A DNA stretch of 64,000 bases, taken from positions 3,176-67,175 of the forward strand of contig CALJVC010000081.1 in the NCBI GenBank assembly GCA_937974845.1, in the 5' to 3' direction. This stretch comes from an uncultured Pseudogracilibacillus sp. (GTDB lineage: Bacteria > Bacillota > Bacilli > Bacillales > Amphibacillaceae). Position numbers and translations under genes: made by a program. The notes under the pieces were generated by a model that saw nothing but the letters and a program-made list of their open reading frames with translations, was not told the origin of the DNA and ran no database searches. The stretch's first letter is position 1. Each line of letters begins with the position of its first letter. Of the stretch, positions 1 to 64,000 are shown piece by piece.

Positions 1-1853
1 GGATCGCTCTTTTTGCCCGGGGGAGACGGGTGGGCGGGTACATTTGGATTATTCATTTTTTCATGAGTGTCCTATTATATGCCAACGTCGTCTTCTACCG
101 TTTTAATAGCGACTTTATTACGCTACCCTTGCTCACACAAACGAGCAACTTTGGAAGCCTCGGTAGCAGTGTGATTAACTTAATGGCTTGGCACGATATT
201 TTATACTTTTTAGACGTCGCCCTATTACTCTACTTGTTTTTAACGAGTAAACAGATTTGGTCTAACGAGCGGATGAAATTACGCCGTCCGATTTTAATTA
301 TTAGTGCGGGGGTACTCGTCTTTTCTATTAACCTAGCTCTAGCTGAGTTAGATCGACCACAACTATTAAAGCGCACCTTCGACCGAAACTATATCGTGAA
401 ATATTTAGGTGCCTATAACTTTACGATTTATGATGCGATTCAAAATTTAAAAACATCGACCGAAAGGGTTTTGGCCGATAGCGACGATGTGACGGAAGTT
501 CGAAACTATTCTATGCTGAAATATGCTGAACCGAACGAGGAGCTTTTCGGAGTAGCTAAAGGAAAGAATATTATTAAGATTCACTTAGAATCCTTCCATT
601 CTTTCCTGATTAACTTTGAATTAAATGGCGAAGAAGTCACACCCTTTTTAAACTCTTTAGTCAACGAACATCAAGATGAGTTTACCTATTTTGAAAACTT
701 CTTCCACCAGACGGAGCAAGGAAAGACCGCTGATGCGGAGTTAATCGTCGATAACTCCTTATACGGCTTGCCCCAAGGAAGTGCCTTCGTTACGAAGGGA
801 AAAAATACTTATCAAGCTTTACCGGCCATTTTAAAACATGAACAAGGTTATACTTCCGCCGTATTACACGGGGACGGGAAGTCTTTCTGGAACCGGGATG
901 AAATTTATAAACAATTCGGAATCGACTACTTTATCCATGAAGATTATTACGATATGCGGGAAGAACAGGTCATTGGTTATGGTCTAAAGGATAAACCTTT
1001 CTTTAAAGAATCGATGCCTATTCTCGAATCGTTCCCTGAGCCCTTTTACGCTCACTTTATTACTTTGACACATCATCATCCATACTTAATCGATGAAGAG
1101 GATGCAACGATTCCACCGGCCGAAACCCAAGATGCTTCGGTCGATCGGTACTTCCAGACAGCCCGTTACTTAGACGAGGCTTTAGAGATGTTCTTTGAGG
1201 ACTTGAAAGAAGCTGGTTTATACGAAGATTCAGTCATCTTCCTGTACGGTGACCATTATGGTATTTCTGACAACCATTTACGGGCTTTAAGTGAGATTTT
1301 TGATACGAAAATGGATGCCTATAAGTACGCCAACTTACAGCGCGTTCCTTTCTTAATAAAAATCCCTGGCGTCGAAGGTCAAGGTACGATTTCTGAATAC
1401 GCCGGACAAATCGATGTCATGCCAACCCTTATGCATTTACTCGGTATCGATGCTCGAGACTATATCGTCTTCGGTACTGACATGTTCAGTGAAGAACACA
1501 ACGACATCGTCATCTTCCGGAATGGTGACTTCTTTACTGAAGAATATGCTAAAGTAAAAGGGAACTACTACGATAACCGTACCGGAGAAGAAATTGAAGA
1601 ACCGAATGAAGAATTAAAGGAAATTAACCAACAAGTTCTGCATGAATTAGAGCTTTCTGACAAAGTATTACAAGGGGATTTATTACGGTTCTATACCCCT
1701 AAGGATGACTGGGAACCGGTCAATCCTTCCGATTACTTTTACGATGAAAACCAAATCTACATTAAACCTAACCTCATCGAAAAATGGCTGGGAGATCAAG
1801 ATATAGAGGACGATGAGGAAGAAATGATTTTAGAAGAAGGTTTAGAAAAATAA
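1..1853 (+). CDS. ltaS: LTA synthase family sulfatase (LtaS-like), N-terminus cut by window edge
   Basis: ORF 30..1853 (607 aa) stays open in frame back to nt 3. Hydrophobic N-terminal helices are followed by an extracellular sulfatase-type domain (HLESFHSF, GKTADAE, HHHPY, YGDHYG), typical of Firmicute lipoteichoic acid synthases. An intrinsic terminator follows. Confidence 0.85.
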   Translation, partial: IALFARGRRVGGYIWIIHFFMSVLLYANVVFYRFNSDFITLPLLTQTSNFGSLGSSVINLMAWHDILYFLDVALLLYLFLTSKQIWSNERMKLRRPILIISAGVLVFSINLALAELDRPQLLKRTFDRNYIVKYLGAYNFTIYDAIQNLKTSTERVLADSDDVTEVRNYSMLKYAEPNEELFGVAKGKNIIKIHLESFHSFLINFELNGEEVTPFLNSLVNEHQDEFTYFENFFHQTEQGKTADAELIVDNSLYGLPQGSAFVTKGKNTYQALPAILKHEQGYTSAVLHGDGKSFWNRDEIYKQFGIDYFIHEDYYDMREEQVIGYGLKDKPFFKESMPILESFPEPFYAHFITLTHHHPYLIDEEDATIPPAETQDASVDRYFQTARYLDEALEMFFEDLKEAGLYEDSVIFLYGDHYGISDNHLRALSEIFDTKMDAYKYANLQRVPFLIKIPGVEGQGTISEYAGQIDVMPTLMHLLGIDARDYIVFGTDMFSEEHNDIVIFRNGDFFTEEYAKVKGNYYDNRTGEEIEEPNEELKEINQQVLHELELSDKVLQGDLLRFYTPKDDWEPVNPSDYFYDENQIYIKPNLIEKWLGDQDIEDDEEEMILEEGLEK

Positions 1854-1860
1854 AAGATTA

Positions 1861-1892
1861 CGGAAGCAAGCACTGACTTGCTTCCGTTTTTT
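1861..1892 (+). terminator. intrinsic terminator of ltaS
   Basis: 10-bp stem CGGAAGCAAG/CTTGCTTCCG, 6-nt loop, then TTTTTT, 8 nt after the stop codon. Confidence 0.85.
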
Positions 1893-1909
1893 ATTGTCTT
1901 GAAGGGTCC

Positions 1910-2490
1910 TAGTATATGCCGGAAAGTTTTCTTATAAAAAAAGTCGGACTAGATACAAGGGTAAAGGTTCTTGTAAATAAATGTTCCTTCTAGATATAAG
2001 AGTAGGGGGCCTTGTAAATAAAATTTTCTTCTGTTTACATTGGCGGGCGCCCATATAAACAGTTTTTTATCCTATTTACACTAGAGCCCTCTACTGTAAA
2101 CAGAATATAGTTTTTAAAAATCCTATTTACAGTAGACGGGTTTACTGTATACAGAATAATTTTTTTAAAAATCCTGTATACAGTGGAAGCTTCTACTATA
2201 TACAAAAGATAGTCTCCATTTACAGTAGGAGGACTTGCTGTATACGAAAGTTTTATCTATATACAGTAGAGTAGTCCCTTATAAACGAAAAACTTAACGA
2301 TTTACAGTAAATCGATTCCTTGTATACGAAAGCTATTAATCATTTACAGTAGATTAGTTCCTTATATACAAAACTATGAACATTTACAGTAAAACAGCTA
2401 CTTATAAACAAAAATATTAACCCTTTACAATAGAGTAGCTCATTGTAAATAAAAAAACTCCCTATATACAGGAAGTTTTCCTCTGAATAA
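1910..2490. repeat. Array A: 14 tandem about 41-bp palindromic units (TGTAWACA half-sites), non-coding
   Basis: Left half-sites start at 1910, 1950, 1991, 2032, 2073, 2124, 2175, 2217, 2258, 2299, 2341, 2381, 2422 and 2463. Each has an inverted right half-site 21-22 bp downstream. No ORF of 60 aa or more. Confidence 0.9.
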
Positions 2491-2502
2491 ATTGACTGAA
2501 AA

Positions 2503-2542
2503 TTTTAAAAATTAAACCCTCTAGTTGCTCCTTACTAGAGGG
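2503..2542 (-). terminator. intrinsic terminator of ilvA
   Basis: Minus strand reads CCCTCTAG-loop-CTAGAGGG followed by a TTTAATTTTT tail, 10 nt after the ilvA stop. Confidence 0.75.
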
Positions 2543-2551
2543 TATTGTTAT

Positions 2552-3532
2552 TTATGCGGTATGGCCATTAGCCAATCGCTGGATTAATGGTATTTGATCA
2601 ATGTCGAAGTTTCCTCCACTAACGATGACACCACAATGACGGGATTTGATAGCATCGTTATGGGAAAAGAGGGCAGCGAGGGCCGCTGCACCTGCCCCTT
2701 CCATTAATGTCTTATTCCGTTCTAACATATAGAGAATTGCCTTTGCAATCTCTTCTTCTGTTACCGTCACAATATCGTCTACGTACTTTTCAATTAATGG
2801 TAAGGTTTTTTCTCCTGGAGTTTTTACAGCGATTCCTTCAGCAATCGTATCTGCCCGAAGGGGTCGGGTTGCTTTAATTCCATGAAAGGCATAATAGGCT
2901 GGTGGAATATAATCCGCCTGTACCCCTATAATTCGGATGTTTTTGTTGACGTGCTTTGCTGCGACGGCCATTCCACTAATTAAACCGCCACCGCCGATTG
3001 GTACGATAAAGGTGTCGATACGATCCTCCTGGCGCAAGGTCTCCATCGCAATCGTCCCTTGACCTGCCATCACATCATAGTCGTCAAAGGGATGGACATA
3101 GGTAGCACCGGTCTTTTTCTGCGATTCCATCGATGCTTCATAGGCTTCCTGGAAGGAGCTACCTGTTAAAACGACCTTTGCACCGTAATTTTGCGTAGCT
3201 TCGATTTTCGCCTGGGGCGTTTTTTCCGGCATGAAAATCGTTGCCTTTGCCCCAAGCTTCCGGGAGGCGTAAGCGACCCCCTGGGCGTGGTTCCCCGCCG
3301 AAGCAGTAATCACGCCCTTTTCCAGTTGTGCTTTCGAAAGTTGCATCAGTTTAAAGGTTGCGCCTCGGAACTTAAAGGCGCCGGTCTTTTGTTGGTTTTC
3401 CATTTTGAAATATACTTTTTTATCGACGATTCGATTCGTCGTCTCGGATGTAATCAACGGTGTTCGATGTACGATTGGCTTGAGCCGTTCGTACGCTTGA
3501 TATATTTTTTCTCCAGTTAATAAATCCCCAAT
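2552..3532 (-). CDS. ilvA: threonine ammonia-lyase (short TdcB/IlvA type without a C-terminal ACT-like regulatory domain)
   Basis: PLP-lysine motif TGAFKFRGA and GGGGL loop. The track ORF 2552..3457 starts at a TTG. The conserved N-terminal segment (LTGEKIYQAYERLKPIVHRTPL) continues in frame upstream to an ATC/ATT at 3535/3532, behind an AGGGAG RBS. The start codon is uncertain. Confidence 0.85.
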   Translation of the reverse strand: MGDLLTGEKIYQAYERLKPIVHRTPLITSETTNRIVDKKVYFKMENQQKTGAFKFRGATFKLMQLSKAQLEKGVITASAGNHAQGVAYASRKLGAKATIFMPEKTPQAKIEATQNYGAKVVLTGSSFQEAYEASMESQKKTGATYVHPFDDYDVMAGQGTIAMETLRQEDRIDTFIVPIGGGGLISGMAVAAKHVNKNIRIIGVQADYIPPAYYAFHGIKATRPLRADTIAEGIAVKTPGEKTLPLIEKYVDDIVTVTEEEIAKAILYMLERNKTLMEGAGAAALAALFSHNDAIKSRHCGVIVSGGNFDIDQIPLIQRLANGHTA

Positions 3533-3567
3533 GATTCCACACTCCCTAAAAATTTGCGCTTAATAGC

Positions 3568-4158
3568 TTAGGCTAAATGGTTTGCTTCTTCGTAAGCTTT
3601 AATCTTATCCTCTAACTGTAACGTTAAATCAATCTCATCCCATCCGTTTAGTAAATTTTGTCGATTATATTCTGGAATGTCGAAATCTAAGGTCGTTCCT
3701 TGATGATCGGTAACAGTTTTTGCTTCTAAATCGATTGTTAACGTTAGCTCGTTTTCTTCCGCTTCTTTCATCCATTGATCTACTTGTTCTTTCGGCACTT
3801 CGATCACTAGTAAACCATTTTTTAATGAGTTATTATAAAATATGTCAGCAAAGCTAGGTGAAATAACGGCTTTAAACCCATAATCTAATAAAGACCAAGG
3901 GGCGTGTTCCCGCGAGGAACCGATTCCGAAGTTTTCCCCGGCGAGTAAAATAGACGCCTCTTTATATTTAGGTTGATGTAGACTAAAGTCTTCCCGTTTA
4001 TTACCGTTCTCGTCAAAGCGCCAGTTATAAAACAAGTTTTTACCAAAGCCAGTACGTTTAATACTTTTTAAAAATTGCTTCGGTATAATCTGGTCGGTAT
4101 CTACGTTCGTTCGATTTAACGGATAAACTAAGCCTGTATGTCTTTTAATTGGTTCCAT
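3568..4158 (-). CDS. leuD: 3-isopropylmalate dehydratase small subunit
   Basis: 196 aa with a typical LeuD sequence (GENFGIGSSREHAPW). Adjacent to leuC. Confidence 0.95.
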   Translation of the reverse strand: MEPIKRHTGLVYPLNRTNVDTDQIIPKQFLKSIKRTGFGKNLFYNWRFDENGNKREDFSLHQPKYKEASILLAGENFGIGSSREHAPWSLLDYGFKAVISPSFADIFYNNSLKNGLLVIEVPKEQVDQWMKEAEENELTLTIDLEAKTVTDHQGTTLDFDIPEYNRQNLLNGWDEIDLTLQLEDKIKAYEEANHLA

Positions 4159-4170
4159 CCTTCGTCCCTC

Positions 4171-5577
4171 CTAAATGGTTGATAATTCGTATTCGCGAAC
4201 GTCGACAAAACGGCCTTCAATCGCCGCTGCTGCTGCCATCTCCGGACTCACAAGGTGGGTTCTGGCGCCATTCCCTTGTCTACCTTCAAAGTTTCGGTTC
4301 GAGGTTGAAGCACAACGTCCTCCTGGAGGTACGATATCTTCGTTCATCCCTAGACACATACTACATCCAGCATCCCGCCATTCGAAACCGGCCTCTTTGA
4401 AAATTTTGTCGATCCCCTTTTCTTCCGCTTCCATCTTCACTAGGAAAGATCCAGGTACAACGATGGCACGGACACCGTCCTTGACCTTTTTCCCCTTAAT
4501 GATACGGGCGGCCTTCTCTAGGTCCCGTAAACGGGAGTTCGTACAAGAACCGATAAAGACGTGGTCGATTTCAATGGAAGTGATTGGTTGTTTTTCTTCT
4601 AAGCCCATATATTCTAAAGCTAGCTCTACACTACGAGGGTCCTCGGATTCAGAAACAGCCGGTGTGGAGCCACTGATCGGTGCGCCCATCCCTGGGTTCG
4701 TCCCCCAGGTAACTTGCGGTTCAATTTTCGTCGCATCGATCGTCACGGTCTTATCGTATTCTGCCCCTTCATCGGTCGCTAGGGCTAACCACTCTTCGGC
4801 TAGCTTGTCAAAGGCCTCTCCCTTCGGTACATGGCGACGACCTCTTAAATATTCTACCGTCGTCTCGTCAGGACTGATTAGACCCGCCCGGGCTCCTGCT
4901 TCGATCGACATATTACAAACAGTCATTCGTTCTTCCATCGTCATCTTCCGAATAGCCTCTCCAGTATATTCGATGACGTAACCCGTTCCCATATGGACTC
5001 CATATTTAGCGATGATAGCTAAAATTAAATCCTTTGCGGTCACGCCGACACCAAGTTCGCCTTCGACTTTGACATTTAACGTTTTTGGTTTTTCCTGCCA
5101 AATTGTCTGGGTCGCAAGGACATGCTCAACCTCACTCGTTCCAATTCCAAAGGCTAAAGCGCCAAAGGCACCGTGGGTTGAAGTATGGCTATCACCGCAA
5201 ACGATAGTTTTTCCAGGTTGGGTTAGACCGAGCTGGGGGCCGATAACGTGAACGATTCCTTGGTCTGGGTGGAACATATCGGCAAGCTCAATCCCAAACT
5301 CTTTACAGTTCTCAGCTAGAGTATCCATCTGTTGCTTGGCTATCGGGTCGTTAACCTGCTCACGGTTCACCGTTGGCACGTTATGGTCCATCGTCGCAAA
5401 GGTTAAATCCGGACGACGCACCTTACGCCCTTTCATCCGTAGGCCTTCAAAGGCTTGAGGGGACGTAACTTCGTGAACGAGGTGTAAGTCGATATACAAT
5501 AGGTCTGGTTTTCCTTCCTCTTCATGAACGACTTTTTTCTCCCACACTTTTTCGATAATCGTTTTTGGTTTTGTCAT
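4171..5577 (-). CDS. leuC: 3-isopropylmalate dehydratase large subunit
   Basis: Aconitase-family Fe-S motifs ([20 protein letters not shown]). Likely start is the ATG at 5577 (MTKPK) behind GGAGGTG. The track ORF extends to 5592. Confidence 0.95.
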
Positions 5578-5614
5578 TCCACACACCTCCACATTAATGA
5601 CTTTTCTCGCTGAT

Positions 5615-6682
5615 TTATTTTTTAATCCTTTGAATGACTTGCGCCGTCATTTCTTCCGTACCGACTAAGGTACCGCCTTCCATCTTTAAATCGCCAGTAT
5701 AGTAACCATCAGCTAAGGTTGCTTCTACTGCCCTTTCGATTGCATCGGCTTCTTCCTGTAAATCAAAAGCAAAACGCAACATCATACTTGCCGATAAAAT
5801 CATACCTAAGGGGTTTGCAATTCCCTTTCCAGCGATATCAGGGGCAGAGCCATGGACCGGCTCGTATAAACCGACTGTATCAGATAAGCTAGCTGATGGT
5901 AGCATTCCGATCGATCCGGTTAAGACCGAAGCTTCGTCACTTAAAATATCCCCGAATAAGTTTTCTGTCACGATTACGTCGAAGCTCTTCGGATGCGTAA
6001 TAAGACGCATCGCAGCGGAATCAACTAACATATGCTCGACGGTGACTTCGGGATAGTCTTTACTCTTCTCTTCGACAATTTCCCGCCACATACGGCTCGA
6101 CTCTAACACGTTCGCCTTGTCGACAGAGGTTAAATGCTTCTTACGCATCATGGCGCTTTGGAAACCTAATTCAACAATCCGTTCGATTTCCTCCCTCGTA
6201 TAATGGAGAGTATCGACGACGGTATTTCCGTTATCTCGACGCTCCCGCGGTTGTCCAAAATAGAGGCCACCAGTCAATTCCCGCACGATATAAATATCGC
6301 TACCTTGGATGATTTCCTCCTTCAATGGAGAAGCGTGGAGCAATGGCGCAAACCCCTTCACTGGACGGATGTTTGCATACAAATTTAATTCCTTCCGAAT
6401 TCTAAGTAATCCGGCTTCTGGACGATCCTCGACGGGAAGCTGATCCCATTTCGGACCTCCGATTGCCCCGAGCAAAATCGCATCGGCCTTTTGACAAACT
6501 TCGATGGTTTCCTCAGTCAAAGGGGTGCCATGCCGATCGTAGGAAGTACCTCCGATATCCCGCTCGATAAAGTTAAAACGATGGCCGTATTTTTCACCGA
6601 CTGCTTGTAAAACTTGCACCGCAGCGTCTATAATCTCTTGACCAATCCCGTCACCGGGTAATACGACAATTTCTTTCGCCAT
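5615..6682 (-). CDS. leuB: 3-isopropylmalate dehydrogenase
   Basis: 355 aa isocitrate/isopropylmalate dehydrogenase family ([12 protein letters not shown]). Confidence 0.95.
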
Positions 6683-6902
6683 ATTCCTTCCCCATTTCTT
6701 ATTTTCCTGACTTCGTTCGACATCCTTGTCGAAACGCTAGAGTTAGCCCAGCTTCTACGGATGCTTACTTTCGTTTTCGGTTTACTGTAGTTTCAAGCTT
6801 TTCCCGTTGAACCCTGGGCTTCTCAAGATCCCTTGTCTTCAAATTTATAGTCGACGGTCTACATACGTTCAAGCTGCATTCCCCCTATAAAAAGGGTTTT
6901 TT

Positions 6903-6934
6903 TGAAAAAGAGAGGCGGAAAATTCGTCCGCCTC
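6903..6934 (-). terminator. intrinsic terminator after ilvC
   Basis: Minus strand GAGGCGG-9 nt loop-CCGCCTC followed by TCTTTTTC, 42 nt after the ilvC stop. Confidence 0.7.
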
Positions 6935-6975
6935 CTATGTCAACAGCTGTAACTATCTCATATAACCGTAGTAAC

Positions 6976-8010
<1,035 letters not shown>

Positions 8011-8138
8011 CTACAAACTTGCTAATCTATCAATAACCCTGTCTACAGATCGGGAAGGAATAACTAGGGCTCCTTCCCGTCAGTACTTGTTCTTTTCTTT
8101 AAAATAAAACTATCGTCCTTTTACTAGACTAACTAAAT

Positions 8139-8666
8139 TTATACAGAATATTGGGAAATATCTGTCACTTGACCGTTACTTTGGGGTTGTTGGCCTCGTA
8201 ATAAAGCCGTAATACCCGTCCGCGCTAGCTCTTTAATACCGTAAGGGCGTAATAGAGTAATGAGCGCATCGATTTTTTCTGAATTTCCTGTTACTTGAAC
8301 GGTCGTACTATCCTTACTAATATCAATGACCTGTGCCCGGAAAGGGGAGACGAGCCCTTGAATTTCATTGTTAATCTGAGGCGTGCTAGCTACTTTAATT
8401 AAAGCTAGCTCCCGCGCTACAATGGCTTGGTCTGTAATGTCGGAGACTTTGATAACGTCGATTTGCTTGTTGAGCTGTTTTGTGAGTTGCTCGATTTTTT
8501 CAGCCTCGGGTACATCGACGACTAAGGTCATCTTGGAAATATCCGGCGTTTCCGTCGTTCCTACAGAAATACTTTCAATATTGAATTTTCGACGTTGTAA
8601 CATGCCGGTTACTCGGTTTAAAACCCCACTACGGTTCTGTACGGTTAAGGTGATGATCCGTCTCAT
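8139..8666 (-). CDS. ilvN: acetolactate synthase small (regulatory) subunit
   Basis: 175 aa ACT-domain protein. Its start overlaps the ilvB stop by 4 nt. Confidence 0.9.
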
Positions 8667-10405
8667 TCTTTTGTCACTCCTAGCATTTGATGAATTCCTT
8701 TTCCTGGTGCGACCATCGGTAAAACACGCTCTTTCTTAATGATGCGGAAATCTGCTAATACCGGTCCATCGTGGGCAAAAATTTCTTCTAAGGCCCGATC
8801 GACTTCCGATTCATCCTCAATTTTCATGCCGCGGATTCCGTAACTCTCCGCCAACTTCACAAAGTCCGGGTTCATATCGAGTAAGGACTCGGAATAACGT
8901 TCATCGTAAAAGTCCTGTTGCCACTGACGAACCATACCTAGGGCCGAGTTGTTTAAGATGATGATTTTTATCGGTAAGTTCCACTGTTTTAATAAAATTA
9001 ACTCCTGGGAGTTCATTTGGAATCCACCATCACCGTTGATCGATACGACGGTTTCACCGGGACGTCCAAGCTGAGCTCCAATCGCCGCTGGAAAACCGAA
9101 GCCCATCGAACCTAGCCCGCCCGAAGTTACCCACTTGTTCGGTTCATCTAAGGTGTAAAACTGCGCCGCCCACATTTGGTTTTGACCGACATCCGTCGTG
9201 ACGATCGCCTTTCCATCGGTATGTTCATGAATTTTCTTCGTTAGCCATTGAGGAGAAATCGCCTCGTCCGAACGTTCGTACCATAAAGGATATTTCTCCT
9301 TGTTTTCTTGAATACGATCTAACCAATCCTGGTGATCAAGCGGTTGAATATCCTTAGCTAATAGGGCTTGGAGGGCCTCCTTGGCATCGGCGACGACCGG
9401 AATTTCTGTCTTGACGTTTTTACCGATTTCGGCAGGGTCGATATCGATATGGGCGACCTTTGCCTTCGGTGCATAATGCTCTAAGTTTCCTGTGAGACGG
9501 TCGTCGAAACGAGCCCCGATATTAATTAAGAAGTCGCACTCGTACATCGCCATGTTCGCTGCATAGGATCCATGCATGCCTCCCATACCTAATGAGAGTG
9601 GATGCGAGCCAGGGAAGGTTCCTAAGCCAAGTAACGTGTTAACAATAGGTAGCTGGGAACGTTCGACAAATTGTCGGAGCTCTTCGCTCGCCTTCGCAAA
9701 CTGGACACCAGCTCCCGCTACGACGAGGGGTTTTTTTGCCTTTTCTAAAGCCTCGATTAATTTAACGATTTGCATCGGATTCGGCTTCGTCGTCGGCTGG
9801 TAACCAGGTAAATTCATTTCTTCGTTGTATTCCCCTTCAGGTAACCCTTCAGAAATGTTTTTCGGTACGTCGATGACCACCGGTCCAGGCCTTCCTGTAG
9901 AAGCGATATGGAAGGCTTCCCGAACAATTCTCGGTAAATCCCGAATATCGTCTACTTGATAGTTGTATTTAGTAATTGGAGTGGTGATTCCTAAGACGTC
10001 CGATTCCTGGAAGGCGTCTGTCCCAATGACGGTCTTCGCTACCTGACCCGTAAAAATGACAAGGGGAATCGAGTCCATCATCGCATCGGTAATTCCTGTA
10101 ATTAAGTTCGTAGCCCCTGGTCCGGATGTCGCAATGACGACGCCGGTCTTCCCCGTTACACGTGCATAACCCTCGGCTGCAAAAATTGCGCCCTGTTCAT
10201 GACGGGTTAAGACGTGGCGGAAGCTTTTGTTCGCACGGTACATCGCGTCATAAATTGGCAATACTGCCCCGCCCGGATAGCCGAAAATTGTATCAACTTC
10301 TTGCTCTTCTAAAAGTTGAATGAGCAAATCGGCACCCGTCCTTGGCTTTTCTGCTTCAGCTGACTGTTCTTGCATCTGTGGGCTCATTTTTGCCTCTACT
10401 TTCAC
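8663..10405 (-). CDS. ilvB: acetolactate synthase large subunit (biosynthetic, ThDP-dependent)
   Basis: 580 aa with ThDP motif GDGGFQMN...LNN. First gene behind the T-box leader. Confidence 0.95.
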
Positions 10406-10492
10406 TTTCTTTTCCTCCTTAAAGTTTTATATTTCCAATCTTGACGATTGAGTTTACTACTAAGTCACATTAGCTAAGTTGCTTGATAATAT

Positions 10493-10790
10493 AAAAAAAC
10501 TCTTTTCTCCACACGTCCAGCGACGGACTTTGGGGAGAAAAGAGTTACTTTCACGGTACCACCCAAATTTGTAGCATTCTCGCGAAGGCTACCTCATGAG
10601 ACTTTCCTTAAAGAAAGTCTACTTTGGTAACAGGTGCTTTTGGAACACCCGGCTAAGCCTACTGAGAGGGATCTCCGTTCGACAAAGCACTCAGGGATGA
10701 TGTCGGAATAAGATGTAATTTTAGGTTCTCACCAATCCCTAAATCTCTGTAATTACATGGAGCCTTATTCCTTTTTTCCCGTCATCGATT
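10493..10790 (-). promoter_or_regulatory. T-box leader (stem I, T-box sequence, terminator/antiterminator) upstream of ilvB
   Basis: Minus strand shows the K-turn GATGA...CTGA, AGAGA and GGTGAGA stem I motifs. The T-box sequence AAATTTGGGTGGTACCGTG lies at 10570..10552. The terminator AACTCTTTTCTCC/GGAGAAAAGAGTT is followed by seven T. Confidence 0.9.
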
Positions 10791-10808
10791 TATTGTTTCT
10801 AAATATAT

Positions 10809-10823
10809 AAAATTCAGAATTTT
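10809..10823. promoter_or_regulatory. candidate CodY box (weak)
   Basis: AAAATTCAGAATTTT matches 11 of 15 positions of the consensus AATTTTCWGAAAATT. It lies in the ilv control region. Confidence 0.3.
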
Positions 10824-10837
10824 ATATTTATATTCCA

Positions 10838-10866
10838 ATTATACGGATATTTTCTGAAAAATAAAG
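10838..10866 (-). promoter_or_regulatory. candidate sigma-A promoter of the ilv operon
   Basis: Minus strand TATAAT at 10843..10838 with a weak -35 (CTTTAT) 17 nt upstream, about 45 nt upstream of T-box stem I. Confidence 0.35.
10848..10862. promoter_or_regulatory. candidate CodY box overlapping the ilv promoter spacer
   Basis: TATTTTCTGAAAAAT matches 13 of 15 positions of AATTTTCWGAAAATT. CodY is known to repress ilv-leu in B. subtilis. Confidence 0.45.
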
Positions 10867-11081
10867 TAATTTGTGTTTTTTATTATTTTTTAATTATTCT
10901 GTCAACTCTTTTACGAAAGAGCGAATAGAATAAGGAACGAGTACTAAGCGGGCGTTTGGCCGGCTTTTTTTATTAGTAAAATACATTCTACAATCTTTTT
11001 TTATTTGAGTCAATTATTTTAATGTTTTAGAAAAGACTGATAATTTTATATTTATTCAAGAAAGAAAAAACTTAGACTTGT

Positions 11082-11113
11082 AAAAAAGTGTGCAAGGAAA
11101 CAACCTTGCACAC
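11082..11113 (-). terminator. intrinsic terminator of upp (bidirectional shape)
   Basis: 10-bp stem GTGTGCAAGG/CCTTGCACAC, flanked by an A run on one side and a T run on the other. Confidence 0.8.
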
Positions 11114-11122
11114 TTTTGCCTT

Positions 11123-11752
11123 TTATTTCGTTCCGAATAATCGGTCTCCGGCATCACCGAGACCGGGGACAATATACCCTTTATCATCCAATCTCTCATC
11201 GAGGGCTGATACGTAAATATCCACATCGGGATGGTTTTTCTGAATCAGCTCTACACCTTCCGGGGCTGCAACGATACACATGAGTGAAATAGATTTCGCA
11301 CCACGTTTTTTCAAGGATGTAATCGCGTCGTTAGCGGAACCTCCAGTAGCTAACATCGGATCTAGTACAATCAGCTTCCGCTCGGAAATATCCCGCGGTA
11401 ATTTGATGTAATATTCCACCGGTTGTAAGGTTTCCGGATCGCGGTATAAACCGATATGGCCCACCCTAGCAGCGGGTAAAAGTTGCAACATGCCATCGAC
11501 CATACCGAGGCCTGCCCGTAAAATCGGAATAAGGCCGATTTTCTTTCCTGTTAAAACGTGTGCTTTTGCAGGACAGACAGGTGTTTCAACTTCTATTTCT
11601 TTGACTGGTAGGTCACGAGTAATTTCGAAACCCATCAACATCGAAATCTCATCGACGAGTTCGCGAAATTGTTTCGTACCGGTTTTTTTGTTTCGAATAA
11701 TCGTTAGTTTATGTTGGATGAGCGGATGATCTAGTATATGTAACTTGCCCAT
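11123..11752 (-). CDS. upp: uracil phosphoribosyltransferase
   Basis: Typical Upp sequence ([13 protein letters not shown] loop [11 protein letters not shown]). Likely start is the ATG at 11752 (MGKLHIL). The track ORF extends to 11782. Confidence 0.95.
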
Positions 11753-11914
11753 GCAAAATCGCCCCTTCTTCATCGTGTTCATTCCTTACTATCTTACAGT
11801 TTTACAAGACGTTTGTCCATAAGAATAGGTCGAATGTTGTCGTTTGTTCATATTCCTTTTTTTCCTAGTCTTACTACGGCAAATTCGCCTTAATAACCGA
11901 CAGCTTTTTGGCAC

Positions 11915-11946
11915 AAAAAGGACTGAACGTAAGGTACGTTCAGTCC
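11915..11946 (-). terminator. intrinsic terminator of glyA
   Basis: 11-bp stem GGACTGAACGT/ACGTTCAGTCC followed by a T run on the minus strand. Confidence 0.8.
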
Positions 11947-11984
11947 TAGGATTTTTAAAATTCCTGTATGTATCCTTCCCGTTA

Positions 11985-13220
11985 TTAAGCATATAAAGGG
12001 AATTTTTCTGTAAGGGCTTGGACCCGTTGGCGGGCCTCTTCTTGCTTCGCTTCATCGTCTAAGTTTTTCAGCGTAAGGCCAATAATTTCAGCAATCTCTT
12101 TCATCTCAGCTTCTTTAAAGCCCCTTGTCGTTACCGCTGCTGTTCCGATACGGATACCACTTGTGATAAATGGACTTTCTTTGTCATATGGGATCGTATT
12201 TTTATTTGTCGTAATGCGTACGCCATCGAGGGCTTCCTCGGCTACCTTTCCAGTTAATCCGAGCTCCGATACATCGAGTAATAATAAGTGGTTATCCGTT
12301 CCTCCTGAGACGATCCGGAATCCTTGATCGGCTAAAGCCTCGGCTAATACTTTTGCATTTTTAATAATTTGCTTAGCGTACTCTTTGAAATCTGGTGAGA
12401 GCGCCTCTTTAAAGGAGACGGCCTTAGCAGCGATAATATGCATTAAAGGTCCCCCTTGTAAACCAGGGAAAACTTGCTTATCAATCGCCTTCGCATACTC
12501 TTCTTTACAAATAATCATTCCGCCACGAGGACCGCGTAAAGTTTTGTGCGTCGTTGTCGTCACGAAATCACAGTATGGTACGGGGTTTTGATGTAGACCC
12601 GCTGCAACGAGACCAGCGATATGGGCCATATCAACGAATAAATAGGCACCGACTTCATCGGCGATTTCACGGAACTTAGCAAAATCGATCGAACGAGAAT
12701 ACGCACTCGCACCTGCGACGATCATCTTCGGCTTAACTTCCCTCGCTAGTTCTAAGACTGCGTCGTAATCGATCTGTTCGGTTTCCTTGTCGACACCATA
12801 ATCGACGAAGTTGAATAAACGACCACTAAAGTTGACCGGGCTACCATGGGTTAAATGTCCACCATGGCTTAAGTTCATCCCTAAAACGGTATCGCCAGGT
12901 TCTAATGCTGCGAAATATACCGCCATATTCGCCTGGGCACCTGAATGGGGTTGGACGTTAACGTGGTCGCCACCGAAGAGTTCCTTCGCACGGTTACGGG
13001 CTAAATCCTCCGCAACGTCTACATGCTCACATCCTCCATAGTAACGGCGACCAGGGTAACCTTCGGCATATTTATTTGTCAGTACAGAGCCCGCCGCTTC
13101 CATGACAGCCTGCGACACAAAATTTTCAGAAGCAATAAGTTCAATATTGTCTTGTTGACGCTTCTTTTCGGCGACAATCGCCTCGTACAATTCCGGATCA
13201 CTTTGTCGTATAAAGTCCAT
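11985..13220 (-). CDS. glyA: serine hydroxymethyltransferase
   Basis: 411 aa with PLP site [14 protein letters not shown]. Confidence 0.97.
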
Positions 13221-13313
13221 TAATCTTTCCTCCTAAATGATGAATATAGCTTATATATTAGCAAAAATTCAGCGATTTTACATACAATTGTAAAAAACTT
13301 ACGCTAGTATACC

Positions 13314-13862
13314 TTATTCATACCGGGCGCGGGCACCGCCGATCAATTTTGGCCGGGTTCTAGCGGCGATGACCCGGGCTTGACCGATTGTATTTTGTTC
13401 CATCCGAACCGGTACGGCCACTCGGCGTAAGTGCATCCCGATTAACGTATCCCCGATATCGATTCCCGCCTTCGCTTGAATCTCTTCCACCACTACTCCC
13501 TCGTCGAAGTGCTGATAGGCATAGGAGGCCATCGCACCGCCGGCCTCCCGTACGGGAACGACCGTCACCTCTTCGTAGTTAAATTGTTCCATCGTTTTTC
13601 TTTCGACAACGAGGGCTCGGTTAATATGCTCGCACCCTTGAAAGGCTAGGTGGATTTGCGCCTGTTCGCTAAGGGTTTGTAATTCCTCAAAAAGAATCCC
13701 CGCAATCTCCTCACTACCACTTGTGCCGATTGGCTTTCCGGCCACTTCGCTAGTCGAGCAACCGACGACAAAAAGGTCGCCTTTTTTTAAGTAACCTGAA
13801 GCGAGCCATTCTTCTACTAACTGACTTATATCGGCACGAATTTGCCTTAACATTGCTTCCAT
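13314..13862 (-). CDS. ywlG: TIGR01440/UPF0340 family protein
   Basis: 182 aa. Sequence and position (between rpiB and glyA) match B. subtilis YwlG. Confidence 0.8.
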   Translation of the reverse strand: MEAMLRQIRADISQLVEEWLASGYLKKGDLFVVGCSTSEVAGKPIGTSGSEEIAGILFEELQTLSEQAQIHLAFQGCEHINRALVVERKTMEQFNYEEVTVVPVREAGGAMASYAYQHFDEGVVVEEIQAKAGIDIGDTLIGMHLRRVAVPVRMEQNTIGQARVIAARTRPKLIGGARARYE

Positions 13863-13899
13863 CTTCCCATCCCCCTACTTTCCTTCGATTCGTGAAGGA

Positions 13900-14349
13900 T
13901 TAATCGAGATGTTTTTCTTCATACTCTTTAATTTTATTAATGCGACGAGTATGGCGATCGCCTTCGAACTCTGTCGTTAACCAAGTATAGACGATTTCTC
14001 TAGCTAAGGCTGGACCGATGACACGCTCGCCCATAGCTAAGACATTCGAATCGTTATGCTGTCTTGTTGCCTTGGCTGTGTACACATCGTGCGTCAAGGC
14101 ACAGCGAATACCTTTTACCTTATTGGCAGAAATCGACATCCCGATTCCTGTACCACAGATAAAAATGCCTCGGTCAAATTCACCACTAGCTACCCGCTCG
14201 GCCGCAGGCAAGGCATAGTCTGGATAATCGACGGAGGTCGTACAGTCAGCCCCTGTATCTTCATATTCATAGCCAAGCTCGTCTAGGACGGCTTTCACTT
14301 CATTACGTAAAGTCATTCCGGCATGGTCGCCTGTAATAATTACTTTCAT
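13900..14349 (-). CDS. rpiB: ribose-5-phosphate isomerase B
   Basis: 149 aa LacAB/RpiB family (ICGTGIGMSISANK). Confidence 0.92.
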   Translation of the reverse strand: MKVIITGDHAGMTLRNEVKAVLDELGYEYEDTGADCTTSVDYPDYALPAAERVASGEFDRGIFICGTGIGMSISANKVKGIRCALTHDVYTAKATRQHNDSNVLAMGERVIGPALAREIVYTWLTTEFEGDRHTRRINKIKEYEEKHLD

Positions 14350-14498
14350 TTTTTTACCTCATCCCTCTAAAATGTATTGTACTTTCATTGTAAACATTAT
14401 AGACAAGTTTTTAAAGCGATATAGGCTGTGGACAAGGATGGGTAAATATGGCCCTTAAAGGAAGGTCAGGTCGAGAAAGACGGAGGTCTTTTTATGTA

Positions 14499-14998
14499 AA
14501 TATATAAGAGCCCAGCCACTGTATATAGGATTTTTCGCCAGTTACAGTCGAGGCCATTCTTGTAAATGGAAACTTCTCCTGTTTACATTGAGGGGCTTAC
14601 CTTGTAAACGAATCTTTTTTCTGTATATAGGGAGGCTTGCCTTGTAAATAGAAATTTCTCCTGTTTACATGAGGGGCTTGCCTTGTAAACGAAAATTCCC
14701 CCTGTTTACATGAGAACCTTGCCTTGTAAACGAACCTTTTTTCTGTATACAGGGGAGCCGGCCACTGTATACAGGATTATTTTTTTCTAAAACCTGTATA
14801 CAGTAAAGGCTTCTACTGTATACGGAATAAAATTTTTTCCAAACCTAGATACAGTAATCATGTTCACCGTATACAGAATTCCTTCTCCATATACAAGAGA
14901 CTGGCCTACCGTAAACAAAAATAAATCCCATATACAGTAGAGCATTCTCTCGTATACCGTCCTCCCTTTCGTATACAAAAGGCTTGTCCTTCTAGCTA
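14499..14998. repeat. Array B: 12 tandem about 41-bp palindromic units of the same family as array A
   Basis: Left half-sites start at about 14499, then 14539, 14580, 14622, 14662, 14703, 14744, 14795, 14846, 14888, 14929 and 14970. Right half-sites follow 20-22 bp later. The only ORF is a repeat-generated 63-aa frame. Confidence 0.9.
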
Positions 14999-15016
14999 GT
15001 CAGCCTATTTTCTAAT

Positions 15017-15048
15017 AAAAAAATGAAGCCCAAGGTTGGACTTCATTT
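15017..15048 (-). terminator. intrinsic terminator of the MCP gene
   Basis: Minus strand AAATGAAGTCC-loop-GGGCTTCATTT followed by a run of seven T, directly after the stop. Confidence 0.7.
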
Positions 15049-15052
15049 TCTA

Positions 15053-16339
15053 CTAATGAAACTTGTGGATCTGCTCCTTTAGGCTACTGGCCTGGGAGGT
15101 TAAATCCTTCGTCAAGCTTTCTAAAACTTCAATCGATTCGTTTTGTTCATTGACCGAAGCACTCACTTGTTCTGTCGCTGCCGATGTCTCTTGGGCGATA
15201 GAAGATACGTCCCGGGACTGGTTCATCGCCGCTTGAATATAAGTCATCTGTTTATTAACTAGCTGGCGAATTCCCTTTACATCCTCAGCTACCGCTTCGG
15301 CAGAACGACGCATTTCCTGAATCGAAGCATTCGTATTTTCACCGCTGATTGCTTCTTCTTCGGCCCGTTTCACATGCTCACTTATCTTCGTTACAACAAC
15401 CGATACATCCCGTTGGATCGTATCGACAAGGGAGCGGATTTGTTGCACCGCTTGGGCACTTTCATCCGCTAAGGTGCGAATTTCATCGGCGACGACCGCA
15501 AAGCCTTGGCCATGCTCTCCGGCTCGAGCCGCTTCAATCGAAGCATTTAAGGCAAGTAAATTCGTCTGCTCCGCGATATCACCGACCATGGAAATAATAG
15601 CCCCGATCTCTTCCGCATTAGCCTTTAACTTCTCGACATCCTTTAAAGAAACCGTCTGTTCCTCCGCTAAAGTCTGGATTCCCGTAACTAAATCGTTCAC
15701 AACCTCGGTACTTTCTGCTAAGGTCGAAAGCATATCAGCCGAACGTTCGTTAGATTGTTCCGCCCGATCCTGTACATGCTCCGCCAGCGAGGTCGCCTGT
15801 TCTACCGCCTCTGCCGTCTCTTGAATAGCATTAGCTGCATTGACTGCCCCACTTGCAATATCGGCGGTTGCTTCACCAATATTTCGAGAGTGCTGGGTCG
15901 TCTTTGTCACGAGCTCCTGCATCTCGTTAACGGTCTTGTTCGTATCGTCAAAGTTCCGTTCGATATCGTCGACCATTTGTTTAATGTTTGTCAGCATCGT
16001 ATCAAAGGCTAGGCTTAAGGAGCGGATTTCATCTTCCGATTTCGGAATCGCAATTTCTTGGTTTAAATTCCCTTCGGCCGCCTCGGTAGCTGCTTCCTCT
16101 AAGCGTTGCAAGGGTTCAGTAATAATCCTAACGAAAATAAAAGTTAATATTCCTGTCCAAAGAATGCCTAGCACGAAGGTAATGCCCGTAAACCAAGGCT
16201 CCGATAAAGATATGTACCCTTTCACATAATCGTATAAAACATAGATAAAAAAAGCGCTTGTCGAATAGGTAACGGTTGCCACAATGGTTGTAAATAAAGT
16301 TAATTTCTTCTGCAAACCAAACTGGTGACGTCGCTTCAC
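15053..16339 (-). CDS. methyl-accepting chemotaxis protein (two TM helices, HAMP, MA domain, minimal sensor loop)
   Basis: 428 aa. Contains the signalling hairpin motif EQTNLLALNASIEAARAGEHGQGFAVVADEIRTLA. Confidence 0.9.
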   Translation of the reverse strand: MKRRHQFGLQKKLTLFTTIVATVTYSTSAFFIYVLYDYVKGYISLSEPWFTGITFVLGILWTGILTFIFVRIITEPLQRLEEAATEAAEGNLNQEIAIPKSEDEIRSLSLAFDTMLTNIKQMVDDIERNFDDTNKTVNEMQELVTKTTQHSRNIGEATADIASGAVNAANAIQETAEAVEQATSLAEHVQDRAEQSNERSADMLSTLAESTEVVNDLVTGIQTLAEEQTVSLKDVEKLKANAEEIGAIISMVGDIAEQTNLLALNASIEAARAGEHGQGFAVVADEIRTLADESAQAVQQIRSLVDTIQRDVSVVVTKISEHVKRAEEEAISGENTNASIQEMRRSAEAVAEDVKGIRQLVNKQMTYIQAAMNQSRDVSSIAQETSAATEQVSASVNEQNESIEVLESLTKDLTSQASSLKEQIHKFH

Positions 16340-16351
16340 GTTCCTAACCTC

Positions 16352-16789
16352 CTATTTCGGTAACTTTTTCAACAACTTTTCTAAATAGTTATCTAATTCT
16401 TCTGCCGTTTGCTCATAAACAGAGACATCGCCACCGAAAGGATCTGCAATATCGTCTACCGCTTCTTCCCCATCCGCATATTCCACTAAGGTATAAAGCT
16501 TATGGGCAATGCCTGGATATTGTTGGAGGATAAGTTGCTTATGGGCAAGGGTCATCGTTAAAATTAAATCCGCCCATTCAATCAAAGAATCATCCAGTTG
16601 TTTGGATTGATGGGCTAGGTCGACTCCTTTACGATCTAGAACCTTTTGCGCCTGTTCGGACGCCGGCGCTCCCTCCGTGGCAAATACCCCGGCGGACTTT
16701 ATTTCTAAGGAAGGAGCTTTATGACGTAACAAAGCCTCTGCCATCGGACTACGGCAAGTATTACCAGTACAAACAAATAGTATCTTCAT
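16352..16789 (-). CDS. ywlE: low-molecular-weight protein phosphatase (YwlE-type arginine/tyrosine phosphatase)
   Basis: CTGNTCRS P-loop and DPFGG motif. Likely start is the ATG at 16789 (MKILFV) behind AGGAGGA. Confidence 0.9.
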   Translation of the reverse strand: MKILFVCTGNTCRSPMAEALLRHKAPSLEIKSAGVFATEGAPASEQAQKVLDRKGVDLAHQSKQLDDSLIEWADLILTMTLAHKQLILQQYPGIAHKLYTLVEYADGEEAVDDIADPFGGDVSVYEQTAEELDNYLEKLLKKLPK

Positions 16790-16943
16790 CGTTTCCTCCT
16801 GCATAAGGATTACTACTCATAATATACCACAAATCGATAACTAGGGTCATTTTAATCGTGTAAAAGTCCCTATTTTTTCACTTTTTATCCCTTTTTTTCT
16901 AAAAAATTAGGTCGGGGGGTATGGCGTTGGTCGGAGGTAACTT

Positions 16944-17489
16944 TTAAAAAATAAACACTTGCCCGATACCCAAACTGAAAAGGATCAAGCCTCCCACCAT
17001 CTCACTATAGATACCGAACCAATCGGACGTCTTGCGACCGAGAAGGAGACCGAGAAAGCTTAAGAGCATCGTAAACCAACCAAAGAGCAAAATAAATAGA
17101 GCCGTTTCAACTCCGGATAAACCTAGACTAAGCCCTACAGAAAAACTATCGATACTGACAAAAAAAGCTAAAGTGAATAGTTTCATACCACGCGGAGCAA
17201 AGGCTAAATCCTCGCCTTCTTCTAAAGAGGAAAACACCATATATAAACCGACAAAAACAAGGAGGAAGCCACCGATTGTCGAAGCAAAGGTCGTCCAGCG
17301 AAGCGATAACAATTGTCCGAGGACGAGGCCGACAAGGGGTAAAACCATATGAAAAAGTCCGATTGTTGCACTAATTAGTAAAATCCGTTTGAGACGAAGC
17401 TTATACATACCAATCCCTAAACAAAGCGAAAAACCGTCTAAACCGAGGGCGACAGCTAATAAAAGAAAAGAGAGCCCTTCTGTAAGCAT
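16944..17489 (-). CDS. mntP: manganese efflux pump MntP family (YwlD-like)
   Basis: 181 aa with six predicted TM helices and a duplicated DUF204-type architecture. Position corresponds to ywlD. Confidence 0.8.
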   Translation of the reverse strand: MLTEGLSFLLLAVALGLDGFSLCLGIGMYKLRLKRILLISATIGLFHMVLPLVGLVLGQLLSLRWTTFASTIGGFLLVFVGLYMVFSSLEEGEDLAFAPRGMKLFTLAFFVSIDSFSVGLSLGLSGVETALFILLFGWFTMLLSFLGLLLGRKTSDWFGIYSEMVGGLILFSLGIGQVFIF

Positions 17490-17561
17490 GACGACTACCC
17501 CTCCTATACTCGTTCACTTCCTTCAAATATATGCAAGGAGGGACAAACATATGTAATCGCT

Positions 17562-17596
17562 AAAAACAAAAAGCCCCTAGCCTTAACGACTAGGGG
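17562..17596 (-). terminator. intrinsic terminator of tsaC
   Basis: CCCCTAG/CTAGGGG stem followed by a T-rich tail on the minus strand. Confidence 0.6.
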
Positions 17597-17600
17597 AAAC

Positions 17601-18674
17601 TTAAGCATAAACTATCTTTGTCGATGCACGACGGAGGCGATCGAGCACAGCCTGGTTAGTAAAGGCAGTTGGATACTCACAAAGAATCAAATCCACCTCT
17701 TCCTTTGAAAAAGAACGTAAAAGATGGTATAGACGACGAGCGCTTTCTTCCGCATCCCTACCGAGGAAGGCCCGGCGAACGATTGGGAAGTCCTCGTATG
17801 CATCGGTATGGTACAGGAGGCCGACCCGTTGTTTTTCCTCGAGCGCTTGGACAAGCGTCGCTTCTAATACTTCCTTTTCGACTAAGAATAGGGGAACTTC
17901 CGGGGCATAATGAACGTATTTTAAACCCGGGGATTTTGGCCTTTCTTCCTTCTTCGGACGATATACTTCACAGGCGCCGACCACTTGGCGAATCTCCTCC
18001 GGTGTAATCGCTCCAGGACGTAAAATAACCGGAACTGGACCGGTACAATCGAGGACGGTCGATTCGATTCCTACCTCTGTCTGTCCCCCATCGACAATGG
18101 CGGGGATTCTACCAGCTAAATCCTCTTCAACATGACTTGCCTCCGTAGGACTCGGCCGGCCAGAAAGATTAGCACTTGGTGCTGCAAGCGGACGATTTAC
18201 TTCCTGTAAAATCGCTAGAGCTACGGGGTGATTTGGAATCCTCACACCGACCGTCGATAGCCCAGCAGTCACCGTCGGAGCAACTCGGCCGGCATCGGGT
18301 ACGATATAGGTGATCGGTCCAGGAGAAAAATAATCAATTAAGGCTTCGACATACGGTTGCAAGGCGCCGGCTAGTTCAAAGACCTGCTCTTTTTTCGCAA
18401 CATGGACGATTAAAGGATTGTCGCTCGGACGTCCCTTAGCCTGAAAAATCCTTTGCACCGCTTCTTCCTGGGTCGCATCGGCCGCTAAACCGTAAACCGT
18501 TTCCGTTGGGATCGCTACCGTCTCACCGCGCCGTAATAATGAAGCGACTTTTTTTAACTTAGTTTGATCGAGGGCCTCTTTCAATGAAATCATTTCCGTC
18601 CGGTAGCGAGGGGCTCCTTCCTTAGACTCCCCTTCGTGCAACCGGTCATATGTAGGTTCCTGCTTATTCATCAT
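17601..18674 (-). CDS. tsaC: L-threonylcarbamoyladenylate synthase (Sua5/YwlC type, two domains)
   Basis: 357 aa with YrdC-domain motifs (PTETVYGLAADA, KGRPSDNPLIVH, SANLSGRPSPT) plus a Sua5 C-terminal domain. Confidence 0.9.
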   Translation of the reverse strand: MMNKQEPTYDRLHEGESKEGAPRYRTEMISLKEALDQTKLKKVASLLRRGETVAIPTETVYGLAADATQEEAVQRIFQAKGRPSDNPLIVHVAKKEQVFELAGALQPYVEALIDYFSPGPITYIVPDAGRVAPTVTAGLSTVGVRIPNHPVALAILQEVNRPLAAPSANLSGRPSPTEASHVEEDLAGRIPAIVDGGQTEVGIESTVLDCTGPVPVILRPGAITPEEIRQVVGACEVYRPKKEERPKSPGLKYVHYAPEVPLFLVEKEVLEATLVQALEEKQRVGLLYHTDAYEDFPIVRRAFLGRDAEESARRLYHLLRSFSKEEVDLILCEYPTAFTNQAVLDRLRRASTKIVYA

Positions 18675-18721
18675 TTCGACTCGCTTTCTTATTTCAGCTT
18701 TTTCTCATTTAAAAGAGAAGA

Positions 18722-18746
18722 AAAACCGCCCTTCGACCTGCGGTTT
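18722..18746 (-). terminator. weak candidate terminator
   Basis: 6-bp stem AACCGC/GCGGTT with a 10-nt loop and a T run on the minus strand. Confidence 0.3.
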
Positions 18747-18813
18747 CCCTTTTCTATCATTATAGCATAAATAGCTTCCTCTTCTTTAGTTAGTCGCTAA
18801 GTAAGGCCGAAGA

Positions 18814-19242
18814 CTAGGCGCCGGCTAACTCCTGAAAGGAATAACACCACCAATTTCCTTCTTCCGAAAGTTGAAAGGCTTCGAGCTCTTCCGAGGCTTG
18901 TAAAGTGAAGGAAAAGGACCGAAAGAGGAGATCGGTGACAAGTTGCTTACTGTTGGCATAAAGTTTGTCCGCTCCTTTCTCCTTAGAAAACTGTAAAATA
19001 ACGTGTAACATTTCTGGTAGTTTCAAGGCCTCTTCCTGTAAAATGAACATTTTCTTCAACCAAAAGCAATGGGGTTGGAGCGGTTCTAGTTGAAACCAAC
19101 TAAGTACCCTACCTTCTTCTTCGACGACATAACTCATCCCCTGGGTAAACTGTACCTCATCCGTGCAAGCATCGTATTGGGATATAAAGGCATAAAAGCT
19201 ACTTTTATTGACATCGATGGCTCGTTTAATCTCCATCTTCAC
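18814..19242 (-). CDS. hypothetical protein (position of B. subtilis ywlA/ywlB)
   Basis: 142-aa ORF in operon orientation. I recognise no family motif with confidence. Confidence 0.5.
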   Translation of the reverse strand: MKMEIKRAIDVNKSSFYAFISQYDACTDEVQFTQGMSYVVEEEGRVLSWFQLEPLQPHCFWLKKMFILQEEALKLPEMLHVILQFSKEKGADKLYANSKQLVTDLLFRSFSFTLQASEELEAFQLSEEGNWWCYSFQELAGA

Positions 19243-19309
19243 CTCTCCTTATCCGTCTTTCTTAAAGTGTATGAGAGAAGAGAACTTTTATGCCTCCTTT
19301 CCTAGTAAG

Positions 19310-19918
19310 CTATAACTTAAAGAGATCGAGGAAGAAAAAGCGAATCTCCGTTTCACCATTGCTCCCTTCCTCTTCTTCTAACATCTCCTCTTCCGTATGT
19401 TCGGCTAGTTTTGTTTCACCGAAAAAGTCGATAAAACATAAAGGAGGAAAAAGTACACACCACCAATTTTCTCCTTGACCTTCACCTAAAGTGACTAAGA
19501 CAGCTTCATAATCACCAGCCGGATAGACGTAGGGACCATAGGTTTTTTCCGGAAAGGGTACTGCCTGGTCATAGACTACAGAAAAAGTATACGGAACGCC
19601 CGCTTCCTTTAAGGTCTTAGCAATTACCTTTTCTAGGGCTGGAACCTCCTCCGCGATAACCCTTCTAGCAAGCTCTATATCATCGATTTCTTTGACAACG
19701 TGATGAATGTGGGCATTGACATGGTCCCGAACCTGATGTTTCAGAGCTTGGTCTTCCAAGCTATTACTGTTGGCTAAAATTCGTAACCGTACGGCTTCTT
19801 CTGGAATTTTATAATAATAGTTTTCTTCTACTTCCGCTTTTTCCTTTGCTATAAACATGACAAAAGCAATACTTATGAAAGTAATCAGTACAATAGACCG
19901 TAAGACAGACCCTTTCAT
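19310..19918 (-). CDS. spoIIR: stage II sporulation protein R
   Basis: 202 aa with a signal-anchor N-terminus, RLRILANSNSLEDQALKHQVRD and WWCVLFPPLCF motifs typical of SpoIIR. Confidence 0.9.
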   Translation of the reverse strand: MKGSVLRSIVLITFISIAFVMFIAKEKAEVEENYYYKIPEEAVRLRILANSNSLEDQALKHQVRDHVNAHIHHVVKEIDDIELARRVIAEEVPALEKVIAKTLKEAGVPYTFSVVYDQAVPFPEKTYGPYVYPAGDYEAVLVTLGEGQGENWWCVLFPPLCFIDFFGETKLAEHTEEEMLEEEEGSNGETEIRFFFLDLFKL

Positions 19919-19992
19919 TCTATACTCCCCTTGCGAAATGTTTTACTATCAGTATGGGCAAGGGAAAATTTTTTAAACCTAGTAAAACTATT

Positions 19993-20034
19993 AAAAAAAG
20001 ATGGCAACACCTCCGTCTAAGAGGTTTGCCATCT
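19993..20034 (-). terminator. intrinsic terminator of prmC
   Basis: Stem AGATGGCAA/TTGCCATCT with inner ACCTC/GAGGT pairing, followed by a run of seven T on the minus strand. Confidence 0.75.
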
Positions 20035-20050
20035 CTAAGGGCTGGACACT

Positions 20051-20911
20051 TTACACTTGTGCATGGACGATACGGTCTTTGCCGTTAATATCTTGATAGA
20101 TATCCACTTGACTATGGGGAAAACGTTCTAAAATTAAGGCCTCCACCGCCTGGGCCTGGGTTGCACCGATTTCAAAAAGTATGTGACGACTAGGACGGGG
20201 CTTAAGTTCCTTCACTTGATCTAAAATCCGTTCATAGGCAGCCAAACCTTCCTTGTCTGCAAATAGGGCAAGGGCTGGGTCGTACTTTCTTACGGTATCT
20301 GCTAAGGTCGGGGCTTCAGCATAGGCAATGTACGGAGGATTAGAGACAATAAGGTGAGGGTTAATGCCCTCTTCGATTAAAGGACGAAGAAAATCTCCCT
20401 CGTAAAATCGAACCTCTGCCCCCTGGGCCTTCGCATTTTTCTCGGCGACGGATAAAGCTTCGGGGCTTAGATCCGTCGCATAGACCCTTAGCTCGGCCTC
20501 TTCTAAAGCCAAGGTAATCGCAATGACCCCACTTCCTGTTCCTAAATCAGCAACAAGAAGGGGAGAATCTTCCCCACGAAGGGATGTACGAATTGTTTGT
20601 AGACTCCGCTCGACGAGCTCTTCGGTCTCAAAGCGCGGGATAAGCACGTCGCTATTTACATAAAAATCCCGTCCGTAAAAGGGCGCGCTACCAACGAGGT
20701 GTTGAATTGGAACGCCCTCCTTCGCATGGCGTTCTACCAAGGCTCGAAAGCGTTCTACCGTCGCAGGGTCGACCTCCTTTCGCATCGAAAGGAAAAAATC
20801 CGTCCGCGATTGCTTCGCTACATGTTGAAAGAGGATCTCCGCACCCTGCTGTGGACGACCATGGGCTTCTAAAAAAGAAAAAGCCCATTGAAGGACTTTA
20901 TATTGTTTCAT
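20051..20911 (-). CDS. prmC: peptide chain release factor N5-glutamine methyltransferase
   Basis: SAM motif DLGTGSG and catalytic NPPY. The ATG at 20911 lies 1 nt after the prfA stop. Confidence 0.92.
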   Translation of the reverse strand: MKQYKVLQWAFSFLEAHGRPQQGAEILFQHVAKQSRTDFFLSMRKEVDPATVERFRALVERHAKEGVPIQHLVGSAPFYGRDFYVNSDVLIPRFETEELVERSLQTIRTSLRGEDSPLLVADLGTGSGVIAITLALEEAELRVYATDLSPEALSVAEKNAKAQGAEVRFYEGDFLRPLIEEGINPHLIVSNPPYIAYAEAPTLADTVRKYDPALALFADKEGLAAYERILDQVKELKPRPSRHILFEIGATQAQAVEALILERFPHSQVDIYQDINGKDRIVHAQV

Positions 20912-20912
20912 C

Positions 20913-21983
20913 TTATTCACCAATTTGCTCTAGTTGCTTCGTTTGATCGTCTAACAATAAGGCATCGATAAATTCATCAAGCTCTCCATCTAAAACTTGA
21001 TCGAGCTTTTGTAAAGTTAAAGAAATCCGATGATCGGTAACACGGCTTTGTGGGAAGTTGTAGGTGCGAATCCGTTCCGAACGGTCACCCGTACCGACCG
21101 CTGATTTCCGAGTTTGGTCATACTCTTCCTTAGCCTCTTGTTGGTACTTATCATAGAGACGGGCCCGTAACACTTTAAAGGCCTTTTCCCGGTTTTTAAT
21201 TTGGGATTTCTCATCCTGACAACTAACGACAATACCGGTTGGTAAGTGGGTTAAACGAACAGCCGAATCCGTCATATTCACGTGCTGACCTCCAGCACCA
21301 CTTGCCCGGTACGTATCGACCTTTACGTCTTCGTTACGAATTTCAACATCGACCTCTTCCGCCTCAGGTAAAACCGCTACCGTAGCCGTCGATGTATGTA
21401 CCCGACCGCTTGCTTCCGTCTCTGGTACCCGTTGGACACGGTGGGCACCATTTTCAAATTTTAGACGGGAATAGGCCCCTTTTCCATGAATCATAAAAAT
21501 AACTTCTTTAAATCCACCGACTCCGGTCGTCGTTGCTTCGATAATTTCCGTCTTCCAACCCTGGGATTCCGCATAGCGGGTATACATACGATGGAGATCA
21601 CCGGCAAAGAGGGCCGCTTCGTCTCCACCAGCGGCGGCACGAATCTCTACGATAACGTTCTTTTCATCGTTCGGATCCTTAGGTAACAACAATACCTTTA
21701 AAGTTTCTTCTAGTTCTTCTTTTTTCTCTTCTAATTCACTAATTTCCATCTTAATTAAATCGAGCATCTCTTGGTCGCTTTCTTCCCGTAACATCGTGTT
21801 TGCGCCCTCGAGTTGCTCGACAGTTTCTTTATAGGTACGGTAGTGGGTTACTGCCTCGCTTAGGTCGGCTTGTTCCTTGGAATACTCGCGCAATTTATTG
21901 GAATCGTTAATCACTTCCGGATCGCTAAGTAAGTCATTTAATTGGTTGTAACGTTTTTCTAAAGCTTCTAAACGTTCTAACAT
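20913..21983 (-). CDS. prfA: peptide chain release factor 1
   Basis: 356 aa with GGQ motif (SGAGGQHVN) and a PET tripeptide (QRVPETE) at the RF1 PxT stop-codon recognition position. Confidence 0.97.
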
Positions 21984-22075
21984 CGTAACACCCCGTTTTC
22001 TTCGCTTCTATATTTAGTATACATGATTTGTTTTTTTCTTCCTATGCTTTTACTTCTCACCGATATTTTGACAAT

Positions 22076-22100
22076 AAAAAACAGGCAATATACATGCCTG
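22076..22100 (-). terminator. intrinsic terminator of rpmE
   Basis: CAGGCA/TGCCTG stem flanked by A and T runs. Confidence 0.6.
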
Positions 22101-22143
22101 ATTTTTATCCAACCTATATGATATCGTATGCCCTAGGGCTGTA

Positions 22144-22395
22144 TTATAAGTTGTACTTTTTCTTGAAGCGATCGATACGGCCACCCGCACGGTCTTCACG
22201 TTGTTTACCCGTGTAAAATGGGTGTGTATCAGAACTGATTTCTACGCGAATTACTGGGTATTCCTTACCGTCTTCCCACTCCATCATTTCATCAGACGTT
22301 CTCGTAGAACCACTTAAAAATTTGTAGTTCGAGCTTGTGTCTAAGAAAATAACTTTGTGGTACTCTGGATGAATTCCTTCTTTCATTTTGTCCAC
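22144..22395 (-). CDS. rpmE: 50S ribosomal protein L31 (type B, no CxxC zinc motif)
   Basis: 83 aa starting MKEGIHPEY (after MDK). Lacks the cysteine pairs of the zinc-binding form. Confidence 0.9.
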
Positions 22396-22489
22396 CCCTT
22401 CTTTCCATCTATGTGATCAATAGCCTTATTATCTTTTCTACACGTCATGTTATTATACCAGTTGTTGAAATTCTTTTCAAGCCTTGTCT

Positions 22490-23767
22490 CTATTTCCGTT
22501 TACTTTTCAATTCTTCGTCAATCTTTTGAAAAAATTCTTCGTTATTTTTCGTCGACTTTAACCGGCGGATAAAGCGCTCCGTAAAGTCTTGGGAGTCTTG
22601 CATCGTTCGACGGATAAGCCACATTTTCTCTAGCTGGTCTTCAGACACGAGAAGTTCTTCCTTCCGCGTTCCTGAACGTAAAATATCGATAGAAGGAAAA
22701 ATTCGTCTCTCGGCTAAAGAACGATCTAAATGTAACTCCATGTTCCCCGTCCCCTTGAATTCCTCGTAAATGACATCGTCCATCCGGGAACCGGTATCTA
22801 CAAGGGCTGTCGCTAAAATCGTGAGGCTACCGCCTTCTTCAATATTCCGTGCCGCTCCGAAAAAGCGCTTAGGACGGTGGAAAGCTGCAGGATCGATCCC
22901 TCCGGATAAGGTCCGACCGCTCGGTGGAATGACAAGGTTATAGGCCCGGGCTAGCCGAGTAATACTGTCCATCAAGACGATGACGTCGTTTTTCTGTTCT
23001 ACAAGACGCATAGCCCGCTCGAGGACAAGTTCAGAAACCTTGATATGATTTTCAGGAATTTCATCGAAGGTCGAGCTAACGACATCGACATTTTCATGGA
23101 CCGAACGTTCAATATCCGTCACTTCTTCCGGCCGTTCGTCAACGAGTAAAATAATTAGTTTTGCTTCCGGATGGTTGACAGAAATACTATTGGCGATCTC
23201 CTTCAATAGCATCGTCTTACCGGCCTTTGGAGGAGCGACGATCAAGCCCCGCTGACCAAAACCTACCGGTGTCATAATATCCATCATCCGTGTCGAGAGG
23301 TGATCCGGCTCCGTCTCTAAACGCATTAAACGATCGGGATAGAGAGCTGTAAGGGCAGGGAAGTGAACCCTTTCCTTCGCTACTTCTGGATCTTCGCCAT
23401 TTACGGCATCGACATGGAGGAGGCCATAATAGCGTTCATTTTCCTTCGGTGGCCGTACCTTCCCCGATACTTTATCCCCATTACGTAAATCGAAGCGACG
23501 AATTTGCGATGCTGAAATATAGATGTCCTCCGCACTTGGCGAGTAGTTAATCGGACGTAAAAAACCGAAGCCCTCCGAAGGAATAATTTCTAAAATTCCG
23601 TCCATAAAAAGAAAGCCGTCTTTTTCCGCCTGACCCTTTAAAATAGCGAAGATCAGCTCTTTTTTCGTTAGTTTGGCATAGTAGGAGATTTTGTAATCCC
23701 TTGCAAGCTCATACAATTCCTTTAATGTGAGCTCCTCTAAATATGAAATCGTTATTTCTTCAGACAC
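22490..23767 (-). CDS. rho: transcription termination factor Rho
   Basis: Walker A PPKAGKT and RNA-binding domain. Very close to B. subtilis Rho. Likely start is the GTG at 23767 behind AGGTGA. The track ORF extends to 23812. Confidence 0.95.
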
Positions 23768-24097
23768 TTTATGATCACCTATTCTTTTTATAAAATTACC
23801 TATGTAATACACGAAAATCTTATTTATGTATGTGGTTCCTTATGAGTATATGAGAAATGGATCGCTTGCTTCACGCTTCGGTAATGGGTAAGTGGAGTTA
23901 TCATTGGAGAAAAGTAGTGTAAATATAGAGTAGGGACGTTTGTCTTTGGAGTTGCTCATCTGAAGGACAAAGGAGCATCGTCCTATAACCCGTCCCTACT
24001 CGCCTGATATGATGGTCCTTTACTTTACGTCGTGACAGCTATTATCATACAACGTTCATCTAATTTCTTCAACTATATATATTATTTTACATTTCCC

Positions 24098-25066
24098 TTA
24101 ATCTTCTAAAACGTAATTCGGCTTCTTCTTCAGGCTGTGGGTACCGTCAACAAATCGAACGGTGCCACTTTTCGTACGCATAACGACGCTTTGGGTCGTG
24201 GCATGCATACCCTTGAACTGTACACCCTTCAATAGTTCGCCATCCGTGACGCCGGTCGCAGCAAAAATCGCATCGTCCCCCGAACAAAAGTCATCCATGT
24301 AAAAGACTTTATCTAGGTCCGTGATGCCCATCCGTTTACAACGTTCAATTTCTTCATCGTTCGACGGCTGTAACTTTCCTTGAATTTCCCCACCGAGACA
24401 CTTTAAAGCAACGGCGGAAAGCACGCCCTCCGGAGCACCCCCGATACCTAATAGCATGTCGACACCCGTTTGGTCGAAGGCTGTATTAATTGCACCGGCT
24501 ACGTCACCATCTTGGATCAACTTAATTCTTGCACCGGTTTCACGAATTTCTTTAATCAATGCTTCATGACGGGGACGGTTGAGTACGACGACGAGGACAT
24601 CTTCGACATCCTTTCCCTTCGCTTTCGCAACCGCTTCGATATTCTCCCGGGTAGACGCATTAATATCAATCTTCCCGACAGCCTCTGGACCGACGGCAAT
24701 CTTCTTCATATACATGTCCGGCGCGTTTAATAAATGTCCCCCATCCGCAATCGCAACGACAGAGAGGGCATTCCAAGTACCTTGAGCAACGATGTTCGTA
24801 CCTTCTAAAGGATCGACCGCCACATCGACGACTGGTCCTTCACCGGTGCCGAGCTTCTCACCGATATAAAGCATCGGAGCTTCGTCCATTTCTCCCTCAC
24901 CGATGACGACTGTCCCTTGCATCGGAATCGTATCGAAGACGGTACGCATCGCCGTCGTCGCCGCATCGTCGGCTTCATTCCGTTGCCCTCTACCCATCCA
25001 ACGGGCAGAGGATAAAGCTGCTGCTTCTGTTACACGCACTAATTCTAAGGTTAAACTTCTTTCCAC
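24098..25066 (-). CDS. glpX: fructose-1,6-bisphosphatase class II
   Basis: 322 aa with a typical GlpX sequence ([18 protein letters not shown]). Confidence 0.95.
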
Positions 25067-25095
25067 GTTTTCACTCTTCCCTTCGCTACACGTCT

Positions 25096-26385
25096 TTACT
25101 TTAAGTTCAAGCGGTTCTTTTCTTCCTCTGTATCTTCAATCTTTTGAATCCGAGCACCGAGGGCACGGAGTTTTTCAGGCATGTTTTCATAGCCCCGTTC
25201 AATATGATCGATTCCCATAATTTCCGTTCTTCCCTCGGCCATGAGTCCCGCGACGATAAGGGCGGCCCCGGCACGTAAGTCCGTCGCCTTTACTTGGGCA
25301 CCTTCTAATTGAACCGGCCCCTTCACGATGGCTGAGTTCCCTTCCACCCGAACATCCGCATTCATACGCCGTAATTCGTCGATATGTTTAAACCGCGCTT
25401 GATAAATCGTATCGGTAACGACACTCGTTCCTTCCGTCTTCGTTAATAAGGCAGTAAAGGGCTGTTGTAAATCCGTAGGAAAACCAGGATGGACGAGGGT
25501 TTTGATATTGACGGCAGTAAGCTTTGGACCTGGACGAACAGTAAGTTGTTCATCCCGTTGTTCGACTTCTACGCCCATTTCCCGAAGCTTAGAAATTAAA
25601 GACTCTAAGTGTTCAGGAATCACATTATCAATCGTCACTTCCGTCCCTTGAGCGGCAGCGATAATAGCATAGGTACCGGCTTCGATACGGTCGGGAATGA
25701 TCGTATGCAAACAACCGTGCAAACGTTCGACTCCTTCGATCCGAATAATATCTGTACCGGCACCTTTAATTTTGGCTCCCATGTTCGTTAAAAGGGTCGC
25801 AACATCGATAATTTCGGGCTCCTTCGCTGCGTTTTCAATAATTGTCTGGCCCTTCGCCTTTACCGCAGCGAGCATGATATTGATTGTCGCGCCGACACTG
25901 ACGACGTCTAAATAGATCCTTGCTCCTTTTAACTCTTCAGCCTGTAAGTAGAGCGCTCCCTTTTCATTTCTCACTTCGGCACCTAAGGCTTCAAAACCTT
26001 TTATATGTTGGTCGATAGGGCGGGGTCCTAAAAAGCAACCGCCTGGAAGGCCGATAGCAGCCTTTTTAAACTTGCCTAACATCGCTCCCATAAAGTAATA
26101 GGAAGCTCGAAGTTTTTTCACCTTTCCATTCGGTAGAGGTACCGATTCGATTTCGGAAGGGTCGATTTCAATCGTATGAAGATCGGGACGCTCTATTTTC
26201 GCACCGATATCTTGTAGGATCGATTGCAACGTGTCGACATCAGAAATAGCTGGCAATCCTTCGATCGTAACCGTCGAATCCGCTAAAATAGCCGCTGGAA
26301 GTAGGGCAACGGCGCTATTTTTCGCGCCGTTTATGCGAACTGTCCCCGATAAAGGATATCCACCATCAACAATTATTTTTTCCAT
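25096..26385 (-). CDS. murA: UDP-N-acetylglucosamine 1-carboxyvinyltransferase (second paralogue position, murAB/murZ)
   Basis: 429 aa EPSP-synthase fold. GAKNSAV near the N-terminus and the active-site loop [13 protein letters not shown]. Confidence 0.95.
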
Positions 26386-26444
26386 AAAAAACCCTCGCTT
26401 TATTTACAAAACCACTTATATTATCGGTATGTTTTACCCGTTCT

Positions 26445-27089
26445 TTACTTCTGGGCCTTCTCCCAATCTTCCTTAAACTGCGCAATTCCTTTATCCGTTA
26501 ACGGATGTTGTACTAATTGGGTCAATACTTGATACGGAACCGTAGCAATATCCGCCCCCTGTAAAGCAGCTTCTGTCACATGGAGCGGATGACGGATCGA
26601 GGCAGCGATAATTTTCGTTTCGATTTGATGAAGTGAAAAAATCTCTGCAATCCTTCCGATGATATCCATACCGTCATGGCCGATGTCATCGAGACGGCCG
26701 ATAAAGGGGGATACATACGTAGCACCTGCCCGGGCGGCTAAGAGGGCTTGGTTGGCACTGAAGATTAAGGTGACATTCGTTTCAATTCCTTCCTCGCTAA
26801 GGACATTTACAGCCTTTAAGCCTTCGAGGGTCATCGGAATTTTAATCGTGATGTTTGGGGCAATCTTCGCCAACTCCCTTCCCTCTTCGATCATGCCCGT
26901 TGCATCATCAGAAAGGACTTCGGCACTCACGGAAGAGGAAACGATCGATGTAATCTCCTTCAAACGTTCGTGGAAGTCGACTCCTTCCTTAGCAACGAGC
27001 GTAGGGTTGGTTGTCACACCATCTAAAATACCAAGGGCCTTTGCCTCTTTAATTTCAGCGATGTTCGCTGTATCAATAAAAAATTTCAC
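26445..27089 (-). CDS. tal: short transaldolase / fructose-6-phosphate aldolase family protein
   Basis: 214 aa starting [10 protein letters not shown] and containing GVTTNPTL. Position corresponds to ywjH. Confidence 0.92.
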
Positions 27090-27118
27090 CTTTTATCTAC
27101 CCCTCTTATTCTTTTCTA

Positions 27119-27982
27119 CTATGCCCTACCAGATGAACCGAATTCGCGCATCTTTTGAATAACGGTTTCTTTAATGGCATCTCTACCAGGACCCATGTAT
27201 TTACGTGGATCATACACTTCTTTATCGTTATCTAAGATCTCCCGAATGACCTTCGTCTGTTGGATTTGGTTTTCGGTATTAACGTTAATTTTGGCTGTAC
27301 CTAGAGAAATAGCCTTTTGAATATCCTTTAAAGGAATTCCTGTACCGCCGTGAAGCACAAGAGGTACACCGGTTAAATCTCTAATTTCTTCCATCTCTTT
27401 GAAGCCTAATTTCGGTTCACCCTTGTAAGGACCGTGGACAGAACCTAAGGCTGGAGCGAAGCAATCAACATCGGTTTCTTTAACGAGTTGCTCACACTCA
27501 GAAGGAATAGCATACATCGATTCGGCATCATCGACGACGAGATCATCCTCTTGGCCACCGATTCGGCCGAGTTCCGCTTCGACAGATACCCCATGAATAT
27601 GGGCTAGCTCAACGACTTTCTTCGTATTGGCGATATTTTCTTCTAAAGGTAAGTGGGAACCATCATACATTACAGAAGTAAAGCCAGCATGGATGGCTTC
27701 CGCACACTTTTGGAAACTTGAACCGTGGTCGAGGTGAATAGCTACCGGAACCGTCGTGCCATACTCCTCCATAAGAGCTTCGACCATGGCGACAACTACT
27801 TTAAAGCCTCCCATATAACGGCCAGCTCCTTCGGATACACCAAGAATGACCGGAGACTTTTCCTCTTCGGCAGCCTGTAAAATTGCTTGTGCATATTCTA
27901 AATTATTTACGTTAAATTGACCTACTGCGTATTTTTCGTCCTTTGCAATATTTAACATCTCTTTCATCGAAACTAAAGCCAT
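27119..27982 (-). CDS. fba: fructose-bisphosphate aldolase class II
   Basis: 287 aa with metal ligands in HLDHG and LVLHGGTG. Confidence 0.95.
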
Positions 27983-28120
27983 TAACTACACAGCTCCTTT
28001 AATTTTGATATAGTTAGTCATCTTTATTTTAGAATACCAAGTCAGTTCATCCCTTGCAACTTGTACTAGCCGTTTTCACAGCTTTTTCAAGAAAGTTCAC
28101 ACTTCCTCTATATCCCGCCT

Positions 28121-29737
<1,617 letters not shown>

Positions 29738-29767
29738 TTACCCTCTTTCTTGATTTATCACTTTTAT

Positions 29768-29814
29768 ATAAAATAAAGAAATGCGCTTCCCGAATATGAG
29801 GGGAAACGCATTTT
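29768..29814 (-). promoter_or_regulatory. pyrG leader attenuator (terminator hairpin)
   Basis: Minus strand AAATGCGTTTCCC-loop-GGGAAGCGCATTT followed by a CTTTATTTT tail. Its 5' arm carries a pyrimidine tract (TTTCCCCTC). Lies between the predicted TSS and the pyrG RBS. Confidence 0.65.
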
Positions 29815-29836
29815 TACGTTAATCTTTTGTAAAGCC

Positions 29837-29873
29837 CAATTTAGATATTACTCATAATTTCTTAAAAAGTCAA
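29837..29873 (-). promoter_or_regulatory. pyrG promoter with a GGGC initially transcribed sequence
   Basis: Minus strand TTGACT (29873..29868), 17 nt spacer, TAATAT (29850..29845), 7 nt, then GGGC at 29837..29834. Confidence 0.6.
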
Positions 29874-30015
29874 GTTCCCTAACTAGGGGATATTGCGACA
29901 TTTTTCCTATCTTTTCGCTTCTTTTCTTAAGGGATTTTACTGAGGGAAACCTAGCTGTACCGGTTCTAGGACCTAGACCGTTTAAAGGACTCCGTCTAAG
30001 CTTCCTTCATCGGAC

Positions 30016-30417
30016 TTAGACATATTCATCCATATCTTCATACAATTCCTTTACTTCTTCATCCTCTACGTCTTCTTCATAGTATTCGTCCTCTTCATCG
30101 TAGAGCTCTTCTTCTTCGGCATCTTGCTTCCGGGCTTCGGCCAGAGCCTTCTCACTAGTTTGGTCAGCAGGATACCAACGCTTTAAACCCCAAATGTTGT
30201 TCCCTAACGTCGTAAAGCGTCCATCGACGTTTAAATCGGTATAGAAACGAGCGAGTAGGTCATCTTTTTCCGCTTCGGTAAATTCCTTCCGTTCCGCAAC
30301 GAGATCAAAGAGTTCTAAGAAGTTCATTTCTTTCTTTTCTTCGGCTAAAATCACACCTGCCAGCTCGATCATTGGCATCTTTTTAATTTGGTCTTTGGTT
30401 AACTTTTTTAACCCCAT
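30016..30417 (-). CDS. rpoE: DNA-directed RNA polymerase delta subunit
   Basis: Conserved N-terminal HARE-HTH part (FYTDLNVDGRF...WGLKRWYP) and an acidic D/E tail. Likely start is the ATG at 30417 (MGLKKL) behind GGGGAG. The track ORF extends to 30564. Confidence 0.9.
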   Translation of the reverse strand: MGLKKLTKDQIKKMPMIELAGVILAEEKKEMNFLELFDLVAERKEFTEAEKDDLLARFYTDLNVDGRFTTLGNNIWGLKRWYPADQTSEKALAEARKQDAEEEELYDEEDEYYEEDVEDEEVKELYEDMDEYV

Positions 30418-30656
30418 AAAATCACACTCCCCATCTTGCCTTCTTCGCTTATTTTCAATGTAAAATAACTCTGATAATGCTGTAGTATAACCATTCATCC
30501 CATTATAATCAAGCAACATGAATTTATGCCATTTTTTCAAAAAATTCCGGCAAACCAAGGCCATCTATATCCTATATCTATGCAAGGAAAACTAGGGGAT
30601 GTATCGGCCCTTTGTCACCGAGGAAAAAAGCTAGCGGTACACGAGGAAAAGAAGAG

Positions 30657-30700
30657 AAAAAAGCGGACTAAGCTCCTGAATTTCAAGATACTTAGTCCGC
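30657..30700 (-). terminator. intrinsic terminator after icmF
   Basis: 10-bp stem GCGGACTAAG/CTTAGTCCGC followed by a T run on the minus strand. Confidence 0.75.
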
Positions 30701-30741
30701 TACTTGGCCTAACTATTCCATAAGGGCCCTATCGCTATTCC

Positions 30742-33700
30742 TTACATATTCCGACGGTATTCTCCACCGACTTCGTATAAGGCAGCGGTAATTTGCCCGA
30801 GGCTTGCTACCTTAACGGTCTCCATTAGCTCTTCGAAAATATTTCCATTCGTTCTAGCAACTTGCTGGAGTCGTTTTAGGGCTTCATCTACCTTATCCTT
30901 GTTCTTCTCTTGGAACTCTCGTAAGTTTTTAATTTGTAACTCTTTCTCTTCGATTGTTGCCCGAGCTAACTCCATCGAATCGATTTCTTCGTCGGACGGT
31001 GGATTTGGATTTAAGTAAGTGTTCACACCAATAATCGGTAATTCACCCGAGTGCTTCTTGCTTTCATAGTAGAGGGATTCCTCTTGAATCTTACTACGCT
31101 GGTACTGACGCTCCATCGCTCCAAGGACTCCGCCCCGATCATTTAACCGTTCGAATTCCTGAAGGACGGCCTCCTCGACTAGGTCAGTTAATTCCTCGAC
31201 GATGAAAGAGCCTTGTAAGGAGTTTTCGTTTTTCGTTAAACCGAACTCCCGGTTAATAATTAATTGAATAGCCATCGCCCGGCGTACCGACTCCTCCGTT
31301 GGTGTCGTAATTGCTTCGTCATAAGCATTCGTATGGAGAGAGTTCGTATTGTCCTGAATCGCTAATAGAGCTTGTAAAGTCGTACGAATATCGTTGAAAT
31401 CAATTTCCTGGGCATGCAGGGATCGTCCAGAAGTTTGAATATGGTACTTTAACTTCTGGCTCCGTTCGCTTGCGCCGTAACGTTCCCTCATGACGATAGC
31501 CCAAATCCTTCTCGCAACCCGGCCGATTACTGTATATTCAGGATCTAAGCCGTTAGAGAAGAAGAAAGATAGGTTCGGTGCAAAATCATCGATATCCATG
31601 CCTCGACTTAAGTAATATTCCACATACGTAAAACCATTCGCCAAGGTAAAGGCAAGCTGCGTAATCGGGTTAGCTCCAGCCTCAGCAATATGATAACCAG
31701 AAATGGAGACGGAATAGTAGTTGCGTACATCGTTGTCGATAAAGTATTGCTGAATATCTCCCATCATACGCAAGGAAAACTCCGTCGAGAAAATACAAGT
31801 GTTCTGGCCTTGGTCTTCCTTTAAAATATCCGCCTGGACCGTTCCGCGAACAACCGATAGGGTCTCTTGTTTAATTTGTTCATATTCTTCCTCTGTCGGC
31901 TGACGCCCTTCCTTTTCGACAAACTTCTCTACCTGTTGGTCAATAGCCGTATTGAAGAAAAAGGCTAGCATAATCGGAGCCGGTCCGTTAATCGTCATCG
32001 ATACAGAAGTGTTTGGCGCCGTTAAATCAAAGCCCTTATACAACTTCTTCATATCTTCTAGAGTACAGATACTGACACCGCTTTCACCGATTTTACCATA
32101 AATGTCTGGACGGTAGTCGGGATCCTCCCCATACAAGGTGACAGAGTCAAAGGCCGTCGAAAGTCGCTTCGCCTCTTCATTCTCCGATAAGTAATGGAAA
32201 CGACGGTTCGTTCGCTCCGGAGTCCCTTCCCCAGCGAATTGACGGGTAGGGTCTTCACCCTGTCGCTTGAACGGGAACACTCCTGCTGTATAGGGGAATT
32301 GACCTGGTACGTTTTCCCGCATTAACCAGTAGACCCGGTCGCCCCAATCGGTATAATTCGGAAACTTAACTTTTGGAATTTTCGTGCCTGATAAAGAAGT
32401 CGTCGTAATATCAACCTTAATTTCTTTATCGCGTACCTTATAGGTCATCGTGTCACCGTTGTACTTTTCTTTTAGTTCATCCCATTTCTCTAACCATTCC
32501 TTCGTTTCTGGAAGAAGTTTCTTTTCATTCTCTTCTATTAAAGCTTCGATTGATTCACGAAGGGCATCGTCATCCTCCGGTAACTCTTCCTTCACCCCGT
32601 AAAGCTGATACAATTTTCGCGCAATATCGCGTTGTTTTTCCACCTTTTTATGATAGTTCCGGACCTCTTGGCTAATTTCCCGTAAGTAGTGGGTTCGATC
32701 GGATGGAATAATCGGATCCCGGTCCTCCGGTTCCTCATCGATTTCTAAGAGCATTTCTGGCTCATCCCAATGTCCATCGGTATTAATTTTATCGATAATA
32801 GCAGAGAAAAGACGGTTTACACCAGGATCGTTAAAACGACTTGCGCTCGTTCCAAAGATTGGGAAGCTTTCGGGATCTTCTCCGAACAACATTCGACTTC
32901 TTTCGTATTGTTTCCGTACCTGGGTTAAAGCATCGAGGGCTCCTTGTTGCTCAAACTTGTTAATGGCAATAAAGTCAGCGAAATCGATCATATCGATCTT
33001 TTCAAGCTGGGAAGGTGCCCCATACTCTGCTGTCATCACATACATGGATAGGTCAGTGATTTCTGTAATCTCTGCATCCCCTTGCCCAATACCACTCGTC
33101 TCCAAAATAATGAGGTCGAAGTTTGCAGCCCGCACGACGTCTAAGACTGGAATGGTCGCCTTCGATAACTCAGTTTTTGAGTCCCGGGTCGCTAAGGAGC
33201 GCATGAAAACCCTTTCAGAATTGAGCGCATTCATACGAATTCGATCTCCTAACAAGGCACCACCTGTTTTCCGCTTCGTCGGATCTACGGAAATAATCGC
33301 GATGCGCTTATCTGGGAAATGGTGTAAAAATCGTAGGACGAGTTCGTCGGTTAATGAACTTTTACCCGCTCCTCCCGTACCGGTAATACCTAAGACTGGG
33401 AGATTATTATTCTTTCTCTTTTGGAGCTCTTTCAGGATCCTTCGCTTTTCGTCCTCATTACCATCCCGCTCGACAAAGGTAATAAGACGGGCGATTGCCT
33501 TGTGATCCCCTTGGCTCAACTTTTCTATTTCTTCATCAGGATTACATGGAGGTTCGAAGTCTGCAATTTTCAATTTTTCATTAATCATCCCTTGTAGACC
33601 GAGCCGGCGTCCGTCTTCCGTAGAGAAAATCCAAGAAACGCCGTAATCGTGTAACTCTTTTATTTCACGCGGAATGATCGTCCCGCCGCCACCACCGAAA

Positions 33701-33990
33701 ACCTTTATATGGGAGGCGCCTTTTTCCTTTAAAAGATCGATCATATACTTATAATATTCAATATGCCCACCTTGATAGGAAGAAACTGAAATACCTTGTA
33801 CGTCTTCTTGAATAGCGGCATTTACTACTTCTTCAACACTACGATTATGGCCAAGGTGAATTACTTCTGCACCGCTCGACTGCAAAATACGACGCATAAT
33901 ATTGATCGCCGCATCATGGCCATCAAACAAACTCGACGCTGTTACAAAACGCACATGGTGTTTTGGACGATAAACTTCAATTTTCTTCAT
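30742..33990 (-). CDS. icmF: fused isobutyryl-CoA mutase (B12-binding domain, MeaB-like GTPase, mutase domain)
   Basis: 1082 aa. N-terminal DxHxxG-type B12 motif (FDGHDAAIN), P-loop GTGGAGKSS, and a C-terminal methylmalonyl-CoA-mutase-like barrel. Confidence 0.9.
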
Positions 33991-34098
33991 TGTGCTGAAC
34001 TCCTTTGTATATATTTTTATGCTGGACTATCAACACAAAATGTAAGCAGTTACATTTCCATTTGTTAGTTACGTTGGGCTAAACCCAACGTAACCTTC

Positions 34099-34728
34099 TT
34101 ATCTATTCAGCTCTTGACAATCTACCTGTAAAATTCGGAGGACAAAGTCAATTTGCCTCTCGATATATTCCTCGAGGGTAAATTGCTTCTGCAAGGACCA
34201 ACGTCTAAATCCCCACATATGCCCTTGTACGAAAATATTATTCGCAATTAAGAGGGCATCCTTCTCATCGATAGGGGAAGGAGCGCTAGCAATAATAGCC
34301 TCCTTCACTTTATCGACCATTTCTACTTCCTTTTGTAAGACTTTCTCCCGCTGGTCTTGGGGTAAAGATTTTAACTCTTGATATAAAATCAATACTTCTT
34401 CCTGCAGTTGGTCCGTTAAACGATAGTAGGCTTCGATCACCTTGAGCAAGTTTTCTAGGGAACGATTTTTTATGTCGATGACTTCCTCTAGTCGGTCATA
34501 GACGTTGCGATTAATTGTATCGAAGACGAGTAATAACACGTCTTCCTTCGTACGGACATATTCATAAAGCGTTCCAATACTAAAGCCGGAAGCTTCCGCA
34601 ATCTCCCGCGTCGTCGTCTTCGTAAAGCCCTTTTGCTTAAACAGTTGAATCGAGGCTTTAACGATTTGATTCCGCCTTTTTTCTACGAGATTGCTATCCT
34701 TTATACTCGATTTAATCGCATCCGACAT
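34099..34728 (-). CDS. TetR/AcrR family transcriptional regulator
   Basis: N-terminal HTH (TTTREIAEASGFSIGTLYEYV). Likely start is the ATG at 34728 behind GGAAGGGGA. Confidence 0.85.
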   Translation of the reverse strand: MSDAIKSSIKDSNLVEKRRNQIVKASIQLFKQKGFTKTTTREIAEASGFSIGTLYEYVRTKEDVLLLVFDTINRNVYDRLEEVIDIKNRSLENLLKVIEAYYRLTDQLQEEVLILYQELKSLPQDQREKVLQKEVEMVDKVKEAIIASAPSPIDEKDALLIANNIFVQGHMWGFRRWSLQKQFTLEEYIERQIDFVLRILQVDCQELNR

Positions 34729-34755
34729 AAAACGTTCCCCTTCCACAAAACCTCT

Positions 34756-35895
34756 TTACTTCGTAATAGAGCGTCCAATTACGAGACGTTGAATTTCGTT
34801 TGTACCTTCGTAAATTTGAGTGATCTTTGCATCACGCATGTAACGCTCGACTGGATAGTCCTTCGTATAACCATATCCACCGAAGACTTGAACGGCTTCT
34901 ACCGTTACCTTCATCGCCGTATCTCCTGCGAATAATTTCGCCATGGCTGAAGCTTCGCTGTATGGTAGTCCTTCACTCTCTAACCAAGCTGCTCGGTAAG
35001 TAAGTAAACGTGCAGCCTCTGTCGCAGTTGCCATATCAGCTAGCTTGAAGGAAATTCCTTGCTGGTAAGCGATTGGTTTACCGAATTGCTCACGCTCTTT
35101 CGCATAAGCGACCGCTGCATCTAATGCTCCTTGGGAAATTCCTACTGCTTGAGCAGCGATTCCACTACGACCACCGTCTAAAGTAGTCATCGCAATCTTG
35201 AACCCTTCTCCTTCTTCACCTAATAAGTTCTCCTTTGGAATACGGCAGTTTTCAAAGATTAACTCGGTTGTAGGTGATGAACGGATACCTAATTTTTCTT
35301 CTTTCTTACCGAAGGAGAAGCCTTCTGTTCCCTTTTCAACGATAAAGGCACTGATTCCACGGTGACCTGCGTCTGGATCTGTCTTCGCAAAGACAACGTA
35401 AATGTCAGCGACACCACCGTTCGTAATCCACACTTTGCTACCGTTTAAGACATACTCATCGCCGTCTAATTTCGCAGTCATCTTCATACTTGCTACGTCA
35501 CTACCTGCTCCTGGTTCAGAAAGGGCATACGCACCTAGGGCAGAACCTTCTGCTAAACGGCGAAGGAAGTTTTGCTTTTGCTCCTCTGAACCGTAACGGT
35601 AAATTGGCCAGCTAGCTAAGGATACGTGAGCGGAAAGGGTGACACCTGTAGAAGCACATACGCGGGATAATTCTTCAACAGCAATCACATAGCTCACATA
35701 GTCTGCGCCAATACCACCGTATTCTTCTGGCCATGGAATACCTGTTAAACCTAACTCGGCCATTTTGTCGAAAATTTCTCTGTCAAAGCGTTCCTCTTCA
35801 TCTCTCTCTGCAGCTGTTGGTTCTACTTCGTTTTCAGCAAAGTCGCGAACCATTTGTTTTAACATTTTTTGTTCTTCTGTTAATTGAAATTGCAT
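34756..35895 (-). CDS. acyl-CoA dehydrogenase
   Basis: ACAD family with the C-terminal motif [14 protein letters not shown]. Likely start is the ATG at 35895 behind GGAGGA. Confidence 0.92.
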
Positions 35896-35916
35896 CTTCT
35901 GTTCCTCCATTATGTT

Positions 35917-37053
35917 TTATGTTAATAAATTTTTAGCAATCACGATTCGTTGGATTTCGTTCGTACCTTCGTAAATTTCCGTCACCTTGGCATCACGGAA
36001 ATATCTTTCTACGTCGTAATCCTTCGTATAGCCATAGCCCCCGAAGACTTGGACGGCTTCGATAGAGTTTTTACGAGCGGTAGTCGTGGCAAAAAGCTTT
36101 GCCATCGAAGCTTCCTTCGGGGTAATCGTCCCATTTTGCAAATTGTTCGCCGCACGGTAAACGAGCAGTTTCGCTGCTTCGGTTTCTGTCGCCATATCTG
36201 CCAGTTTGAAGGATATGCCCTGTTGGTGGGCGATAGGCTTGCCAAATTGCTCGCGCTCTTTGGCATAGGCAATCGCTTTTTCTAATGAGGCTTCGGCAAG
36301 ACCTAAGCCTTGGGCAGCGATCCCGATTCTTCCAGCATTTAAATTCGTCATGGCGATTTTAAACCCTTCCTTTTCTTTACCGAGCAACTGGCTTGCAGGA
36401 ACGATACAATCTTCGAAAATAAGGGATACGGTACTAGACCCATGTAATCCCATTTTATTTTCGTTTTTACCAATTGTAAAGCCAGGGGTATCCTTTTCTA
36501 TAACAAAAGCACTGATCCCTTTTGAACCAGCTTCTTTACTCGTTCGGGCAAAGGTAATGAAAACATCAGCTTCTAAGCCGTTAGTAATAAAGATTTTAGA
36601 ACCATTAAGGACGTAATGATCGCCCTTTTTCTCTGCCCGTAAGGATAAATTTCCAGCGTCAGAACCAGCCTGAGGCTCCGTCAGGGCGAAGGCCCCGATA
36701 TACTCACCAGAAGCTAATTTCGGAACATAGGCTTCTTTTTGCTCCTCGGTGCCGTATTGAAGGATTGGCATGGTACCTAACGTTGTATGCACGGATAAGA
36801 TTACGCCGAGCGTAGCACTGATTCGAGAAATTTCATGTAGGGCGATAATATATGAAACGATGTCCATCCCGCTACCACCATATTGTTCCGGAATCGGAAT
36901 TCCCATCAAACCAAGTTCGCCCATCTTTTGAATCGATTGGTGGGGGAATTGGTTGGCTTTCATCGCTTCGACTTCTTTTGCCACTTCATTTTCCGCAAAA
37001 TTACGAACCATTTGACGCATCATTTCTTGCTCTTCAGTAAAACGGAGATCCAT
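35917..37053 (-). CDS. acyl-CoA dehydrogenase
   Basis: 378 aa ACAD family ([14 protein letters not shown]). Paralogue of the neighbouring gene. Confidence 0.92.
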   Translation of the reverse strand: MDLRFTEEQEMMRQMVRNFAENEVAKEVEAMKANQFPHQSIQKMGELGLMGIPIPEQYGGSGMDIVSYIIALHEISRISATLGVILSVHTTLGTMPILQYGTEEQKEAYVPKLASGEYIGAFALTEPQAGSDAGNLSLRAEKKGDHYVLNGSKIFITNGLEADVFITFARTSKEAGSKGISAFVIEKDTPGFTIGKNENKMGLHGSSTVSLIFEDCIVPASQLLGKEKEGFKIAMTNLNAGRIGIAAQGLGLAEASLEKAIAYAKEREQFGKPIAHQQGISFKLADMATETEAAKLLVYRAANNLQNGTITPKEASMAKLFATTTARKNSIEAVQVFGGYGYTKDYDVERYFRDAKVTEIYEGTNEIQRIVIAKNLLT

Positions 37054-37152
37054 CGGCTGTCTTCCTTCCCTTCCCTACGTCGACATCTCTGGGTAGGTGA
37101 GTAAAGAAGTGTCGGTTGTAATCATGCTGAATACCCTGTCGACAAGTATTCT

Positions 37153-38007
37153 TTATTCGTATACGTAAAAGCCTCGGCCTGATTTTTTACCATACCAGCC
37201 TGCCTGAACATACTGACGTAGTAAAGGACATGGACGGTACTTGCTGTCACCGAAACCTTCGTAAAGAACTTCCATAATATATAAGCAAGTATCTAAACCG
37301 ATAAAGTCAGCTAGCTGAAGCGGTCCCATCGGATGGTTCATACCTAGCTTCATCACTGTATCGACGTCTTCGATAGAAGCGACTCCTTCATAAACAGTGT
37401 AAATCGCTTCGTTAATCATCGGGATTAAAATTCTATTAGCGATGAAACCTGGGAAGTCCTGGGATTCAACTGCTGTTTTATTTAATGTTTTCGTCATTTC
37501 AGCAATAGCTTCATAGGTCTCATCGGACGTTTGAATCGCCCGGATGATTTCTACTAGACGCATGACAGGCACTGGGTTCATAAAGTGCATGCCAATAACC
37601 TTTTCTGGGCGGTTTGTCACACTAGCAATATCTGTAATAGGTAAAGATGAAGTGTTCGTAGCTAGAATAGCTGACTCCTTCGTCAACTCATCGAGCTGGC
37701 GGAAAATATCTTTTTTAATATCGATATTTTCAATCGCTGCTTCGATAACTAAATCGACTTCTTTTGCTGCTGCGTCTAAATCGGTAGTCGGTGTGATGCG
37801 CTCGAGTACTTGTGTTTTCTCTTCCTCGGTCATCCGTTCTTTCTCAACATTTCGAGCGAGCAGTCGCTCAATGTTGGAAAAACCTCGATCTACTGCTTCT
37901 TGCTTAATGTCTTGCATGTACACCTCATAACCAGATTGGGCGCACACTTGGGCAATTCCAGAGCCCATTTGGCCTGCCCCTACAACTAGTACTTTTTTAA
38001 TCGTCAA
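37153..38007 (-). CDS. hbd: 3-hydroxybutyryl-CoA dehydrogenase
   Basis: 284 aa with Rossmann motif VVGAGQMGSGIA and a 3-hydroxyacyl-CoA dehydrogenase C-terminal domain. Confidence 0.92.
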   Translation of the reverse strand: MTIKKVLVVGAGQMGSGIAQVCAQSGYEVYMQDIKQEAVDRGFSNIERLLARNVEKERMTEEEKTQVLERITPTTDLDAAAKEVDLVIEAAIENIDIKKDIFRQLDELTKESAILATNTSSLPITDIASVTNRPEKVIGMHFMNPVPVMRLVEIIRAIQTSDETYEAIAEMTKTLNKTAVESQDFPGFIANRILIPMINEAIYTVYEGVASIEDVDTVMKLGMNHPMGPLQLADFIGLDTCLYIMEVLYEGFGDSKYRPCPLLRQYVQAGWYGKKSGRGFYVYE

Positions 38008-38092
38008 TGATCTTCACCTCTTGATGTATTGATATAGTCATATATCTATTATTTTAAGTGATACGTTCGTCCTTTGTCACAAGTATTGATTG

Positions 38093-39292
38093 TTAACTTC
38101 CTTTTCCTGGTACTTCAATTAATACTGCGTCTCCCTGGCCACCCCCGCTACAAATTGCAGCGACCCCGAGTCCACCGCCCCGACGACGAAGCTCATGAAT
38201 TAATGTGAGAATGATCCGTGATCCACTAGCGCCAATCGGATGGCCTAGAGCAACGGCACCACCGTTGACATTTACCTTTTCTGGATCAAGCTTCGCTAGG
38301 TCGATGCTTAGTAAGGCCACAGCAGAGAAAGCTTCGTTAATTTCAAACAGATCGATATCCTCTACCTTTTTCCCAGCCTTATCTAAAAGCTTTTGAATAA
38401 CGAGTCCCGGTGTTTCTGGAAAACGGTCGGCCTCTAAAGCGATTGCCTCTTGGGCAACGATAGTCGCTAGCGGAGTCTTTTCTAATTCCTTAGCCTTCTT
38501 ATCCGACATAAGGACGAAGGCACAGGCACCATCGTTGACTCCTGGAGCATTTCCTGCGGTAATCGTTCCGTCCGCTTCGAAGGCTGGACGAAGCTTAGCA
38601 AGCCGCTCCAAGCTCGTATCCCTCCGTGGTCCTTCATCCTCGCTGACAAGGGTAGGCTCTCCTCGACGTTGCGGTACTTCTACTGGAACGATTTCTTCAG
38701 CGAATTTACCGGCATCCATCGCTTCAAGGGCTCTTTGGTGACTGCGAAGGGACCACTCATCCTGGGCTTCACGGCTAATTCCAAAGCGTTCGGCAGCCTT
38801 GTTTCCATAGGAACCCATATGTACACCTTCAAAGGAACAGGTCAAGCCATCATAGACCATCAAGTCCAGTAAGCTTGCATTTCCCATCCGGGCACCCCAT
38901 CGACCTTTAGGGAAGGCATAGGGGGCATTACTCATACTTTCCATCCCACCGGCGACGATCACTTCTTCTTCGCCTAAACGAATCAATTGGTCTGCTAACG
39001 TCACACTTCGTAAGCCCGAAGCACAGACCTTATTAATGAGCTCTGTCTTTGTCTCCCAAGGAATTCCCGCCTTGCGCATAGCTTGGCGAGAAGGAATTTG
39101 GCCTTGGCCACCTTGTAAGACGTTTCCTAATATTACTTCGTCAACGGCGTCCGGAGCAATTTCTGCCCGTTCTAAGGCGCCCTTAATCGCTATCCCACCT
39201 AGGTCAGAAGCCGTAAGACTTTGTAAGCTTCCGCCTAAACGGCCAAAGGGGGTTCTTGCACCCGAAACAATCACTGTCTTCACTTTATCCAC
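38093..39292 (-). CDS. acetyl-CoA C-acetyltransferase (thiolase II)
   Basis: 399 aa with the active Cys context NKVCASGL and the C-terminal GGGQG motif. Confidence 0.93.
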
Positions 39293-39661
39293 TCCTTGTG
39301 ATCTATGGCCAACCTATCCGTCCCGTATGAAGATATCCTAGGTCTACCTCGATGCTGATCACTTTTTCAAACGCTTTCAAACTTATTAAAAAGCGGTAGG
39401 TGGCTATTTTACCCTTGTTATCTTACTTTTTTTACGAAAAGAAAGTAATGCGCTTTCTTTATAAAAGTCAGGCCTCCAATATATGTATCTAGTATTCTTT
39501 GTTTCTTTACAAAAAATAGTATACACAATTTTAGTCGTTTTGTCGAGCGAACGCTCAATCAATTTTTCATTTTTAAAAATTTTACTAGATAACCTTTAGT
39601 TTTTTTGTGTTGAAATACAAGACGAAAGTTGAAGGAGAAGCGGCTACTTTTTTCTCAGCAT

Positions 39662-39695
39662 AAAAAAACGGACTGAACCTTATCGTTCAGTCCGT
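39662..39695 (-). terminator. intrinsic terminator of the Fe-S oxidoreductase gene
   Basis: 11-bp stem ACGGACTGAAC/GTTCAGTCCGT followed by a run of seven T on the minus strand. Confidence 0.85.
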
Positions 39696-39703
39696 TCATC
39701 TAA

Positions 39704-41830
39704 TTAGGACGCAGACTTTTCTTCCTGCTCTTCATCCGCAAAGACGGATAGGGCTAAAATTTCTGCAACGTCCATGGTGCTAATATCCTGTTCTACTTCC
39801 TTCGCCTTCGTACCGTCGCTAATCATCGTTAAGCAGTATGGACAAGCAGTAGAAATCATGTTCGGATTAACTTCTAAAGCTTGTTCTGTACGGGCGACGT
39901 TGATGCGGTGTCCGACTGTTTCTTCAGACCACATGAGTCCTCCACCAGCACCACAGCACATGGCGTTTTCTTTCGTACGTACCATTTCTACGACTTCTAA
40001 GCCTGGGATAGACTCTAGAATCTCCCGTGGCGGATCGTAGACGTCGTTATAACGACCTAAGTAACAGGAGTCATGGTAAGTAATACGCTTATCAATACGA
40101 CCCTTCGGCTTTAAGCGCCCTTGACGTAATAAGTCAACGAGCATTTCCGTGTGGTGAACCACTTCTGCTTCAAAACCGAAATCAGGGTACTCGTTTTTGA
40201 AAATGTTGTAGGCGTGTGGGTCAATCGTGACGATCTTCTTCACACCATGCTTTTCAAATTCTTTAATGTTTTTCTCAGCGATTTCTTGGAAAAGGAACTC
40301 GTTACCAATACGACGGGCAGTATCCCCAGAGTTCATCTCCTTATTACCTAAAATCGCAAACTTCACACCAGCTTCGTTCATTAACTTAGCGAAGGCAATG
40401 GCAATTTTCTGGCTTTCGTTATCATAAGCACCCATTGAACTAACCCAGTATAAATATTCGAAGTCTTCGCCTTCTTTTTTGAGTTCTTTAACCGTCGGTA
40501 CGCGGACAGACTCGTCTAATTCGCGCCACTTAATACGGTCTTTACGGGATAAGCCCCATGGGTTTCCTTGACGTTCGATATTTTGAACAGCTCGTTGTTG
40601 CTCGACATCCATCTTACCTTCTGTCATAACGAGGTAACGACGCATATCGATAATGTGGCTTACGTGTTCGTTTACTACAGGGCACGCATCTTCACAGTTA
40701 CGGCAAGTAGTACAAGCCTGTAATTCCTCTTCAGAAATAACGTCTCCAATCAAGCTGACAGCGTCCATTTTTGCAACAGCTTCTTCCCGGTCCATTTCTG
40801 CTAAGGCATTCGGTCCTTGACCAGCGAAAGCATACTCCGGAACCCAAGGAGAACGTCCAGTAATCGCTGCTCCTTTATCGTTTAAATGATCGCGGAGCTT
40901 AATCATAATATCCATCGGCGATAATACTTTTCCTGTCGTCGCCGCAGGACAAACGCTCGTACAACGTCCACACTCAACACAGGCGTATAAATCGAGTAGT
41001 TGACGGCGATCGAAATCTTCTACTTTTCCAACTCCGAAAGAGAAGTCCTCTTCAGTCATCTCCTCGTCATCTTCGTCAAAGTCGAAGTTAAGAGGTTTTA
41101 ACTTTCCAGGCTCTGGGTTGGCTAAATAAACGTTTACTGGCGCTGCAATTAAGTGCGCGTGCTTGGATTGTGGGATATAGACTAAAAAAGCTAAAATCGT
41201 TAAAGTGTGAATCCACCATGCGATAAAGAACCATACCATCGCTGCTGTCGGTGATAAGAAACTGAAGACGGAAGCGATGGCGCTCGCTACCGGTTCAGAC
41301 CATACGGCTCCCTTACCTTGCCAGATTTGTAACATGGCGTTTCCAAAGAGAACCGATAACATTAACGTCCCAATAAAAATAAGTACTAAACCGGCATACC
41401 AGCCTCTCTTTAAACGGGCAAGCTTTTCTATGTATCGACGATAAAAAGCCCAAACGACAGCTACTAATACCATCAATGTAACGATCTCTTGGAAAAAGGT
41501 AAATGCTGGGTAGAAGGATCCAAAGGGTAAATGTTTGCCTGGCGCTAATCCTTTAATAAACATATCGATGGCACCAAACTGTACGAGAATAAATCCATAG
41601 AACATCATAACGTGGATGATTCCAGATTTTTTATCCTTCAATAACTTCTTCTGTCCGAAGACCATTACAATGACGTCTCGCACTCCATCTTTAACCGCTT
41701 TATCAAATTCGCTCTTTTTACCTAACTTCATATAAGCGACTCGGGTTGCCACTGCTTTAGCAAAGAGATAAATACCTAAAGCAGTAACCGCAAGAAAAGC
41801 GATTAAATTAATGATTAAAAAAGTGTTCAT
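39704..41830 (-). CDS. ywjF: membrane-anchored (Fe-S)-binding oxidoreductase with two 4Fe-4S motifs and CCG domains (YwjF-like)
   Basis: 708 aa. N-terminal multi-TM region, CVECGRCTSVCP and CTTCRNCEDACP ferredoxin motifs, and C-terminal cysteine-rich CCG repeats. Confidence 0.88.
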   Translation of the reverse strand: MNTFLIINLIAFLAVTALGIYLFAKAVATRVAYMKLGKKSEFDKAVKDGVRDVIVMVFGQKKLLKDKKSGIIHVMMFYGFILVQFGAIDMFIKGLAPGKHLPFGSFYPAFTFFQEIVTLMVLVAVVWAFYRRYIEKLARLKRGWYAGLVLIFIGTLMLSVLFGNAMLQIWQGKGAVWSEPVASAIASVFSFLSPTAAMVWFFIAWWIHTLTILAFLVYIPQSKHAHLIAAPVNVYLANPEPGKLKPLNFDFDEDDEEMTEEDFSFGVGKVEDFDRRQLLDLYACVECGRCTSVCPAATTGKVLSPMDIMIKLRDHLNDKGAAITGRSPWVPEYAFAGQGPNALAEMDREEAVAKMDAVSLIGDVISEEELQACTTCRNCEDACPVVNEHVSHIIDMRRYLVMTEGKMDVEQQRAVQNIERQGNPWGLSRKDRIKWRELDESVRVPTVKELKKEGEDFEYLYWVSSMGAYDNESQKIAIAFAKLMNEAGVKFAILGNKEMNSGDTARRIGNEFLFQEIAEKNIKEFEKHGVKKIVTIDPHAYNIFKNEYPDFGFEAEVVHHTEMLVDLLRQGRLKPKGRIDKRITYHDSCYLGRYNDVYDPPREILESIPGLEVVEMVRTKENAMCCGAGGGLMWSEETVGHRINVARTEQALEVNPNMISTACPYCLTMISDGTKAKEVEQDISTMDVAEILALSVFADEEQEEKSAS

Positions 41831-41910
41831 TGCTCTCCTCCTAAGATGATATTACTTTTAGTGTTGTCTCTTTCAGTCTATATCTTGGTTTAAATGGCTA
41901 TTCTATAAAA

Positions 41911-41926
41911 TGAATGAACATTCATT
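41911..41926. promoter_or_regulatory. candidate FadR(YsiA)-type operator upstream of ywjF
   Basis: Inverted repeat TGAATGAACATTCATT, 81-96 nt upstream of the ywjF start. It overlaps a plausible promoter spacer. It resembles the TGAATGA/TCATTCA-type boxes of the B. subtilis FadR regulon, which includes ywjF-acdA-rpoE. Confidence 0.5.
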
Positions 41927-42338
41927 TTCGACTTCTTTTCCTTCATAGATTCTACTAGATTTTTTTACCGTTTGCAAAGGAAAACGTTCTCTTTTTGTCG
42001 GAAAAAATCACTTTATATCCCTAGAACTCCTTCGCTATCCTAGGTTGAAAGATAAGGCCTGCCTCATTCCATATATAAGATAAGGACTAGTTTTGAAAGC
42101 GCTTGGACTTTCCTAGCGGGAAAACAAAGCTTCTCCGCTCGAAAACGAGGGGTTAAATTTCCTCTTACTCATATTCTTACATATTTACTTTTACTTTCCT
42201 AGCCAATTGTTTCTAAATAGATTCCTTTACACTGGCCAACACGTCATTCACTCTCTAGTAGATTAAGAAGGACAGTGCCTCAGGCCTCTATAGAAACCAA
42301 TCATTCTCCTTTCCTTTAACAAAATCTTTAGCTTTCCC

Positions 42339-42685
42339 TGTATCCAATCTCTAGACCTATTTACAGTAATTCGTTCCATTATAAATAGAAAATATTTTCG
42401 TTTACAAGAAAAGCATCTACTGTATATCCGCATAAATCCTATATACAGTAATCATGTTTACTGTATATAGAAGAAAACTTTTTTATATCCTGTATACAGT
42501 AAATGCCTCTACTGTAAATAGGTTTTTTAAAAAATCTATCCTGTATACAGTAAAATCGTCTACGGTATACAGGAATTATTCCTATTTACAAAAAAGCGTT
42601 ACACTGTATACAGAAAATATTTCTATATATAAGGAGCCAAGTCCATATATATAGAAAATTTTACCGTATACAAGATGCCTTTGCC
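42339..42685. repeat. Array C: 8 tandem about 41-bp palindromic units (plus one flanking half-site) of the same family as arrays A and B
   Basis: Left half-sites start at 42358, 42399, 42440, 42491, 42542, 42583, 42624 and 42665. Right half-sites follow 21-22 bp later. The only ORF is a repeat-generated 66-aa frame. Confidence 0.9.
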
Positions 42686-42701
42686 GACCCTTCGCAAAGA
42701 T

Positions 42702-42734
42702 AAAAAAGTGTAGAAGGAGGAATTCCTTCTACAC
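42702..42734 (-). terminator. intrinsic terminator of argS (bidirectional shape)
   Basis: 11-bp stem GTGTAGAAGGA/TCCTTCTACAC flanked by A and T runs, 4 nt after the argS stop. Confidence 0.85.
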
Positions 42735-42737
42735 TTT

Positions 42738-44408
42738 TTACATTTTCTCCGGTGCAGAGACCCCGATAAGACGTAGACTATTTCCTAGGGTAATTTTTAC
42801 AGCCTTCATCAAGGCAATCCGGGCCTCTGTCAATGGTAGGTTCGCCTCATCGATAACCTTCTCCGCATTGTAAAAGCTGTGCAAGAAGCTGGCGAGGTCA
42901 AAAACATACTGGGTAATTCGATAAGGCGCCTCCCGCTCGGCCGCTTCCGCTACCACTTCTGGGAAGGAGGCGAGATGGCGTAGGAGGTCACGCTCCCGTT
43001 CAGTTGTCAGTAGGCTAGGATCGAAGGCTTCGCTAGTAGCCAATCCCTTGGCCTCTGCCTGCTTTAACATAGTACAAATTCGCGCATGGGCGTATTGAAC
43101 ATAGTACACCGGGTTTTCATTCGATTGCGAGCGGGCTAGATTCAGGTCAAAGTCTAATTGCGAATCGTTCGAACGCATGTTGAAAAAGTAACGCACCGCA
43201 TCGACACCTACATCTTCAACTAATTCCCGTAACGTAATCGCACTACCGGTCCGCTTGCTCATGCGTACAATTTCTCCGTCTTCTAAAACATTCACCATCT
43301 GAATGACGCTGACTGATAACTTTTCTTCTGGGTAGCCAAGGGCTTGGATCGCCGCAGAGATTCGCGGAATATAACCATGGTGGTCTGCACCCCAAACGTT
43401 AATAATTTTGTCAAAACCACGGGCTAACTTATTCTGGTGATAGGCAATATCCGGCGTTAAATAGGTGTAGGAGCCATCCTTCTTAATTAACACCCGATCC
43501 TTGTCATCGCCGAAAGCCGTCGACTTAAACCATGTCGCTCCGTCTTCTTCATAGACGTAGCCTCGTTCCTCTAGTTTCGCTAAAACTTGTTCAATCTGCC
43601 CGTCTTCATAAAGGGAAGATTCGGAAAACCATTGGTCAAATTCTACCCGGAAATCAGCTAAGATTTGTTTAATGCGCTCGAGCTGATAATTGAGGCCATA
43701 CTCACGAAAATAGGATAACCTCTCCGCTTCCCCTACTTCTAACCAACGGGAACCTTCCTTCTCTTTGATTTCCTCTGCAATAGCTTTAATATCTTCACCA
43801 TAATAGCCATCCTCAGGCATCGCCATCTCTTGGCCATGGGCTTCGTAATATCGAACTTCAATCGACTTGGCAAGTTGATCGATTTGGTTTCCAGCATCGT
43901 TAATATAATATTCCCGTTCCACATCATAACCAGAAAAGTCTAGGACATTGCTTAACACATCGCCAAAAACCGCTCCCCGAGCATGGCCTAAGTGGGGCTC
44001 TCCTGTCGGGTTCATGGACACGAACTCAACTTGGATTCGTTGACCCTTTCCACGATTCGTCCTTCCATAGTTCTCCTTTTCTTCTAGGATTGTTTCAACG
44101 ACGTCATTTAAATAGGCTTCATCCATAAAGAAATTAATAAAACCAGGTCCTGCAATATCTAGTTCTTTCACCTGGGCCTTGCTCGTATCAAGATGCTCGA
44201 CAATCTGCTCGGCAATTTGGCGCGGAGCCTGCCTAGCTACCCGGGCCAGTTGCATGGCAATGTTCGTTGCAAAATCTCCGTGGGCTTTTTCCCTTGGTTT
44301 TTCTAAAATAATTTCCGGTAACTCCGCTTCCGAACAAAGCTCCGCCTGCAAAATCGCCTGTTTAATCTCCGATTTTAATGTCTCTTCTATCGAACTTAAT
44401 AAGGTCAT
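42738..44408 (-). CDS. argS: arginine--tRNA ligase
   Basis: 556 aa class I synthetase with HIGH-type motif ([13 protein letters not shown]) and MSKRTG (KMSKS-like). Confidence 0.97.
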
Positions 44409-44854
44409 AGTAATTTCTCCTCCGTATACGTTAATGTTAGATGATGGGCTTGTTCTTCTATTCCATTAATCGTTGCATCATAAGTAATGATGATCTCTCC
44501 CGCCTCTTCCTTACTCAACCTTTTAATATGCAAGGTCTTCGTACGAATATCGAAGTGAAGTGAACCATACGGATGACGGTATAAGCTTTCGGAACGCTTG
44601 CCAACTTCAAAATGTTGGTTCATCGTAATTGCGCCGGAACGCTTAATCGTAACCTTCTTATCTTGAATTGTAATGTAATTACGGATATTCCCTATATCTT
44701 CCCTTTTCTCTGTAAAGGTTATAATTTCTATCGATTCTTTACGCATATATTCTGCTGGTTGTTTAATAATAGACATTTCTTTTTCGCCATTCCGATCGAT
44801 TACGGTGCGAAGCTCTACATCGATTATTTTTTCTTCCATCACTGTTTTCCTCAC
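44405..44854 (-). CDS. ywiB: DUF1934 family protein (YwiB-like)
   Basis: 149 aa. Its stop overlaps the argS start by 4 nt, as for ywiB-argS in Bacillus. Confidence 0.75.
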
Positions 44855-45067
44855 CCATTTGCATCCATTATCTTTTTATTATAGCGCTGTTTATAAACTT
44901 TTACCATTTAAGTTATATAGCTCTATTCCCATCTTACGCCTAACTAAATTTGCTCGAGAAGTTTATTATTTTTAAAAAATTACCATAATGAACAATGATA
45001 CGACATGCAGAAGTCGAATCGACAAAAATGTATTTACTGAATCTTCCTAGCAAGAGAGGCTAAGACA

Positions 45068-47098
45068 ATGATAAAACGATGTATCAAGTTTTTTACATAC
45101 TTTTTATTTCTCCTTGCTTTTTTCATCGGCTGTACCCTAGCCATTCTTTATTCTTTAGGTCCCCCACCGCTTACAGAAGAAGCGGAGGTGACAATCCTTG
45201 CATCCAACGGAGAGCCATTAACCAATACGAAAAAAAATTTACCTTCCTTAGAAGCCTTGCCTGACTACGCCCTTGAAGGCTTCCTACTTGCAGAGGATAA
45301 GCATTTTTACGCCCACTATGGCTTCGATCCTAAAGGGATTGCCCGAGCCCTTGTACGGAACCTTCAAGCCGGTAAGCTAAAGGAAGGAGCAAGCACGATT
45401 ACCCAGCAACTAGCCCGTAACCTCTATCTTTCCCATGAAAAAACATGGTCAAGGAAAATAAAGGAATTATACTACACCTTACGATTGGAAATGTTTTATG
45501 AAAAGGACGAAATCCTCCTCGCCTATTTAAATACAATCTACTTTGGCCATGGAGCTTATGGCATCGAGGAAGCGAGCTACTATTATTACCAAAAAAGCGC
45601 CCGGGACTTAAGCTTAGCCGAAGCAACGATGCTAGTCGGAATACCGAAGGGACCTACCTATTACTCCCCTTTCAATGACCGAGAAAGGGCTGAAAAAAGA
45701 CAAGCCTTTATCCTATCCCTTTTAAAAAATGAGGGCGTCATTACAGAAGCAGCGTATTACGAAGCACTCAAGGAAAAGCCCGCTTTAGCGAACAATAAAA
45801 CAAATCCCGATGACAATGTCCATTACTTTATCGACTATGTTTGGCAAGAGGCGGTCCAGGAACTAGGCTTCGAGAAGCAAAGTTTGCAAAAACGAGGAGC
45901 AACAATCGAAACTACCCTAGATCAAGATTTACAAAGAGAAAGCGATGAACTTATCCGGCAAGAAGTAGAAGATAAAGACGAGCTGGAAGTCGCCCTCCTC
46001 GCCCTCGACCAAACTACTGGTGCCATCCGGCAAATGTTAGGGGGAAAAAACTATCAAGCGAGTCCCTTTAATCGGGCCGTCGACGGAAAACGGATGGTCG
46101 GCTCAACCTTCAAACCATTACTTTATTACGCCGCTTTAGAAAATGGTTTTACAGCGACGACCATGCTCCAAAGTGAACCGACGGCCTTCCTCGTCGATAA
46201 CGACGTATATGAACCGAGTAACTACAACGATTATTACGCCTATAAACCAATCAGCCTCGCCCAAGCAATCGCCCTATCGGACAATATCTACGCCGTAAAA
46301 ACCCATCTCTTCCTCGGAGCTGAGAACGTCGTCGACTGGGCGAAGAAGTTCGGAATCTCGACACCCTTGCCTGAGGTCGCTTCCCTGGCCCTTGGAAGTG
46401 CCTCGATTCCTTTGATAGAAATGGTACAGGCCTATGCGACCATTGCTAATGGTGGCTTCCATATCGAACCCTACGCCATCGAACGTATCGTCGATGGAAA
46501 GGGACATATCCTATACGAAAGAGAAGAAGTAGAAAAGGAACGTATCTTAAAGGAGAAAAAAGCCTTCCTCCTCACCCATTTAATGACCGGAATGTTCGAC
46601 CGGCGTTTAAACGGCTATATGGAGGTGACCGGCGCCTCTTTAATCGATCAATTACAGCCTGAACATGAGTTTGCCGGTAAATCCGGTTCAACTAGTGCCG
46701 ATAGCTGGATGATCGGTTACAGTCCAAAACTCGTCGCCGGTGTATGGACCGGCTACGATGACAACCGTCCCTTGACGAAAACTTCGGAAAGGGCCCTCGC
46801 TAAGAAGGCCTGGGCGTCCCTTATGCACACATACCATGCCGAAGAAGAAGAAAGTCTCCGCTTCGAACCACCAGAAGGCCTAGTCGAAGCTGTAATCGAC
46901 GTCCACTCCGGTCTCCTAGCGACAGAGGCCTGTGAAACGACTCGAAAAACTTACTTCGAAGAAGGAACAGCCCCTACCCTGTACTGTACAGACCATCTAG
47001 CTAACCTAGAGGATGAAGATCAACGGATTGAAACTGCGAGCAAAAAGCTAGACAAGGAAGCTGTCCTTGCTAAAAAACAAAGGAAAACGAGAGAATAA
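45068..47098 (+). CDS. pbpG: class A penicillin-binding protein (GT51 transglycosylase plus transpeptidase, PbpG/YwhE-like)
   Basis: 676 aa with an N-terminal TM anchor, GT51 motifs EDKHFYAHYGFD and RKIKE, and transpeptidase motifs STFKP, SDN and KSGS. Confidence 0.9.
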   Translation: MIKRCIKFFTYFLFLLAFFIGCTLAILYSLGPPPLTEEAEVTILASNGEPLTNTKKNLPSLEALPDYALEGFLLAEDKHFYAHYGFDPKGIARALVRNLQAGKLKEGASTITQQLARNLYLSHEKTWSRKIKELYYTLRLEMFYEKDEILLAYLNTIYFGHGAYGIEEASYYYYQKSARDLSLAEATMLVGIPKGPTYYSPFNDRERAEKRQAFILSLLKNEGVITEAAYYEALKEKPALANNKTNPDDNVHYFIDYVWQEAVQELGFEKQSLQKRGATIETTLDQDLQRESDELIRQEVEDKDELEVALLALDQTTGAIRQMLGGKNYQASPFNRAVDGKRMVGSTFKPLLYYAALENGFTATTMLQSEPTAFLVDNDVYEPSNYNDYYAYKPISLAQAIALSDNIYAVKTHLFLGAENVVDWAKKFGISTPLPEVASLALGSASIPLIEMVQAYATIANGGFHIEPYAIERIVDGKGHILYEREEVEKERILKEKKAFLLTHLMTGMFDRRLNGYMEVTGASLIDQLQPEHEFAGKSGSTSADSWMIGYSPKLVAGVWTGYDDNRPLTKTSERALAKKAWASLMHTYHAEEEESLRFEPPEGLVEAVIDVHSGLLATEACETTRKTYFEEGTAPTLYCTDHLANLEDEDQRIETASKKLDKEAVLAKKQRKTRE

Positions 47099-47100
47099 GG

Positions 47101-47144
47101 CACAAAAAAACCTGTATACACAAGGTGTAACAGGTTTTTTTGTG
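47101..47144 (+). terminator. long palindromic bidirectional terminator containing one CCTGTATACA core
   Basis: CACAAAAAAACCTGTATACAC-AAG-GTGTAACAGGTTTTTTTGTG, starting 3 nt after the PBP stop. Confidence 0.8.
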
Positions 47145-47262
47145 TCCTAGTAATATTGATGGTTGTCCATGTATACTTATTTTACAAAGGGTATTCGTAA
47201 AGTACAAAGTTTTCAAACTATAATTTTATAAATGTCATAAATTGTTCACGAATTAGGTAAAA

Positions 47263-47772
47263 TTAGGAAAAGGCTTGCTTCAGTTCTTCCGAAGCATTTT
47301 CCCACATCGTTTCATCGAACGACCGCAGAAAATCGCCGAGTAAATGACGCGACTTCTCATCCATATGGTCGACGACGACTTCTCCCTTTAACGAACGCTC
47401 CATATGATTGACGTGTTCACCGAGCTTTTTATAGCCTCTTTTGTTTGGTTTATCGATCCGTAATTCACTAGCTGCAACACCGTGATAATACGGTCCCTGT
47501 TCCCCTCTTTCTACCGTTACCCAAGCGATCCAATATAATAAGCCATCCGGAACCTCGCTCCGATCGGAATAATAGCGAACCCGACGTTCGATATCACTTC
47601 TTGCATGCATCGCATCCATATCGACGTAGGCCTTCTCCTTATTCGGATCAACGATGACCGACGACATGTTTTCTAATGAGATAGAACCGACACCGAAGCC
47701 CCCGTGGCCATCGGTAGCATCATCTTTAATAATAGTAAACTGTTGTCGTTGTTTTTTCGCTTTATCTGCCAT
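47263..47772 (-). CDS. ywhD: YwhD family protein
   Basis: Conserved Bacillus protein of unknown function, next to the PBP gene as in B. subtilis. Likely start is the ATG at 47772 or 47778 behind GGAGGA. The track ORF extends to 47844. Confidence 0.75.
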   Translation of the reverse strand: MADKAKKQRQQFTIIKDDATDGHGGFGVGSISLENMSSVIVDPNKEKAYVDMDAMHARSDIERRVRYYSDRSEVPDGLLYWIAWVTVERGEQGPYYHGVAASELRIDKPNKRGYKKLGEHVNHMERSLKGEVVVDHMDEKSRHLLGDFLRSFDETMWENASEELKQAFS

Positions 47773-47903
47773 CTTCATCCTCCTTCTTCCTTTTAAACAA
47801 TTAAAGACAATGTACTTTAGTTTTATCTTACCACATTCCAGCACTTTTGTTCCTTTGACCGGCTTTCATAACCCTTTCGTTTAGGAAACTCAACGACAAA
47901 ACC

Positions 47904-49232
47904 TTAGTCCAATTCGTCCTCGAAGGACTCTTGCCCCCACTTCAATTCCTTTAAGAGAGCCATGATACGTTTTACAGCGGGATGGTCTGATTTTTCCTGA
48001 ATCATATCGAGCGGATAGTAAAGCTTATGATCCTTCCGTGTTTTTCCTGTAATCGAGTCGACGATAATTGAATGGTCCGACAGTTCCTTTTTCTTTCCAT
48101 TAGGCATTTCCAAATAAATCGGCACCCGACCCTGCCCATCAGAACGATATACATCGTAAGGCAAATCCTTCGACGAATCGACGACGAGGTAATATGTCGG
48201 GTCAATTTCCGCTTCCTTAAACAAACGATGCAACTCGTCGAAGATATCTCCATGAAACTCCGGTTCATAGGGGACATATTTAAAAAGGCGGCGGTTGACA
48301 AAGCGGTCGCTCAAATCTCGTAAAATCGGATCTTCCTCTTCCTGCCACCGTTGAAAATAGTAATAAATCACGTTTTCATCCAAGCGCAAATAGTCATCTA
48401 GGGAGACGTCCCCCTCAAAAAAAGAAGTCAAATACGTAGGGTTTACCTTGAAGGCATACCCCTTCTCATAAAGGTCCTTCACACGGTGGAAAATCTTCGT
48501 TAGTATGACCTCTGCGCTCCGCGTCACCGGATGAAAGTATACTTGCCAATACATTTGATAACGGGATAAAATATAGTCTTCTACCGCATGCATTCCTGTA
48601 GATTTTATGACGATTTCATTTTCCCGGGCCCGCATAACGCGCAGGATTCTTTCCATATCGAAGTGGCCATAGCTCACCCCTGTATAATAAGCATCCCGTA
48701 ATAAGTAATCCATCCGATCAGCATCGATTTGGCTAGAAATGAGGCTGACGACGAGCTGGTCTTCATAACTTTGATCGATAATACGGGCCACCCGCTCAGG
48801 AAAACTAGGATCTTTCGCTTTTAAAACACGATGGATTTCTGTATCTTCTAAGAGGATTCGCTTAGTAAATTGTTCATGGTTTAAATGAAAGACTTTCTCA
48901 AAGGAATGGGAAAAGGGGCCGTGGCCGACGTCGTGTAAAAGGGCAGCACTGAGGGTCACAAGCTCTTCCTCCTTATTCCAATAGGGGGAGGACTCTATCT
49001 TGTTAATAATACGACGGACGATTTCATACACCCCAAGGGAGTGGTTAAACCGACTATGTTCTGCGCCATGGAAGGTAAAAAAAGTCGTACCTAGCTGTTT
49101 AATGCGACGTAAACGTTGAAACTCTGGCGTGGCAATCAAATCCCAAATAAGCTTTTCTTTGACCCGGACATAACGATGGACCGGATCTTTGAACACTTTG
49201 ACTTCATCAAGCTCCGTTTTTTTTGTAAACAT
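47904..49232 (-). CDS. ywfO: HD domain-containing phosphohydrolase (YwfO-like, dNTP triphosphohydrolase-like fold)
   Basis: 442 aa with HD motif residues (HSRFNHSLGV, LLHDVGHGPFSH, DADRMDYLLRD). Confidence 0.85.
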   Translation of the reverse strand: MFTKKTELDEVKVFKDPVHRYVRVKEKLIWDLIATPEFQRLRRIKQLGTTFFTFHGAEHSRFNHSLGVYEIVRRIINKIESSPYWNKEEELVTLSAALLHDVGHGPFSHSFEKVFHLNHEQFTKRILLEDTEIHRVLKAKDPSFPERVARIIDQSYEDQLVVSLISSQIDADRMDYLLRDAYYTGVSYGHFDMERILRVMRARENEIVIKSTGMHAVEDYILSRYQMYWQVYFHPVTRSAEVILTKIFHRVKDLYEKGYAFKVNPTYLTSFFEGDVSLDDYLRLDENVIYYYFQRWQEEEDPILRDLSDRFVNRRLFKYVPYEPEFHGDIFDELHRLFKEAEIDPTYYLVVDSSKDLPYDVYRSDGQGRVPIYLEMPNGKKKELSDHSIIVDSITGKTRKDHKLYYPLDMIQEKSDHPAVKRIMALLKELKWGQESFEDELD

Positions 49233-49319
49233 GGACTCACCCGTTTCCTTTCATCCTTATTTCTTCATACTATATAATAGTGTACATGTTCGATTCAATT
49301 TTTTCGAAGGAGTAGACCA

Positions 49320-50168
49320 ATGGAGAAACGATCTCAAACATTATTCAACCAGCGCTCGCTCCGCCTGATCGATGACAGTTGGCGGACAGAAATCTTCGGC
49401 CAAGCTTATCAAGCGATAACATCCTTCGCCTTAGAAGATGCGATCGCTACCGCTGTCGGCAAGGAAAAGGCACCTATGTCCTTAAGGTTCTGGGTACATG
49501 ACCGAACCCTTGTCCTCGGCATCCCTGACGCCCGCCTCCCGTACTTGCAAGACGGGGTCGAATACGTCCGTTCCCTTGGCTATCATGTACTTGTTCGAAA
49601 TTCCGGAGGGTTGGCCGTCCTTCTTGATAAGCAGGTGTTAAACGTCTCCCTCCTAGTACCAAGTAGCCACTCCTTATCAATCGACGAAGGATACGATACG
49701 ATGTTCCAACTCGTTAAGGAAATATTAGAGAAAGAAGGCGTCACGATCCAAGCCTATGAAATTATCGGCTCCTATTGCCCCGGAGACTATGACCTTAGTA
49801 TCGATGGAAAAAAATTTGCTGGACTTTCCCAGCGACGTGTCCGTGAAGGTATCTCTATCCAAATGTACCTTGATGTCGCCGGTAATAGCTACGAACGGGC
49901 CGAAATAGTGAGGACCTTTTATAACCTAGCGAAAAAAGGCCAACCGACCCGTTTTACCTATCCGGAAGTAAACCCTTCCGTCATGGCTTCCTTAAGCCAG
50001 TTATTAGAAAGGAAAGTCACAGTAGAAGAGATGAAAGAAGCCTTCCTTCAGGCTCTTACTAGGAAAGGTGCCCAAATACAAAAGGGAGATTATACCGAAT
50101 ATGAAAGGGAGCTTTTTACTCAACGTATGGAGCAAATGGAGAAAAGAAATGAAATTTTACGGTTTTAA
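49320..50168 (+). CDS. lipL: lipoate-protein ligase family protein, octanoyl-[GcvH]:protein N-octanoyltransferase (LipL/YwfL-like)
   Basis: 282 aa with a BPL/LPL catalytic domain (RNSGGLAVLLD, GKKFAGLSQRR). Position corresponds to ywfL. Confidence 0.8.
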   Translation: MEKRSQTLFNQRSLRLIDDSWRTEIFGQAYQAITSFALEDAIATAVGKEKAPMSLRFWVHDRTLVLGIPDARLPYLQDGVEYVRSLGYHVLVRNSGGLAVLLDKQVLNVSLLVPSSHSLSIDEGYDTMFQLVKEILEKEGVTIQAYEIIGSYCPGDYDLSIDGKKFAGLSQRRVREGISIQMYLDVAGNSYERAEIVRTFYNLAKKGQPTRFTYPEVNPSVMASLSQLLERKVTVEEMKEAFLQALTRKGAQIQKGDYTEYERELFTQRMEQMEKRNEILRF

Positions 50169-50468
50169 GCCGGAGGAAAAAAGAGATTAAGCTTCGATAG
50201 TTTGGTTCTCCTTTATCGAGGACAATCCTCTTTTATAGACAACGGCGCTCCGGGATTTGCTCCCGGTCAACTAGAGAAAGCGTTATCAACTGAGGAAGAA
50301 AGAAGGTGAAGCACGGATGGCTTCACATTCTATATGCGGAGAAGGTCGCATACGTTCAGATGCTTATTTTCATGGATACGTAGGTAGAATCTTAAGATGC
50401 TCGGCATCGAACCTTAGCAACCTTTCCCTAATCAATATGTAGCTTACTATCAAACGTACATTAAAAAT

Positions 50469-50846
50469 TTAAAAGAAGTCTAGTACCTTTGTTAAGCCGT
50501 AGCCGAAAAATACCCAAGCGACTAAAAAGGTCACGCCACCAAAAGGAGTGATCATCGCTAAAAAGCGAGTGCCTGTCGTCGAATAAAAATAAAGGCTACC
50601 AGCAAACAATAGGGTGCCGATAATAAAGAGCCATCCCGCCCATACGAGACTCGTTAACTGATGCTTCGCTAAAAGTAATCCCGCAATAATTAAAGGAACG
50701 GTATGGAACATTTGATAGTTGACGGCTTTTTCCCAAGTTTTTAACTTCGCCTCGGTAATATTCCCTTCTAAAATATGGGCACCAAAGGCACCTAGGGCCA
50801 CCGATAGAAAACCGAAAATCGCTCCGATAATGACAAAGACTCTCAT
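50469..50846 (-). CDS. ywdK: DUF423 family membrane protein (YwdK-like)
   Basis: 125 aa with four TM helices and the GAFGAH motif. Confidence 0.8.
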   Translation of the reverse strand: MRVFVIIGAIFGFLSVALGAFGAHILEGNITEAKLKTWEKAVNYQMFHTVPLIIAGLLLAKHQLTSLVWAGWLFIIGTLLFAGSLYFYSTTGTRFLAMITPFGGVTFLVAWVFFGYGLTKVLDFF

Positions 50847-50864
50847 ATGCTTTTCTCCTTTACT

Positions 50865-51140
50865 TTAAAAATCAAAGATGGACTTAGGATCATGAATGAC
50901 TGTTTCCTCTAGCGGTTCCAAGCTAGCTTGGGATTGCTTCGGGGACAATGCTTCCTTGCTTGGCATCGTGCGTTCTTCCGGAGACAAGCTTCGGGTCTCT
51001 AAAAGCAATAACTCACATAGTAGTTTAATATTTTCTACTTCACGAAGCATAGTAGCAGAATCTTGGCCTGCATTTTTCGCCTTTGCTACATGGGCTTCGA
51101 TCTTGTTTAAAATTGTCTCACTAGAAACGTACATATACAC
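50865..51140 (-). CDS. ywdI: YwdI family small protein
   Basis: 91-aa ORF directly upstream of ywdK in the same orientation. Assignment rests mainly on synteny. Confidence 0.55.
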   Translation of the reverse strand: MYMYVSSETILNKIEAHVAKAKNAGQDSATMLREVENIKLLCELLLLETRSLSPEERTMPSKEALSPKQSQASLEPLEETVIHDPKSIFDF

Positions 51141-51177
51141 TCACACCCTTTGATAAATAGTCCCTACGAAACAGTCA

Positions 51178-51217
51178 TAAGAAAATAAGTTTTATCTACT
51201 AGGCAGATAAAACTTAT
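51178..51217 (-). terminator. AT-rich hairpin terminator after aspA (bidirectional shape)
   Basis: 13-bp stem ATAAGTTTTATCT/AGATAAAACTTAT with T-rich flanks on both strands. Confidence 0.5.
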
Positions 51218-51306
51218 ACTTCTTTTTTTATTTTACTATGTTTCTTTCCTTTAGGGAAATGGTTACCCTTGAGAAGGGAAGGCATCCCCTTCCCTACCCA
51301 TAGCAA

Positions 51307-52746
51307 CTACTTACTGCTGTTAGAATTTTCCTTTAGTAAGGCTTCTCCAGCAATGCCTGGCTCTGTCATTTCGAGCGGATCTAATATTTGATCCACAACG
51401 TTCTCAGGTAAAATGTTATCCCGGATAATAATTTCTCGTACTTGCGTTCCGGTTTCTAGAGCTTCTTTAGCCACTTTAGAAGCTGTCTCATAACCGACGT
51501 GTGGGTTTAAGGCCGTTATAATACCTACACTGTTGTCGACATAGGCCTTACAGACGTCTTCATTGGCCTGAATACCTTCGATACAATCTTTACGGAAGGT
51601 ATCTAAGACATTCGTCATCGCCCGGATGGACTGTTGTAAGTTGTATACGAGCACTGGCTCCATTACGTTTAACTCAAATTGCCCCGCTTCCGCTGCCATC
51701 GAAACCGTTAAATCATTGCCGGCAACTTGGAAGGCTACTTGGTTAACTACTTCACAAATAACCGGGTTAATTTTCCCTGGCATGATAGAAGACCCAGGTT
51801 GTTTAGCCGGTACGATAATTTCACCAAACCCTGCGCGCGGACCAGAAGACATTAGTCGTAAGTCGTTAGAGATTTTCGAAATATTTAACATACAAATCTT
51901 CAAGGCACTAGAAGTTTGCATATAAGCATCGGCACTTTGGGTCGCATCGACAAGGTTTTCCGCATTTACAATCGGTAACCCTGTTAATTGCTGTAACGTT
52001 TCAACAGCCTTCGCTACATACTGAGGATTCGCATTTAATCCTGTACCAACGGCCGTTGCGCCTAAATTGACTTCTACTAAGGCTTCACGTAAACGACTGA
52101 TTCGTTTAATATCCCGTGAAAGGATCGACTCATAGGCTTTAAATTCCTGCCCGAGACGGATCGGTACCGCATCTTGTAAATGGGTCCGACCCATTTTGAT
52201 GACCGTATCGAACTCCTCGGCCTTTTTAGCAAGGGCGCCTTGTAAATTCTCTAGGACATCGACGAGGCGGTCGATCGAATGAAGAAGAGCAATCCGAATG
52301 GCTGTCGGTACCGCATCGTTCGTCGACTGCGACATATTCACGTGGGTATTCGGATGTACCGTATCATAGGCTCCCTTTGGTTTACCTAATATTTCAAGGG
52401 CTCGGTTCGCAATAACTTCGTTAGCATTCATATTCGTCGAAGTACCGGCACCGCCTTGAATTGGATCAACGATAAATTGATCGTGTAATTTCCCAGCAAT
52501 AATATCATCCGCTGCCTGAACGATCGCCTTACCAATCTTCTCGTCGAGCGTACCTACATCCATATTGGCGATAGCTGCAGCTTTTTTTACTTGCGCTAAG
52601 GCGACGATTAAATCCCGATCAAGCCTGTGACCGGTAATGTTAAAGTTTTCCTTTGCTCTTATCGTTTGAATCCCATAGTATGCTTCGGCTGGAACTTCTT
52701 TTTTTCCTAATAAGTCTTCTTCGACACGAGTTTGGTTAACGACCAT
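51307..52746 (-). CDS. aspA: aspartate ammonia-lyase
   Basis: 479 aa fumarate-lyase family with GSSIMPGKINP signature and N-terminal similarity to aspartases (DPIQGGAGTSTNMNANEV). Confidence 0.9.
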   Translation of the reverse strand: MVVNQTRVEEDLLGKKEVPAEAYYGIQTIRAKENFNITGHRLDRDLIVALAQVKKAAAIANMDVGTLDEKIGKAIVQAADDIIAGKLHDQFIVDPIQGGAGTSTNMNANEVIANRALEILGKPKGAYDTVHPNTHVNMSQSTNDAVPTAIRIALLHSIDRLVDVLENLQGALAKKAEEFDTVIKMGRTHLQDAVPIRLGQEFKAYESILSRDIKRISRLREALVEVNLGATAVGTGLNANPQYVAKAVETLQQLTGLPIVNAENLVDATQSADAYMQTSSALKICMLNISKISNDLRLMSSGPRAGFGEIIVPAKQPGSSIMPGKINPVICEVVNQVAFQVAGNDLTVSMAAEAGQFELNVMEPVLVYNLQQSIRAMTNVLDTFRKDCIEGIQANEDVCKAYVDNSVGIITALNPHVGYETASKVAKEALETGTQVREIIIRDNILPENVVDQILDPLEMTEPGIAGEALLKENSNSSK

Positions 52747-52862
52747 CTTTGAAAACTCCTCCTAATATGAGGCCTATGTAAGCCCCATTCTACAATTGTT
52801 TTATCTTGCATTCCTATATTATTCGAAACAGTCTAACACTTTCTACAATTAATATACCCTTG

Positions 52863-52891
52863 ATTATATTTTTATCCCCAAAAGTTGTCAA
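52863..52891 (-). promoter_or_regulatory. consensus sigma-A promoter upstream of aspA
   Basis: Minus strand TTGACA (52891..52886), 17 nt spacer, TATAAT (52868..52863). Confidence 0.6.
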
Positions 52892-52972
52892 CATGTATGG
52901 TAGTGAAAATTTTGTTACAATACCTGGTTATTCTAAGGCTATACCTCTTATTTTAGCTGATTTCTAGAAGCT

Positions 52973-53728
52973 TTATTCTGCCTGTTCCTTCGGTGAAGAA
53001 GCGAACCAACCGATGACAGCAATCGCAATAATGACGACGTAGAAGGTCAGTTTCCACGGCCATGACTGAACGAAGGTTTCGGGAATTAAACCAATCTCTT
53101 GATGGCTAAGGACCAAGAGGGACAGTTTTACCCCTACCCAGCCAACAATAATAAAAGCTGATAACTCTAAACCTGGACGCTCGGCCAAAATTTTAACAAA
53201 GAGGTTTGCAGCAAAACGCATTAAAATTACCCCAATCATTCCTCCAACAAAGACGACTAGGAACTGCCCTCCATCCAAACTTCCCACAGTAAAAAGCCCC
53301 GTCGGAGGCAAGGCGACGGCTAGGGCCACTGCTGCTAAAATCGAGTCGACGGCAAAGGCTAAGTCCGCAATTTCAACTTTGAGCACCGTCATCCAAAAAC
53401 CGGACGTTTTCGGTTCTTTTTTAACAGGTTTTTCCTTCGGCGGACGATAACGCTGAAAGATATAGCGGAAGGAAATAAATAAGAGATAGATTGCACCGAT
53501 TGCTTGAATTTGCCAAAAATTAATAAAAAATGAAATAAGAAAAAGAGAGCTCAGCCTTAAGATAAAAGCTCCAGCTAAGCCATAAAATAAAGCCTTCCGC
53601 CGTTCCTCCTCTTCCAAATGCTTGACCATAATAGCTAGGACTAGGGCATTGTCTGCCGCTAATAGCCCTTCTAAACCGATCAGTAACAGTAACACCCAGA
53701 AATATTCCAAAAATAATTGAAAGGTCAT
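52973..53728 (-). CDS. TerC family integral membrane protein (YkoY-like)
   Basis: 251 aa multi-TM protein with TerC motifs (LAADNALVLA, DLAFAVDSILAA). Preceded by a yybP-ykoY riboswitch. Confidence 0.88.
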   Translation of the reverse strand: MTFQLFLEYFWVLLLLIGLEGLLAADNALVLAIMVKHLEEEERRKALFYGLAGAFILRLSSLFLISFFINFWQIQAIGAIYLLFISFRYIFQRYRPPKEKPVKKEPKTSGFWMTVLKVEIADLAFAVDSILAAVALAVALPPTGLFTVGSLDGGQFLVVFVGGMIGVILMRFAANLFVKILAERPGLELSAFIIVGWVGVKLSLLVLSHQEIGLIPETFVQSWPWKLTFYVVIIAIAVIGWFASSPKEQAE

Positions 53729-53776
53729 GTCTGTTCTCCTTATCCTCTATGTTAGTTTCCAAAGTTTTTGGCATAT

Positions 53777-53932
53777 AAAAAAACCTTTATCTTATTATGC
53801 GCAAATGTTACATAGTTAACATTTGTATCCTGCATAATAAGATAAAGGTCTTGCTAACAACGGTCGTTGCCAGCGATGCCGGGGCGAGAGCCCGTAATGA
53901 CGACATCTGCTGTATAGCTACTCCCCTTTATA
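53777..53932 (-). promoter_or_regulatory. yybP-ykoY (Mn2+) riboswitch with terminator expression platform
   Basis: Minus strand carries AAAGGGGAGTAGC and GTTAGCAAGACC conserved segments. A long terminator hairpin follows (ACCTTTATCTTATTATGC...GCATAATAAGATAAAGGT plus seven T). Confidence 0.85.
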
Positions 53933-53944
53933 CTTGATGGACAC

Positions 53945-55687
53945 TTACATATTTTCTTCTACTACAATTAAATCATATAATGCTTTTTTTAGCATCTGAT
54001 AACGCTCGTCCACCTCTTCTTTTGTTCTTCCGTAAGCACCGTAGTACCATTTTAACTTTGGTTCCGTGCCGGAAGGTCGGAGGCAGACCCAGGAACGATC
54101 TTCTAAAACATATTTTATCACATTTTCCCGCGGTAAGGTCAAGCTTTCCTCTAAGGATGAATTCTTTACACCGCTACGAACTCTTTGGAGGTAATCTTCC
54201 TTATATAAAACGTCCAAATCCCCAATAGTAGAAAGGGAACCTTGACGAAAACGGTCGATGATGGCGTGAATTTTTTCGACACCTTGTTTTCCTTCTAATG
54301 TGATGGCATCGACCCCTTCTTTATAATAGCCGTGCTTCTCATAAAGGGCTTCTAAGGCATCGAGTAAGGTCTTTCCTTTCCTTTGCCAATAATCAGCCAT
54401 TTGGCAAGTCATCATGGCGGCATGTACCCCATCCTTATCCCGAACAAAGGGGGTCATTAAATAACCATAGCTTTCCTCGTAACCGAATAGGAAGGTTTCG
54501 CCCGTTCGGTCGAATTCGTTAATTTTCTCACCGATATACTTAAAGCCTGTCAACGTATCGATCGTTTCAATCCCGTAGGAACTAGCGATTGCCCGACCTA
54601 ATTCTGAAGTGACAATCGTCTTTACCATCCTAGCACTCGGTAAAATTCGTTCATCCGTATGGGAAGCGATATAATCGAGTAAAAGGGCGCCTAACTGGTT
54701 TCCATTTAAAAGGACGTAGTCTCCAGATATATCCCGAACAGCTACTCCTAGACGGTCAGCATCAGGATCCGTCGCTAATAACAGGTCCGCTTCAACTTTC
54801 CTTCCTAGCTCCTTCGCCTTTTCAAAGGCCGAAGGTTCCTCAGGGTTGGGTGAAGAAACCGTCGAAAATTCTGGATCCGCTACCGCCTGCTCTTCCACCA
54901 CATGGACATTTGGAAAACGCAACATTCGTAAACCCTCTGTCACAAGCTTTGTCGCCGTACCATGGAGCGGAGTAAAAACGATTCGTAGCGGTTTTTCCTT
55001 CTCTTCTACCGGACCGGTCGGCTGAAGGGAAAACGTAGACATCGAAACCATCATATCCAAATAGGCCGAGCCTATCTCATCTTTTAATATCTCCAACAAG
55101 CCACTCTGTTTGACTTCCTGCAGGGACTTCGTCGCCACGGTTAACTCGTCCTCTACTTCTTCAATGGCTGAAATTATCGCCTCAGCCTCCGTTGAAGTAA
55201 TTTGGCTCCCTGCTTCATTATAAACTTTTAACCCGTTATACTCGGGGGGATTATGGCTAGCAGTAATCATGATTCCGGCTACCGTCCGCAAATGCCTCAC
55301 CGCAAAGGAAAGTAAGGGGGTCGGCTGGATCGACTCAAACAAATACGTTTTAATACGATGAGCCCCTAACACCTTCGCTACTTCATAGGCAAAGTCCTTT
55401 GATTTATGCCGGGAATCATAGGCTACGACGACTCCACGGCTCTCGTAATTAACCGTATGTTCCTTAATATAATTTGCTAGACCCTCGACCGTCTTCCTAA
55501 CCGTATAGAGGTTCATCCGGTTAGGACCAGGGCCAAGCTTTCCACGGATTCCCCCGGTACCGAAGGAAAGGTTTTCATAGAAAGCATCTTCTAAACTAGC
55601 CCGATCCTTAGCCATCTCTTCTAGTTCTGCCTTTAATTCTTCATCTAACTCTGGAAAGTTAAGCCATTTTTGAATAGTTTTTTGCAC
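53945..55687 (-). CDS. pgcA: phosphoglucomutase / phospho-sugar mutase (PgcA-like)
   Basis: 580 aa with active-site serine loop TASHNPPEYNG and metal loop DPDADR. Confidence 0.92.
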   Translation of the reverse strand: MQKTIQKWLNFPELDEELKAELEEMAKDRASLEDAFYENLSFGTGGIRGKLGPGPNRMNLYTVRKTVEGLANYIKEHTVNYESRGVVVAYDSRHKSKDFAYEVAKVLGAHRIKTYLFESIQPTPLLSFAVRHLRTVAGIMITASHNPPEYNGLKVYNEAGSQITSTEAEAIISAIEEVEDELTVATKSLQEVKQSGLLEILKDEIGSAYLDMMVSMSTFSLQPTGPVEEKEKPLRIVFTPLHGTATKLVTEGLRMLRFPNVHVVEEQAVADPEFSTVSSPNPEEPSAFEKAKELGRKVEADLLLATDPDADRLGVAVRDISGDYVLLNGNQLGALLLDYIASHTDERILPSARMVKTIVTSELGRAIASSYGIETIDTLTGFKYIGEKINEFDRTGETFLFGYEESYGYLMTPFVRDKDGVHAAMMTCQMADYWQRKGKTLLDALEALYEKHGYYKEGVDAITLEGKQGVEKIHAIIDRFRQGSLSTIGDLDVLYKEDYLQRVRSGVKNSSLEESLTLPRENVIKYVLEDRSWVCLRPSGTEPKLKWYYGAYGRTKEEVDERYQMLKKALYDLIVVEENM

Positions 55688-55829
55688 CGTTTCTCCTCCT
55701 ACAGACGTGGCTATGCGCTACGTTTTTACCTAATGAAAATAATAGCACAAGTTTTTCATTTGTTCTACTTAAGAAAAGGAAGGACTTTGGTTGTGAGTCC
55801 TGGGAAAATCCTCTACAATAAATGAAGGA

Positions 55830-56027
55830 GTGATGAATATGGATAAAAAACAATTAGAAGCTAAGCTAGCCGAATTAAAGTCCGACTATGTCCGCATCCA
55901 AGGTGACTTGGAAAAGGTCGTCTCCGTCGGAGGTCAAGCTGAAACTCCCGAACGCGAACTCATTCGCTTGGAAGAGGAAATTGCTAATATCAACGAACAA
56001 CTGGCAAAATTAGATTCGGACGCATAG
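55830..56027 (+). CDS. small coiled-coil protein (SE1832-like)
   Basis: 65-aa ORF. An AAGGAG RBS sits 8 nt before the internal ATG at 55839. A strong terminator follows. Confidence 0.6.
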   Translation: MMNMDKKQLEAKLAELKSDYVRIQGDLEKVVSVGGQAETPERELIRLEEEIANINEQLAKLDSDA

Positions 56028-56044
56028 TCGGAAGTATATACTAA

Positions 56045-56079
56045 ACGGATTGAAAGCAGGGCTTTCAATCCGTTTTTTT
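56045..56079 (+). terminator. intrinsic terminator of the small plus-strand gene
   Basis: 13-bp stem ACGGATTGAAAGC/GCTTTCAATCCGT followed by seven T. It overlaps the 3' end of the convergent antiporter ORF. Confidence 0.8.
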
Positions 56080-57906
56080 ATCGGTTTCTTTATCTTCAAT
56101 TTTCATCGGGGTTAAACTGACAATCTTATCCCCTACTTGCGGATATTGCTTCATATCCGTGGCATAGAAATAAATTTGTCCCGTCGGTTTAACGAAATAT
56201 AAATTTACCGCTTCCTCTGCCTTTTCCCGACAGTAATCGTCATAGGTAAACCGTTCCGATAAGGTCGTAACCGTATAAGAATAACCGTCATCAATCTTTT
56301 CGATAAAATCATAAAGGGTGATGCGCTCTTGGCAAAGGGAACGCCCACCTAATTTCGCAGCGATCGCCTCATTTTCTCCGTATTCAGGATCCACCTTAAA
56401 CACATTCATCCGACCATATTCCGGTAAGAAGGCCGTACAAATTAAGGAGTTATAAGAATACGATACCGTCGCAGCAATGATCACATCGTAGGGAATCGTA
56501 TCTAAGTTATACTCCGTCTGCTCGGATAATATCTCCCCGTAATGGTAAGGCACACCGGCCTGGCGAGCATGGCGTAAATTCCGCCAAGAGTTATCGACGA
56601 TAAGAACCGGGCTATGGACCTTTTGAAGGGACTGGGCTAGTTCAACGGTAAATTTATTACTCCCAACTATGAGTACACCTTCTTTTCCTTCTAAGGAAAG
56701 GTTCAGCCTTTTCGCTAAAGGCCCTAGGGTGAAACCATGGGCAACAACGGTGAAAAATACGAGGCCGAAGGTTAAGGTCGTTAACATTTTTGCATCTTCA
56801 TAGCCGGCATCGAGTAAAATACTCGCAAAATAACTCGAAACCGTCAAGGCGACGATTCCCCTAGGCGCAATCCAACCGATTAACGCCCGCTCCTGTAAGG
56901 ACAGGCCCGTATTGATCGTTGAAATAAAAATCGATATCGGCCGAACAAAAAACATCATTAAGAGGACATAGCCGATAATGTTCGGTTGGAATATTTCTAC
57001 TAAAGTCCCCCGTTCTAAAGAGGCTGCTAACATAATAAAAATAGCGGAAATTAAAAGAACGGACAAGTTTTCTTTAAAATGCCGGAAGTCGTGTAAAGAA
57101 TTGATCCCGATATTTGCCAAGGTCATTCCGAGGGCAGTCACTGCTAATAATCCTGTTCCCTGGATAATTTCATCGGGAATCGTAAAGATGAAAATAACAA
57201 AACTAAAGACAATCGGCGATTTTAAAAACTCCGGTACCCGGCCCCCCTCAAAGAGCCAGCCGATAAAATGTCCACCAGCCCAACCGAATAGAACCGCGAA
57301 ACCAGCGATTAAAAAGAAAAACAATAAATCGACGACACCTTTTGACTCTACTGTAAAAACAGTAATAATCTCAAAGGCAAAGACGGCCAACAAAACCCCT
57401 AAAGGATCGACGACGATCCCTTCCCATTTTAAAATCGTCGCTACCCGGGGCTTCAACTTTGACTGGCGAAGCAAGGGTAAAATAACCGTCGGACCTGTCA
57501 CCACAAACAGTCCCCCAATGACGAAGGCGACTTCCCATGAAAGCCCTGCCATATAGTGGGCTGTAAGAGAACCTAAAATCCAAGCGATAAAGGCACCCAC
57601 GGTTGCTATCCGAAAAATCGGTCGCTCTACACCTTGTACTTCTTTACGATTTAAATCTAAGCTGCCTTCAAATAAAATAATCGCTACCGCAACCGAAATA
57701 ATCGGTCGGTACAAATCACCGAAGCTTTCTTCGGGGTTCATAATACCAAGAAAAGGTCCTACGATTAAACCAGCGATCGACATAACTACAATGGCGGGCA
57801 TATTAAACTTCCAAGCAAGCCACTGTGAGCCTATTCCTAAAACGCCGATCAACATGATGATAAACAACATCGACAATTCTATCTGTTCCATGCGTTCTCC
57901 AGCCAC
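56065..57906 (-). CDS. cation:proton antiporter (CPA1-type transmembrane domain) with a C-terminal cytoplasmic Rossmann-like (RCK/TrkA-N-like) domain
   Basis: 613 aa. About 400 aa of TM helices with Na+/H+ exchanger features, then a soluble domain beginning VLIVGSNKF. The likely start is a few codons inside the track ORF (MEQIEL). Confidence 0.85.
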   Translation of the reverse strand: MAGERMEQIELSMLFIIMLIGVLGIGSQWLAWKFNMPAIVVMSIAGLIVGPFLGIMNPEESFGDLYRPIISVAVAIILFEGSLDLNRKEVQGVERPIFRIATVGAFIAWILGSLTAHYMAGLSWEVAFVIGGLFVVTGPTVILPLLRQSKLKPRVATILKWEGIVVDPLGVLLAVFAFEIITVFTVESKGVVDLLFFFLIAGFAVLFGWAGGHFIGWLFEGGRVPEFLKSPIVFSFVIFIFTIPDEIIQGTGLLAVTALGMTLANIGINSLHDFRHFKENLSVLLISAIFIMLAASLERGTLVEIFQPNIIGYVLLMMFFVRPISIFISTINTGLSLQERALIGWIAPRGIVALTVSSYFASILLDAGYEDAKMLTTLTFGLVFFTVVAHGFTLGPLAKRLNLSLEGKEGVLIVGSNKFTVELAQSLQKVHSPVLIVDNSWRNLRHARQAGVPYHYGEILSEQTEYNLDTIPYDVIIAATVSYSYNSLICTAFLPEYGRMNVFKVDPEYGENEAIAAKLGGRSLCQERITLYDFIEKIDDGYSYTVTTLSERFTYDDYCREKAEEAVNLYFVKPTGQIYFYATDMKQYPQVGDKIVSLTPMKIEDKETDKKTD

Positions 57907-58126
57907 CTTTACCCCGCACTTTTACCATCCAACGAAAGGTATAAAAGTCATTTTATAATTGTATCGTTGAATTGTAAAGTTAAAAAAGGAAATTTTTTAT
58001 TTTATTATTCCACCTTAGAAATATCTTACAAACAGTCTGAAAAAGCATCCTACTTCCGGGAAAGAAAAATTTCCGGAAATGAGCTTTCTCCTTCTAGCAA
58101 GAAGGCGCTCACTCCGGAAAAGCTTC

Positions 58127-59365
58127 CTATTTAAATTCTCCGGCCCAGGTTCCATCTCGGAAAATCGGTTCCCGAGTTCCATCCGCTAAGACACCGTCAA
58201 TCGTTAAGGCTTCGGAGCCAATCATAAAGTCAACATGGACCATACTATCGTTAATTCCCTTTTCATCGAGGGCTTGTTCGTCCATTTTTTCGCCACCTTC
58301 CACACTTGTAGGATAGGCCTTCCCTAGGGCTAAGTGGCAGGAGGCATTCTCATCGAATAAGGTGTTATAAAAAATAACACCCGACTGGGAAATCGGAGAC
58401 TCATGGGGAACGAGGGCTACCTCTCCTAAACGGCGGGCCCCTTCATCCGTTTCAAGTAAATGTTTTAGGACGTCCTCCCCTTCCTCCGCAGAAAAATCAA
58501 CGACCTTCCCCTCCTCAAAGGTTAATGTAAAGCCGTCAATAACACTTCCGCCGTAATGGAGTGGTTTCGTACTCGATACTGTACCATTCACCTTATATTT
58601 ATCCGGTGCCGTATACACTTCTTCAGTAGGCATATTCGGGTTAAAGACGATTCCTTTTTGCGAAATAGCCACCCCGCCCTGCCAGAGATGTCCTTCTGGT
58701 AAGCCTACTTCTAAGTCGGTACCTGGAGCTTTAAAATGTAACTTTTTATACTGTTTAGCATTCAACTTCGTCTGCATCGCTTCTAACTTTTTATTATGTT
58801 GATCCCAAGCAGACAATGGGTCGTCCTCTGTTAAACGGACAGTCTTTTTAATTTCTTCCCATAATAAGGCTACCGCCTTCTCTTCGGTCTCCTGCGGAAA
58901 AACCTTCTTCGCCCATCCTTTTGTCGGAAGGGAAACGACCGTCCACGGTACTTCATCGTTCATTAGATAAGCCCGGTACTTCGTCAAGGCTTGTCCTGTC
59001 GCCTTCGCCTCCTTAGCTACTCGGCTTGGGTCTATATCCTTTAATAAATCAGGATTGCTTGCATAAATAGAGATAAAGGCAGAGCCCTTTTCAGCAAATT
59101 CCTCGTATTTATCTACTTCCCACTGTGGTACATCTTCTAACACCTCATCCGGTGCGTACGTAAACTTTAAAAGTGACAGTTCCTCATCTTTCCATTGGAC
59201 GTGAACCTTGCTTGCGCCTGCTTCATAGGCGGTTTTAGCAAGAATTCGCACAAAGCTAGCGACCTCGACCGGTGCTGTAATAAAAACGGGCTGATTCTTT
59301 TGGACATTGACCCCTTTTTTAACAATTAAGTTCGCATATTTTTCTAGCACTTCGCGTTCGAACAT
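58127..59365 (-). CDS. ampS: aminopeptidase, M29 family (AmpS/PepS-like)
   Basis: 412 aa with the typical M29 N-terminus (LEKYANLIVKKGVNVQKNQ) and C-terminal HVDFMIGS. Confidence 0.9.
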   Translation of the reverse strand: MFEREVLEKYANLIVKKGVNVQKNQPVFITAPVEVASFVRILAKTAYEAGASKVHVQWKDEELSLLKFTYAPDEVLEDVPQWEVDKYEEFAEKGSAFISIYASNPDLLKDIDPSRVAKEAKATGQALTKYRAYLMNDEVPWTVVSLPTKGWAKKVFPQETEEKAVALLWEEIKKTVRLTEDDPLSAWDQHNKKLEAMQTKLNAKQYKKLHFKAPGTDLEVGLPEGHLWQGGVAISQKGIVFNPNMPTEEVYTAPDKYKVNGTVSSTKPLHYGGSVIDGFTLTFEEGKVVDFSAEEGEDVLKHLLETDEGARRLGEVALVPHESPISQSGVIFYNTLFDENASCHLALGKAYPTSVEGGEKMDEQALDEKGINDSMVHVDFMIGSEALTIDGVLADGTREPIFRDGTWAGEFK

Positions 59366-59408
59366 TCGTATGAACCCCTTTACCTTGTATTTTATTCCTT
59401 ATTGTACA

Positions 59409-60851
59409 CTATAGTATCGGTGATAATAAGCGAGAAATCGATTCTTTAAAGCGGATGATAAAGGACCGCTTCTCATACAATTGCTTCGTCATCTGGGTTG
59501 ACTGACGAATATCTTGTTTAAAGACTTCAACCAAAGTTTCGGCAAAGTCAACATCGTATATGAAGGCATTGACCTCAAAGTTTAACCGGAAGCTGCGAAC
59601 ATCGATATTCGCTGTACCTACAGAAGAAAGCTTCCCATCGACGACGATGGTTTTAGCATGTAAGAAACCATTTTGATAAAGATAAATTTCCGCCCCTTCA
59701 TTTAAGAGCTCACCGACATAGGATAGGGTAGCCCAATAAACAAATAGGTGATCCGGCTTATTCGGAATCATTATCTTAATCTTAACTCCCGATAAAGCGG
59801 CGATTCGAAGGGCATCCATTAAAGCCTCATCTGGAATAAAGTAGGGCGTTTGAATATAGACGTACTCCTTGGCCTCGAGGATCATTTTGATATAACCGTA
59901 CTTAATTTGCTCCCATTCATGATCCGGCCCGCTAGAGACAATCTGCATCCCTACATCGCCATAATCTCCGCCGATAAAGTATAAGTCATTATATTCAATT
60001 TTATGACGGGAGGCTTGGTTCCAGTCGAGAATAAAGCGGGTCTGCATCATTTTCACCGCATCTCCCTTTACCCGTAAATGGGTGTCCCGCCAATAGCCGA
60101 ATTTATTGGACTTACCGAGGTATTCATCCCCGATATTAAAACCACCGACATAACCGACTTTCCCATCGATAATAGCTAGTTTACGGTGGTTTCGGAAATT
60201 TACTCGTAAATTAATTTTGGCAAAGCGGGAAGGGAAAAAGGCACCTACTTGAACATTGGCCGCTTCTAACCGTTTAATATACCGACGGCTTAAGGAGCGG
60301 GAGCCTAAGTCATCGTACAAAAGGCGTACCTCGACTCCTTCCTGGGCTTTCTTGATTAAAATATCGGCTATTTGTGTACCAATCTGGTCGTTACGAATAA
60401 TGTAGTAGAGTAAATGGATATGGTGTTCTGCCTTTTCTAAGTCTGCTATGAGGGCATCGAACTTATCTTTACCATCAATAAAAAGATCGACCTTGTTGTT
60501 TTGTGAGTAAATGGCGTCATTATTTTTTAAATGCAGTGTGAACAGTTCTTTATAGGGGGCGAGCACCTTTTGTTTAAAGGGTAGGCGATCGTTTTGAATA
60601 ATTTCCAACTGCTCCCTAACAGCTCGTTTAATACCGAGGCGACTTTTCGTATCGAGGGTAAATAGACGTTTTCCACTCAACCTTCTCCCAAAGAAAAAGT
60701 ATAGAATAAAGCCGAGAATAGGAATAAAGAACAAGACCATGATCCAAGCCCAAGTAGAGCTGGCGTTTTTCCTCTCTAAAAAAATAACCGTAAACGCCAG
60801 GGCTATGTTGATAATCATGATCGAACTTAACAAGATGGAAATGATTTGCAT
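59409..60851 (-). CDS. cls: cardiolipin synthase
   Basis: 480 aa with two N-terminal TM helices and two HKD motifs (HRKLAIIDG, HAKTIVVDG). Confidence 0.95.
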   Translation of the reverse strand: MQIISILLSSIMIINIALAFTVIFLERKNASSTWAWIMVLFFIPILGFILYFFFGRRLSGKRLFTLDTKSRLGIKRAVREQLEIIQNDRLPFKQKVLAPYKELFTLHLKNNDAIYSQNNKVDLFIDGKDKFDALIADLEKAEHHIHLLYYIIRNDQIGTQIADILIKKAQEGVEVRLLYDDLGSRSLSRRYIKRLEAANVQVGAFFPSRFAKINLRVNFRNHRKLAIIDGKVGYVGGFNIGDEYLGKSNKFGYWRDTHLRVKGDAVKMMQTRFILDWNQASRHKIEYNDLYFIGGDYGDVGMQIVSSGPDHEWEQIKYGYIKMILEAKEYVYIQTPYFIPDEALMDALRIAALSGVKIKIMIPNKPDHLFVYWATLSYVGELLNEGAEIYLYQNGFLHAKTIVVDGKLSSVGTANIDVRSFRLNFEVNAFIYDVDFAETLVEVFKQDIRQSTQMTKQLYEKRSFIIRFKESISRLLSPIL

Positions 60852-61108
60852 AATACCCTCTACTCCTTCACTAATTAAAGGGACGAAGAATCGGAGAACA
60901 TTGCATTTGTCTCCTTGTACATAGCTTCTTAGAAGCCTTTCGTTTCCTACGAATGGCTTAGGTAAAGTTTTCTACTCATATTATCACAATAAACGTTAAA
61001 AAATGCTAGTTAATCGTGCGGAAAACCTCTTTCATTGCAAAAGAAGAACGATTTCGTTTAAATTATAAAGATAAACTGATGATTTCACGAAAATTGGGGA
61101 CATGACTT

Positions 61109-62035
61109 ATGGAAAAAGATCAAACTAAAAAAGGAATCGTAACTGCCCTAGTGACCTACGTTATTTGGGGACTTCTACCAATTTATTGGAATTTCCTCGA
61201 CGTCTTCCGGGCGGATATTGTTTTTAGCCACCGTATTATTTGGTCCTTTGTCTTCATCCTTTTATATATTATGTTAACAGGGCAACGAGGTGACTTTATC
61301 CGCGAGGCAAAGGCAATCATTAACAATAAGAAGGCCTTCTTCGCTATTCTCGGCGCCTCCCTCGTCATCGGATTAAACTGGCTCGTCTTTATTTGGGCTG
61401 TACAAAACGGTCACGTCATCCAGTCGAGTTTAGGGTATTATATTAACCCATTAATGAGCGTCGTCTTAGGAGTTGTCATTTTAAAAGAACGCCTATCCAA
61501 GGTTCAACAACTCTCGGTCTTATTAGCTGCCATCGGGGTGCTTTATTTGACCATGACATATAACGTTTTCCCTTGGATTTCTTTAATTTTAGCAACGACC
61601 TTCGCCATCTACGGCTTGTTGAAAAAAATTGCCCAATTAAATGCAACCTTTAGCCTCATGATGGAAACCGCTGTCCTCGCTCCCTTCGCCCTATTGTATT
61701 TATGGAGCCAGTTCGGCCTGAACCTTGGTTTCCATGAAGATTTAACGGCGAATATCCTTCTTTTATTTACTGGAATAGCGACAGCGGTTCCCTTACTCTT
61801 ATTCGGTGTCGCCGTCCTATATATTCCGCTATCCCTCGTCGGAATTATCCAGTATTTATCACCGACTTTGATGTTAATCATCGGCGTCGTTCTCTACAAA
61901 GAGGCCTTTACTATACACCATCTAATTACTTTTATTTGTATTTGGATTTCGGTGACTCTCTTCGTTTTATCTGGTTTAAAACAGGATAAAATCCGAGCTT
62001 CCACACCGGAAAAATTAGAAAAGGTTGACAATTAA
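61109..62035 (+). CDS. rarD: EamA/RarD family transporter
   Basis: 308 aa with ten TM helices and a RarD-like N-terminus (KGIVTALVTYVIWGLLPIYW). Confidence 0.85.
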   Translation: MEKDQTKKGIVTALVTYVIWGLLPIYWNFLDVFRADIVFSHRIIWSFVFILLYIMLTGQRGDFIREAKAIINNKKAFFAILGASLVIGLNWLVFIWAVQNGHVIQSSLGYYINPLMSVVLGVVILKERLSKVQQLSVLLAAIGVLYLTMTYNVFPWISLILATTFAIYGLLKKIAQLNATFSLMMETAVLAPFALLYLWSQFGLNLGFHEDLTANILLLFTGIATAVPLLLFGVAVLYIPLSLVGIIQYLSPTLMLIIGVVLYKEAFTIHHLITFICIWISVTLFVLSGLKQDKIRASTPEKLEKVDN

Positions 62036-62052
62036 TTTGCAAGGTGTATAAT
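62025..62052 (+). promoter_or_regulatory. sigma-A promoter of the metY leader
   Basis: TTGACA (62025-62030), 16 nt spacer, TATAAT (62047-62052), about 25 nt upstream of the SAM aptamer. Confidence 0.55.
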
Positions 62053-62076
62053 TGATACAAAATTCAAAATATACAT

Positions 62077-62251
62077 CTCTTATCAAGACGGATGGAGGGA
62101 ATGGGCCCAATGAAGTCCAGCAACCTGAAAGCATACGTCCATGCTTTTTCCGGTGCTAAATCCTACAGGTAGACTACCTGGAAGATAAGAGGAGGAATGA
62201 ATCGAGACGATATCAAACCTTCTTCTATCTTTTTTAGAAGAAGGTTTTTTT
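62077..62251 (+). promoter_or_regulatory. SAM-I (S-box) riboswitch with terminator
   Basis: CTCTTATCAAGA...GGAGGGA...GGCCC.ATGAAG...CAGCAACC...GGTGCTAAATCC...GAAGATAAGAG, followed by the terminator AACCTTCTTCT/AGAAGAAGGTT and a T run. Confidence 0.9.
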
Positions 62252-62339
62252 AATCGTAAGGCAAAGACTGCTTACTGAGAATTACGATATCCCGTTCTCT
62301 CCTCTATAAGTGATGTAAAAAATAGGGAGGAATTTCATC

Positions 62340-63968
62340 ATGGTTAATTTTCAGTTTCAAAAGGACGATACGATCTTAGTTCATGGAGGGCAGGAACCCG
62401 ATCCGGTAACTGGCTCACGGGCGGTACCGATTCATCAAACGACATCCTACGTTTTCCGAGATACAGACCATGCCCGTAACCTATTCGCCTTAACAGAGTC
62501 AGGAAACATTTATACCCGGATCATGAACCCGACGACCGACACCCTTGAACAGCGGGTTGCCTTATTAGAGGACGGTACAGCTGCCGTCGCCGTTTCTTCC
62601 GGAATGGCAGCTATTACGTACGCCATTTTAAACGTAGCCGGTGCCGGCGACGAAATCGTTACAGATAGTAATCTTTACGGTGGAACGTATAACTTATTTG
62701 TACATACCTTGCCTCGCTTCGGCATTAAGGTAAAGTTCGTCGATGGATCTAATCCCGAAAATTTCCGCACGGCCATTACCGATAAGACGAAGGCCATTTT
62801 TGGCGAGACGATTACGAACCCAAGCTTACATGTTTTTGATATTGAAAAAGTCGCTGCAATCGCCCATGAACACAATATCCCTTTAATTATCGACAACACC
62901 TTCGCGCCCTACTTTGCTAAACCTTTACAATGGGGAGCCGACGTCGTCGTCCATTCAGCTACGAAGTGGATCGGTGGACACGGTACGAGCATCGGTGGTG
63001 TCGTCGTCGACGGTGGACGCTTTAACTGGGATAATCCGAAGTTTCCAGGCTTTACAGAGCCAGACGAAAGCTATGGCGGGGTACGCTATGCCGATTTAGG
63101 TCCTGTAGCTTTTGCCGTCAAATTACGGGTACAATTATTACGAGATACCGGTGCAGCCCTAAGCCCACACAATGCTTTTTTACTGCTCCAAGGCTTAGAA
63201 ACCTTGCACCTACGAATCACCCGGCATAACGATAATGCCATTGAAGTAGCTAACTACTTAAATAATCATCCCGCCGTCGCCTGGGTAAACTTCCCTGGCT
63301 TAAAAGACCATCCATCCCACGAGCTCGCCCATAAGTACTTTAGCGAGGGCTATGGTTCTATCGTTACCTTTGGTATCAAGGGGGGCTACGAAGCAGGGAA
63401 AAACTTAATCGACACAATCGATCTCTGGTCGCACGTCGCCAACGTCGGGGACGCTAAGTCTTTAATCATTCACCCGGCATCCACGACCCACCAACAGCTA
63501 AGCCCAGAAGATTTAGCTAAAAGCGGGGTCACAGAGGATCTAATCCGTCTCTCCGTAGGTATCGAAAGTCTTGACGACATTATCGGTACATTAGATGAAG
63601 CGATTGGGAAAGTAACAAAAGTATATACCCGAGTCCAGGAAGAAACGGATGCTACGGATTGGTTAACGACTTCTCCTTTCGACCGTTCCGATGGTATACG
63701 ACGGAAAACAATCGTCGTGAAAGGCGATGAAAAACTATACGAAGAAGTCCGTAGCCTGACGAAAAAAGGCTATCACGTCCTACGAATCGAAGACCATGAC
63801 AAAGAAATTGTCGACTGCTTATTAACTAATGAAGCAATTACCGACCCATTTATACAGGACGTTCAAGCCATCGAACCTAAAATTATTTGGACGACAGACC
63901 GTGTAGATACGACAGATGCTTCAATTGTGACGATTGCTGAGAAGGACTTTTTAGGTTACTTCATTTAA
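62340..63968 (+). CDS. metY: O-acetylhomoserine sulfhydrylase (aminocarboxypropyltransferase) with a C-terminal extension of about 115 aa
   Basis: Cys/Met PLP family with the PLP lysine in [11 protein letters not shown]. The canonical end ([25 protein letters not shown]) is followed by an extra domain of about 115 aa. Confidence 0.9.
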
Positions 63969-63975
63969 AATAAAA

Positions 63976-64000
63976 ATCCCATCCAAGATACGGATGGGAT
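63976..64000 (+). terminator. probable terminator hairpin of metY, cut by window end
   Basis: ATCCCATCC-AAGATAC-GGATGGGAT. Any T tract would lie beyond the window. Confidence 0.4.

Follow-up and report, generated by a model that had tools for sequence, protein, structure and literature searches.

An undescribed family of interspersed, non-coding tandem arrays is present in a small clade of uncultured Bacillaceae. In the window, i.e. the whole 64-kb stretch of DNA analysed, which derives from an uncultured spore-forming member of the Bacillaceae near Pseudogracilibacillus, three such arrays (1910-2490, 14499-14998 and 42339-42685) together comprise ~34 units repeated in tandem every 41 or 51 bp, and ~2% of the window is array DNA. 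We tentatively read the family as an interspersed, BIME-like repeat whose half-sites serve as duplex recognition sites for a putative dimeric protein, and which moves from one post-gene intergenic site to another and grows in place through unequal exchange; we hold this to be possible, somewhat short of probable, and the function of the palindromic arrays is unproven. The arrays and their neighbouring terminators are laid out as follows.

Array A, 1910..2490, unstranded: 14 tandem units between convergent ltaS and ilvA
Array A left part, 1910-2068: degenerate 41-bp units with G+C-rich centres
Array A core, 2069..2212, unstranded: three well-kept units, left half-sites at 2073, 2124 and 2175
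Array A right part, 2213-2490: degenerate 41-bp units of the 'ATTTACAGTAG...TCCTTATAAAC' type
Array B, 14499..14998, unstranded: 12 units, oriented as array A, between the terminator of a methyl-accepting chemotaxis protein (MCP) gene and the rpiB promoter region
Array B core, 14740..14887, unstranded: well-kept units at 14744, 14795 and 14846
Array C, 42339..42685, unstranded: 8-9 units in the opposite orientation to A and B, inserted after the argS terminator and before a conserved ywjF-like promoter
Array C core, 42436..42578, unstranded: well-kept units at 42440, 42491 and 42542
ltaS intrinsic terminator, 1860..1887, + strand: 22 bp before array A
ilvA intrinsic terminator, 2516..2543, - strand: 25 bp after array A
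MCP-gene terminator-like hairpin and T-run, 15017..15046, - strand: separated from array B's right edge by ~20 bp, read in the sequence
argS bidirectional terminator, 42703..42739, - strand: ~18 bp from the edge of array C

The 14 left half-site starts originally reported for array A were reproduced, together with their step series (40, 41, 41, 41, 51, 51, 42, 41, 41, 42, 40, 41 and 41 bp). The strict 41-bp period of the original prediction holds as periodicity, given the lag-41 autocorrelation peak, but not as a single period, since two to three central 51-bp units have 41-bp units on both sides. The 41-bp signal extends to all three arrays, with identity autocorrelation reaching its maximum at lag 41 in A, B and C (0.441, 0.440 and 0.434; means 0.27-0.29, sd ~0.04), against 0.313 at most in a coding control region. 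For 1949-2455, the periods given by Tandem Repeats Finder were 41, 40 and 51, and the program called further arrays at 14559-14751 and 42531-42572. Likewise, the '28 phased TGTAWACA half-sites' first described are phased, but the octamer was generous, array A containing four exact copies and 1-4 mismatches in the rest; the window has 26 occurrences versus 2.3 expected, 22 of them within the three arrays. A unit HMM run over the 64 kb bore out the proposed three-array family of ~34 units, all E<0.1 matches falling inside the arrays, with nothing credible outside and neither solitary nor doublet units, and over ~77 kb of host genome the count is again ~34 units, all in the three arrays and none solitary. 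Three independent assemblies, matching the window at 99.75-99.9% identity, contain array A at an unchanged length, and the arrays are no assembly artefacts. The window species also occurs in the ENA assemblies ERZ794975 and ERZ794980.

Each unit comprises two inverted ~13-bp half-sites, T-r-T-W-TACAGTA-r and its complement, of which the loop-proximal TACAGTA/TACTGTA, not the full octamer, is the best-conserved core. Between the half-sites lies a spacer of free sequence and exactly 6 bp, a length invariant in all well-kept units aligned (window plus four relatives' loci), and a variable, A/T-rich linker completes the period to 51 or 41 bp. Half-site orientation switches every 19/22 bp or 22/29 bp, giving tandem clusters, and the variable parts of the unit, namely the 6-bp centres and the 9-21-bp linkers, both recur between units. 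Furthermore, the two arms differ consistently (TGTATAC versus TGTAAAC), and GTAG/CTAC tetranucleotides are common, flanking the 6-bp spacer at the loop-proximal top of the palindrome, not at its 5' foot. The core of array A is made of two units of 51 bp and one of 42 bp, with the consensus ATCCTrTWTACAGTAG-N6-yTACTGTAWACAGAAT followed by an A/T-tract linker; these units reach unit-HMM E values of 7e-11 to 2e-08 and have their closest matches in the other arrays. Unit quality falls from centre to edges in each array, the first three units of array A are very degenerate, most window units are decayed, and the left part of array B shows a higher-order period of 82 bp, equal to two units. Because 51 bp is the sole period seen in relatives for the palindromic-unit family, it is taken as the canonical unit length, and the 41-bp units are a decayed variant with a shorter linker.

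The three arrays are also related to one another as wholes. A, B and reverse-complemented C are colinear over ~375 columns (about nine units), linkers and spacers included, with local alignment scores of 96 versus 55 (A-B, forward), 97 versus 79 (A-C, reverse) and 95 versus 58 (B-C, reverse). The central 51-bp units are closest to units of other arrays (2124/42491, 35/40; 14846/42440, 33/40; 2175/14795, 32/40), and the peripheral 41-bp units find their closest match in their own array. This colinearity makes the three arrays paralogues, copied from one composite block of several units to different intergenic sites, with C inverted, and after arrival they changed locally by tandem duplication and decay. 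The colinearity could also stem from ectopic gene conversion, not from block movement. With regard to a MITE, which would be a single 100-400-bp element flanked by terminal inverted repeats and a target-site duplication, A and reverse-complemented C have GAAGGGTC in common at their left edges; clean ends or duplications could not be delimited, since no closely related empty site can be aligned.

All nine arrays seen in the window and in relatives are intergenic, and those in the window have housekeeping neighbours in B. subtilis-like synteny. The predicted terminators on both sides of array A were found at 1860-1887 and 2516-2543, and the MCP-gene hairpin at 15017-15046 has an RNA fold of -19.2 kcal/mol (z -5.3) and is not called by a simple terminator scan. 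The ltaS-ilvA gap indeed lacks a credible ORF, containing only ORFs of 40 and 56 aa, which the 41-bp units break, and a coding repeat is thus rejected, as first proposed. Among the window proteins scanned or annotated with Pfam there are no cas, transposase or recombinase genes; this and the lack of unique spacers confirm that the repeat is not a CRISPR. No transposase, recombinase or orphan DNA-binding gene was found adjoining any array, no integrase, par, rep or SMC-accessory gene lies near the arrays, and no Y1_Tnp/RAYT gene was found among the Pfam-scanned or annotated proteins of ~77 kb of host genome or in any fetched locus.

In agreement with the earlier failure to name a matching repeat family, searches of Rfam, of plasmid and phage collections and of full text for the motif gave no match. 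Rfam returned nothing credible for the repeat, with no array match at gathering threshold and only chance-level scores of 18-27 bits at E<=1 (gathering 54-100); blastn found no match in 72,556 plasmids or in the phage collection; and full-text searches on motif strings, 41-bp palindromic tandem intergenic repeats and Pseudogracilibacillus found no description of the repeat family. The palindromic-unit family is new to Rfam, to these collections and to the literature searched. A plasmid or phage origin was rejected on the blastn results and the housekeeping neighbours, a pattern scan of viral contigs having given two stretches, one of which (L021) is a single site in apparent coding sequence. 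An RNA gene or riboswitch was set aside in view of the Rfam result and the absence of tRNA and tmRNA genes, a promoter array because A, B and C show no excess of promoter-like sites, internal terminators because the scan calls none inside A or B, and a restriction-site decoy because GTATAC is not avoided outside the arrays (13 observed versus 12.8 expected). An operator for the flanking genes was discarded since the adjoining housekeeping genes are unrelated and relatives show no conservation of array position. By eye, what we take to be the E. coli LexA box (CTGT-N8-ACAG), the BirA operator (TGTAAAC-N15-GTTTACA) and the WalR repeat (TGTWAH-N5-TGTWAH) are unlike the unit in spacing or orientation; in what is presumably the B. 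subtilis GntR operator, TTGTATACAA, the octamer TGTATACA fits the unit, and the outer half of each arm is less conserved. A serine recombinase lead in Bacillus sp. RC (L018) consisted of one palindrome matching the search pattern and was dropped, about one chance match being estimated by our own reckoning (~40 bits over the collection, with a higher chance in A/T-rich DNA).

At least four other uncultured relatives carry the palindromic-unit family at unrelated loci, with units of 51 bp. In a metagenome-assembled genome of an uncultured Pseudogracilibacillus, 51-bp-period arrays lie at L008 and L013; two further metagenome organisms carry arrays (L031/L032 and L047), L047 having two with identical spacers 5.3 kb apart; and L051, a relative with 83% ArgS identity, has an array at 3764-4043 of its sequence, in the pta/lplA gap. 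The half-site sequence is kept among relatives whose intergenic DNA is otherwise unalignable. The argS-ywjF gap, where array C lies in the window, contains no array in L051, L052, L053, L058, L059 or L060, while the promoter and FadR-box downstream of it are conserved in the window, L051, L052 and L053; by this comparison of sequences, array C appears to be a lineage-specific insertion. P. auburnensis (GCA_017355195.1) and the organisms of L052, L053 and L060-L062 are counted as relatives free of the palindromic arrays. By B. subtilis synteny, the window corresponds to the ywl-rho-pyrG-argS region and L031 to the murC-ytxH-aroA-ccpA region. Copy number is unchanged in near-identical strains of the window species, and between L031 and L032, one locus in two samples, the order of unit variants differs at equal copy number. 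As in tandem minisatellites, units lie at several intergenic loci and variants differ between strains. In addition, sister species carry unrelated non-coding arrays, of 41 bp x 9.8 copies in L058 and 51 bp x 8.1 copies in L052. Contigs of several relatives end inside arrays, where short-read assemblies are broken.

What is conserved in the half-sites is their sequence and not a hairpin structure. With the 34 window units in register, information amounts to 0.70-1.01 bits/column in the arms, 0.32 in the spacer and 0.2-0.43 in the flanks, and the majority fraction across array consensuses is 0.80-0.83 in the arms and 0.48 in the spacer. Since both the pattern and the HMM used to find relatives' arrays depend on conserved arms, arm conservation across lineages is partly ascertainment, and the comparison free of this bias is that of units within the window; arm conservation could also come partly from recent duplication and gene conversion instead of selection. 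At the level of pairing, stem cells pair in 77.6% of cases versus 79.1% in shuffles, i.e. with no excess of compensatory changes, and covariation was rejected; pair 12-35 is mismatched in 28 of 36 distinct units. Folded as single-stranded DNA, the units yield hairpins of just -0.9 to -7.9 kcal/mol; out of eight units, four are no different from shuffles, the well-homogenised L047 unit (z -0.4) included.

Conservation of sequence at fixed spacing, the lack of compensatory changes and the poor hairpin potential together point to duplex recognition, and a putative dimeric, sequence-specific protein would thus read the half-sites as duplex DNA. By analogy with TnpA-REP and the BIME-2 clusters of E. 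coli, such a protein would probably spread or maintain the arrays, and the effect on the host is probably small, amounting at most to protein-coated spacers beyond gene 3' ends. Against a duplex-reading protein stand the absence of a candidate gene adjoining any array and the distance of 17 bp between half-site cores, which is unusual for simple helix-turn-helix (HTH) repressors; against BIME-like behaviour stands the absence of solitary units in the 64 kb, unlike REP families.

Several other explanations have to be weighed against this BIME-like, protein-bound repeat. The arrays might be a neutral minisatellite, in which replication slippage or unequal crossing-over multiplied a palindrome lying past gene ends and occasional ectopic recombination carried it to other loci, with no dedicated protein and no function. 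The decay of units from centre to edges, the 82-bp higher-order repeat in array B, the differing variant order of L031 and L032 at the same copy number, the unrelated tandem arrays of sister species (L052, L058) and the lack of an associated gene all fit such an origin; we nevertheless think it unlikely, as arms are more conserved than spacers and linkers both within arrays and between lineages, the 6-bp spacer is invariant in the well-kept units aligned from the window and four relatives' loci, and half-site sequence is kept where intergenic DNA otherwise cannot be aligned. A true REP/RAYT element, whose single-stranded hairpin is read by a domesticated Y1 (HUH) RAYT-type transposase that cleaves and rejoins units during replication, is more doubtful still: the hairpins are A/T-rich and weak, several being no better than shuffles, covariation is absent, GTAG sits at the loop-proximal top instead of the 5' foot, no solitary or doublet copies occur in 64 kb, no Y1_Tnp gene was seen in ~77 kb of host genome or the fetched loci, and the REP hosts in the part of the RAYT table considered are Proteobacteria (PMC2817692). 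Such an element would nonetheless account for the extragenic position beyond gene 3' ends, the alternation of inverted elements in clusters, the BIME-2-like homogeneity within and variability between loci, the stem mismatch conserved in 28/36 units and the GTAG/CTAC flanking the spacer, mismatch and GTAG both being needed by TnpA-REP (PMC3333891).

Host benefit is conceivable if the arrays load or nucleate a nucleoid-associated, partition-like or SMC-related protein, comparable with sopC or parC, given the many phased sites (half-sites every 19/22 bp or 22/29 bp), the period classes 10 bp, or about one helical turn, apart, the fixed spacing with sequence-level conservation, and the 41- and 51-bp periods shared with the sister species' unrelated arrays. 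We consider this improbable, because array positions are not conserved between close relatives, decay affects most window units, the neighbourhood contains no par, rep or SMC-accessory gene, and B. subtilis synteny places the contexts in different parts of the chromosome. An equally improbable variant on the theme of period is that satellite-like arrays of the Pseudogracilibacillus group are restricted to periods of 41 or 51 bp, equal to 4 or 5 turns of the helix at ~10.2 bp each, even as their sequences are replaced from species to species; it is based on the periods common to the TGTATACA family and the unrelated L058/L052 arrays. Very unlikely, in our estimation, is an element acting at the RNA level, in which read-through transcripts would act as insulators or reserve terminators, stabilise RNA through hairpins or give rise to small RNAs. 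The arrays lie directly beyond intrinsic terminators, whole-array RNA folds better than shuffles (z -3.6) and linkers of 51-bp units contain T-runs, but a position outside terminators implies that the arrays are mostly untranscribed, the terminator scan calls none inside array A, no covariation is seen, predicted pairings are ambiguous between neighbouring units, and there are no Rfam match, no unique spacers and no cas genes. We give just as little credence to core sites of a tyrosine recombinase (Xer/lox-like), with 12-13-bp inverted arms, a 6-bp overlap and size change by site-specific unequal exchange, even though the geometry is 13 + 6 + 13 bp, the spacer is fixed in length, free in sequence and homogeneous within relatives' arrays, and the arms differ consistently (TGTATAC versus TGTAAAC). 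Likeness to B. subtilis dif (sequence from PMC3025954) is not significant, with 8/11 for the XerD arm (P = 0.14 versus shuffles) and P = 0.94 for the whole dif, and a dif/Xer identity of the unit was rejected; moreover, neighbouring sites are too close to recombine together, no integrase gene is near any array, and the L047 arrays with identical spacers 5.3 kb apart ought to be unstable.

Interspersed palindromic repeat clusters, namely REP, BIME and REPIN elements with their RAYT transposases, are well studied in Proteobacteria and, to our knowledge, poorly documented in Bacillota, and the palindromic-unit arrays provide a clean case in spore-forming Bacillaceae, one that is convenient to study since they take up ~2% of the window. 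As the half-sites are conserved as sequence at fixed spacing, a specific and findable binding protein is predicted, whose identification would tell whether dynamics of the BIME type can arise with no HUH enzyme to read hairpins. Should the period constraint be true, conserved array-reading or array-making machinery would be expected, e.g. a DNA-wrapping or filament-forming protein or a dedicated recombinase, with which binding sites would co-evolve as in a bacterial counterpart of centromeric satellites; if the shared 41/51-bp periods are no coincidence, they would point to a structural constraint on bacterial tandem DNA. The arrays could additionally serve as strain-typing (VNTR) loci.

Among known systems, CRISPRs share regularly spaced, partly palindromic, non-coding repeats, but here the whole 41/51-bp unit repeats, without unique spacers of ~25-70 bp, cas genes or a leader. 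Plasmid centromere or iteron arrays are exemplified by R1 parC and by F sopC, in which the 12 x 43 bp units all contain an inverted repeat; the present arrays share ~40-bp tandem units, inverted repeats of a (here putative) dimer-binding type and regular phasing, and differ in being chromosomal, several per 64 kb, free of adjoining par/rep genes and not conserved in position. MIRU-VNTR and S. aureus STAR elements have 40-100-bp units in tandem at many intergenic loci, are minisatellite-like and have no known mobilising gene, in all of which the present arrays resemble them; MIRUs lie inside operons, with small overlapping ORFs, and STAR elements are G+C-rich direct repeats, and the phased palindrome of inverted half-sites is found only in the arrays described here. 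In REPINs, ~70 bp separate the arms, which are rich in G+C and fold into a long stable hairpin. The REPINs of Pseudomonas fluorescens (PMC3116915) likewise have paired inverted short repeats as a mobile unit, with clusters and tandem arrangements; our units have arms separated by 6 bp and a weak hairpin, and occur only as arrays.

The palindromic arrays most resemble the REP/BIME clusters of enteric bacteria. REP elements exceed 100 copies in a genome, some of them solitary, and their cognate RAYT gene often has REPs on its flanks; the ~77 kb of host genome covered here contain ~34 units, all within the three arrays. BIME-2 elements form tandem copies whose linkers are variable between and homogeneous within loci, and their transposase requires the stem mismatch and GTAG (PMC3333891); the RAYT paper never mentions Firmicutes or Bacillus (PMC2817692). 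Unlike REP/BIME-2, the arrays belong to Bacillota, are A/T-rich with weak hairpins, have half-sites that are not themselves hairpins, carry GTAG in a loop-proximal position instead of at the 5' foot, lack solitary or doublet copies in 64 kb and a RAYT gene in ~77 kb of host genome and the fetched loci, and contain multi-unit blocks colinear between loci; nor do their units form the stable, usually G+C-rich, 20-40-nt imperfect-palindrome stem-loop of REPs or place GTAG/GTGG 5' of a hairpin foot. In common with REP/BIME-2 of E. coli and other Proteobacteria (PMC3333891, PMC2817692), however, they are extragenic, usually beyond gene 3' ends, and consist of short inverted elements in regular spacing, alternating orientation and tandem copies, with linkers homogeneous within a locus and varying between loci, a conserved stem mismatch, a GTAG/CTAC tetranucleotide and probably many loci per genome.

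The three tandem arrays of the window are a real feature, and the housekeeping genes beside them are unrelated from one array to the next:

1910-2490: array A, between converging ltaS and ilvA; well-kept units at 2073, 2124 and 2175
14499-14998: array B, bounded by the terminator of a gene for a methyl-accepting chemotaxis protein (MCP) and by the rpiB promoter; well-kept units at 14744, 14795 and 14846
42339-42685: array C, bounded by the argS terminator and by the promoter of a gene for a ywjF-like Fe-S oxidoreductase; well-kept units at 42440, 42491 and 42542

The half-site coordinates and steps originally predicted for array A were reproduced, and the claim that no credible ORF lies in the gap between the terminators (here called as intrinsic terminators at 1860-1887 and 2516-2543) stands, the longest ORF in 1910-2490 being 56 aa. 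Formal periodicity analysis bears out the 41-bp signal: lag 41 is the maximum of identity autocorrelation in all three arrays (0.44 vs means of 0.27-0.29, sd ~0.04), with no peak at this lag in a coding control region, and Tandem Repeats Finder gives periods of 40, 41 and 51 bp for array A and also reports ~14559-14751 and ~42531-42572. The proposed half-site TGTAWACA is indeed enriched (26 occurrences in the window vs 2.3 expected by chance, 22 of them inside the arrays), but only four sites in array A match it exactly. All matches to a profile HMM of the unit with E<0.1 in the 64-kb window fall in the three arrays, with no solitary units outside them, and the same profile has no hit in the adjoining sequence, 10 kb on the right and 3 kb on the left. 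In three independent assemblies, which share 99.75-99.9% identity with the window, array A is equally long, so it is no assembly artefact.

Gene order and content of the window track the Bacillus subtilis ywl-prfA-rho-glpX-murA-fbaA-pyrG-rpoE...argS region, spoIIR included, and ArgS identity reaches at most 69% to named species (top, Pseudogracilibacillus auburnensis) and 72-83% to metagenome relatives; this places the host among the uncultured, spore-forming Bacillaceae. Other features of the window are:

10528-10794 (-): T-box leader upstream of ilvB (83.5 bits, E = 1.6e-18), missed by the default Rfam scan because its score is below the gathering score of 93
18814-19242 (-): 142-aa ORF flanked by spoIIR and the Sua5/TsaC gene; Pfam gives nothing at E<=1e-5
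30742-33990 (-): 1082-aa IcmF-like fused protein (B12-binding, MeaB GTPase and methylmalonyl-CoA-mutase domains), its gene adjoining a TetR regulator and an acyl-CoA dehydrogenase/thiolase cluster
41910-41925: perfect palindrome ATGAATGAACATTCAT in the promoter region of the ywjF-like gene, with promoter-like hexamers at 41977-41949 (-); we take it to resemble a FadR/YsiA box
42000-42338: non-coding stretch of ~300 bp that separates array C from the conserved ywjF promoter, without counterpart in the shorter argS-ywjF gaps of relatives
62077-62191 (+): SAM riboswitch (76.8 bits) upstream of a gene for a 542-aa Cys/Met-metabolism PLP enzyme (62340-63968)

In register, a well-kept unit reads aATCC-TGTATACAGTAG-N6-CTACTGTATACA-GgAT plus an A/T-tract linker, with the strongest conservation proximal to the loop (T.TACAG in the left arm, CTGTA.A in the right) and a centre that is invariably 6 bp wherever well-kept units were aligned (window plus four relatives' loci). 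Two or three such units, two of them 51 bp long, occupy the middle of each array, with degenerate 41-bp units on either side that fall into two recognisable subtypes; in the left part of array B (14559-14730), an 82-bp two-unit higher-order period outscores the 41-bp period (82% vs 74% matches). The 56-aa ORF (2035-2205, -) carries a 17-residue internal repeat. It owes its existence solely to 51 being divisible by 3, is interrupted by 41-bp units, and has no conserved equivalent in array B or C.

The original description of array A as a repeat that is neither CRISPR nor coding and matches no named Firmicute repeat family is supported. A CRISPR was rejected, there being no unique spacers and no cas genes among the window's Pfam-examined proteins, as were a promoter array, promoter-like sites not being enriched, and internal terminators, none being called inside arrays A or B. 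Plasmid or phage DNA was rejected because 72,556 plasmids and 50,697 phages yielded no blastn match; of two stretches from a pattern scan of viral contigs, the one read (L021) is a single site within an apparent coding sequence. Outside the arrays GTATAC shows no avoidance, hence no link to restriction-modification, and a full-text literature search with motif strings and descriptive terms returned no description of the repeat family.

Outside the window the family always occurs as arrays. Relatives were sought with an exact pattern of the canonical palindrome, matched at four places in the window. Among 185,579 species genomes, true arrays were found only in an uncultured Pseudogracilibacillus metagenome assembly (loci L008 and L013, period 51), the remaining 11 stretches being single sites; the window's own species is unmatched in this species-representative scan despite its four pattern sites and is probably outside that collection. 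Metagenome contigs yielded one locus present in two samples (L031 and L032, nine 51-bp units) and a contig with arrays at both ends (L047), and the closest ArgS relative (L051, 83% identity) has an array of period 51 in its pta/lplA gap, found independently of the pattern. The genes flanking these arrays are again unrelated to one another, and L008 and L047 terminate within arrays, as expected because multi-copy repeats break short-read assemblies. In Bacillus sp. RC, a lone near-perfect 30-bp palindrome that fits the pattern (TATATACAGTAATTTGAATTACTGTATACA, L018 6124-6153) sits in the gap between divergent genes, upstream of a 274-aa ORF with an N-terminus that appears serine recombinase-like by eye; it is probably an operator or recombination site with no relation to the family.

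With C reverse-complemented, the three window arrays give a colinear alignment of ~375 columns (~nine units), linkers and 6-bp centres included, and local alignment scores are better forward for A-B (96 vs 55) and better reversed for A-C and B-C (97 vs 79; 95 vs 58). Central units are most similar to units of another array (35/40, 33/40, 32/40), peripheral 41-bp units to others of their own array. This makes the arrays paralogous copies of a composite block, later remodelled by local duplication and decay. The argS-ywjF gap that houses array C is free of arrays in L051, L052 and L053, and the same gene pair in L058 (P. auburnensis), L059 and L060 has none either, which marks array C as a lineage-specific insertion. 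The downstream promoter and the FadR-box-like palindrome are conserved in the window and the first three of these relatives, where the ATGAATGAACATTCAT region and the ywjF promoter align with small differences. Further signs of local turnover are the 82-bp higher-order repeat of array B and the order of unit variants, which differs between L031 (7519-7980) and L032 (521-984), although their flanks align and identity is 98.2% over a 1,306-bp alignment, array included; this difference could be real recombination or an artefact, tandem repeats being error-prone in short-read assembly. The L031/L032 array is bracketed by ~33-bp imperfect direct repeats. These comparisons show an interspersed non-coding family whose blocks have spread to different intergenic sites, usually beyond the 3' end of a gene, and whose arrays expand and decay locally.

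The arms are conserved as sequence rather than as a hairpin. Across 36 distinct units (window and four relatives' loci; 16-bp stem), paired stem cells make up 77.6% vs 79.1% in column shuffles, without excess compensatory changes over these shuffles, and pair 12-35 is mismatched in 28/36 units because the arms differ (GTATAC vs GTAAAC). As ssDNA the units fold weakly (-0.9 to -7.9 kcal/mol), four of eight tested fold no better than shuffles, the well-homogenised L047 unit among them, and in whole-array folds neighbouring units pair as readily as arms within one unit. Among the 34 window units, compared by register alone and hence free of ascertainment through the arms, information per column is 0.70-1.01 bits in the arms, 0.32 in the centre and 0.2-0.43 in the flanks; across lineages, array consensuses give a conserved fraction of 0.80-0.83 for the arms and 0.48 for the centre, a difference partly due to ascertainment, the arms having been the means of finding relatives. 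Since the half-sites are inverted, fixed in spacing and conserved regardless of pairing, we tentatively favour their recognition on duplex DNA by a dimeric protein, which, by analogy with TnpA-REP and BIME-2, may spread and homogenise the arrays.

A candidate for such a protein was not found among the sequences examined, as a neutral minisatellite without a dedicated protein would have it; set beside the arm conservation within the window, that explanation is possible but unlikely. The palindromic unit also recalls a true hairpin-reading REP/RAYT system, rather improbable alongside the weak folds, and its half-sites could form a binding platform that benefits the host, a doubtful proposal alongside an argS-ywjF gap that is array-free in relatives. 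An RNA-level role is very unlikely: against Rfam the arrays give nothing at the gathering threshold and chance-level matches at E<=1, and there are no tRNA genes, on which grounds an RNA family was rejected. Arms inverted around a short centre might suggest arrays of tyrosine-recombinase sites, an equally unlikely reading; similarity of the unit to Bacillus subtilis dif is not significant.

Two arrays in sister species are unrelated in sequence to the window family and have exactly its two periods, both beyond gene 3' ends: P. auburnensis GCA_017355195.1 (L058 6750-7148) has a non-coding array of 41 bp x 9.8 copies (89% match), its unit made of two ~20-bp direct sub-repeats, and L052 (14327-14743) a G+C-rich non-coding one of 51 bp x 8.1 copies (88% match). 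The chance of such a coincidence is <1% by a rough, post hoc estimate, and it may hint at a constraint on period, 41 and 51 bp being 4 and 5 helical turns of ~10.2 bp, two cases being too few to conclude.

Among known systems, BIME-2/REPIN clusters are closest in how they work, and BIME-2 tandem copies are alike within a locus and variable between loci (PMC3333891). REP elements are defined by a stable G+C-rich hairpin, GTAG at the 5' foot, solitary copies and a RAYT gene, whereas the arrays here lack the hairpin and have no GTAG at that position, and neither solitary copies in the 64-kb window nor a RAYT gene was seen; TnpA-REP requires a stem mismatch and the GTAG tetranucleotide on BIME-2 (PMC3333891), and REP hosts listed in part of the RAYT table are Proteobacteria (PMC2817692). 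Plasmid centromere arrays such as sopC have a similar geometry, but their gene context is absent here, and in population structure the arrays resemble the interspersed minisatellites MIRU and STAR. The arrays are an interspersed palindromic tandem repeat, a known kind of element.

Follow-up and report, generated by a model that had tools for sequence, protein, structure and literature searches.

A three-array family of imperfect palindromes in an uncultured Pseudogracilibacillus, with a possible REP/BIME-like element between the MCP and rpiB genes

The MCP and rpiB genes of an uncultured Pseudogracilibacillus sp. are separated by a spacer of 703 bp, which is the longest among the loci compared and carries a tandem array of short repeated units (array B). 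What kind of element this array is, how it came to lie between a terminator and a promoter, and what it may do there are the questions addressed below. All coordinates refer to the window, i.e. the whole stretch of DNA that was analysed (64,000 nucleotides of contig CALJVC010000081.1); strands are given as (+) or (-), and features without an assigned strand are marked (.).

Units, arrays and distribution of the family

Array B extends over 14495-14998 (.) and consists of 12 imperfect-palindrome units, as established by direct reading of the sequence, a table of half-sites, TRF and a repeat search. In the half-site table, left half-sites start at 14499, ~14541, 14580, 14622, 14662, 14703, 14744, 14795, 14846, 14888, 14929 and 14970, giving unit steps of 42, 39, 42, 40, 41, 41, 51, 51, 42, 41 and 41 bp; the start of B2 (~14541) is ambiguous because its left half-site is degenerate. 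The array is real, and the coordinates and steps of the original prediction, which had been made from the sequence alone, are right within 2 bp. Its description of units with two half-sites also stands: right half-sites were found 20-23 bp past the left ones (20-22 bp had been predicted), at exactly 22 bp in 7 of 11 units. The two half-sites of one unit lie 22 bp apart, and those of adjacent units 19 or 29 bp apart. TRF detects the array unaided, with periods of 41 and 82, and the repeat search gives the same families.

A unit is composed of a left half-site (ccTRTWTACAGTA), a variable centre of ~8 nt, a right half-site (TACTGTAWACAgaa) and a linker which is A/T-rich and itself roughly symmetric, and two types of segment, the G/C-richer centre and the A/T-rich linker, alternate along the arrays. 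In a 40-column alignment of the units, positions T10, A11, C12 and A13 (left) and T30, A31 and A33 (right) are invariant and the four central columns are nearly free, with ccTaTtTACAGTAg as the left and cTACTGTAtACAgaa as the right consensus. Each unit forms an imperfect palindrome of 34 nt with arms of up to 13 bp, and array B is therefore nearly identical on both strands. Where GTAG or CTAC occurs in units, it is on the apical side of the arms, and none was found at the palindrome foot.

The palindrome register of the units is real, since 69.3% (+) and 81.2% (-) of the cells are paired versus 27-55% when partners are slid. When partners are shuffled among units, 67.8 +/- 1.2% (+) and 79.6 +/- 1.2% (-) of the cells still pair, so that the pairing is explained by an inherited palindromic consensus. 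Selection on the hairpin received no support, base-pair covariation being no higher than in column shuffles on either strand (the observed value was reached in 73 of 500 shuffles on the plus strand and in 61 of 500 on the minus strand). The whole of array B folds better than shuffled sequences (z = -6.5 and -6.9 for the two strands), mostly through pairing between units. The fold energies of the two strands (-162.5 vs -153.6 kcal/mol for the whole array, -264 vs -230 kcal/mol for the summed units) differ by an amount that is not decisive for choosing a sense strand. On the plus strand, which is the C-rich lagging strand across the whole window, the palindrome mismatches comprise 62 A.C versus 21 G.T, a bias present in all three arrays of the family. 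This excess of A.C fits strand-biased mutation of once-perfect palindromes, and equally selection for G.U-tolerant hairpins in the sense-strand RNA.

Array B had been assigned to the same family as another array of the window, and a family profile built from 23 units bears this out: it finds three arrays (A, B and C) and nothing else in the window, and the family is thus considered to be without solitary units. At no more than one mismatch, TGTATACA occurs 47 times in the window versus 15.8 +/- 4.5 times in shuffles, with the excess confined to the three arrays. A detector of half-site chains likewise returned chains of 8-10 units solely at arrays A, B and C, and in 1.5 Mb of DNA from relatives just two chains of 3 units, both due to chance. 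Array A (1949-2476 (.), 13 units) lies between the convergent ltaS (+) and PALP-enzyme (-) genes and is flanked by the terminators of both (1860-1887 and 2516-2543). Array C (42337-42680 (.), ~9 units) starts ~30 nt past the argS terminator (42703-42739), ~500 bp upstream of a Fe-S/CCG oxidoreductase gene. The family amounts to three arrays and ~34 units in 77 kb of this species, all of them intergenic and terminator-adjacent, and each array starts 13-50 nt past a neighbouring gene's intrinsic terminator.

No further array was detected in the 3-kb and 10-kb extensions of the sequence of this species (13 kb), and no family unit was found by profile in ~1.5-1.6 Mb of DNA from relatives (80 relatives plus metagenomic ones). 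An origin from a phage, a plasmid or a virus was considered and rejected: blastn searches against plasmids and phages gave no match to the array, a strict pattern had 0 matches in viral contigs, and the 38 viral matches of a looser pattern were all due to chance according to their profile scores. In a pattern scan of metagenomes, among the matches listed, those scored by profile were all chance matches as well. The genes of the window are housekeeping genes only (ltaS, leu/ilv, rpiB, MCP and argS next to the arrays), with no transposase (RAYT/IS200-type, Y1) or other mobility gene and no cas, tas or rep gene among them. Literature searches on TGTATACA repeats, on Pseudogracilibacillus repeats and on 21-bp or iteron-like intergenic arrays in Bacillaceae returned nothing relevant. 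No Rfam model matched the arrays at its gathering score (matches below threshold were to miRNA-hairpin models only); a SAM riboswitch elsewhere in the window is the sole Rfam model reaching that score. A link to a restriction site (GTATAC) was discarded, as the site is not avoided outside the arrays (13 seen vs 19 expected).

The MCP-rpiB locus in relatives and within the species

The genes of the locus are all on the minus strand, in the transcription order sua5/ywlC, mntP, ywlE (LMWPc), MCP, array B, rpiB, ywlG (DUF436), glyA and upp. The MCP gene (15053-16339 (-), 428 aa, HAMP and MCPsignal domains) has its stop codon at 15053 and is followed by an intrinsic terminator (15014-15049 (-)) with stem arms at 15020-15033 and 15036-15049 and then a minus-strand T-run; the first half-site of array B is ~36 nt past this terminator. 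On the other side, rpiB (13900-14349 (-), 149 aa, LacAB_rpiB domain) is preceded by a promoter and 5' leader block (14350-14431 (-)) which is conserved in the nearest relative and contains promoter-like hexamers at 14387-14415. Array B is thus located, as predicted, between the MCP terminator (15020-15049) and the promoter-like site of rpiB. The segment between the array and the promoter (14432-14494 (.)) is without counterpart in the nearest relative and does not resemble the flanks of arrays A and C.

Relatives were defined as the rpiB-centred loci of 80 species representatives, in 76 of which both flanks were visible. These loci place the window in Pseudogracilibacillus, the best match (L011) being an uncultured Pseudogracilibacillus MAG with 96% identity in rpiB and 89% in MCP. 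Of the 76 relatives, 41 have a full-length MCP orthologue in the ywlE-rpiB interval; they belong to the genera Pseudogracilibacillus, Virgibacillus, Oceanobacillus, Lentibacillus, Mesobacillus, Peribacillus, Parageobacillus and Heyndrickxia. The presence of MCP at this position is therefore ancient. The MCP-rpiB spacers of the relatives measure 18-357 bp (median 84) and are all without the array B family. The spacer of L011, 152 bp long, aligns with window positions 14350-14431 over the 80 bp nearest the promoter, but has another terminator and contains no repeat unit. Because the whole spacer differs from that of L011, neither an insertion boundary nor a target-site duplication can be defined. 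Spacers of metagenomic relatives, recognized by MCP homologues of 79, 76 and 74% identity, are 347, 321 and 269 bp long and also lack the units. The rpiB promoter block is nevertheless retained among the closest relatives (MCP identities of 89, 79 and 74%).

The original prediction had suggested that the array arrived, or expanded, together with the MCP gene in a local rearrangement. Comparison of the ywlE-rpiB interval across relatives separates the two, MCP being present without the array: the gene occurs in 41 of 76 relatives and the array in none. As MCP is ancestral at the locus and the array is not, array B did not arrive with MCP. The prediction had also allowed for a decayed gene, of which close relatives would carry an intact form, and for an assembly artefact. 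An ORF of 63 aa does overlap array B (14787-14978 (-)), but it has no Pfam match, and no relative carries a protein-coding gene in the MCP-rpiB spacer.

As for an artefact, the same 703-bp spacer length was found in 10 independent assemblies (from different runs and projects). Array A, covered by 5 assemblies, differs in length by at most 1 bp, and array C, covered by 2, is identical in length. Arrays A and B, whose coverage was deep enough for scoring, together contain 4 polymorphic sites in 1031 bp (0.38-0.40%). The proportion of polymorphic sites is 0.57% in the remaining intergenic DNA; within codons, it is 1.62% for the third position and 0.18-0.25% for the first two. The rate of change in the array does not exceed that of other non-coding sequence and is a quarter of that at third codon positions. 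Given the agreement of the 10 assemblies and the low polymorphism, array B is neither an assembly artefact nor a variable-number repeat.

Core, flanks and competing explanations

Each of the three arrays has exactly two adjacent 51-bp steps, which join three units (A4-A6, B7-B9 and C4-C6) and come from 21-nt linkers carrying A and T runs. In array B, this core (14744-14887 (.)) includes the best palindromes and two such linkers; B7 and B8 fold at -15 to -18 kcal/mol on both strands, and B9 at ~-10 kcal/mol on the minus strand only. Over the three arrays, core units pair at 12-13 of 15 positions with -12 to -18 kcal/mol (B9 being weaker), and they are the units most alike between arrays, with 31-35 of 40 positions in common. 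Outer units pair at only 6-9 of 15 positions, are more degenerate the farther they lie from the core, and fold poorly (0 to -5 kcal/mol). They are most similar to their own neighbours, as in A8-A12 and B3/B5/B6, which shows local tandem amplification of copies that were already degenerate. In array B this is illustrated by the tail block B3-B6 (14578-14743 (.)), in which an 82-bp block of two units has been duplicated in tandem (TRF period 82, 2.1 copies) and which has its own subtype (CCTGTTTACAT..CCTTGTAAACG). The original prediction rightly singled out B3, B5 and B6 as near-identical copies, with sequences as it quoted them, and these copies are recent; B5 and B6 are identical at 33 of 40 positions.

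When the arrays are read as A(+), B(-) and C(-), each begins with three 41-bp steps and two 51-bp steps, followed by 7, 6 and 2-3 further steps, respectively, and the three-step end adjoins the terminator of ltaS (A), MCP (B) or argS (C). On this terminator side, array B comprises units B10-B12 and a head motif GGCTGACTAGCTAGAAGG (14888-15005 (-), with the motif itself at 14988-15005 (-)) which is similar to GTCGGACTAGATACAAGG, the low-coordinate end of array A. Besides this weak head motif common to the three-step ends of A and B (G.C.GACTAG.TA.AAGG), no conserved sequence was found at the array ends. The step pattern and the head motif suggest that array A is inverted relative to B and C; against this, the profile scores of the units and the mismatch bias indicate one and the same chromosome strand for A, B and C. 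No clear orientation could be assigned to an array by profiles trained on another, and unit orientation cannot be called because the units are so nearly symmetric. Position-by-position homology of the arrays beyond the core could not be demonstrated, as unit similarity matrices displayed no clear diagonal and the MAFFT alignment slips by one unit.

Units were considered as terminator-like, by a criterion of our own, when the hairpin had a dG of -10 kcal/mol or lower and at least 5 T were present in the next 9 nt. Two to three units per array qualify, one or two per strand: A3(+), A5(-), A6(-), B7(+), B11(-), the unit at 42491(+) and the unit at 42542(-). They mostly belong to the 51-bp core or are its immediate neighbours, with B11(-) as an outlier; on the minus strand, UUUU comes directly after B8. 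A consensus terminator scanner called none of the array units, and the terminator-like core is thus a heuristic reading, in which three palindromes with A/T-run linkers look like a putative bidirectional terminator.

Tandem arrays were also searched for with TRF in 1.54 Mb of relatives' loci. The 105 arrays obtained have a base period of 20-21 bp in 76 cases, 41-42 bp in 4 and 51-53 bp in 6. In the 20-21-bp group the repeats are direct, each combining a conserved core of ~12 nt with a spacer that varies, and they often alternate so as to produce a 42-bp super-period; several arrays of 51-53 bp have palindromic units (e.g. L254, 15880-16200), and array sequences differ lineage by lineage. Of the 75 arrays classified by spacer type, co-directional spacers contain 53, convergent ones 16 and divergent ones 2; as there are 879, 58 and 70 spacers of these types, this corresponds to 0.23, 0.94 and 0.10 arrays per kb, i.e. 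four times more in convergent than in co-directional spacers, divergent ones being the poorest. The arrays of relatives typically start 60-80 bp past the upstream stop codon. Five Mesobacillus species and one Bacillus MAG have a 20- or 21-bp array in the MCP-rpiB spacer itself, just past the MCP terminator, with a conserved 11-nt core (TCGCTATAAAA) and a copy number of 4-6. Arrays A, B and C fit this positional class, as they start 55-96 bp past stop codons with a mean half-site period of 20.5 bp, but they differ from the arrays of relatives in being palindromic and dispersed as one family.

The explanation which we favour, with a probability of about one half, treats array B as a single member of a family of composite palindromic repeats, dispersed and restricted to its lineage and comparable to REP/BIME elements, for which entry, amplification and a boundary role can be proposed. 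Such an element would enter a spacer between a terminator and a promoter by transposition or recombination (a mode of arrival that we infer), would then grow by tandem duplication, as in the two-step spread proposed for BIMEs, and its outer palindromes would later decay under strand-biased mutation. At MCP/rpiB, the core would serve as a bidirectional back-up terminator or as a boundary between transcription units, either because read-through transcripts form RNA hairpins, or because proteins or supercoiling act on the phased palindromes, or for both reasons. The core is most likely a terminator or boundary between the MCP and rpiB units; its terminator-like features are compatible with insulation of rpiB from MCP read-through, and the array as a whole appears to mark the boundary and perhaps insulates it.

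In the main rival explanation, which lies at the level of DNA alone, the ~24 helically phased dyad sites of TGTATACA type would be a landing pad. Cooperative binding of gyrase or of a protein (dimeric DNA-binding or nucleoid-associated) would form a roadblock or topological barrier between transcription units and make the RNA hairpins irrelevant. This is possible, though not probable. The half-site spacing is rigid, unit lengths of 41 and 51 bp correspond to 4 and 5 turns of 10.2-10.25 bp, and invariance is limited to the half-site cores (TACA and TA.A), the centres being free. The two central columns, which cannot pair in a hairpin, are nevertheless dyad-symmetric (13 complementary pairs vs 6.8 expected), and covariation is absent. 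The periods of relatives' arrays favour multiples of ~10.3 bp, the five Mesobacillus species keep their 11-nt core while the spacers vary, as protein sites do, and BIMEs bind IHF, gyrase and Pol I (PMC3333891). Yet there is no candidate protein to name, the flank half-sites are degenerate, and plain descent from duplication would also keep the spacing. Strong intrinsic curvature was rejected, since the arrays are at the 3rd-7th percentile of the window by a wedge model, a modest and not extreme value. The cores moreover differ among all arrays of relatives, so that no single conserved host factor explains the class. A neutral satellite, whose repeats would arise at the terminator hairpin through slippage or template switching and persist without function in a permissive spacer, would account for the decayed flank units, for mismatches that track the bias of the replication strand, for the lack of covariation, for the absence of the family from the sister species and for tails produced by local duplication. 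It is quite unlikely nonetheless: three separate loci have the same unit and the same 41/51/51/41 architecture, which makes independent local slippage improbable, core units are near-perfect and alike across loci, and neither the constant copy number in ten assemblies nor the polymorphism four times below that of third codon positions is what such a satellite predicts. Conserved segments at regular spacing with variable ones between them also recall a CRISPR/TIGR-type guide-RNA array, and the overlapping 63-aa ORF recalls the gene remnant discussed above. These readings, together with an assembly artefact, are extremely improbable, being already contradicted by the variable segments (8-12 nt and mutually related), by the gene content of the window and of relatives' spacers, by the Pfam search and by the equal length of ten assemblies.

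Beyond the family itself, the arrays of Bacillaceae could form a clade-wide class with periods at helical multiples (20-21, 41-42 or 51-53 bp), placed 60-80 bp past stop codons, with cores proper to each lineage, acting as phased DNA-level boundaries by protein binding or supercoil pinning. This would imply that Pseudogracilibacillus, Mesobacillus and another Bacillus lineage each filled the MCP-rpiB spacer independently. This wider interpretation is doubtful at present; we know of no description of such a post-terminator class. The pattern in relatives may point to a general rule on the DNA past terminators, with periods locked to multiples of ~10.3 bp. Returning to the REP/BIME-like element, its regular architecture, terminator position and stability could make the family a clean model for the birth, amplification and decay of such elements. 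If the core is a bidirectional terminator or topological boundary, this would explain why a 700-bp MCP-rpiB spacer is tolerated, and the core could provide a compact insulator part for Bacillus engineering.

Comparison with known repeat systems

CRISPR arrays alternate identical repeats of 23-50 nt with unique spacers of about the same size, and cas genes are usually close by; the present arrays have diverged repeats and short, related variable segments, in a window without cas genes. TIGR-Tas arrays have paired short spacers between conserved repeats and adjoin a Nop-domain tas gene, whereas the neighbours of the present arrays are all housekeeping genes. Plasmid iterons are direct repeats of 17-22 bp spaced by ~22 bp, beside a rep gene or origin. 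Like iterons and chromosomal DnaA-box clusters, array B presents short sites on a single DNA face, roughly two helical turns apart, with a spacing of ~22 bp; unlike them, it has no rep gene or origin nearby, its sites are inverted pairs and not direct repeats, and the family occupies three ordinary chromosomal spacers. The mycobacterial MIRU/VNTR loci are also dispersed intergenic tandem arrays with units of 40-55 bp, but the copy number of MIRU varies by strain, while array B is constant in 10 assemblies and has palindromic units.

The BOX element of Streptococcus pneumoniae (boxA-boxB(n)-boxC) is a dispersed composite intergenic element with a tandem module of ~45 bp and a strong predicted fold. 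It is similar to array B in its Firmicute host, dispersed and composite intergenic nature, tandem internal module and strong predicted folding; there is however no sequence similarity, the family has no counterpart of the A and C end modules save for the weak head motif, and its units are themselves palindromes. Clustered terminator hairpins (Gupta and Pal 2021, PMC8355165) group several hairpins in the ~80 nt that follow a stop codon. Array B resembles them by its several hairpins past a stop codon and the T-rich tails of its core units, and differs by having 12 units over 500 bp, mostly weak and without U-tract, past a good terminator.

REP/BIME elements are well studied in Proteobacteria, and to our knowledge few descriptions of this type exist in spore-forming Firmicutes. 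REPs have a conserved GTAG/C tetranucleotide at the palindrome foot, their cognate RAYT gene is flanked by REPs, and in clusters they alternate in orientation with linkers of two types between them. REP/BIME elements are palindromes of 20-40 nt clustered in intergenic DNA, with roles as terminator, mRNA stabiliser, topological insulator or protein-binding site, and they spread by transposition and then local amplification (PMC3333891). REP325, a BIME between tandem genes, acts as a partial terminator and stabiliser (bioRxiv 10.64898/2026.03.23.713779). In contrast to REPs, which are GC-rich, the present units are AT-rich (TGTATACA core), there is no GTAG at the palindrome foot and no RAYT (TnpA-REP, Y1 HUH) among the genes of the window, so that the family cannot be placed with confidence in the REP/RAYT system proper. 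The family also differs from classical REPs by having no solitary units, and from REP/BIME elements in general by its fixed 41/51-bp spacing, its 9-13 units with a defined core and decaying flanks, and its Bacillaceae host. With the REP/BIME elements of E. coli, Pseudomonas and Stenotrophomonas it shares short imperfect palindromes (34 nt here, within the size range of 20-40 nt), an intergenic location at gene 3' ends between tandem or convergent genes, and a species-specific, probably dispersed distribution with a spread thought to proceed by transposition or recombination, then local amplification. The element is an intergenic palindromic repeat cluster, with a plausible predicted function, in a group for which we know of no earlier description.

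Arrays and other features of the window

The plus strand had a GC skew of about -0.1 that was negative throughout positions 1-64000, and nearly all genes of this interval are borne by the minus strand; this combination of strand composition and gene bias places the window on one replichore, with the minus strand as the leading strand.

Two further arrays of the TGTATACA-type family are present in addition to the one in the spacer between the MCP (chemoreceptor) gene and rpiB. Array A (1949-2476) consists of 13 units between convergent genes, and array C (42337-42680) of about 9 units a short way past the argS terminator; in both, two 51-bp steps stand next to each other, with 41-bp steps on either side. 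Outside the arrays, the exact TGTATACA was found only once, within the stem of a terminator hairpin (47106-47137) located 3' of a penicillin-binding-protein gene (45068-47098), an occurrence that is probably due to chance.

A T-box leader lies 5' of ilvB (10528-10794, minus strand; 83.5 bits, E = 1.6e-18), and was not called by the default Rfam scan because its score is below the gathering score of 93. A SAM riboswitch (62077-62191, plus strand; 76.8 bits) precedes a gene encoding a PLP enzyme of Cys/Met metabolism (62340-63968).

Within-species variation in the MCP gene

Within the species, SNPs in the MCP gene are concentrated in its 3' third, at gene positions 1005-1179 (window 15161-15335, codons ~335-393). 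These clustered SNPs reappear in differing combinations across the ten independent assemblies of the species, which suggests recombination between lineages.

Tandem arrays around rpiB in related genomes

Tandem arrays were counted in 1.54 Mb of relatives' loci around rpiB (L011-L090 and L249-L255). The base period was 20-21 bp in 76 of the 105 arrays and, in most of the others, a multiple of ~10.3 bp at 41-42 or 51-53 bp; two very long arrays were found in L072 (2432-3373, 18.5 copies of 51 bp) and L081 (5337-6514, 11.4 copies of 103 bp). Core sequences differ from lineage to lineage. As a rule, an array begins 60-80 bp past a stop codon. Array density per kb is lowest in divergent spacers, and convergent spacers have four times the density of co-directional ones.

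In five Mesobacillus species and one Bacillus MAG, the MCP-rpiB spacer has a tandem array of its own, with a period of 20 or 21 bp, that closely follows the MCP terminator (L061 9714-9829; L065 7216-7309; L066 6196-6282; L067 9748-9861; L069 9748-9858; L086 9768-9862). The core is TCGCTATAAAA in the Mesobacillus species, where it is conserved while spacers vary and copy number ranges from 4 to 6, and TTTGTAGAATT in the Bacillus MAG.

Comparison with other arrays

In Fictibacillus species, a 21-bp-period array occupies the ywlG-glyA spacer (L090 11155-11282; L088 11148-11244; L077 11128-11203; L078 11143-11202). Its core, GTGGATAA, agrees with the DnaA-box consensus at 8 of 9 positions, and the array may be a DnaA-box cluster.

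The locus L254, from a relative with 74% MCP identity, contains six 51-bp tandem units between a NERD-domain gene and ilvB (15880-16200), in a region annotated as a 131-aa gene for which no Pfam match was found. Each unit is a palindrome with 12-bp arms (GCGCACACAAGT..ACTTGTGTGCGC). This array shares its architecture with the TGTATACA-type family of the window but is unrelated to it in sequence.

Follow-up and report, generated by a model that had tools for sequence, protein, structure and literature searches.

Tandem hairpin-repeat arrays past intrinsic terminators in Pseudogracilibacillus and its relatives: a probable family of fast-evolving interspersed elements

The three tandem arrays in the window (by which we mean the whole 64-kb stretch of DNA analysed here) probably belong to a family of fast-evolving, non-coding interspersed hairpin repeats that is present in some Bacillales and is akin to REP/BIME, BOX or SPRITE elements. 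Over the time in which species diverge, intergenic sites acquire and lose arrays, usually directly past a terminator, and the number of long units within them changes in register between close relatives, as in a VNTR. The carriers are this Pseudogracilibacillus species, its sister species and Staphylococcus massiliensis, with three arrays in the window, more than 30 on separate contigs of the sister species and 12 loci in S. massiliensis. The arrays are dispersed, dozens to a genome, and the largest have more than 30 units. We found no published description of such a repeat family in a literature that was incompletely covered, so that its newness is not proven.

The core motif TGTWWACA occurs 19 times in the window against 2.8 expected, a count of at least 19 being reached in none of 100 shuffles, and with Tandem Repeats Finder the window arrays show periods of 41 and 51. 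Each unit is an imperfect palindrome or hairpin of 30-36 bp whose left and right arms are mutually reverse complementary. This inverted-arm nature of the units, which matters for interpretation, was not mentioned in an earlier note on the same DNA. That note had described three arrays with regular spacings, and these are real. Within a unit the cores lie 22 bp apart (range 21-23, where 20-22 bp had been given for the distance from left to right arm), and between units they lie either 19-20 or exactly 29 bp apart. The six 29-bp linkers fall exactly where they had been placed, at 2095/2124, 2146/2175, 14766/14795, 14817/14846, 42462/42491 and 42513/42542, and in all three window arrays two adjacent 51-bp units are flanked by 41-bp units.

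Array A (1950-2470, plus strand) consists of about 12 whole units and a terminal half-unit, in the order three or four degenerate short units, two long ones and then seven or eight short ones. Its pair of 51-bp units (2073-2174, plus strand) is made of hairpins each followed by a 21-nt A/T-rich linker, GAATATAGTTTTTAAAAATCC and GAATAATTTTTTTAAAAATCC. The array lies between two convergent genes, one for a sulfatase-family protein (30-1853, plus strand) and the other for a PLP-dependent enzyme (2552-3457, minus strand). It begins about 36 bp past the U-tract of the intrinsic terminator of the PLP-enzyme gene (2516-2543, minus strand) and is bounded on the other side by that of the sulfatase-family gene (1860-1887, plus strand). 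Array B (14520-14977, plus strand) has about 10 units with half-units at each end (five or six short, two long, three or four short) and is situated between an MCP gene (15053-16339, minus strand) and rpiB (13900-14349, minus strand), about 40 bp past the MCP terminator (15017-15048, minus strand; -19.2 kcal/mol, U7). In its long pair (14744-14845, plus strand), the segment flagged in the earlier note, the arms are of the CTGTATACAG type at a distance of 22 bp, and the core-to-core linker is 29 bp. Array C (42339-42672, plus strand), with about seven units plus half-units, runs through two short, two long (42440-42541, plus strand) and three or four short units. It lies downstream of argS (42738-44408, minus strand) and begins about 30 bp past the argS terminator (42703-42739, minus strand; -21.5 kcal/mol, U6).

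All three window arrays are thus found downstream of clear intrinsic terminators of minus-strand genes. A link to terminators had been suggested before, and the downstream position stands; the nearest arm, however, is 30-40 bp past the U-tract and not 10-20. Judged by consensus scans, the window arrays are placed between a terminator and the next promoter, and the same kind of scan found no enrichment of promoters or terminators within arrays and called no terminator inside them. The products of array-flanking genes are all housekeeping (sulfatase-family protein, PLP enzyme, MCP, rpiB, argS, Fe-S protein, thiC, sortase); rpiB, an Fe-S oxidoreductase gene and the sulfatase-family gene are found downstream of arrays. 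Some arrays lie between divergent genes, e.g. upstream of thiC in L140.

What defines the family is geometry rather than sequence. A unit has two inverted arms of 8-13 nt whose starts are exactly 22 nt apart, followed by an A/T-rich linker, and its period is 41 bp in the short form and 51-52 bp in the long form. Linkers are 18-21 or 28-30 nt long across the family, and lengths of 23-27 nt are absent in true family members. This one geometry (22 + 19/20 or 22 + 29/30) is common to the window arrays, the sister species, the L190 and L295 arrays and the S. massiliensis block types, and it is combined with four or five unrelated arm sequences. The arms are wholly different between subfamilies: TGTATACA; GTTTACA/TGTAAAC; GTTTATCA/TGATAAAC; and CCTTTCCG/CGGAAAGG, the last being the arms of L190 and L295. 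The two block types of S. massiliensis are set apart by mirrored changes in both arms. Between subfamilies the two arms co-vary and the 22-nt spacing stays constant. Differing arm subfamilies coexist on one contig (L295), and even species with 96% identity in their rpiB proteins have different arm sequences.

Arrays are modular, with short units outside and a core formed by a variable number of long units. Such a core flanked by short units recurs outside the window, for example as SS-LLLLL-SSS in L289 and L255. There are 1 to about 9 consecutive long units in the sister Pseudogracilibacillus species and none in the S. massiliensis arrays. The earlier note had proposed a single blueprint with exactly two long units, and as a general rule this fails: relatives have zero, one or three to about nine in succession, and the two-long-unit core is lacking in other copies. 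At one orthologous locus in near-identical relatives, where the flanks can be aligned, one array has 9-10 long units (L257) and the other 1-2 (L268). Such a change in register at a single locus contradicts the earlier statement that replication slippage was not involved. We would read "exactly two" as the number of copies that three old and diverged arrays happen to have at present, and the 10-bp step between linkers as an inherited unit variant and not as evidence of selection on helical phase.

Whole arrays also come and go. The intergenic region with array B is 703 bp long in the window, where array-free relatives have 26, 36 and 152 bp, and the region orthologous to the array C site in a sister species (L263) is 292 bp long and array-free. 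Presence and absence are seen in addition downstream of ilvC and at window positions 39.3k, 50.1k and 58.0k. In P. auburnensis there is no array in the 20-kb stretch of the window-syntenic region examined (L189), and the origin-proximal segregation role once suggested for the arrays is left without support. Target-site duplications and exact insertion borders were not found, the flanks of filled and empty sites being too diverged to align. In young arrays adjacent units are near-identical, inter-arm segments included; in the old arrays of the window the segments between arms vary from unit to unit. Similarity between the window arrays is highest for the central units, the outer ones being array-specific, and the units do not recur in the same order, B7 being most like C4 and A6, and B8 most like C3 and A5. 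The idea of a single element copied intact was rejected, as whole arrays are not collinear, though their central units are the most alike. Contigs of a metagenome-assembled genome (MAG) end within arrays.

The arms are able to pair. Watson-Crick complementarity between them is 65-68% in five of five arm types, versus 18-51% with the partner slid by 1-2 nt. Hairpins of the gene-sense strand are the more stable through G·U/G·T wobbles. The long hairpins of array A fold at -18.8 and -12.7 kcal/mol on the minus (gene-sense) strand and at -7.9 and -8.4 on the other, and an L255 long unit at -17.1 kcal/mol on the sense strand versus -4.6 on the antisense strand. Among 72 long units of the sister species 52 fold better in sense and 12 in antisense; for the window units the numbers are 15 and 8. 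On the antisense strand A-C mismatches and G·T pairs number 62 and 22 in the window, and 186 and 93 in the sister species, counts that tally sequences and not independent mutational events, and strand-biased mutation could be part of this asymmetry (the GC skew of the window is -0.08 to -0.13). Gene direction and replication direction are confounded in the genomes examined, the gene-sense strand being the lagging-strand-template sequence. On either strand the long units of array B form a stem of 12 bp, at about -16 kcal/mol, and folding z-scores for that whole array are near-equal by strand (-7.15 and -6.10). Hairpins of S. massiliensis are weak, at -3 to -5 kcal/mol with z-scores of about -0.5 to -0.9, and their arms and 22-nt spacing are strictly kept. 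Inner positions between the arms in S. massiliensis and L190 mostly show 0-3% pairing, with the 22-nt spacing invariant.

Long units have further features in common. Those of the sister species show a 17-bp stem and then AAUUUUUUU on the sense strand, and a central stem mismatch is kept in 87 of 89. In about 20 of the 23 sister arrays that could be scored, it is the sense strand of the nearest gene that carries the T-run of the long linker. In the window the sense strand of the long linkers has U4-U6 starting 1-5 nt past the stem (two of the six begin GGAUUUUU), and short units have no U-tract. Along a 1.76-Mb scaffold of S. massiliensis, unit orientation switches a single time. The central A-run/T-run of the long linkers is inverted relative to genes in the window versus the sister species, an observation that counts against the hairpin-repeat explanation. 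Orientation calls from loop or linker sequence were discarded, having been contradictory in S. massiliensis and between window and sister species; they are unreliable because every segment is quasi-palindromic. Strand asymmetry of pairing is more informative for orientation than is loop or linker sequence.

Is there a partner gene, or a known family to which the arrays belong? Among 29 array-flanking ORFs scanned against Pfam there is no transposase or other mobilising gene, only housekeeping functions. An all-against-all search of ORFs in about 370 kb around arrays gave no multicopy gene, and no par, rep, DNA-binding, cas, toxN-like or tas (Nop-domain) gene adjoins the arrays examined. At Rfam gathering thresholds the window has a SAM riboswitch at 62077 and nothing else; relaxed E-values gave only generic hairpin (miRNA-like) noise for array B, and the only Rfam match to a CRISPR repeat family scores 14.6 bits against a threshold of 39. 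A plasmid origin was discarded as blastn of array B gave no match in PLSDB, and a phage origin as pattern scans of IMG/VR gave single chance matches or none. Coding repeats were likewise set aside: the 41-bp period breaks the reading frame, and the ORFs running through 51-bp arrays are spurious, being open in several frames on both strands. Other matches in pattern scans proved to be unrelated repeats, namely TA-rich Metamycoplasmataceae DNA, 22-bp repeats in a Bacteroidaceae genome, GTATACA repeats in a Nitrospirales genome and 24-bp satellites in JGI metagenome contigs.

Some suggestions can be made regarding how hairpin repeats of this kind might persist. Arrays probably grow and shrink by replication slippage or unequal recombination. 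It is probably as a single-stranded hairpin that the element is recognised, propagated and/or tolerated, whether in the ssDNA of the lagging-strand template or in sense RNA, much as is supposed for REP/BIME elements, the ends of IS200/IS605 and the terminator-like SPRITE repeats, and the position and polarity of arrays would then reflect the sites where hairpins do least harm. If we call the element mobile, this is from presence/absence patterns only, because no mobilising enzyme, target-site duplication or defined ends were found. The terminators that precede arrays look efficient, so transcription into the arrays may be low, which weakens any role at the RNA level. The weak hairpins of S. 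massiliensis, with their strict arms and spacing, mean that a hairpin alone is insufficient and point to a protein that measures the arms. Such a protein "ruler" is plausible because the 22-nt spacing does not vary, not even where the 14 nt separating the arms are unable to pair. A bolder suggestion, which we offer tentatively and hold to be doubtful, is that the arrays are a Bacillales counterpart of the REP/RAYT system. A putative structure-specific protein would read the hairpins, measure the arms and seed arrays past terminators in a strand-specific manner, and the arrays would to some extent have been put to use by the host, as modular terminators or as insulators, transcriptional or topological, between genes. 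If so, the family would be defined by structure (inverted arms of 8-11 nt set exactly 22 nt apart, a conserved stem mismatch and 41/51-nt periods) and not by sequence.

A different view, favoured in the earlier note, is that the arrays are read as duplex DNA. Sites for a dimeric protein, phased at about 2, 2 or 3 turns, would coat one face of the helix, and the array would act as an organiser, a roadblock or a topological insulator, comparable to sopC, parC or iteron arrays. The invariance of the 22-nt spacing across genera and arm types, with inner 14 nt that are not self-complementary, fits this, as does the restriction of linkers to the two length classes. So do the S. massiliensis hairpins, which are too weak for stability alone, and the nearly universal stem mismatch of the sister long units, which resembles a recognition feature and not drift. 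We nevertheless consider a conserved duplex array bound cooperatively by a dimer unlikely. The arms differ completely on one contig and between species with nearly identical rpiB, copy number is unstable, and arrays are gained or lost at orthologous sites and absent from the syntenic stretch of P. auburnensis. No array examined adjoins a par, rep or DNA-binding gene. The spacing in "whole helical turns" is only approximate, since at 10.5 bp per turn the periods of 41 and 51 bp amount to 3.9 and 4.9 turns, and each unit would shift the phase by 34-51 degrees. The two linker lengths have the look of a single inherited indel variant. Strand asymmetry in wobbles and in folding energy argues against a purely duplex-read site, for which none is expected.

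That asymmetry might rather suggest a functional RNA, with read-through in the sense direction producing tandem back-up terminators, 3'-end stabilisers, insulators or processed small hairpin RNAs. The sense-strand hairpins gain their stability from G·U pairs, the stem and following tract of the sister units and the sense-strand T-runs are in the appropriate order, the U4-U6 of the window long linkers starts near the stem, the arrays sit between terminator and next promoter, and SPRITE offers a precedent (PMC3049150). Yet a strong terminator already precedes each array, none is called inside arrays by consensus scan, and the short units have no U-tract. Array B has similar z-scores on both strands, units of S. 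massiliensis barely fold, some arrays lie between divergent genes and no Rfam family matches, while fast gain and loss speaks against an essential role. A function of this kind is, in our opinion, improbable. An array of guide RNAs or antitoxins (CRISPR, TIGR-Tas or type III toxI) is effectively refuted. There is a superficial likeness to TIGR arrays, with two alternating repeats of 8-12 nt, short segments and a unit of about 36-41 nt (PMC12045711), and in the old window arrays the inter-arm segments do vary among units; in young arrays, however, they are near-identical and so are not spacers. No box C or box D motifs (RUGAUGA, CUGA) were seen framing the segments, and no tas, cas or toxN-like gene adjoins any array examined. 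The arrays are dispersed by the dozen and not confined to one locus, none is found in viral contigs, and the sole CRISPR match in Rfam is far below threshold. In type III systems toxI would be expected before a terminator, whereas these arrays come after one, with rpiB, the Fe-S oxidoreductase gene or the sulfatase-family gene downstream. Among the possibilities listed in the earlier note, the footprint of a terminator-targeting mobile element comes close to what the data support.

If the explanation by interspersed hairpin repeats is correct, it gives the few known kinds of structured interspersed repeat (REP/BIME, BOX, SPRITE, MIRU) a Gram-positive addition. The family has an unusually clear signature, namely a fixed 22-nt arm spacing with interchangeable arms and two unit lengths 10 nt apart. 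Such a signature would permit detection by geometry where sequence searches fail. It would also provide a tractable system in which to study the mobilisation of REP-like hairpins with no evident RAYT and a direct test of terminator-proximal hairpin arrays as insulators. In practice, arrays break short-read assemblies and produce spurious ORFs of 100-170 aa, and they are potential high-resolution VNTR markers for the taxa that bear them. There is also a caution here, that helical phasing and "blueprints" should not be read from three copies of a repeat.

We know other examples of repeats that share parts of this design. The centromeres and iterons of plasmids (F sopC with 12 x 43 bp, R1/pSK41 parC, the iterons of theta replicons) are also tandem, each unit spanning about four helical turns and containing an inverted repeat. 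They typically stand beside par or rep genes, with one such array to a replicon, and their sequence stays matched to the protein that binds it. The present arrays, in contrast, are dispersed and have no adjacent partner gene, and their sequence, number and location vary between sister species. Mycobacterial MIRUs and other VNTRs are likewise intergenic tandem repeats (40-100 bp), oriented with genes and variable in copy number between strains. Unlike the units described here, MIRUs are not known to be palindromic; they may contain short ORFs that extend into adjacent genes, and the two kinds of repeat are unrelated in sequence.

The RAYT genes mentioned above are part of the REPtron, in which a cognate Y1 HUH transposase gene (RAYT, TnpA_REP) is flanked by REPs; two inverted REPs make a REPIN. 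The ends of IS200/IS605 elements are thought to work as single-stranded hairpins. SPRITE, a pneumococcal repeat, resembles Rho-independent terminators (PMC3049150). The long units resemble it in having a long stem and a U-rich tract on the gene-sense strand near the 3' ends of genes, but SPRITE elements stand singly, whereas here the units are in tandem, the short ones have no U-tract and no terminators are called inside. BOX elements of S. pneumoniae (boxA-boxBn-boxC) have flanking modules around a tandem boxB whose number varies between strains, are enriched downstream of coding sequences and mirror coding bias (PMC3049150). Our arrays are similarly modular and intergenic, with a variable tandem core, predicted stem-loops and no adjacent transposase, and they agree with BOX in being enriched downstream of coding sequences and in an orientation that tracks coding bias (PMC3049150). 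They differ in that BOX modules are 45-59 bp long and the BOX element as a whole is bounded by IS-like terminal inverted repeats, while here every unit is palindromic; the sequences are unrelated by eye, and these arrays have neither known ends nor a known IS relative. REP/BIME sequences are extragenic imperfect palindromes thought to act as single-stranded hairpins (PMC6006769). Here the units are instead direct, head-to-tail tandems with strict 41/51-bp periods and not inverted REP doublets, their stems are A/T-rich, their hosts are Bacillales and no RAYT gene is present among the 29 flanking ORFs. In other respects the likeness to REP/BIME is extensive: both are extragenic palindromes of 20-40 nt in many clustered copies with discrete linker classes, typically at the 3' ends of transcription units, and both have several sequence families per genome, the sequence shifting between lineages with the hairpin being kept (PMC6006769).

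All three arrays in the window, A (~1950-2470), B (~14520-14977) and C (~42339-42672), contain two adjacent 51-bp units between 41-bp units, and the six core-to-core intervals of exactly 29 bp lie where the earlier note had placed them. Tandem Repeats Finder reports 41- and 51-bp periods at ~1949-2455, 14559-14751 and 42531-42572. The 8-mer TGTWWACA occurs 19 times in the window against 2.8 expected (0 of 100 shuffles reached 19), and 14 of the 19 copies fall within the three clusters. When the arrays are traced with a relaxed core motif and core-to-core distances are read off, 22 bp (range 21-23) alternates with 19-20 bp; in the spacing histogram of the whole window, values other than 19 (14 cases), 20 (3), 22 (20) and 29 (7) are almost empty. 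A point missing from the earlier note is that the 'left' and 'right' arms are mutual reverse complements (consensus tcC-TGTATACA-GTAG..CTAC-TGTATACA-GAA), so that every unit is a 30-36-bp imperfect palindrome. Folded singly, a unit forms a 12-bp stem of about -16 kcal/mol. Central units are the most alike between arrays, and unit order is not collinear across them.

A pattern scan of the genome collection found true relatives in two organisms only, a Pseudogracilibacillus MAG and Staphylococcus massiliensis. The S. massiliensis unit, TTCGTTTACA-cgtttctgaagtct-TGTAAATC-aaacgcccttt, has the 22 + 19 layout of the family, and a second block type there, GTTTATCA ... TGATAAAC, carries mirrored changes in both arms. 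One S. massiliensis array (L161 1130-2720, on scaffold 1 at ~729 kb) exceeds 1.6 kb, contains a run of Ns where the scaffold has a gap, and passes from a TTTACA block to a TTATCA block that adjoins a terminator; compared with other arrays sharing its block order, its units are in reversed orientation. The arrays of the closest relative have wholly different arms, AAACCTTTCCG-14 nt-CGGAAAGGTTT, at a spacing of 22 + 30. This second subfamily, with CCTTTCCG/CGGAAA(GG/AC) arms and 52-bp units, is found in that relative (L190 6660-6983), where its array sits between glyA and upp, and on contig L295 (60-490), which also bears a TGTATACA-type array.

In all five arm types the arms pair at 65-68% Watson-Crick, versus 18-51% with the partner slid by 1-2 nt. 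The 14 nt between them are constant in length throughout and often not self-complementary; pairing at most inner positions of this segment is 0-3% in S. massiliensis and L190. Since the inter-arm length is fixed despite this non-pairing, a bare hairpin is insufficient as an explanation, and the fixed length is the best argument left for an arm-measuring protein.

The earlier note had proposed one blueprint with exactly two long units per array. As a general rule this fails. With L for a 29-nt and S for a 19-20-nt linker, complete arrays of the sister species read LLLLLL, LLLLLLL, SS-LLLLL-SSS, LLLLLLLLL-S and L-S; those of S. massiliensis are strictly 22 + 19 bp with zero long units, and those of L190 and L295 have 52-bp units exclusively. 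Copies without a two-long-unit core, which the note had named beforehand as speaking against it, are thus what we find. Neighbouring long units in the sister species are near-identical, MAG contigs break off inside them, and one locus with alignable flanks has 9-10 long units in one sister contig (L257) versus 1-2 in another (L268). Therefore the long-unit core is a variable-number tandem repeat. A looser layout does recur, in which long units are central and outer units are short, more degenerate and array-specific. The 10-bp step between linker classes would most simply be an inherited indel variant of a single linker (GAA[TTTGAGAAAG]TTTTATC versus GAAAATTTATC when L257 and L268 are compared). 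The claim of spacing in whole helical turns survives as approximate phasing, the units measuring 3.9 (41 bp) and 4.9 (51 bp) turns. Arrays of 51-bp units (17 codons) in the sister species, e.g. those at L221 2017-2532 and L204 156-656, are open in several frames on both strands; hence the spurious 100-170-aa ORFs that cluster in all-against-all blastp.

RpiB, encoded beside array B, shares 90% identity with its Pseudogracilibacillus auburnensis counterpart. Array B is present with 0-3 differences on ten metagenome contigs encoding an identical rpiB, so faulty assembly does not account for it. Between MCP and rpiB the window has a spacer of 703 bp, versus 36 bp in P. auburnensis and 26 bp in a second lineage; in the closest relative (rpiB 96% identical) the spacer is 152 bp, a terminator plus a promoter, and none of these three spacers holds an array. 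At 26-36 bp apart the two genes have the look of an operon junction, and in the window species a terminator, array B and a conserved rpiB promoter separate them (window 13900-16339 versus L189 from P. auburnensis, L193 and L190). A sister-species MAG and several JGI contigs, 74-85% identical in nucleotides to the window, have arrays downstream of ilvC and at the equivalents of window 39.3k, 50.1k and 58.0k, where the window has none, and they have none at the array C site. With orthologous sites filled and empty in both directions, intergenic arrays have been gained and lost between closely related species. Sister-species arrays lie as little as ~6 kb apart.

Each array in the window lies 30-40 bp past the U-tract of a strong intrinsic terminator belonging to a minus-strand gene (for a PLP enzyme, for MCP, and argS, respectively). 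GC skew is below 0 over the entire window, so the minus strand is both gene-sense strand and leading-strand sequence. Between ilvC and leuB, 3' of ilvC (window 6885-6950, minus strand), there is a terminator-like hairpin, GGAGGCGGACGAATTTTCCGCCTC then TCTTTTT; the sister MAG shares this hairpin and has an array beginning 15 bp beyond it. Thiamine-related genes are preceded by an array in two cases: in a divergent intergenic region 5' of thiC (L140 2430-3330), and in L107 (1-200), where a TPP-riboswitch-like sequence, judged by eye, follows the array; hence some arrays are not downstream of terminators. The sole Rfam match in the window at the gathering threshold is a SAM riboswitch (RF00162, 76.8 bits) at 62077-62191 on the plus strand, 5' of the ORF at 62340-63968; the array sequences match no Rfam family.

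What might act on the arrays? The earlier note preferred a duplex array under a cooperative dimeric protein, which we find unsupported. On the strand antisense to flanking genes, A-C mismatches exceed G.T by 62:22 in the window and 186:93 in oriented sister units, tallies that count sequences and not independent events; this places wobble pairs on the sense strand. One sister long unit reaches -17.1 kcal/mol when the sense strand is folded (a 17-bp stem then AAUUUUUUU) versus -4.6 for the other, and among 72 distinct sister long units the sense strand folds better in 52 and the antisense in 12, as against 15 and 8 in the window, where A4 and A5 are strongly asymmetric. These three observations point to a single strand rather than the duplex. 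The linker T-run lies on the nearest gene's sense strand in ~20/23 scorable sister arrays, some of them one locus resampled, and S. massiliensis unit orientation switches once on its 1.76-Mb scaffold, between 728 and 824 kb. Gene and fork direction are confounded in these genomes; the single-stranded form concerned may be either sense RNA or ssDNA of the lagging-strand template. Mutation bias between strands could contribute to the pairing asymmetry. Whole array B has similar folding z-scores on both strands (-7.15 and -6.10), and there is hardly any folding of S. massiliensis units. Relative to genes, the A/T run at the centre of the long linker has opposite orientations in the window and the sister species, and in S. 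massiliensis inversion of unit orientation is not always accompanied by inversion of block order. Another suggestion of the earlier note, a terminator-associated mobile element, comes close to the data.

Plasmid and viral sequence searches gave no counterpart of the arrays, consensus scans gave no promoter or terminator calls inside them above chance, no transposase, par, rep, cas, tas or toxN gene adjoins any array examined, and no multicopy ORF recurs over the ~370 kb searched. In TIGR arrays, too, two 8-12-nt repeats alternate, within a unit of ~36 nt (PMC12045711; bioRxiv 10.64898/2026.09.09.750476); we reject this identity, as TIGR hallmarks are absent and inter-arm segments are conserved within young arrays. 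An IMG/VR viral contig (L032 2740-2950) has about nine TTGTATATACAAA palindromes at ~27-28 bp spacing with an iteron- or operator-like look, rejected as a family member for their unrelated geometry. Pattern scans also returned GTATAC-rich repeats (L081 995-1290; L094 3150-4150; L218, L248, L196): a Bacteroidaceae MAG has 22-bp ATGTATATACGTATCCGYCAAC tandem repeats, a Nitrospirales MAG has repeats of ~14-15 bp that extend over kilobases, and JGI metagenome contigs have 24-bp satellites.

We lean, with moderate confidence, towards the arrays being an interspersed family of non-coding, hairpin-forming repeats. If correct, new arrays would seed in intergenic DNA near terminators, their growth and shrinkage would stay in register, and units would be constrained as single-stranded structures with fixed arm spacing. 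Four points make the family interesting: a 22-nt ruler that never varies, arms that change in concert, an asymmetry between strands, and whatever agent mobilises it.

The closest known kinds are REP/BIME, pneumococcal BOX and SPRITE. REP/BIME are extragenic palindromes with discrete linkers and several families per genome, acting as single strands (PMC6006769). BOX has a variable number of tandem modules inside flanking modules, is enriched downstream of coding sequences and mirrors coding bias in its orientation, and SPRITE is terminator-like (PMC3049150). Membership of REP/RAYT cannot be claimed, because the arrays lack the inverted doublet of that system and the RAYT search was limited to array surroundings. 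Head-to-tail palindromic units at strict 41- or 51-bp periods, interchangeable arm sequences and Bacillales hosts set the present family, beside which we found no mobilising gene, apart from all three.

Follow-up and report, generated by a model that had tools for sequence, protein, structure and literature searches.

The tandem array that lies immediately beyond the argS terminator (array C, positions 42339-42685 of the 64-kb stretch of DNA analysed here, which we call the window) raises a question of origin: is it a one-off product of slippage, or is it one locus of a dispersed element, and, if the latter, which part of its sequence is conserved and what might be reading it? The window comes from an uncultured member of the Bacillaceae with an ArgS protein at most 69% identical to that of any named species, Pseudogracilibacillus being the closest, and closer relatives by this measure are found in metagenomes only.

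Array C consists of one isolated half-site, seven full units and one truncated unit, with 28.5% G+C. Left half-sites start at 42358, 42399, 42440, 42491, 42542, 42583, 42624 and 42665, giving steps of 41, 41, 51, 51, 41, 41 and 41 bp; this is how the earlier note on this DNA had described them, and its positions and steps agreed with our own reading of the sequence and with exact-word positions at every coordinate checked. The left boxes have the eight-base form TRTWWAYA, and right half-sites follow after about 22 bp (for example at 42380, 42462, 42513, 42605 and 42646), except in the last unit, which has none. Each unit is an imperfect dyad of 32-36 bp, CCTGTATACAGTA-N8-TACTGTATACAGG, after which comes an A/T linker of about 6 or about 16 nt. 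The isolated box, a degenerate TGTATCCA at 42339-42346, stands 19 bp before unit 1, which is the spacing observed between a right box and the next left box in 41-bp units. Units 1 (42356-42396, CCTATTTACAGTA-N8-CATTATAAATAG) and 2 (42397-42437) are 41 bp long; units 3 (42438-42488, CCTATATACAGTA-N8-TACTGTATATAG with a 16-nt A/T linker) and 4 (42489-42539, CCTGTATACAGTA-N8-TACTGTAAATAGG followed by T6A6) are 51 bp long; and units 5 (42540-42580), 6 (42581-42621) and 7 (42622-42662) return to 41 bp. Unit 5 is the closest to consensus, agreeing at 25 of 26 specified positions, unit 7 is degenerate with TATATATA boxes, and unit 8 (42663-42685) is truncated to its left box CCGTATACAAG. Tandem Repeats Finder reports only 42531-42572 and largely misses the array because its units are only 62-84% alike. 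Array C is identical in two other assemblies of the same species, so no copy-number polymorphism is seen there.

The array occupies part of the 907-bp spacer between argS (42738-44408, minus strand), which is upstream of it, and a gene for an Fe-S/CCG oxidoreductase downstream (39704-41830, minus strand). A gap of 17 bp separates the end of the array from the argS intrinsic terminator (42703-42739, minus strand), a strong hairpin with a 16-17 bp stem (-21 kcal/mol) and a T-run that overlaps the argS stop codon, while about 500 bp of non-repeat DNA separate the array from the oxidoreductase gene. Within the latter, some 340 bp of non-repeat, non-coding sequence (42000-42338) between the array and the downstream promoter region have no counterpart in the corresponding spacers of two relatives. 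Upstream of the oxidoreductase gene there is a palindrome, ATGAATG(N)TCATTCAT, conserved in three species (window 41908-41928, minus strand; L075:12030-12055; L076:11835-11860), which we take to resemble the FadR (YsiA) operator of B. subtilis, a fatty-acid beta-oxidation cluster following the gene. A SAM riboswitch (RF00162, 76.8 bits) is found elsewhere in the window, at 62077-62191 on the plus strand, upstream of an open reading frame at 62340-63968.

Two further arrays of the same family are present in the window. Array A (1949-2480) has about 13 units, with lengths beginning 41, 41, 41, 51, 51, 42, 41, 41, 42, 40 and 41 bp, and is enclosed by the terminators of two convergent genes; array B (14493-14980) has about 11-12 units and lies between the end of a methyl-accepting chemotaxis protein (MCP) gene and the start of rpiB. 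Together the three contribute about 33 units and roughly 2% of the window, all of it intergenic; most units are degenerate and 41 bp long, and each array has two 51-bp units at its middle. The box CTGTAWACAG, allowing one mismatch, occurs 48 times in the window against 4.57 expected, a count reached by no shuffle, and 45 of the 48 are inside the arrays, while the dyad TWTACAGTA-N8-TACTGTAWA, allowing two mismatches, has nine matches against 0.00 expected. A profile HMM built from units on other contigs, with no window sequence included, has all its window matches within arrays A, B and C (E-values down to 1e-9). Outside them there is only one good box, CTGTATACAC at 47112; it is part of the terminator hairpin of a penicillin-binding-protein gene (47105-47140) and is probably coincidental.

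Similarity among the three loci by BLAST is confined to the arrays and ends at their borders; therefore their flanks have not been duplicated. The earlier note had proposed a dispersed element rather than a one-off slippage product, and had held that local duplication of one array together with its flanking sequence would speak against this; the flanks of A, B and C are unrelated, and the family occurs at other intergenic sites in relatives, so the proposal is borne out. A small mobile element flanked by target duplications was considered and rejected: the window contains arrays only, with no solo unit in its 64 kb, and array edges resemble decayed units.

Comparison with relatives shows that arrays have been gained or lost at particular sites. 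Two metagenome contigs, L075 and L076 (ArgS 83% and 76% identical to that of the window), share the gene order around argS, and their spacers between argS and the oxidoreductase gene, 475 bp and 263 bp respectively, have no array; on the first of them the family is represented at another place, by an array between the convergent genes pta and lplA. A two-unit pattern scan of JGI metagenomes returned at least 120 loci of two kinds, the true family and an unrelated 24-bp satellite. At least 17 of the family arrays are on metagenome contigs (34-41% G+C) from related uncultured bacteria close to Pseudogracilibacillus, at differing intergenic sites and with a 51-bp period. Several of these contigs share synteny with the window (74-82% DNA identity) and have their array at another intergenic site: one lies between thiolase and Fe-S genes (L146) and another in a spacer matching window 58008-58128 (L193), and the window has no array at either place. 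Nine of the 17 arrays touch a contig end, as is to be expected of a multi-copy repeat in short-read assemblies. Family members were absent from three 22-kb stretches (from Pseudogracilibacillus auburnensis, a 3-Mb metagenome-assembled genome and contig L203) and from 21.7 kb of L076; plasmid and phage collections gave no match, Rfam gave sub-threshold matches only (to miRNA-precursor and sRNA models) with no family at gathering score, and a literature search by motif and keywords gave nothing relevant to the repeat family. The arrays are thus dispersed, intergenic, non-coding and gained or lost between related species and, as far as we have seen, restricted to one uncultured Bacillaceae clade close to Pseudogracilibacillus.

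Several searches returned sequences that we set apart from the family. A scan of genome collections with TATACAGTA-N8-TACTGTATA gave no arrays, only 23 isolated palindromes from unrelated taxa; the pattern is too narrow, because canonical units end in CTGTAAAC, and the canonical search pattern is CTGTATACAGN{11,13}CTGTAAAC. Viral matches to the narrow pattern, each a lone palindrome from a single phage group, have no relation to the family. The related viral contigs L003-L051 (IMG/VR, mostly from sample 3300045988, about 46-91 kb) share one palindrome, TATACAGTA-(TA-rich N8)-TACTGTATA, in a TATATA-rich stretch with conserved flanks and one copy per contig. Two further viral scans gave four matches each, about the number expected by chance, the best being between two co-oriented genes on a phage-like contig (L205). 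A single palindrome of 12-2-12 form, TATACAGTAATT-TG-AATTACTGTATA, stands about 70 bp upstream of a serine recombinase gene in Bacillus sp. RC (L071:6126-6151) and in an assembly labelled Sphingomonas sp. PsM26 (L066:3226-3251); it is not an array. Its flanks, as shown, are nearly identical in these two unrelated named organisms, differing by a few bases, which suggests a mobile element or contamination. The palindrome may be a crossover or operator site, and it offers a lead, though only a lead, towards a reader of recombinase type.

Most multi-match metagenome loci belong to the 24-bp satellite CATACAGACTGTATATACAGCCAC, which is unrelated to the family, reaches 80 copies per contig and comes from few JGI samples (L084, L122, L130, L143, L185, L196 and about 30 more). 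The clade also has other tandem arrays with a period of 51-52 bp and unit sequences unrelated to those of array C (L076:14327-14743; L203:12290-12512; L120:2144-2622; L124:1381-1482; L161:9609-9760); by eye, those on L120, L124, L161 and L203 have a motif ...GTTGAARC.GATTTTGTG... in common, while that on L076 differs. Two of them occupy intergenic sites that in a sister species hold a TGTATACAG-type array: downstream of clpE, where L203 has the unrelated array and L120 the TGTATACAG type, and in the spacer between thiolase and Fe-S genes, where the two types are found on L076 and L146 respectively. This sharing of sites suggests hot-spots, or a common constraint on a period of about five helical turns.

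What is conserved within the family is narrowly defined. The canonical unit is ATTCTGTATACAGYA-N6-TTTRCTGTAAACRRAAT-N4-T5-7-CAA, and the consensus over 17 arrays is ATTCTGTATACAG(Y)A-N6-TTT(R)CTGTAAAC(R)(R)AAT-N4-T5-7-CAA. It comprises two 10-bp boxes in inverted orientation, 22 bp apart from centre to centre (Box 1, CTGTATACAG; Box 2, CTGTAAACAG), with AATT on the outer side of each, a free loop of 6-8 bp between them and, after them, an A/T linker of about 6 nt in 41-bp units or about 16 nt with a T-run in 51-bp units. Among 117 distinct units from many loci and lineages, the 8+8 core box positions carry 1.4-2.0 bits and the loop 0.1-0.3 bits, and the linker holds little information beyond its T-run; correspondingly, the consensus units of the 17 arrays have nearly invariant boxes with almost random loops and linkers. 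Sequence-specific constraint thus acts on the boxes and spares the remainder of the unit.

Individual arrays are turned over at the same time. Units are 85-97% identical to the consensus of their own array, loops and linkers varying between arrays, and the recurring layout is a homogeneous core of 51-bp units with more degenerate edge units of 41 or 42 bp that have no T-run. At the pta-lplA locus of two relatives, where the flanks are 93-94% identical, the interior units have been replaced and their number differs, while two edge units remain alignable. Array interiors are homogenised, copy number changes and edges decay, as expected of slippage or unequal exchange. Homogeneity within arrays, decaying edges, a change of copy number at an orthologous locus and presence or absence between species would all be produced by purely neutral minisatellites, in which a founder unit is spread by rare ectopic recombination and amplified by slippage with neither a trans-acting factor nor a function; the degeneracy of the window arrays and the placing of arrays in DNA that tolerates insertions, between genes and often past a terminator, agree with this too. 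However, neutral repeats should diverge equally in box and loop, contrary to the difference in information content given above, and the same 41/51 architecture recurs across species, which leaves a neutral origin distinctly improbable in our estimation.

The constrained boxes could be recognised either as duplex DNA or as folded single strands, and it is the latter that provides the strongest competing explanation. It holds that the units are hairpins comparable to REP/BIME elements, with a stem of 12-16 bp and a fixed central mismatch, serving as substrates of a Y1 (RAYT-type) transposase, as stabilisers of mRNA 3' ends or as weak intrinsic terminators. As a single strand of DNA the array folds very well (-60.7 kcal/mol), far better than shuffled sequences (z = -12.9), although any palindrome would do so. 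As RNA, some single 51-bp units reach -12 to -15 kcal/mol and others -6 kcal/mol; canonical 51-bp units have a run of T5-7 beginning 0-4 nt past the stem, so that some resemble modest intrinsic terminators, and unit 4 of array C, read as plus-strand RNA, forms a hairpin of -12.8 kcal/mol with U6 immediately after it. Yet the pairing itself is not maintained. Of 117 distinct units, 102 have A·A or T·T at the middle of the stem, a mismatch that arises because Box 1 has TATAC and Box 2 TAAAC, and 14 have a Watson-Crick pair there, where 54 would be expected; compensatory pairs are not in excess at the other variable stem positions of these units. Most units have AATT at their outer ends and GTAG is on the loop side in just 21 of the 117, whereas the REP hallmark is a terminal GTAG or CGTC tetranucleotide on one side (PMC3733652). 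As pairing is not conserved and the REP end tag is absent, we favour duplex recognition by a putative dimeric protein. The lack of covariation does not fully counter the single-strand reading, because a conserved hairpin mismatch can itself be a recognition feature, as it is in IS200/IS605 and REP hairpins, Y1 transposases using hairpins with a fixed mismatch.

The position of arrays relative to genes bears on the same alternative, and on the earlier note's suggestion that all copies might lie next to intrinsic terminators. A terminator does adjoin window arrays A and C and the arrays on L120, where about 25 bp separate the clpE terminator from the start of the array, and L155, where the terminator is about 170 bp upstream; next to window array B and the arrays on L075, L191b and L193 none is detectable, so that the association holds for some copies and fails for others. 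The arrays on L075 and L191b begin 10-35 nt past a stop codon with no separate terminator between, which favours the hairpin reading, but arrays A and C lie beyond strong and genuine terminators. Similarly, unit orientation follows that of neighbouring genes in 11 cases against 4, but this trend is not significant and window arrays B and C are oriented against their neighbours. Weighing the folding and orientation data against these points, we think a role as single-stranded hairpins unlikely, while according it real weight.

Neighbouring genes give little indication of a dedicated partner. Eleven array-bearing contigs yield 54 open reading frames of an ordinary chromosomal kind, among them mreB, obg, pheA, clpE, mur ligases, ftsK/spoIIIE and cvfB, with a single IS256-type transposase and no partner gene that recurs; the window arrays are flanked by argS, the Fe-S oxidoreductase gene, rpiB, the MCP gene and cysK-like and ltaS-like genes. 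We found no Y1/RAYT transposase among the scanned window ORFs or, for the 54 neighbouring ORFs, among the 25 most frequent of their 108 families, which may count against the hairpin reading. The earlier note had also raised the possibility that copies cluster in the origin-proximal part of the chromosome. On other contigs arrays adjoin mreB, obg, pheA, clpE and cvfB, which in B. subtilis map all around the chromosome; this spread argues against such clustering. Two further ideas were also discarded: GTATAC is not avoided outside the arrays, as a restriction site might be (13 observed against 12.9 expected), and matches to sigma-70-like promoters are not enriched within them.

On the sequence evidence it is very improbable indeed that the arrays belong to a class already catalogued, be it a CRISPR array, a type III antitoxin (ToxI-like) repeat RNA, the iterons or centromere of an integrated plasmid, or a coding repeat of 17 residues. 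CRISPR arrays have repeats of 24-48 bp with unique spacers of similar length and usually accompany cas genes; here the variable parts are just 6-16 nt, the period is 41/51 bp and there are no cas genes. A ToxI-like RNA is rejected because no toxin gene is directly downstream, the neighbours being those just listed. The regular period recalls iterons and the sopC centromere, but no rep or par gene adjoins any array, the family shows no similarity to plasmids or phages, and Rfam has nothing above threshold. A coding origin draws on the equivalence of 51 bp with 17 codons and on the two or more frames that are open in most 51-bp consensus units; against it, both strands have open frames, units of 41 bp interrupt them, and neither a start codon nor a ribosome-binding site is present. 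In most arrays two to five of the six frames of the 51-bp consensus unit are open, on either strand, and because 51 bp is 17 codons, long spurious reading frames run through arrays (for instance L191:83-400, L155:7521-8003 and window 42454-42654), which gene callers may annotate as hypothetical repeat proteins.

Among described repeats, the closest in working are the clusters of bacterial interspersed mosaic elements, which similarly combine alternating palindromic units with linkers of fixed length (PMC2817692). REP/BIME sequences are described as high-copy intergenic palindromes, clustered in alternating orientation with few fixed linker lengths, often at gene 3' ends and amplified in tandem, and known BIMEs are protein-binding sites (PMC2817692, PMC3733652). 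The present family resembles them in having a short palindrome (a dyad of 32-36 bp, against a criterion of 20-40 bp), in high copy and outside genes. It differs in that its stems do not covary, its boxes are A/T-rich rather than G+C-rich, it occurs in arrays with no singletons in 64 kb, and a RAYT gene is absent from the ORFs and families scanned. The terminal tag is also missing and the host is a Firmicute, while GTAG repeats are reported from at least Proteobacteria, Cyanobacteria, Chloroflexi and the PVC group in a text that does not contain the word Firmicutes (PMC3733652).

In the architecture of the unit, the nearest analogue is sopC of the F plasmid, with 12 direct repeats of 43 bp, each containing a 16-bp inverted repeat bound by SopB (PMC3177203); here too units of about four helical turns run head to tail, each with a dyad site and otherwise variable sequence. 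Unlike sopC, which is a single plasmid locus beside sopAB, the family has many chromosomal loci and no par genes nearby, with two boxes per unit and two unit lengths. Looking for a sopC-like arrangement, we found no parA/parB or rep beside the arrays, which instead form three loci in 64 kb with housekeeping neighbours. There is a further likeness to BOX of Streptococcus pneumoniae, STAR of Staphylococcus aureus and MIRU of mycobacteria, interspersed intergenic repeats whose tandem internal module of about 40-53 bp varies in copy number between strains. Like these Gram-positive elements, the family is interspersed and intergenic with a tandem module, but it shows no sequence similarity to them; BOX is bounded by distinct A and C modules, the direct repeats of STAR are G+C-rich and 14 bp long, and MIRU units overlap the ends of open reading frames.

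Our best reading is that this is a new interspersed repeat family of the BIME/BOX/sopC kind, apparently undescribed. We give about an even chance to the full proposition that array C is one locus of a lineage-specific, non-coding, interspersed tandem-repeat family whose boxes are sites for a putative duplex-binding protein. Judging from the pattern of base conservation, the boxes are probably double-stranded sites, and would be read by a putative dimeric DNA-binding protein, each array offering a platform of 16-26 phased putative binding sites that would grow and shrink by slippage or unequal recombination. The reader could be a host protein of nucleoid, partition or insulator type, or alternatively a protein like a recombinase or transposase that propagates the arrays. 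The degeneracy of the window arrays, with units 62-84% alike, leans towards decaying selfish DNA in this particular genome rather than an indispensable host function, and conservation of the boxes could serve the propagation of the element and not the host.

The most far-reaching version of a protein-binding role, that arrays serve on the chromosome as docking platforms for a DNA-binding protein specific to the lineage, either as an analogue of a sopC/ParB-type centromere or as an insulator or nucleoid-organising system, strikes us as speculative and rather remote. On such a scheme, the geometry of a higher-order nucleoprotein filament would follow from the unit lengths of 41 and 51 bp (about four and five helical turns), and in this uncultured clade the chromosome would owe its structure to hundreds of platforms.

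Interspersed repeats are well studied in Proteobacteria, where REP/BIME sequences are accompanied by RAYT, and poorly understood in Firmicutes. The family is abundant, with three arrays in 64 kb and many contig ends falling within arrays, and it has practical consequences, in that arrays break metagenome assemblies of the clade and might provide strain-typing (VNTR) markers. It also has a clean signature of selection, in two conserved boxes with free loops, a fixed asymmetry and unit lengths near whole helical turns, and this makes it a tractable case for deciding between selfish DNA and host chromosome architecture. Were the arrays to prove platforms for a chromosome-organising protein, the interest of the family would be high.
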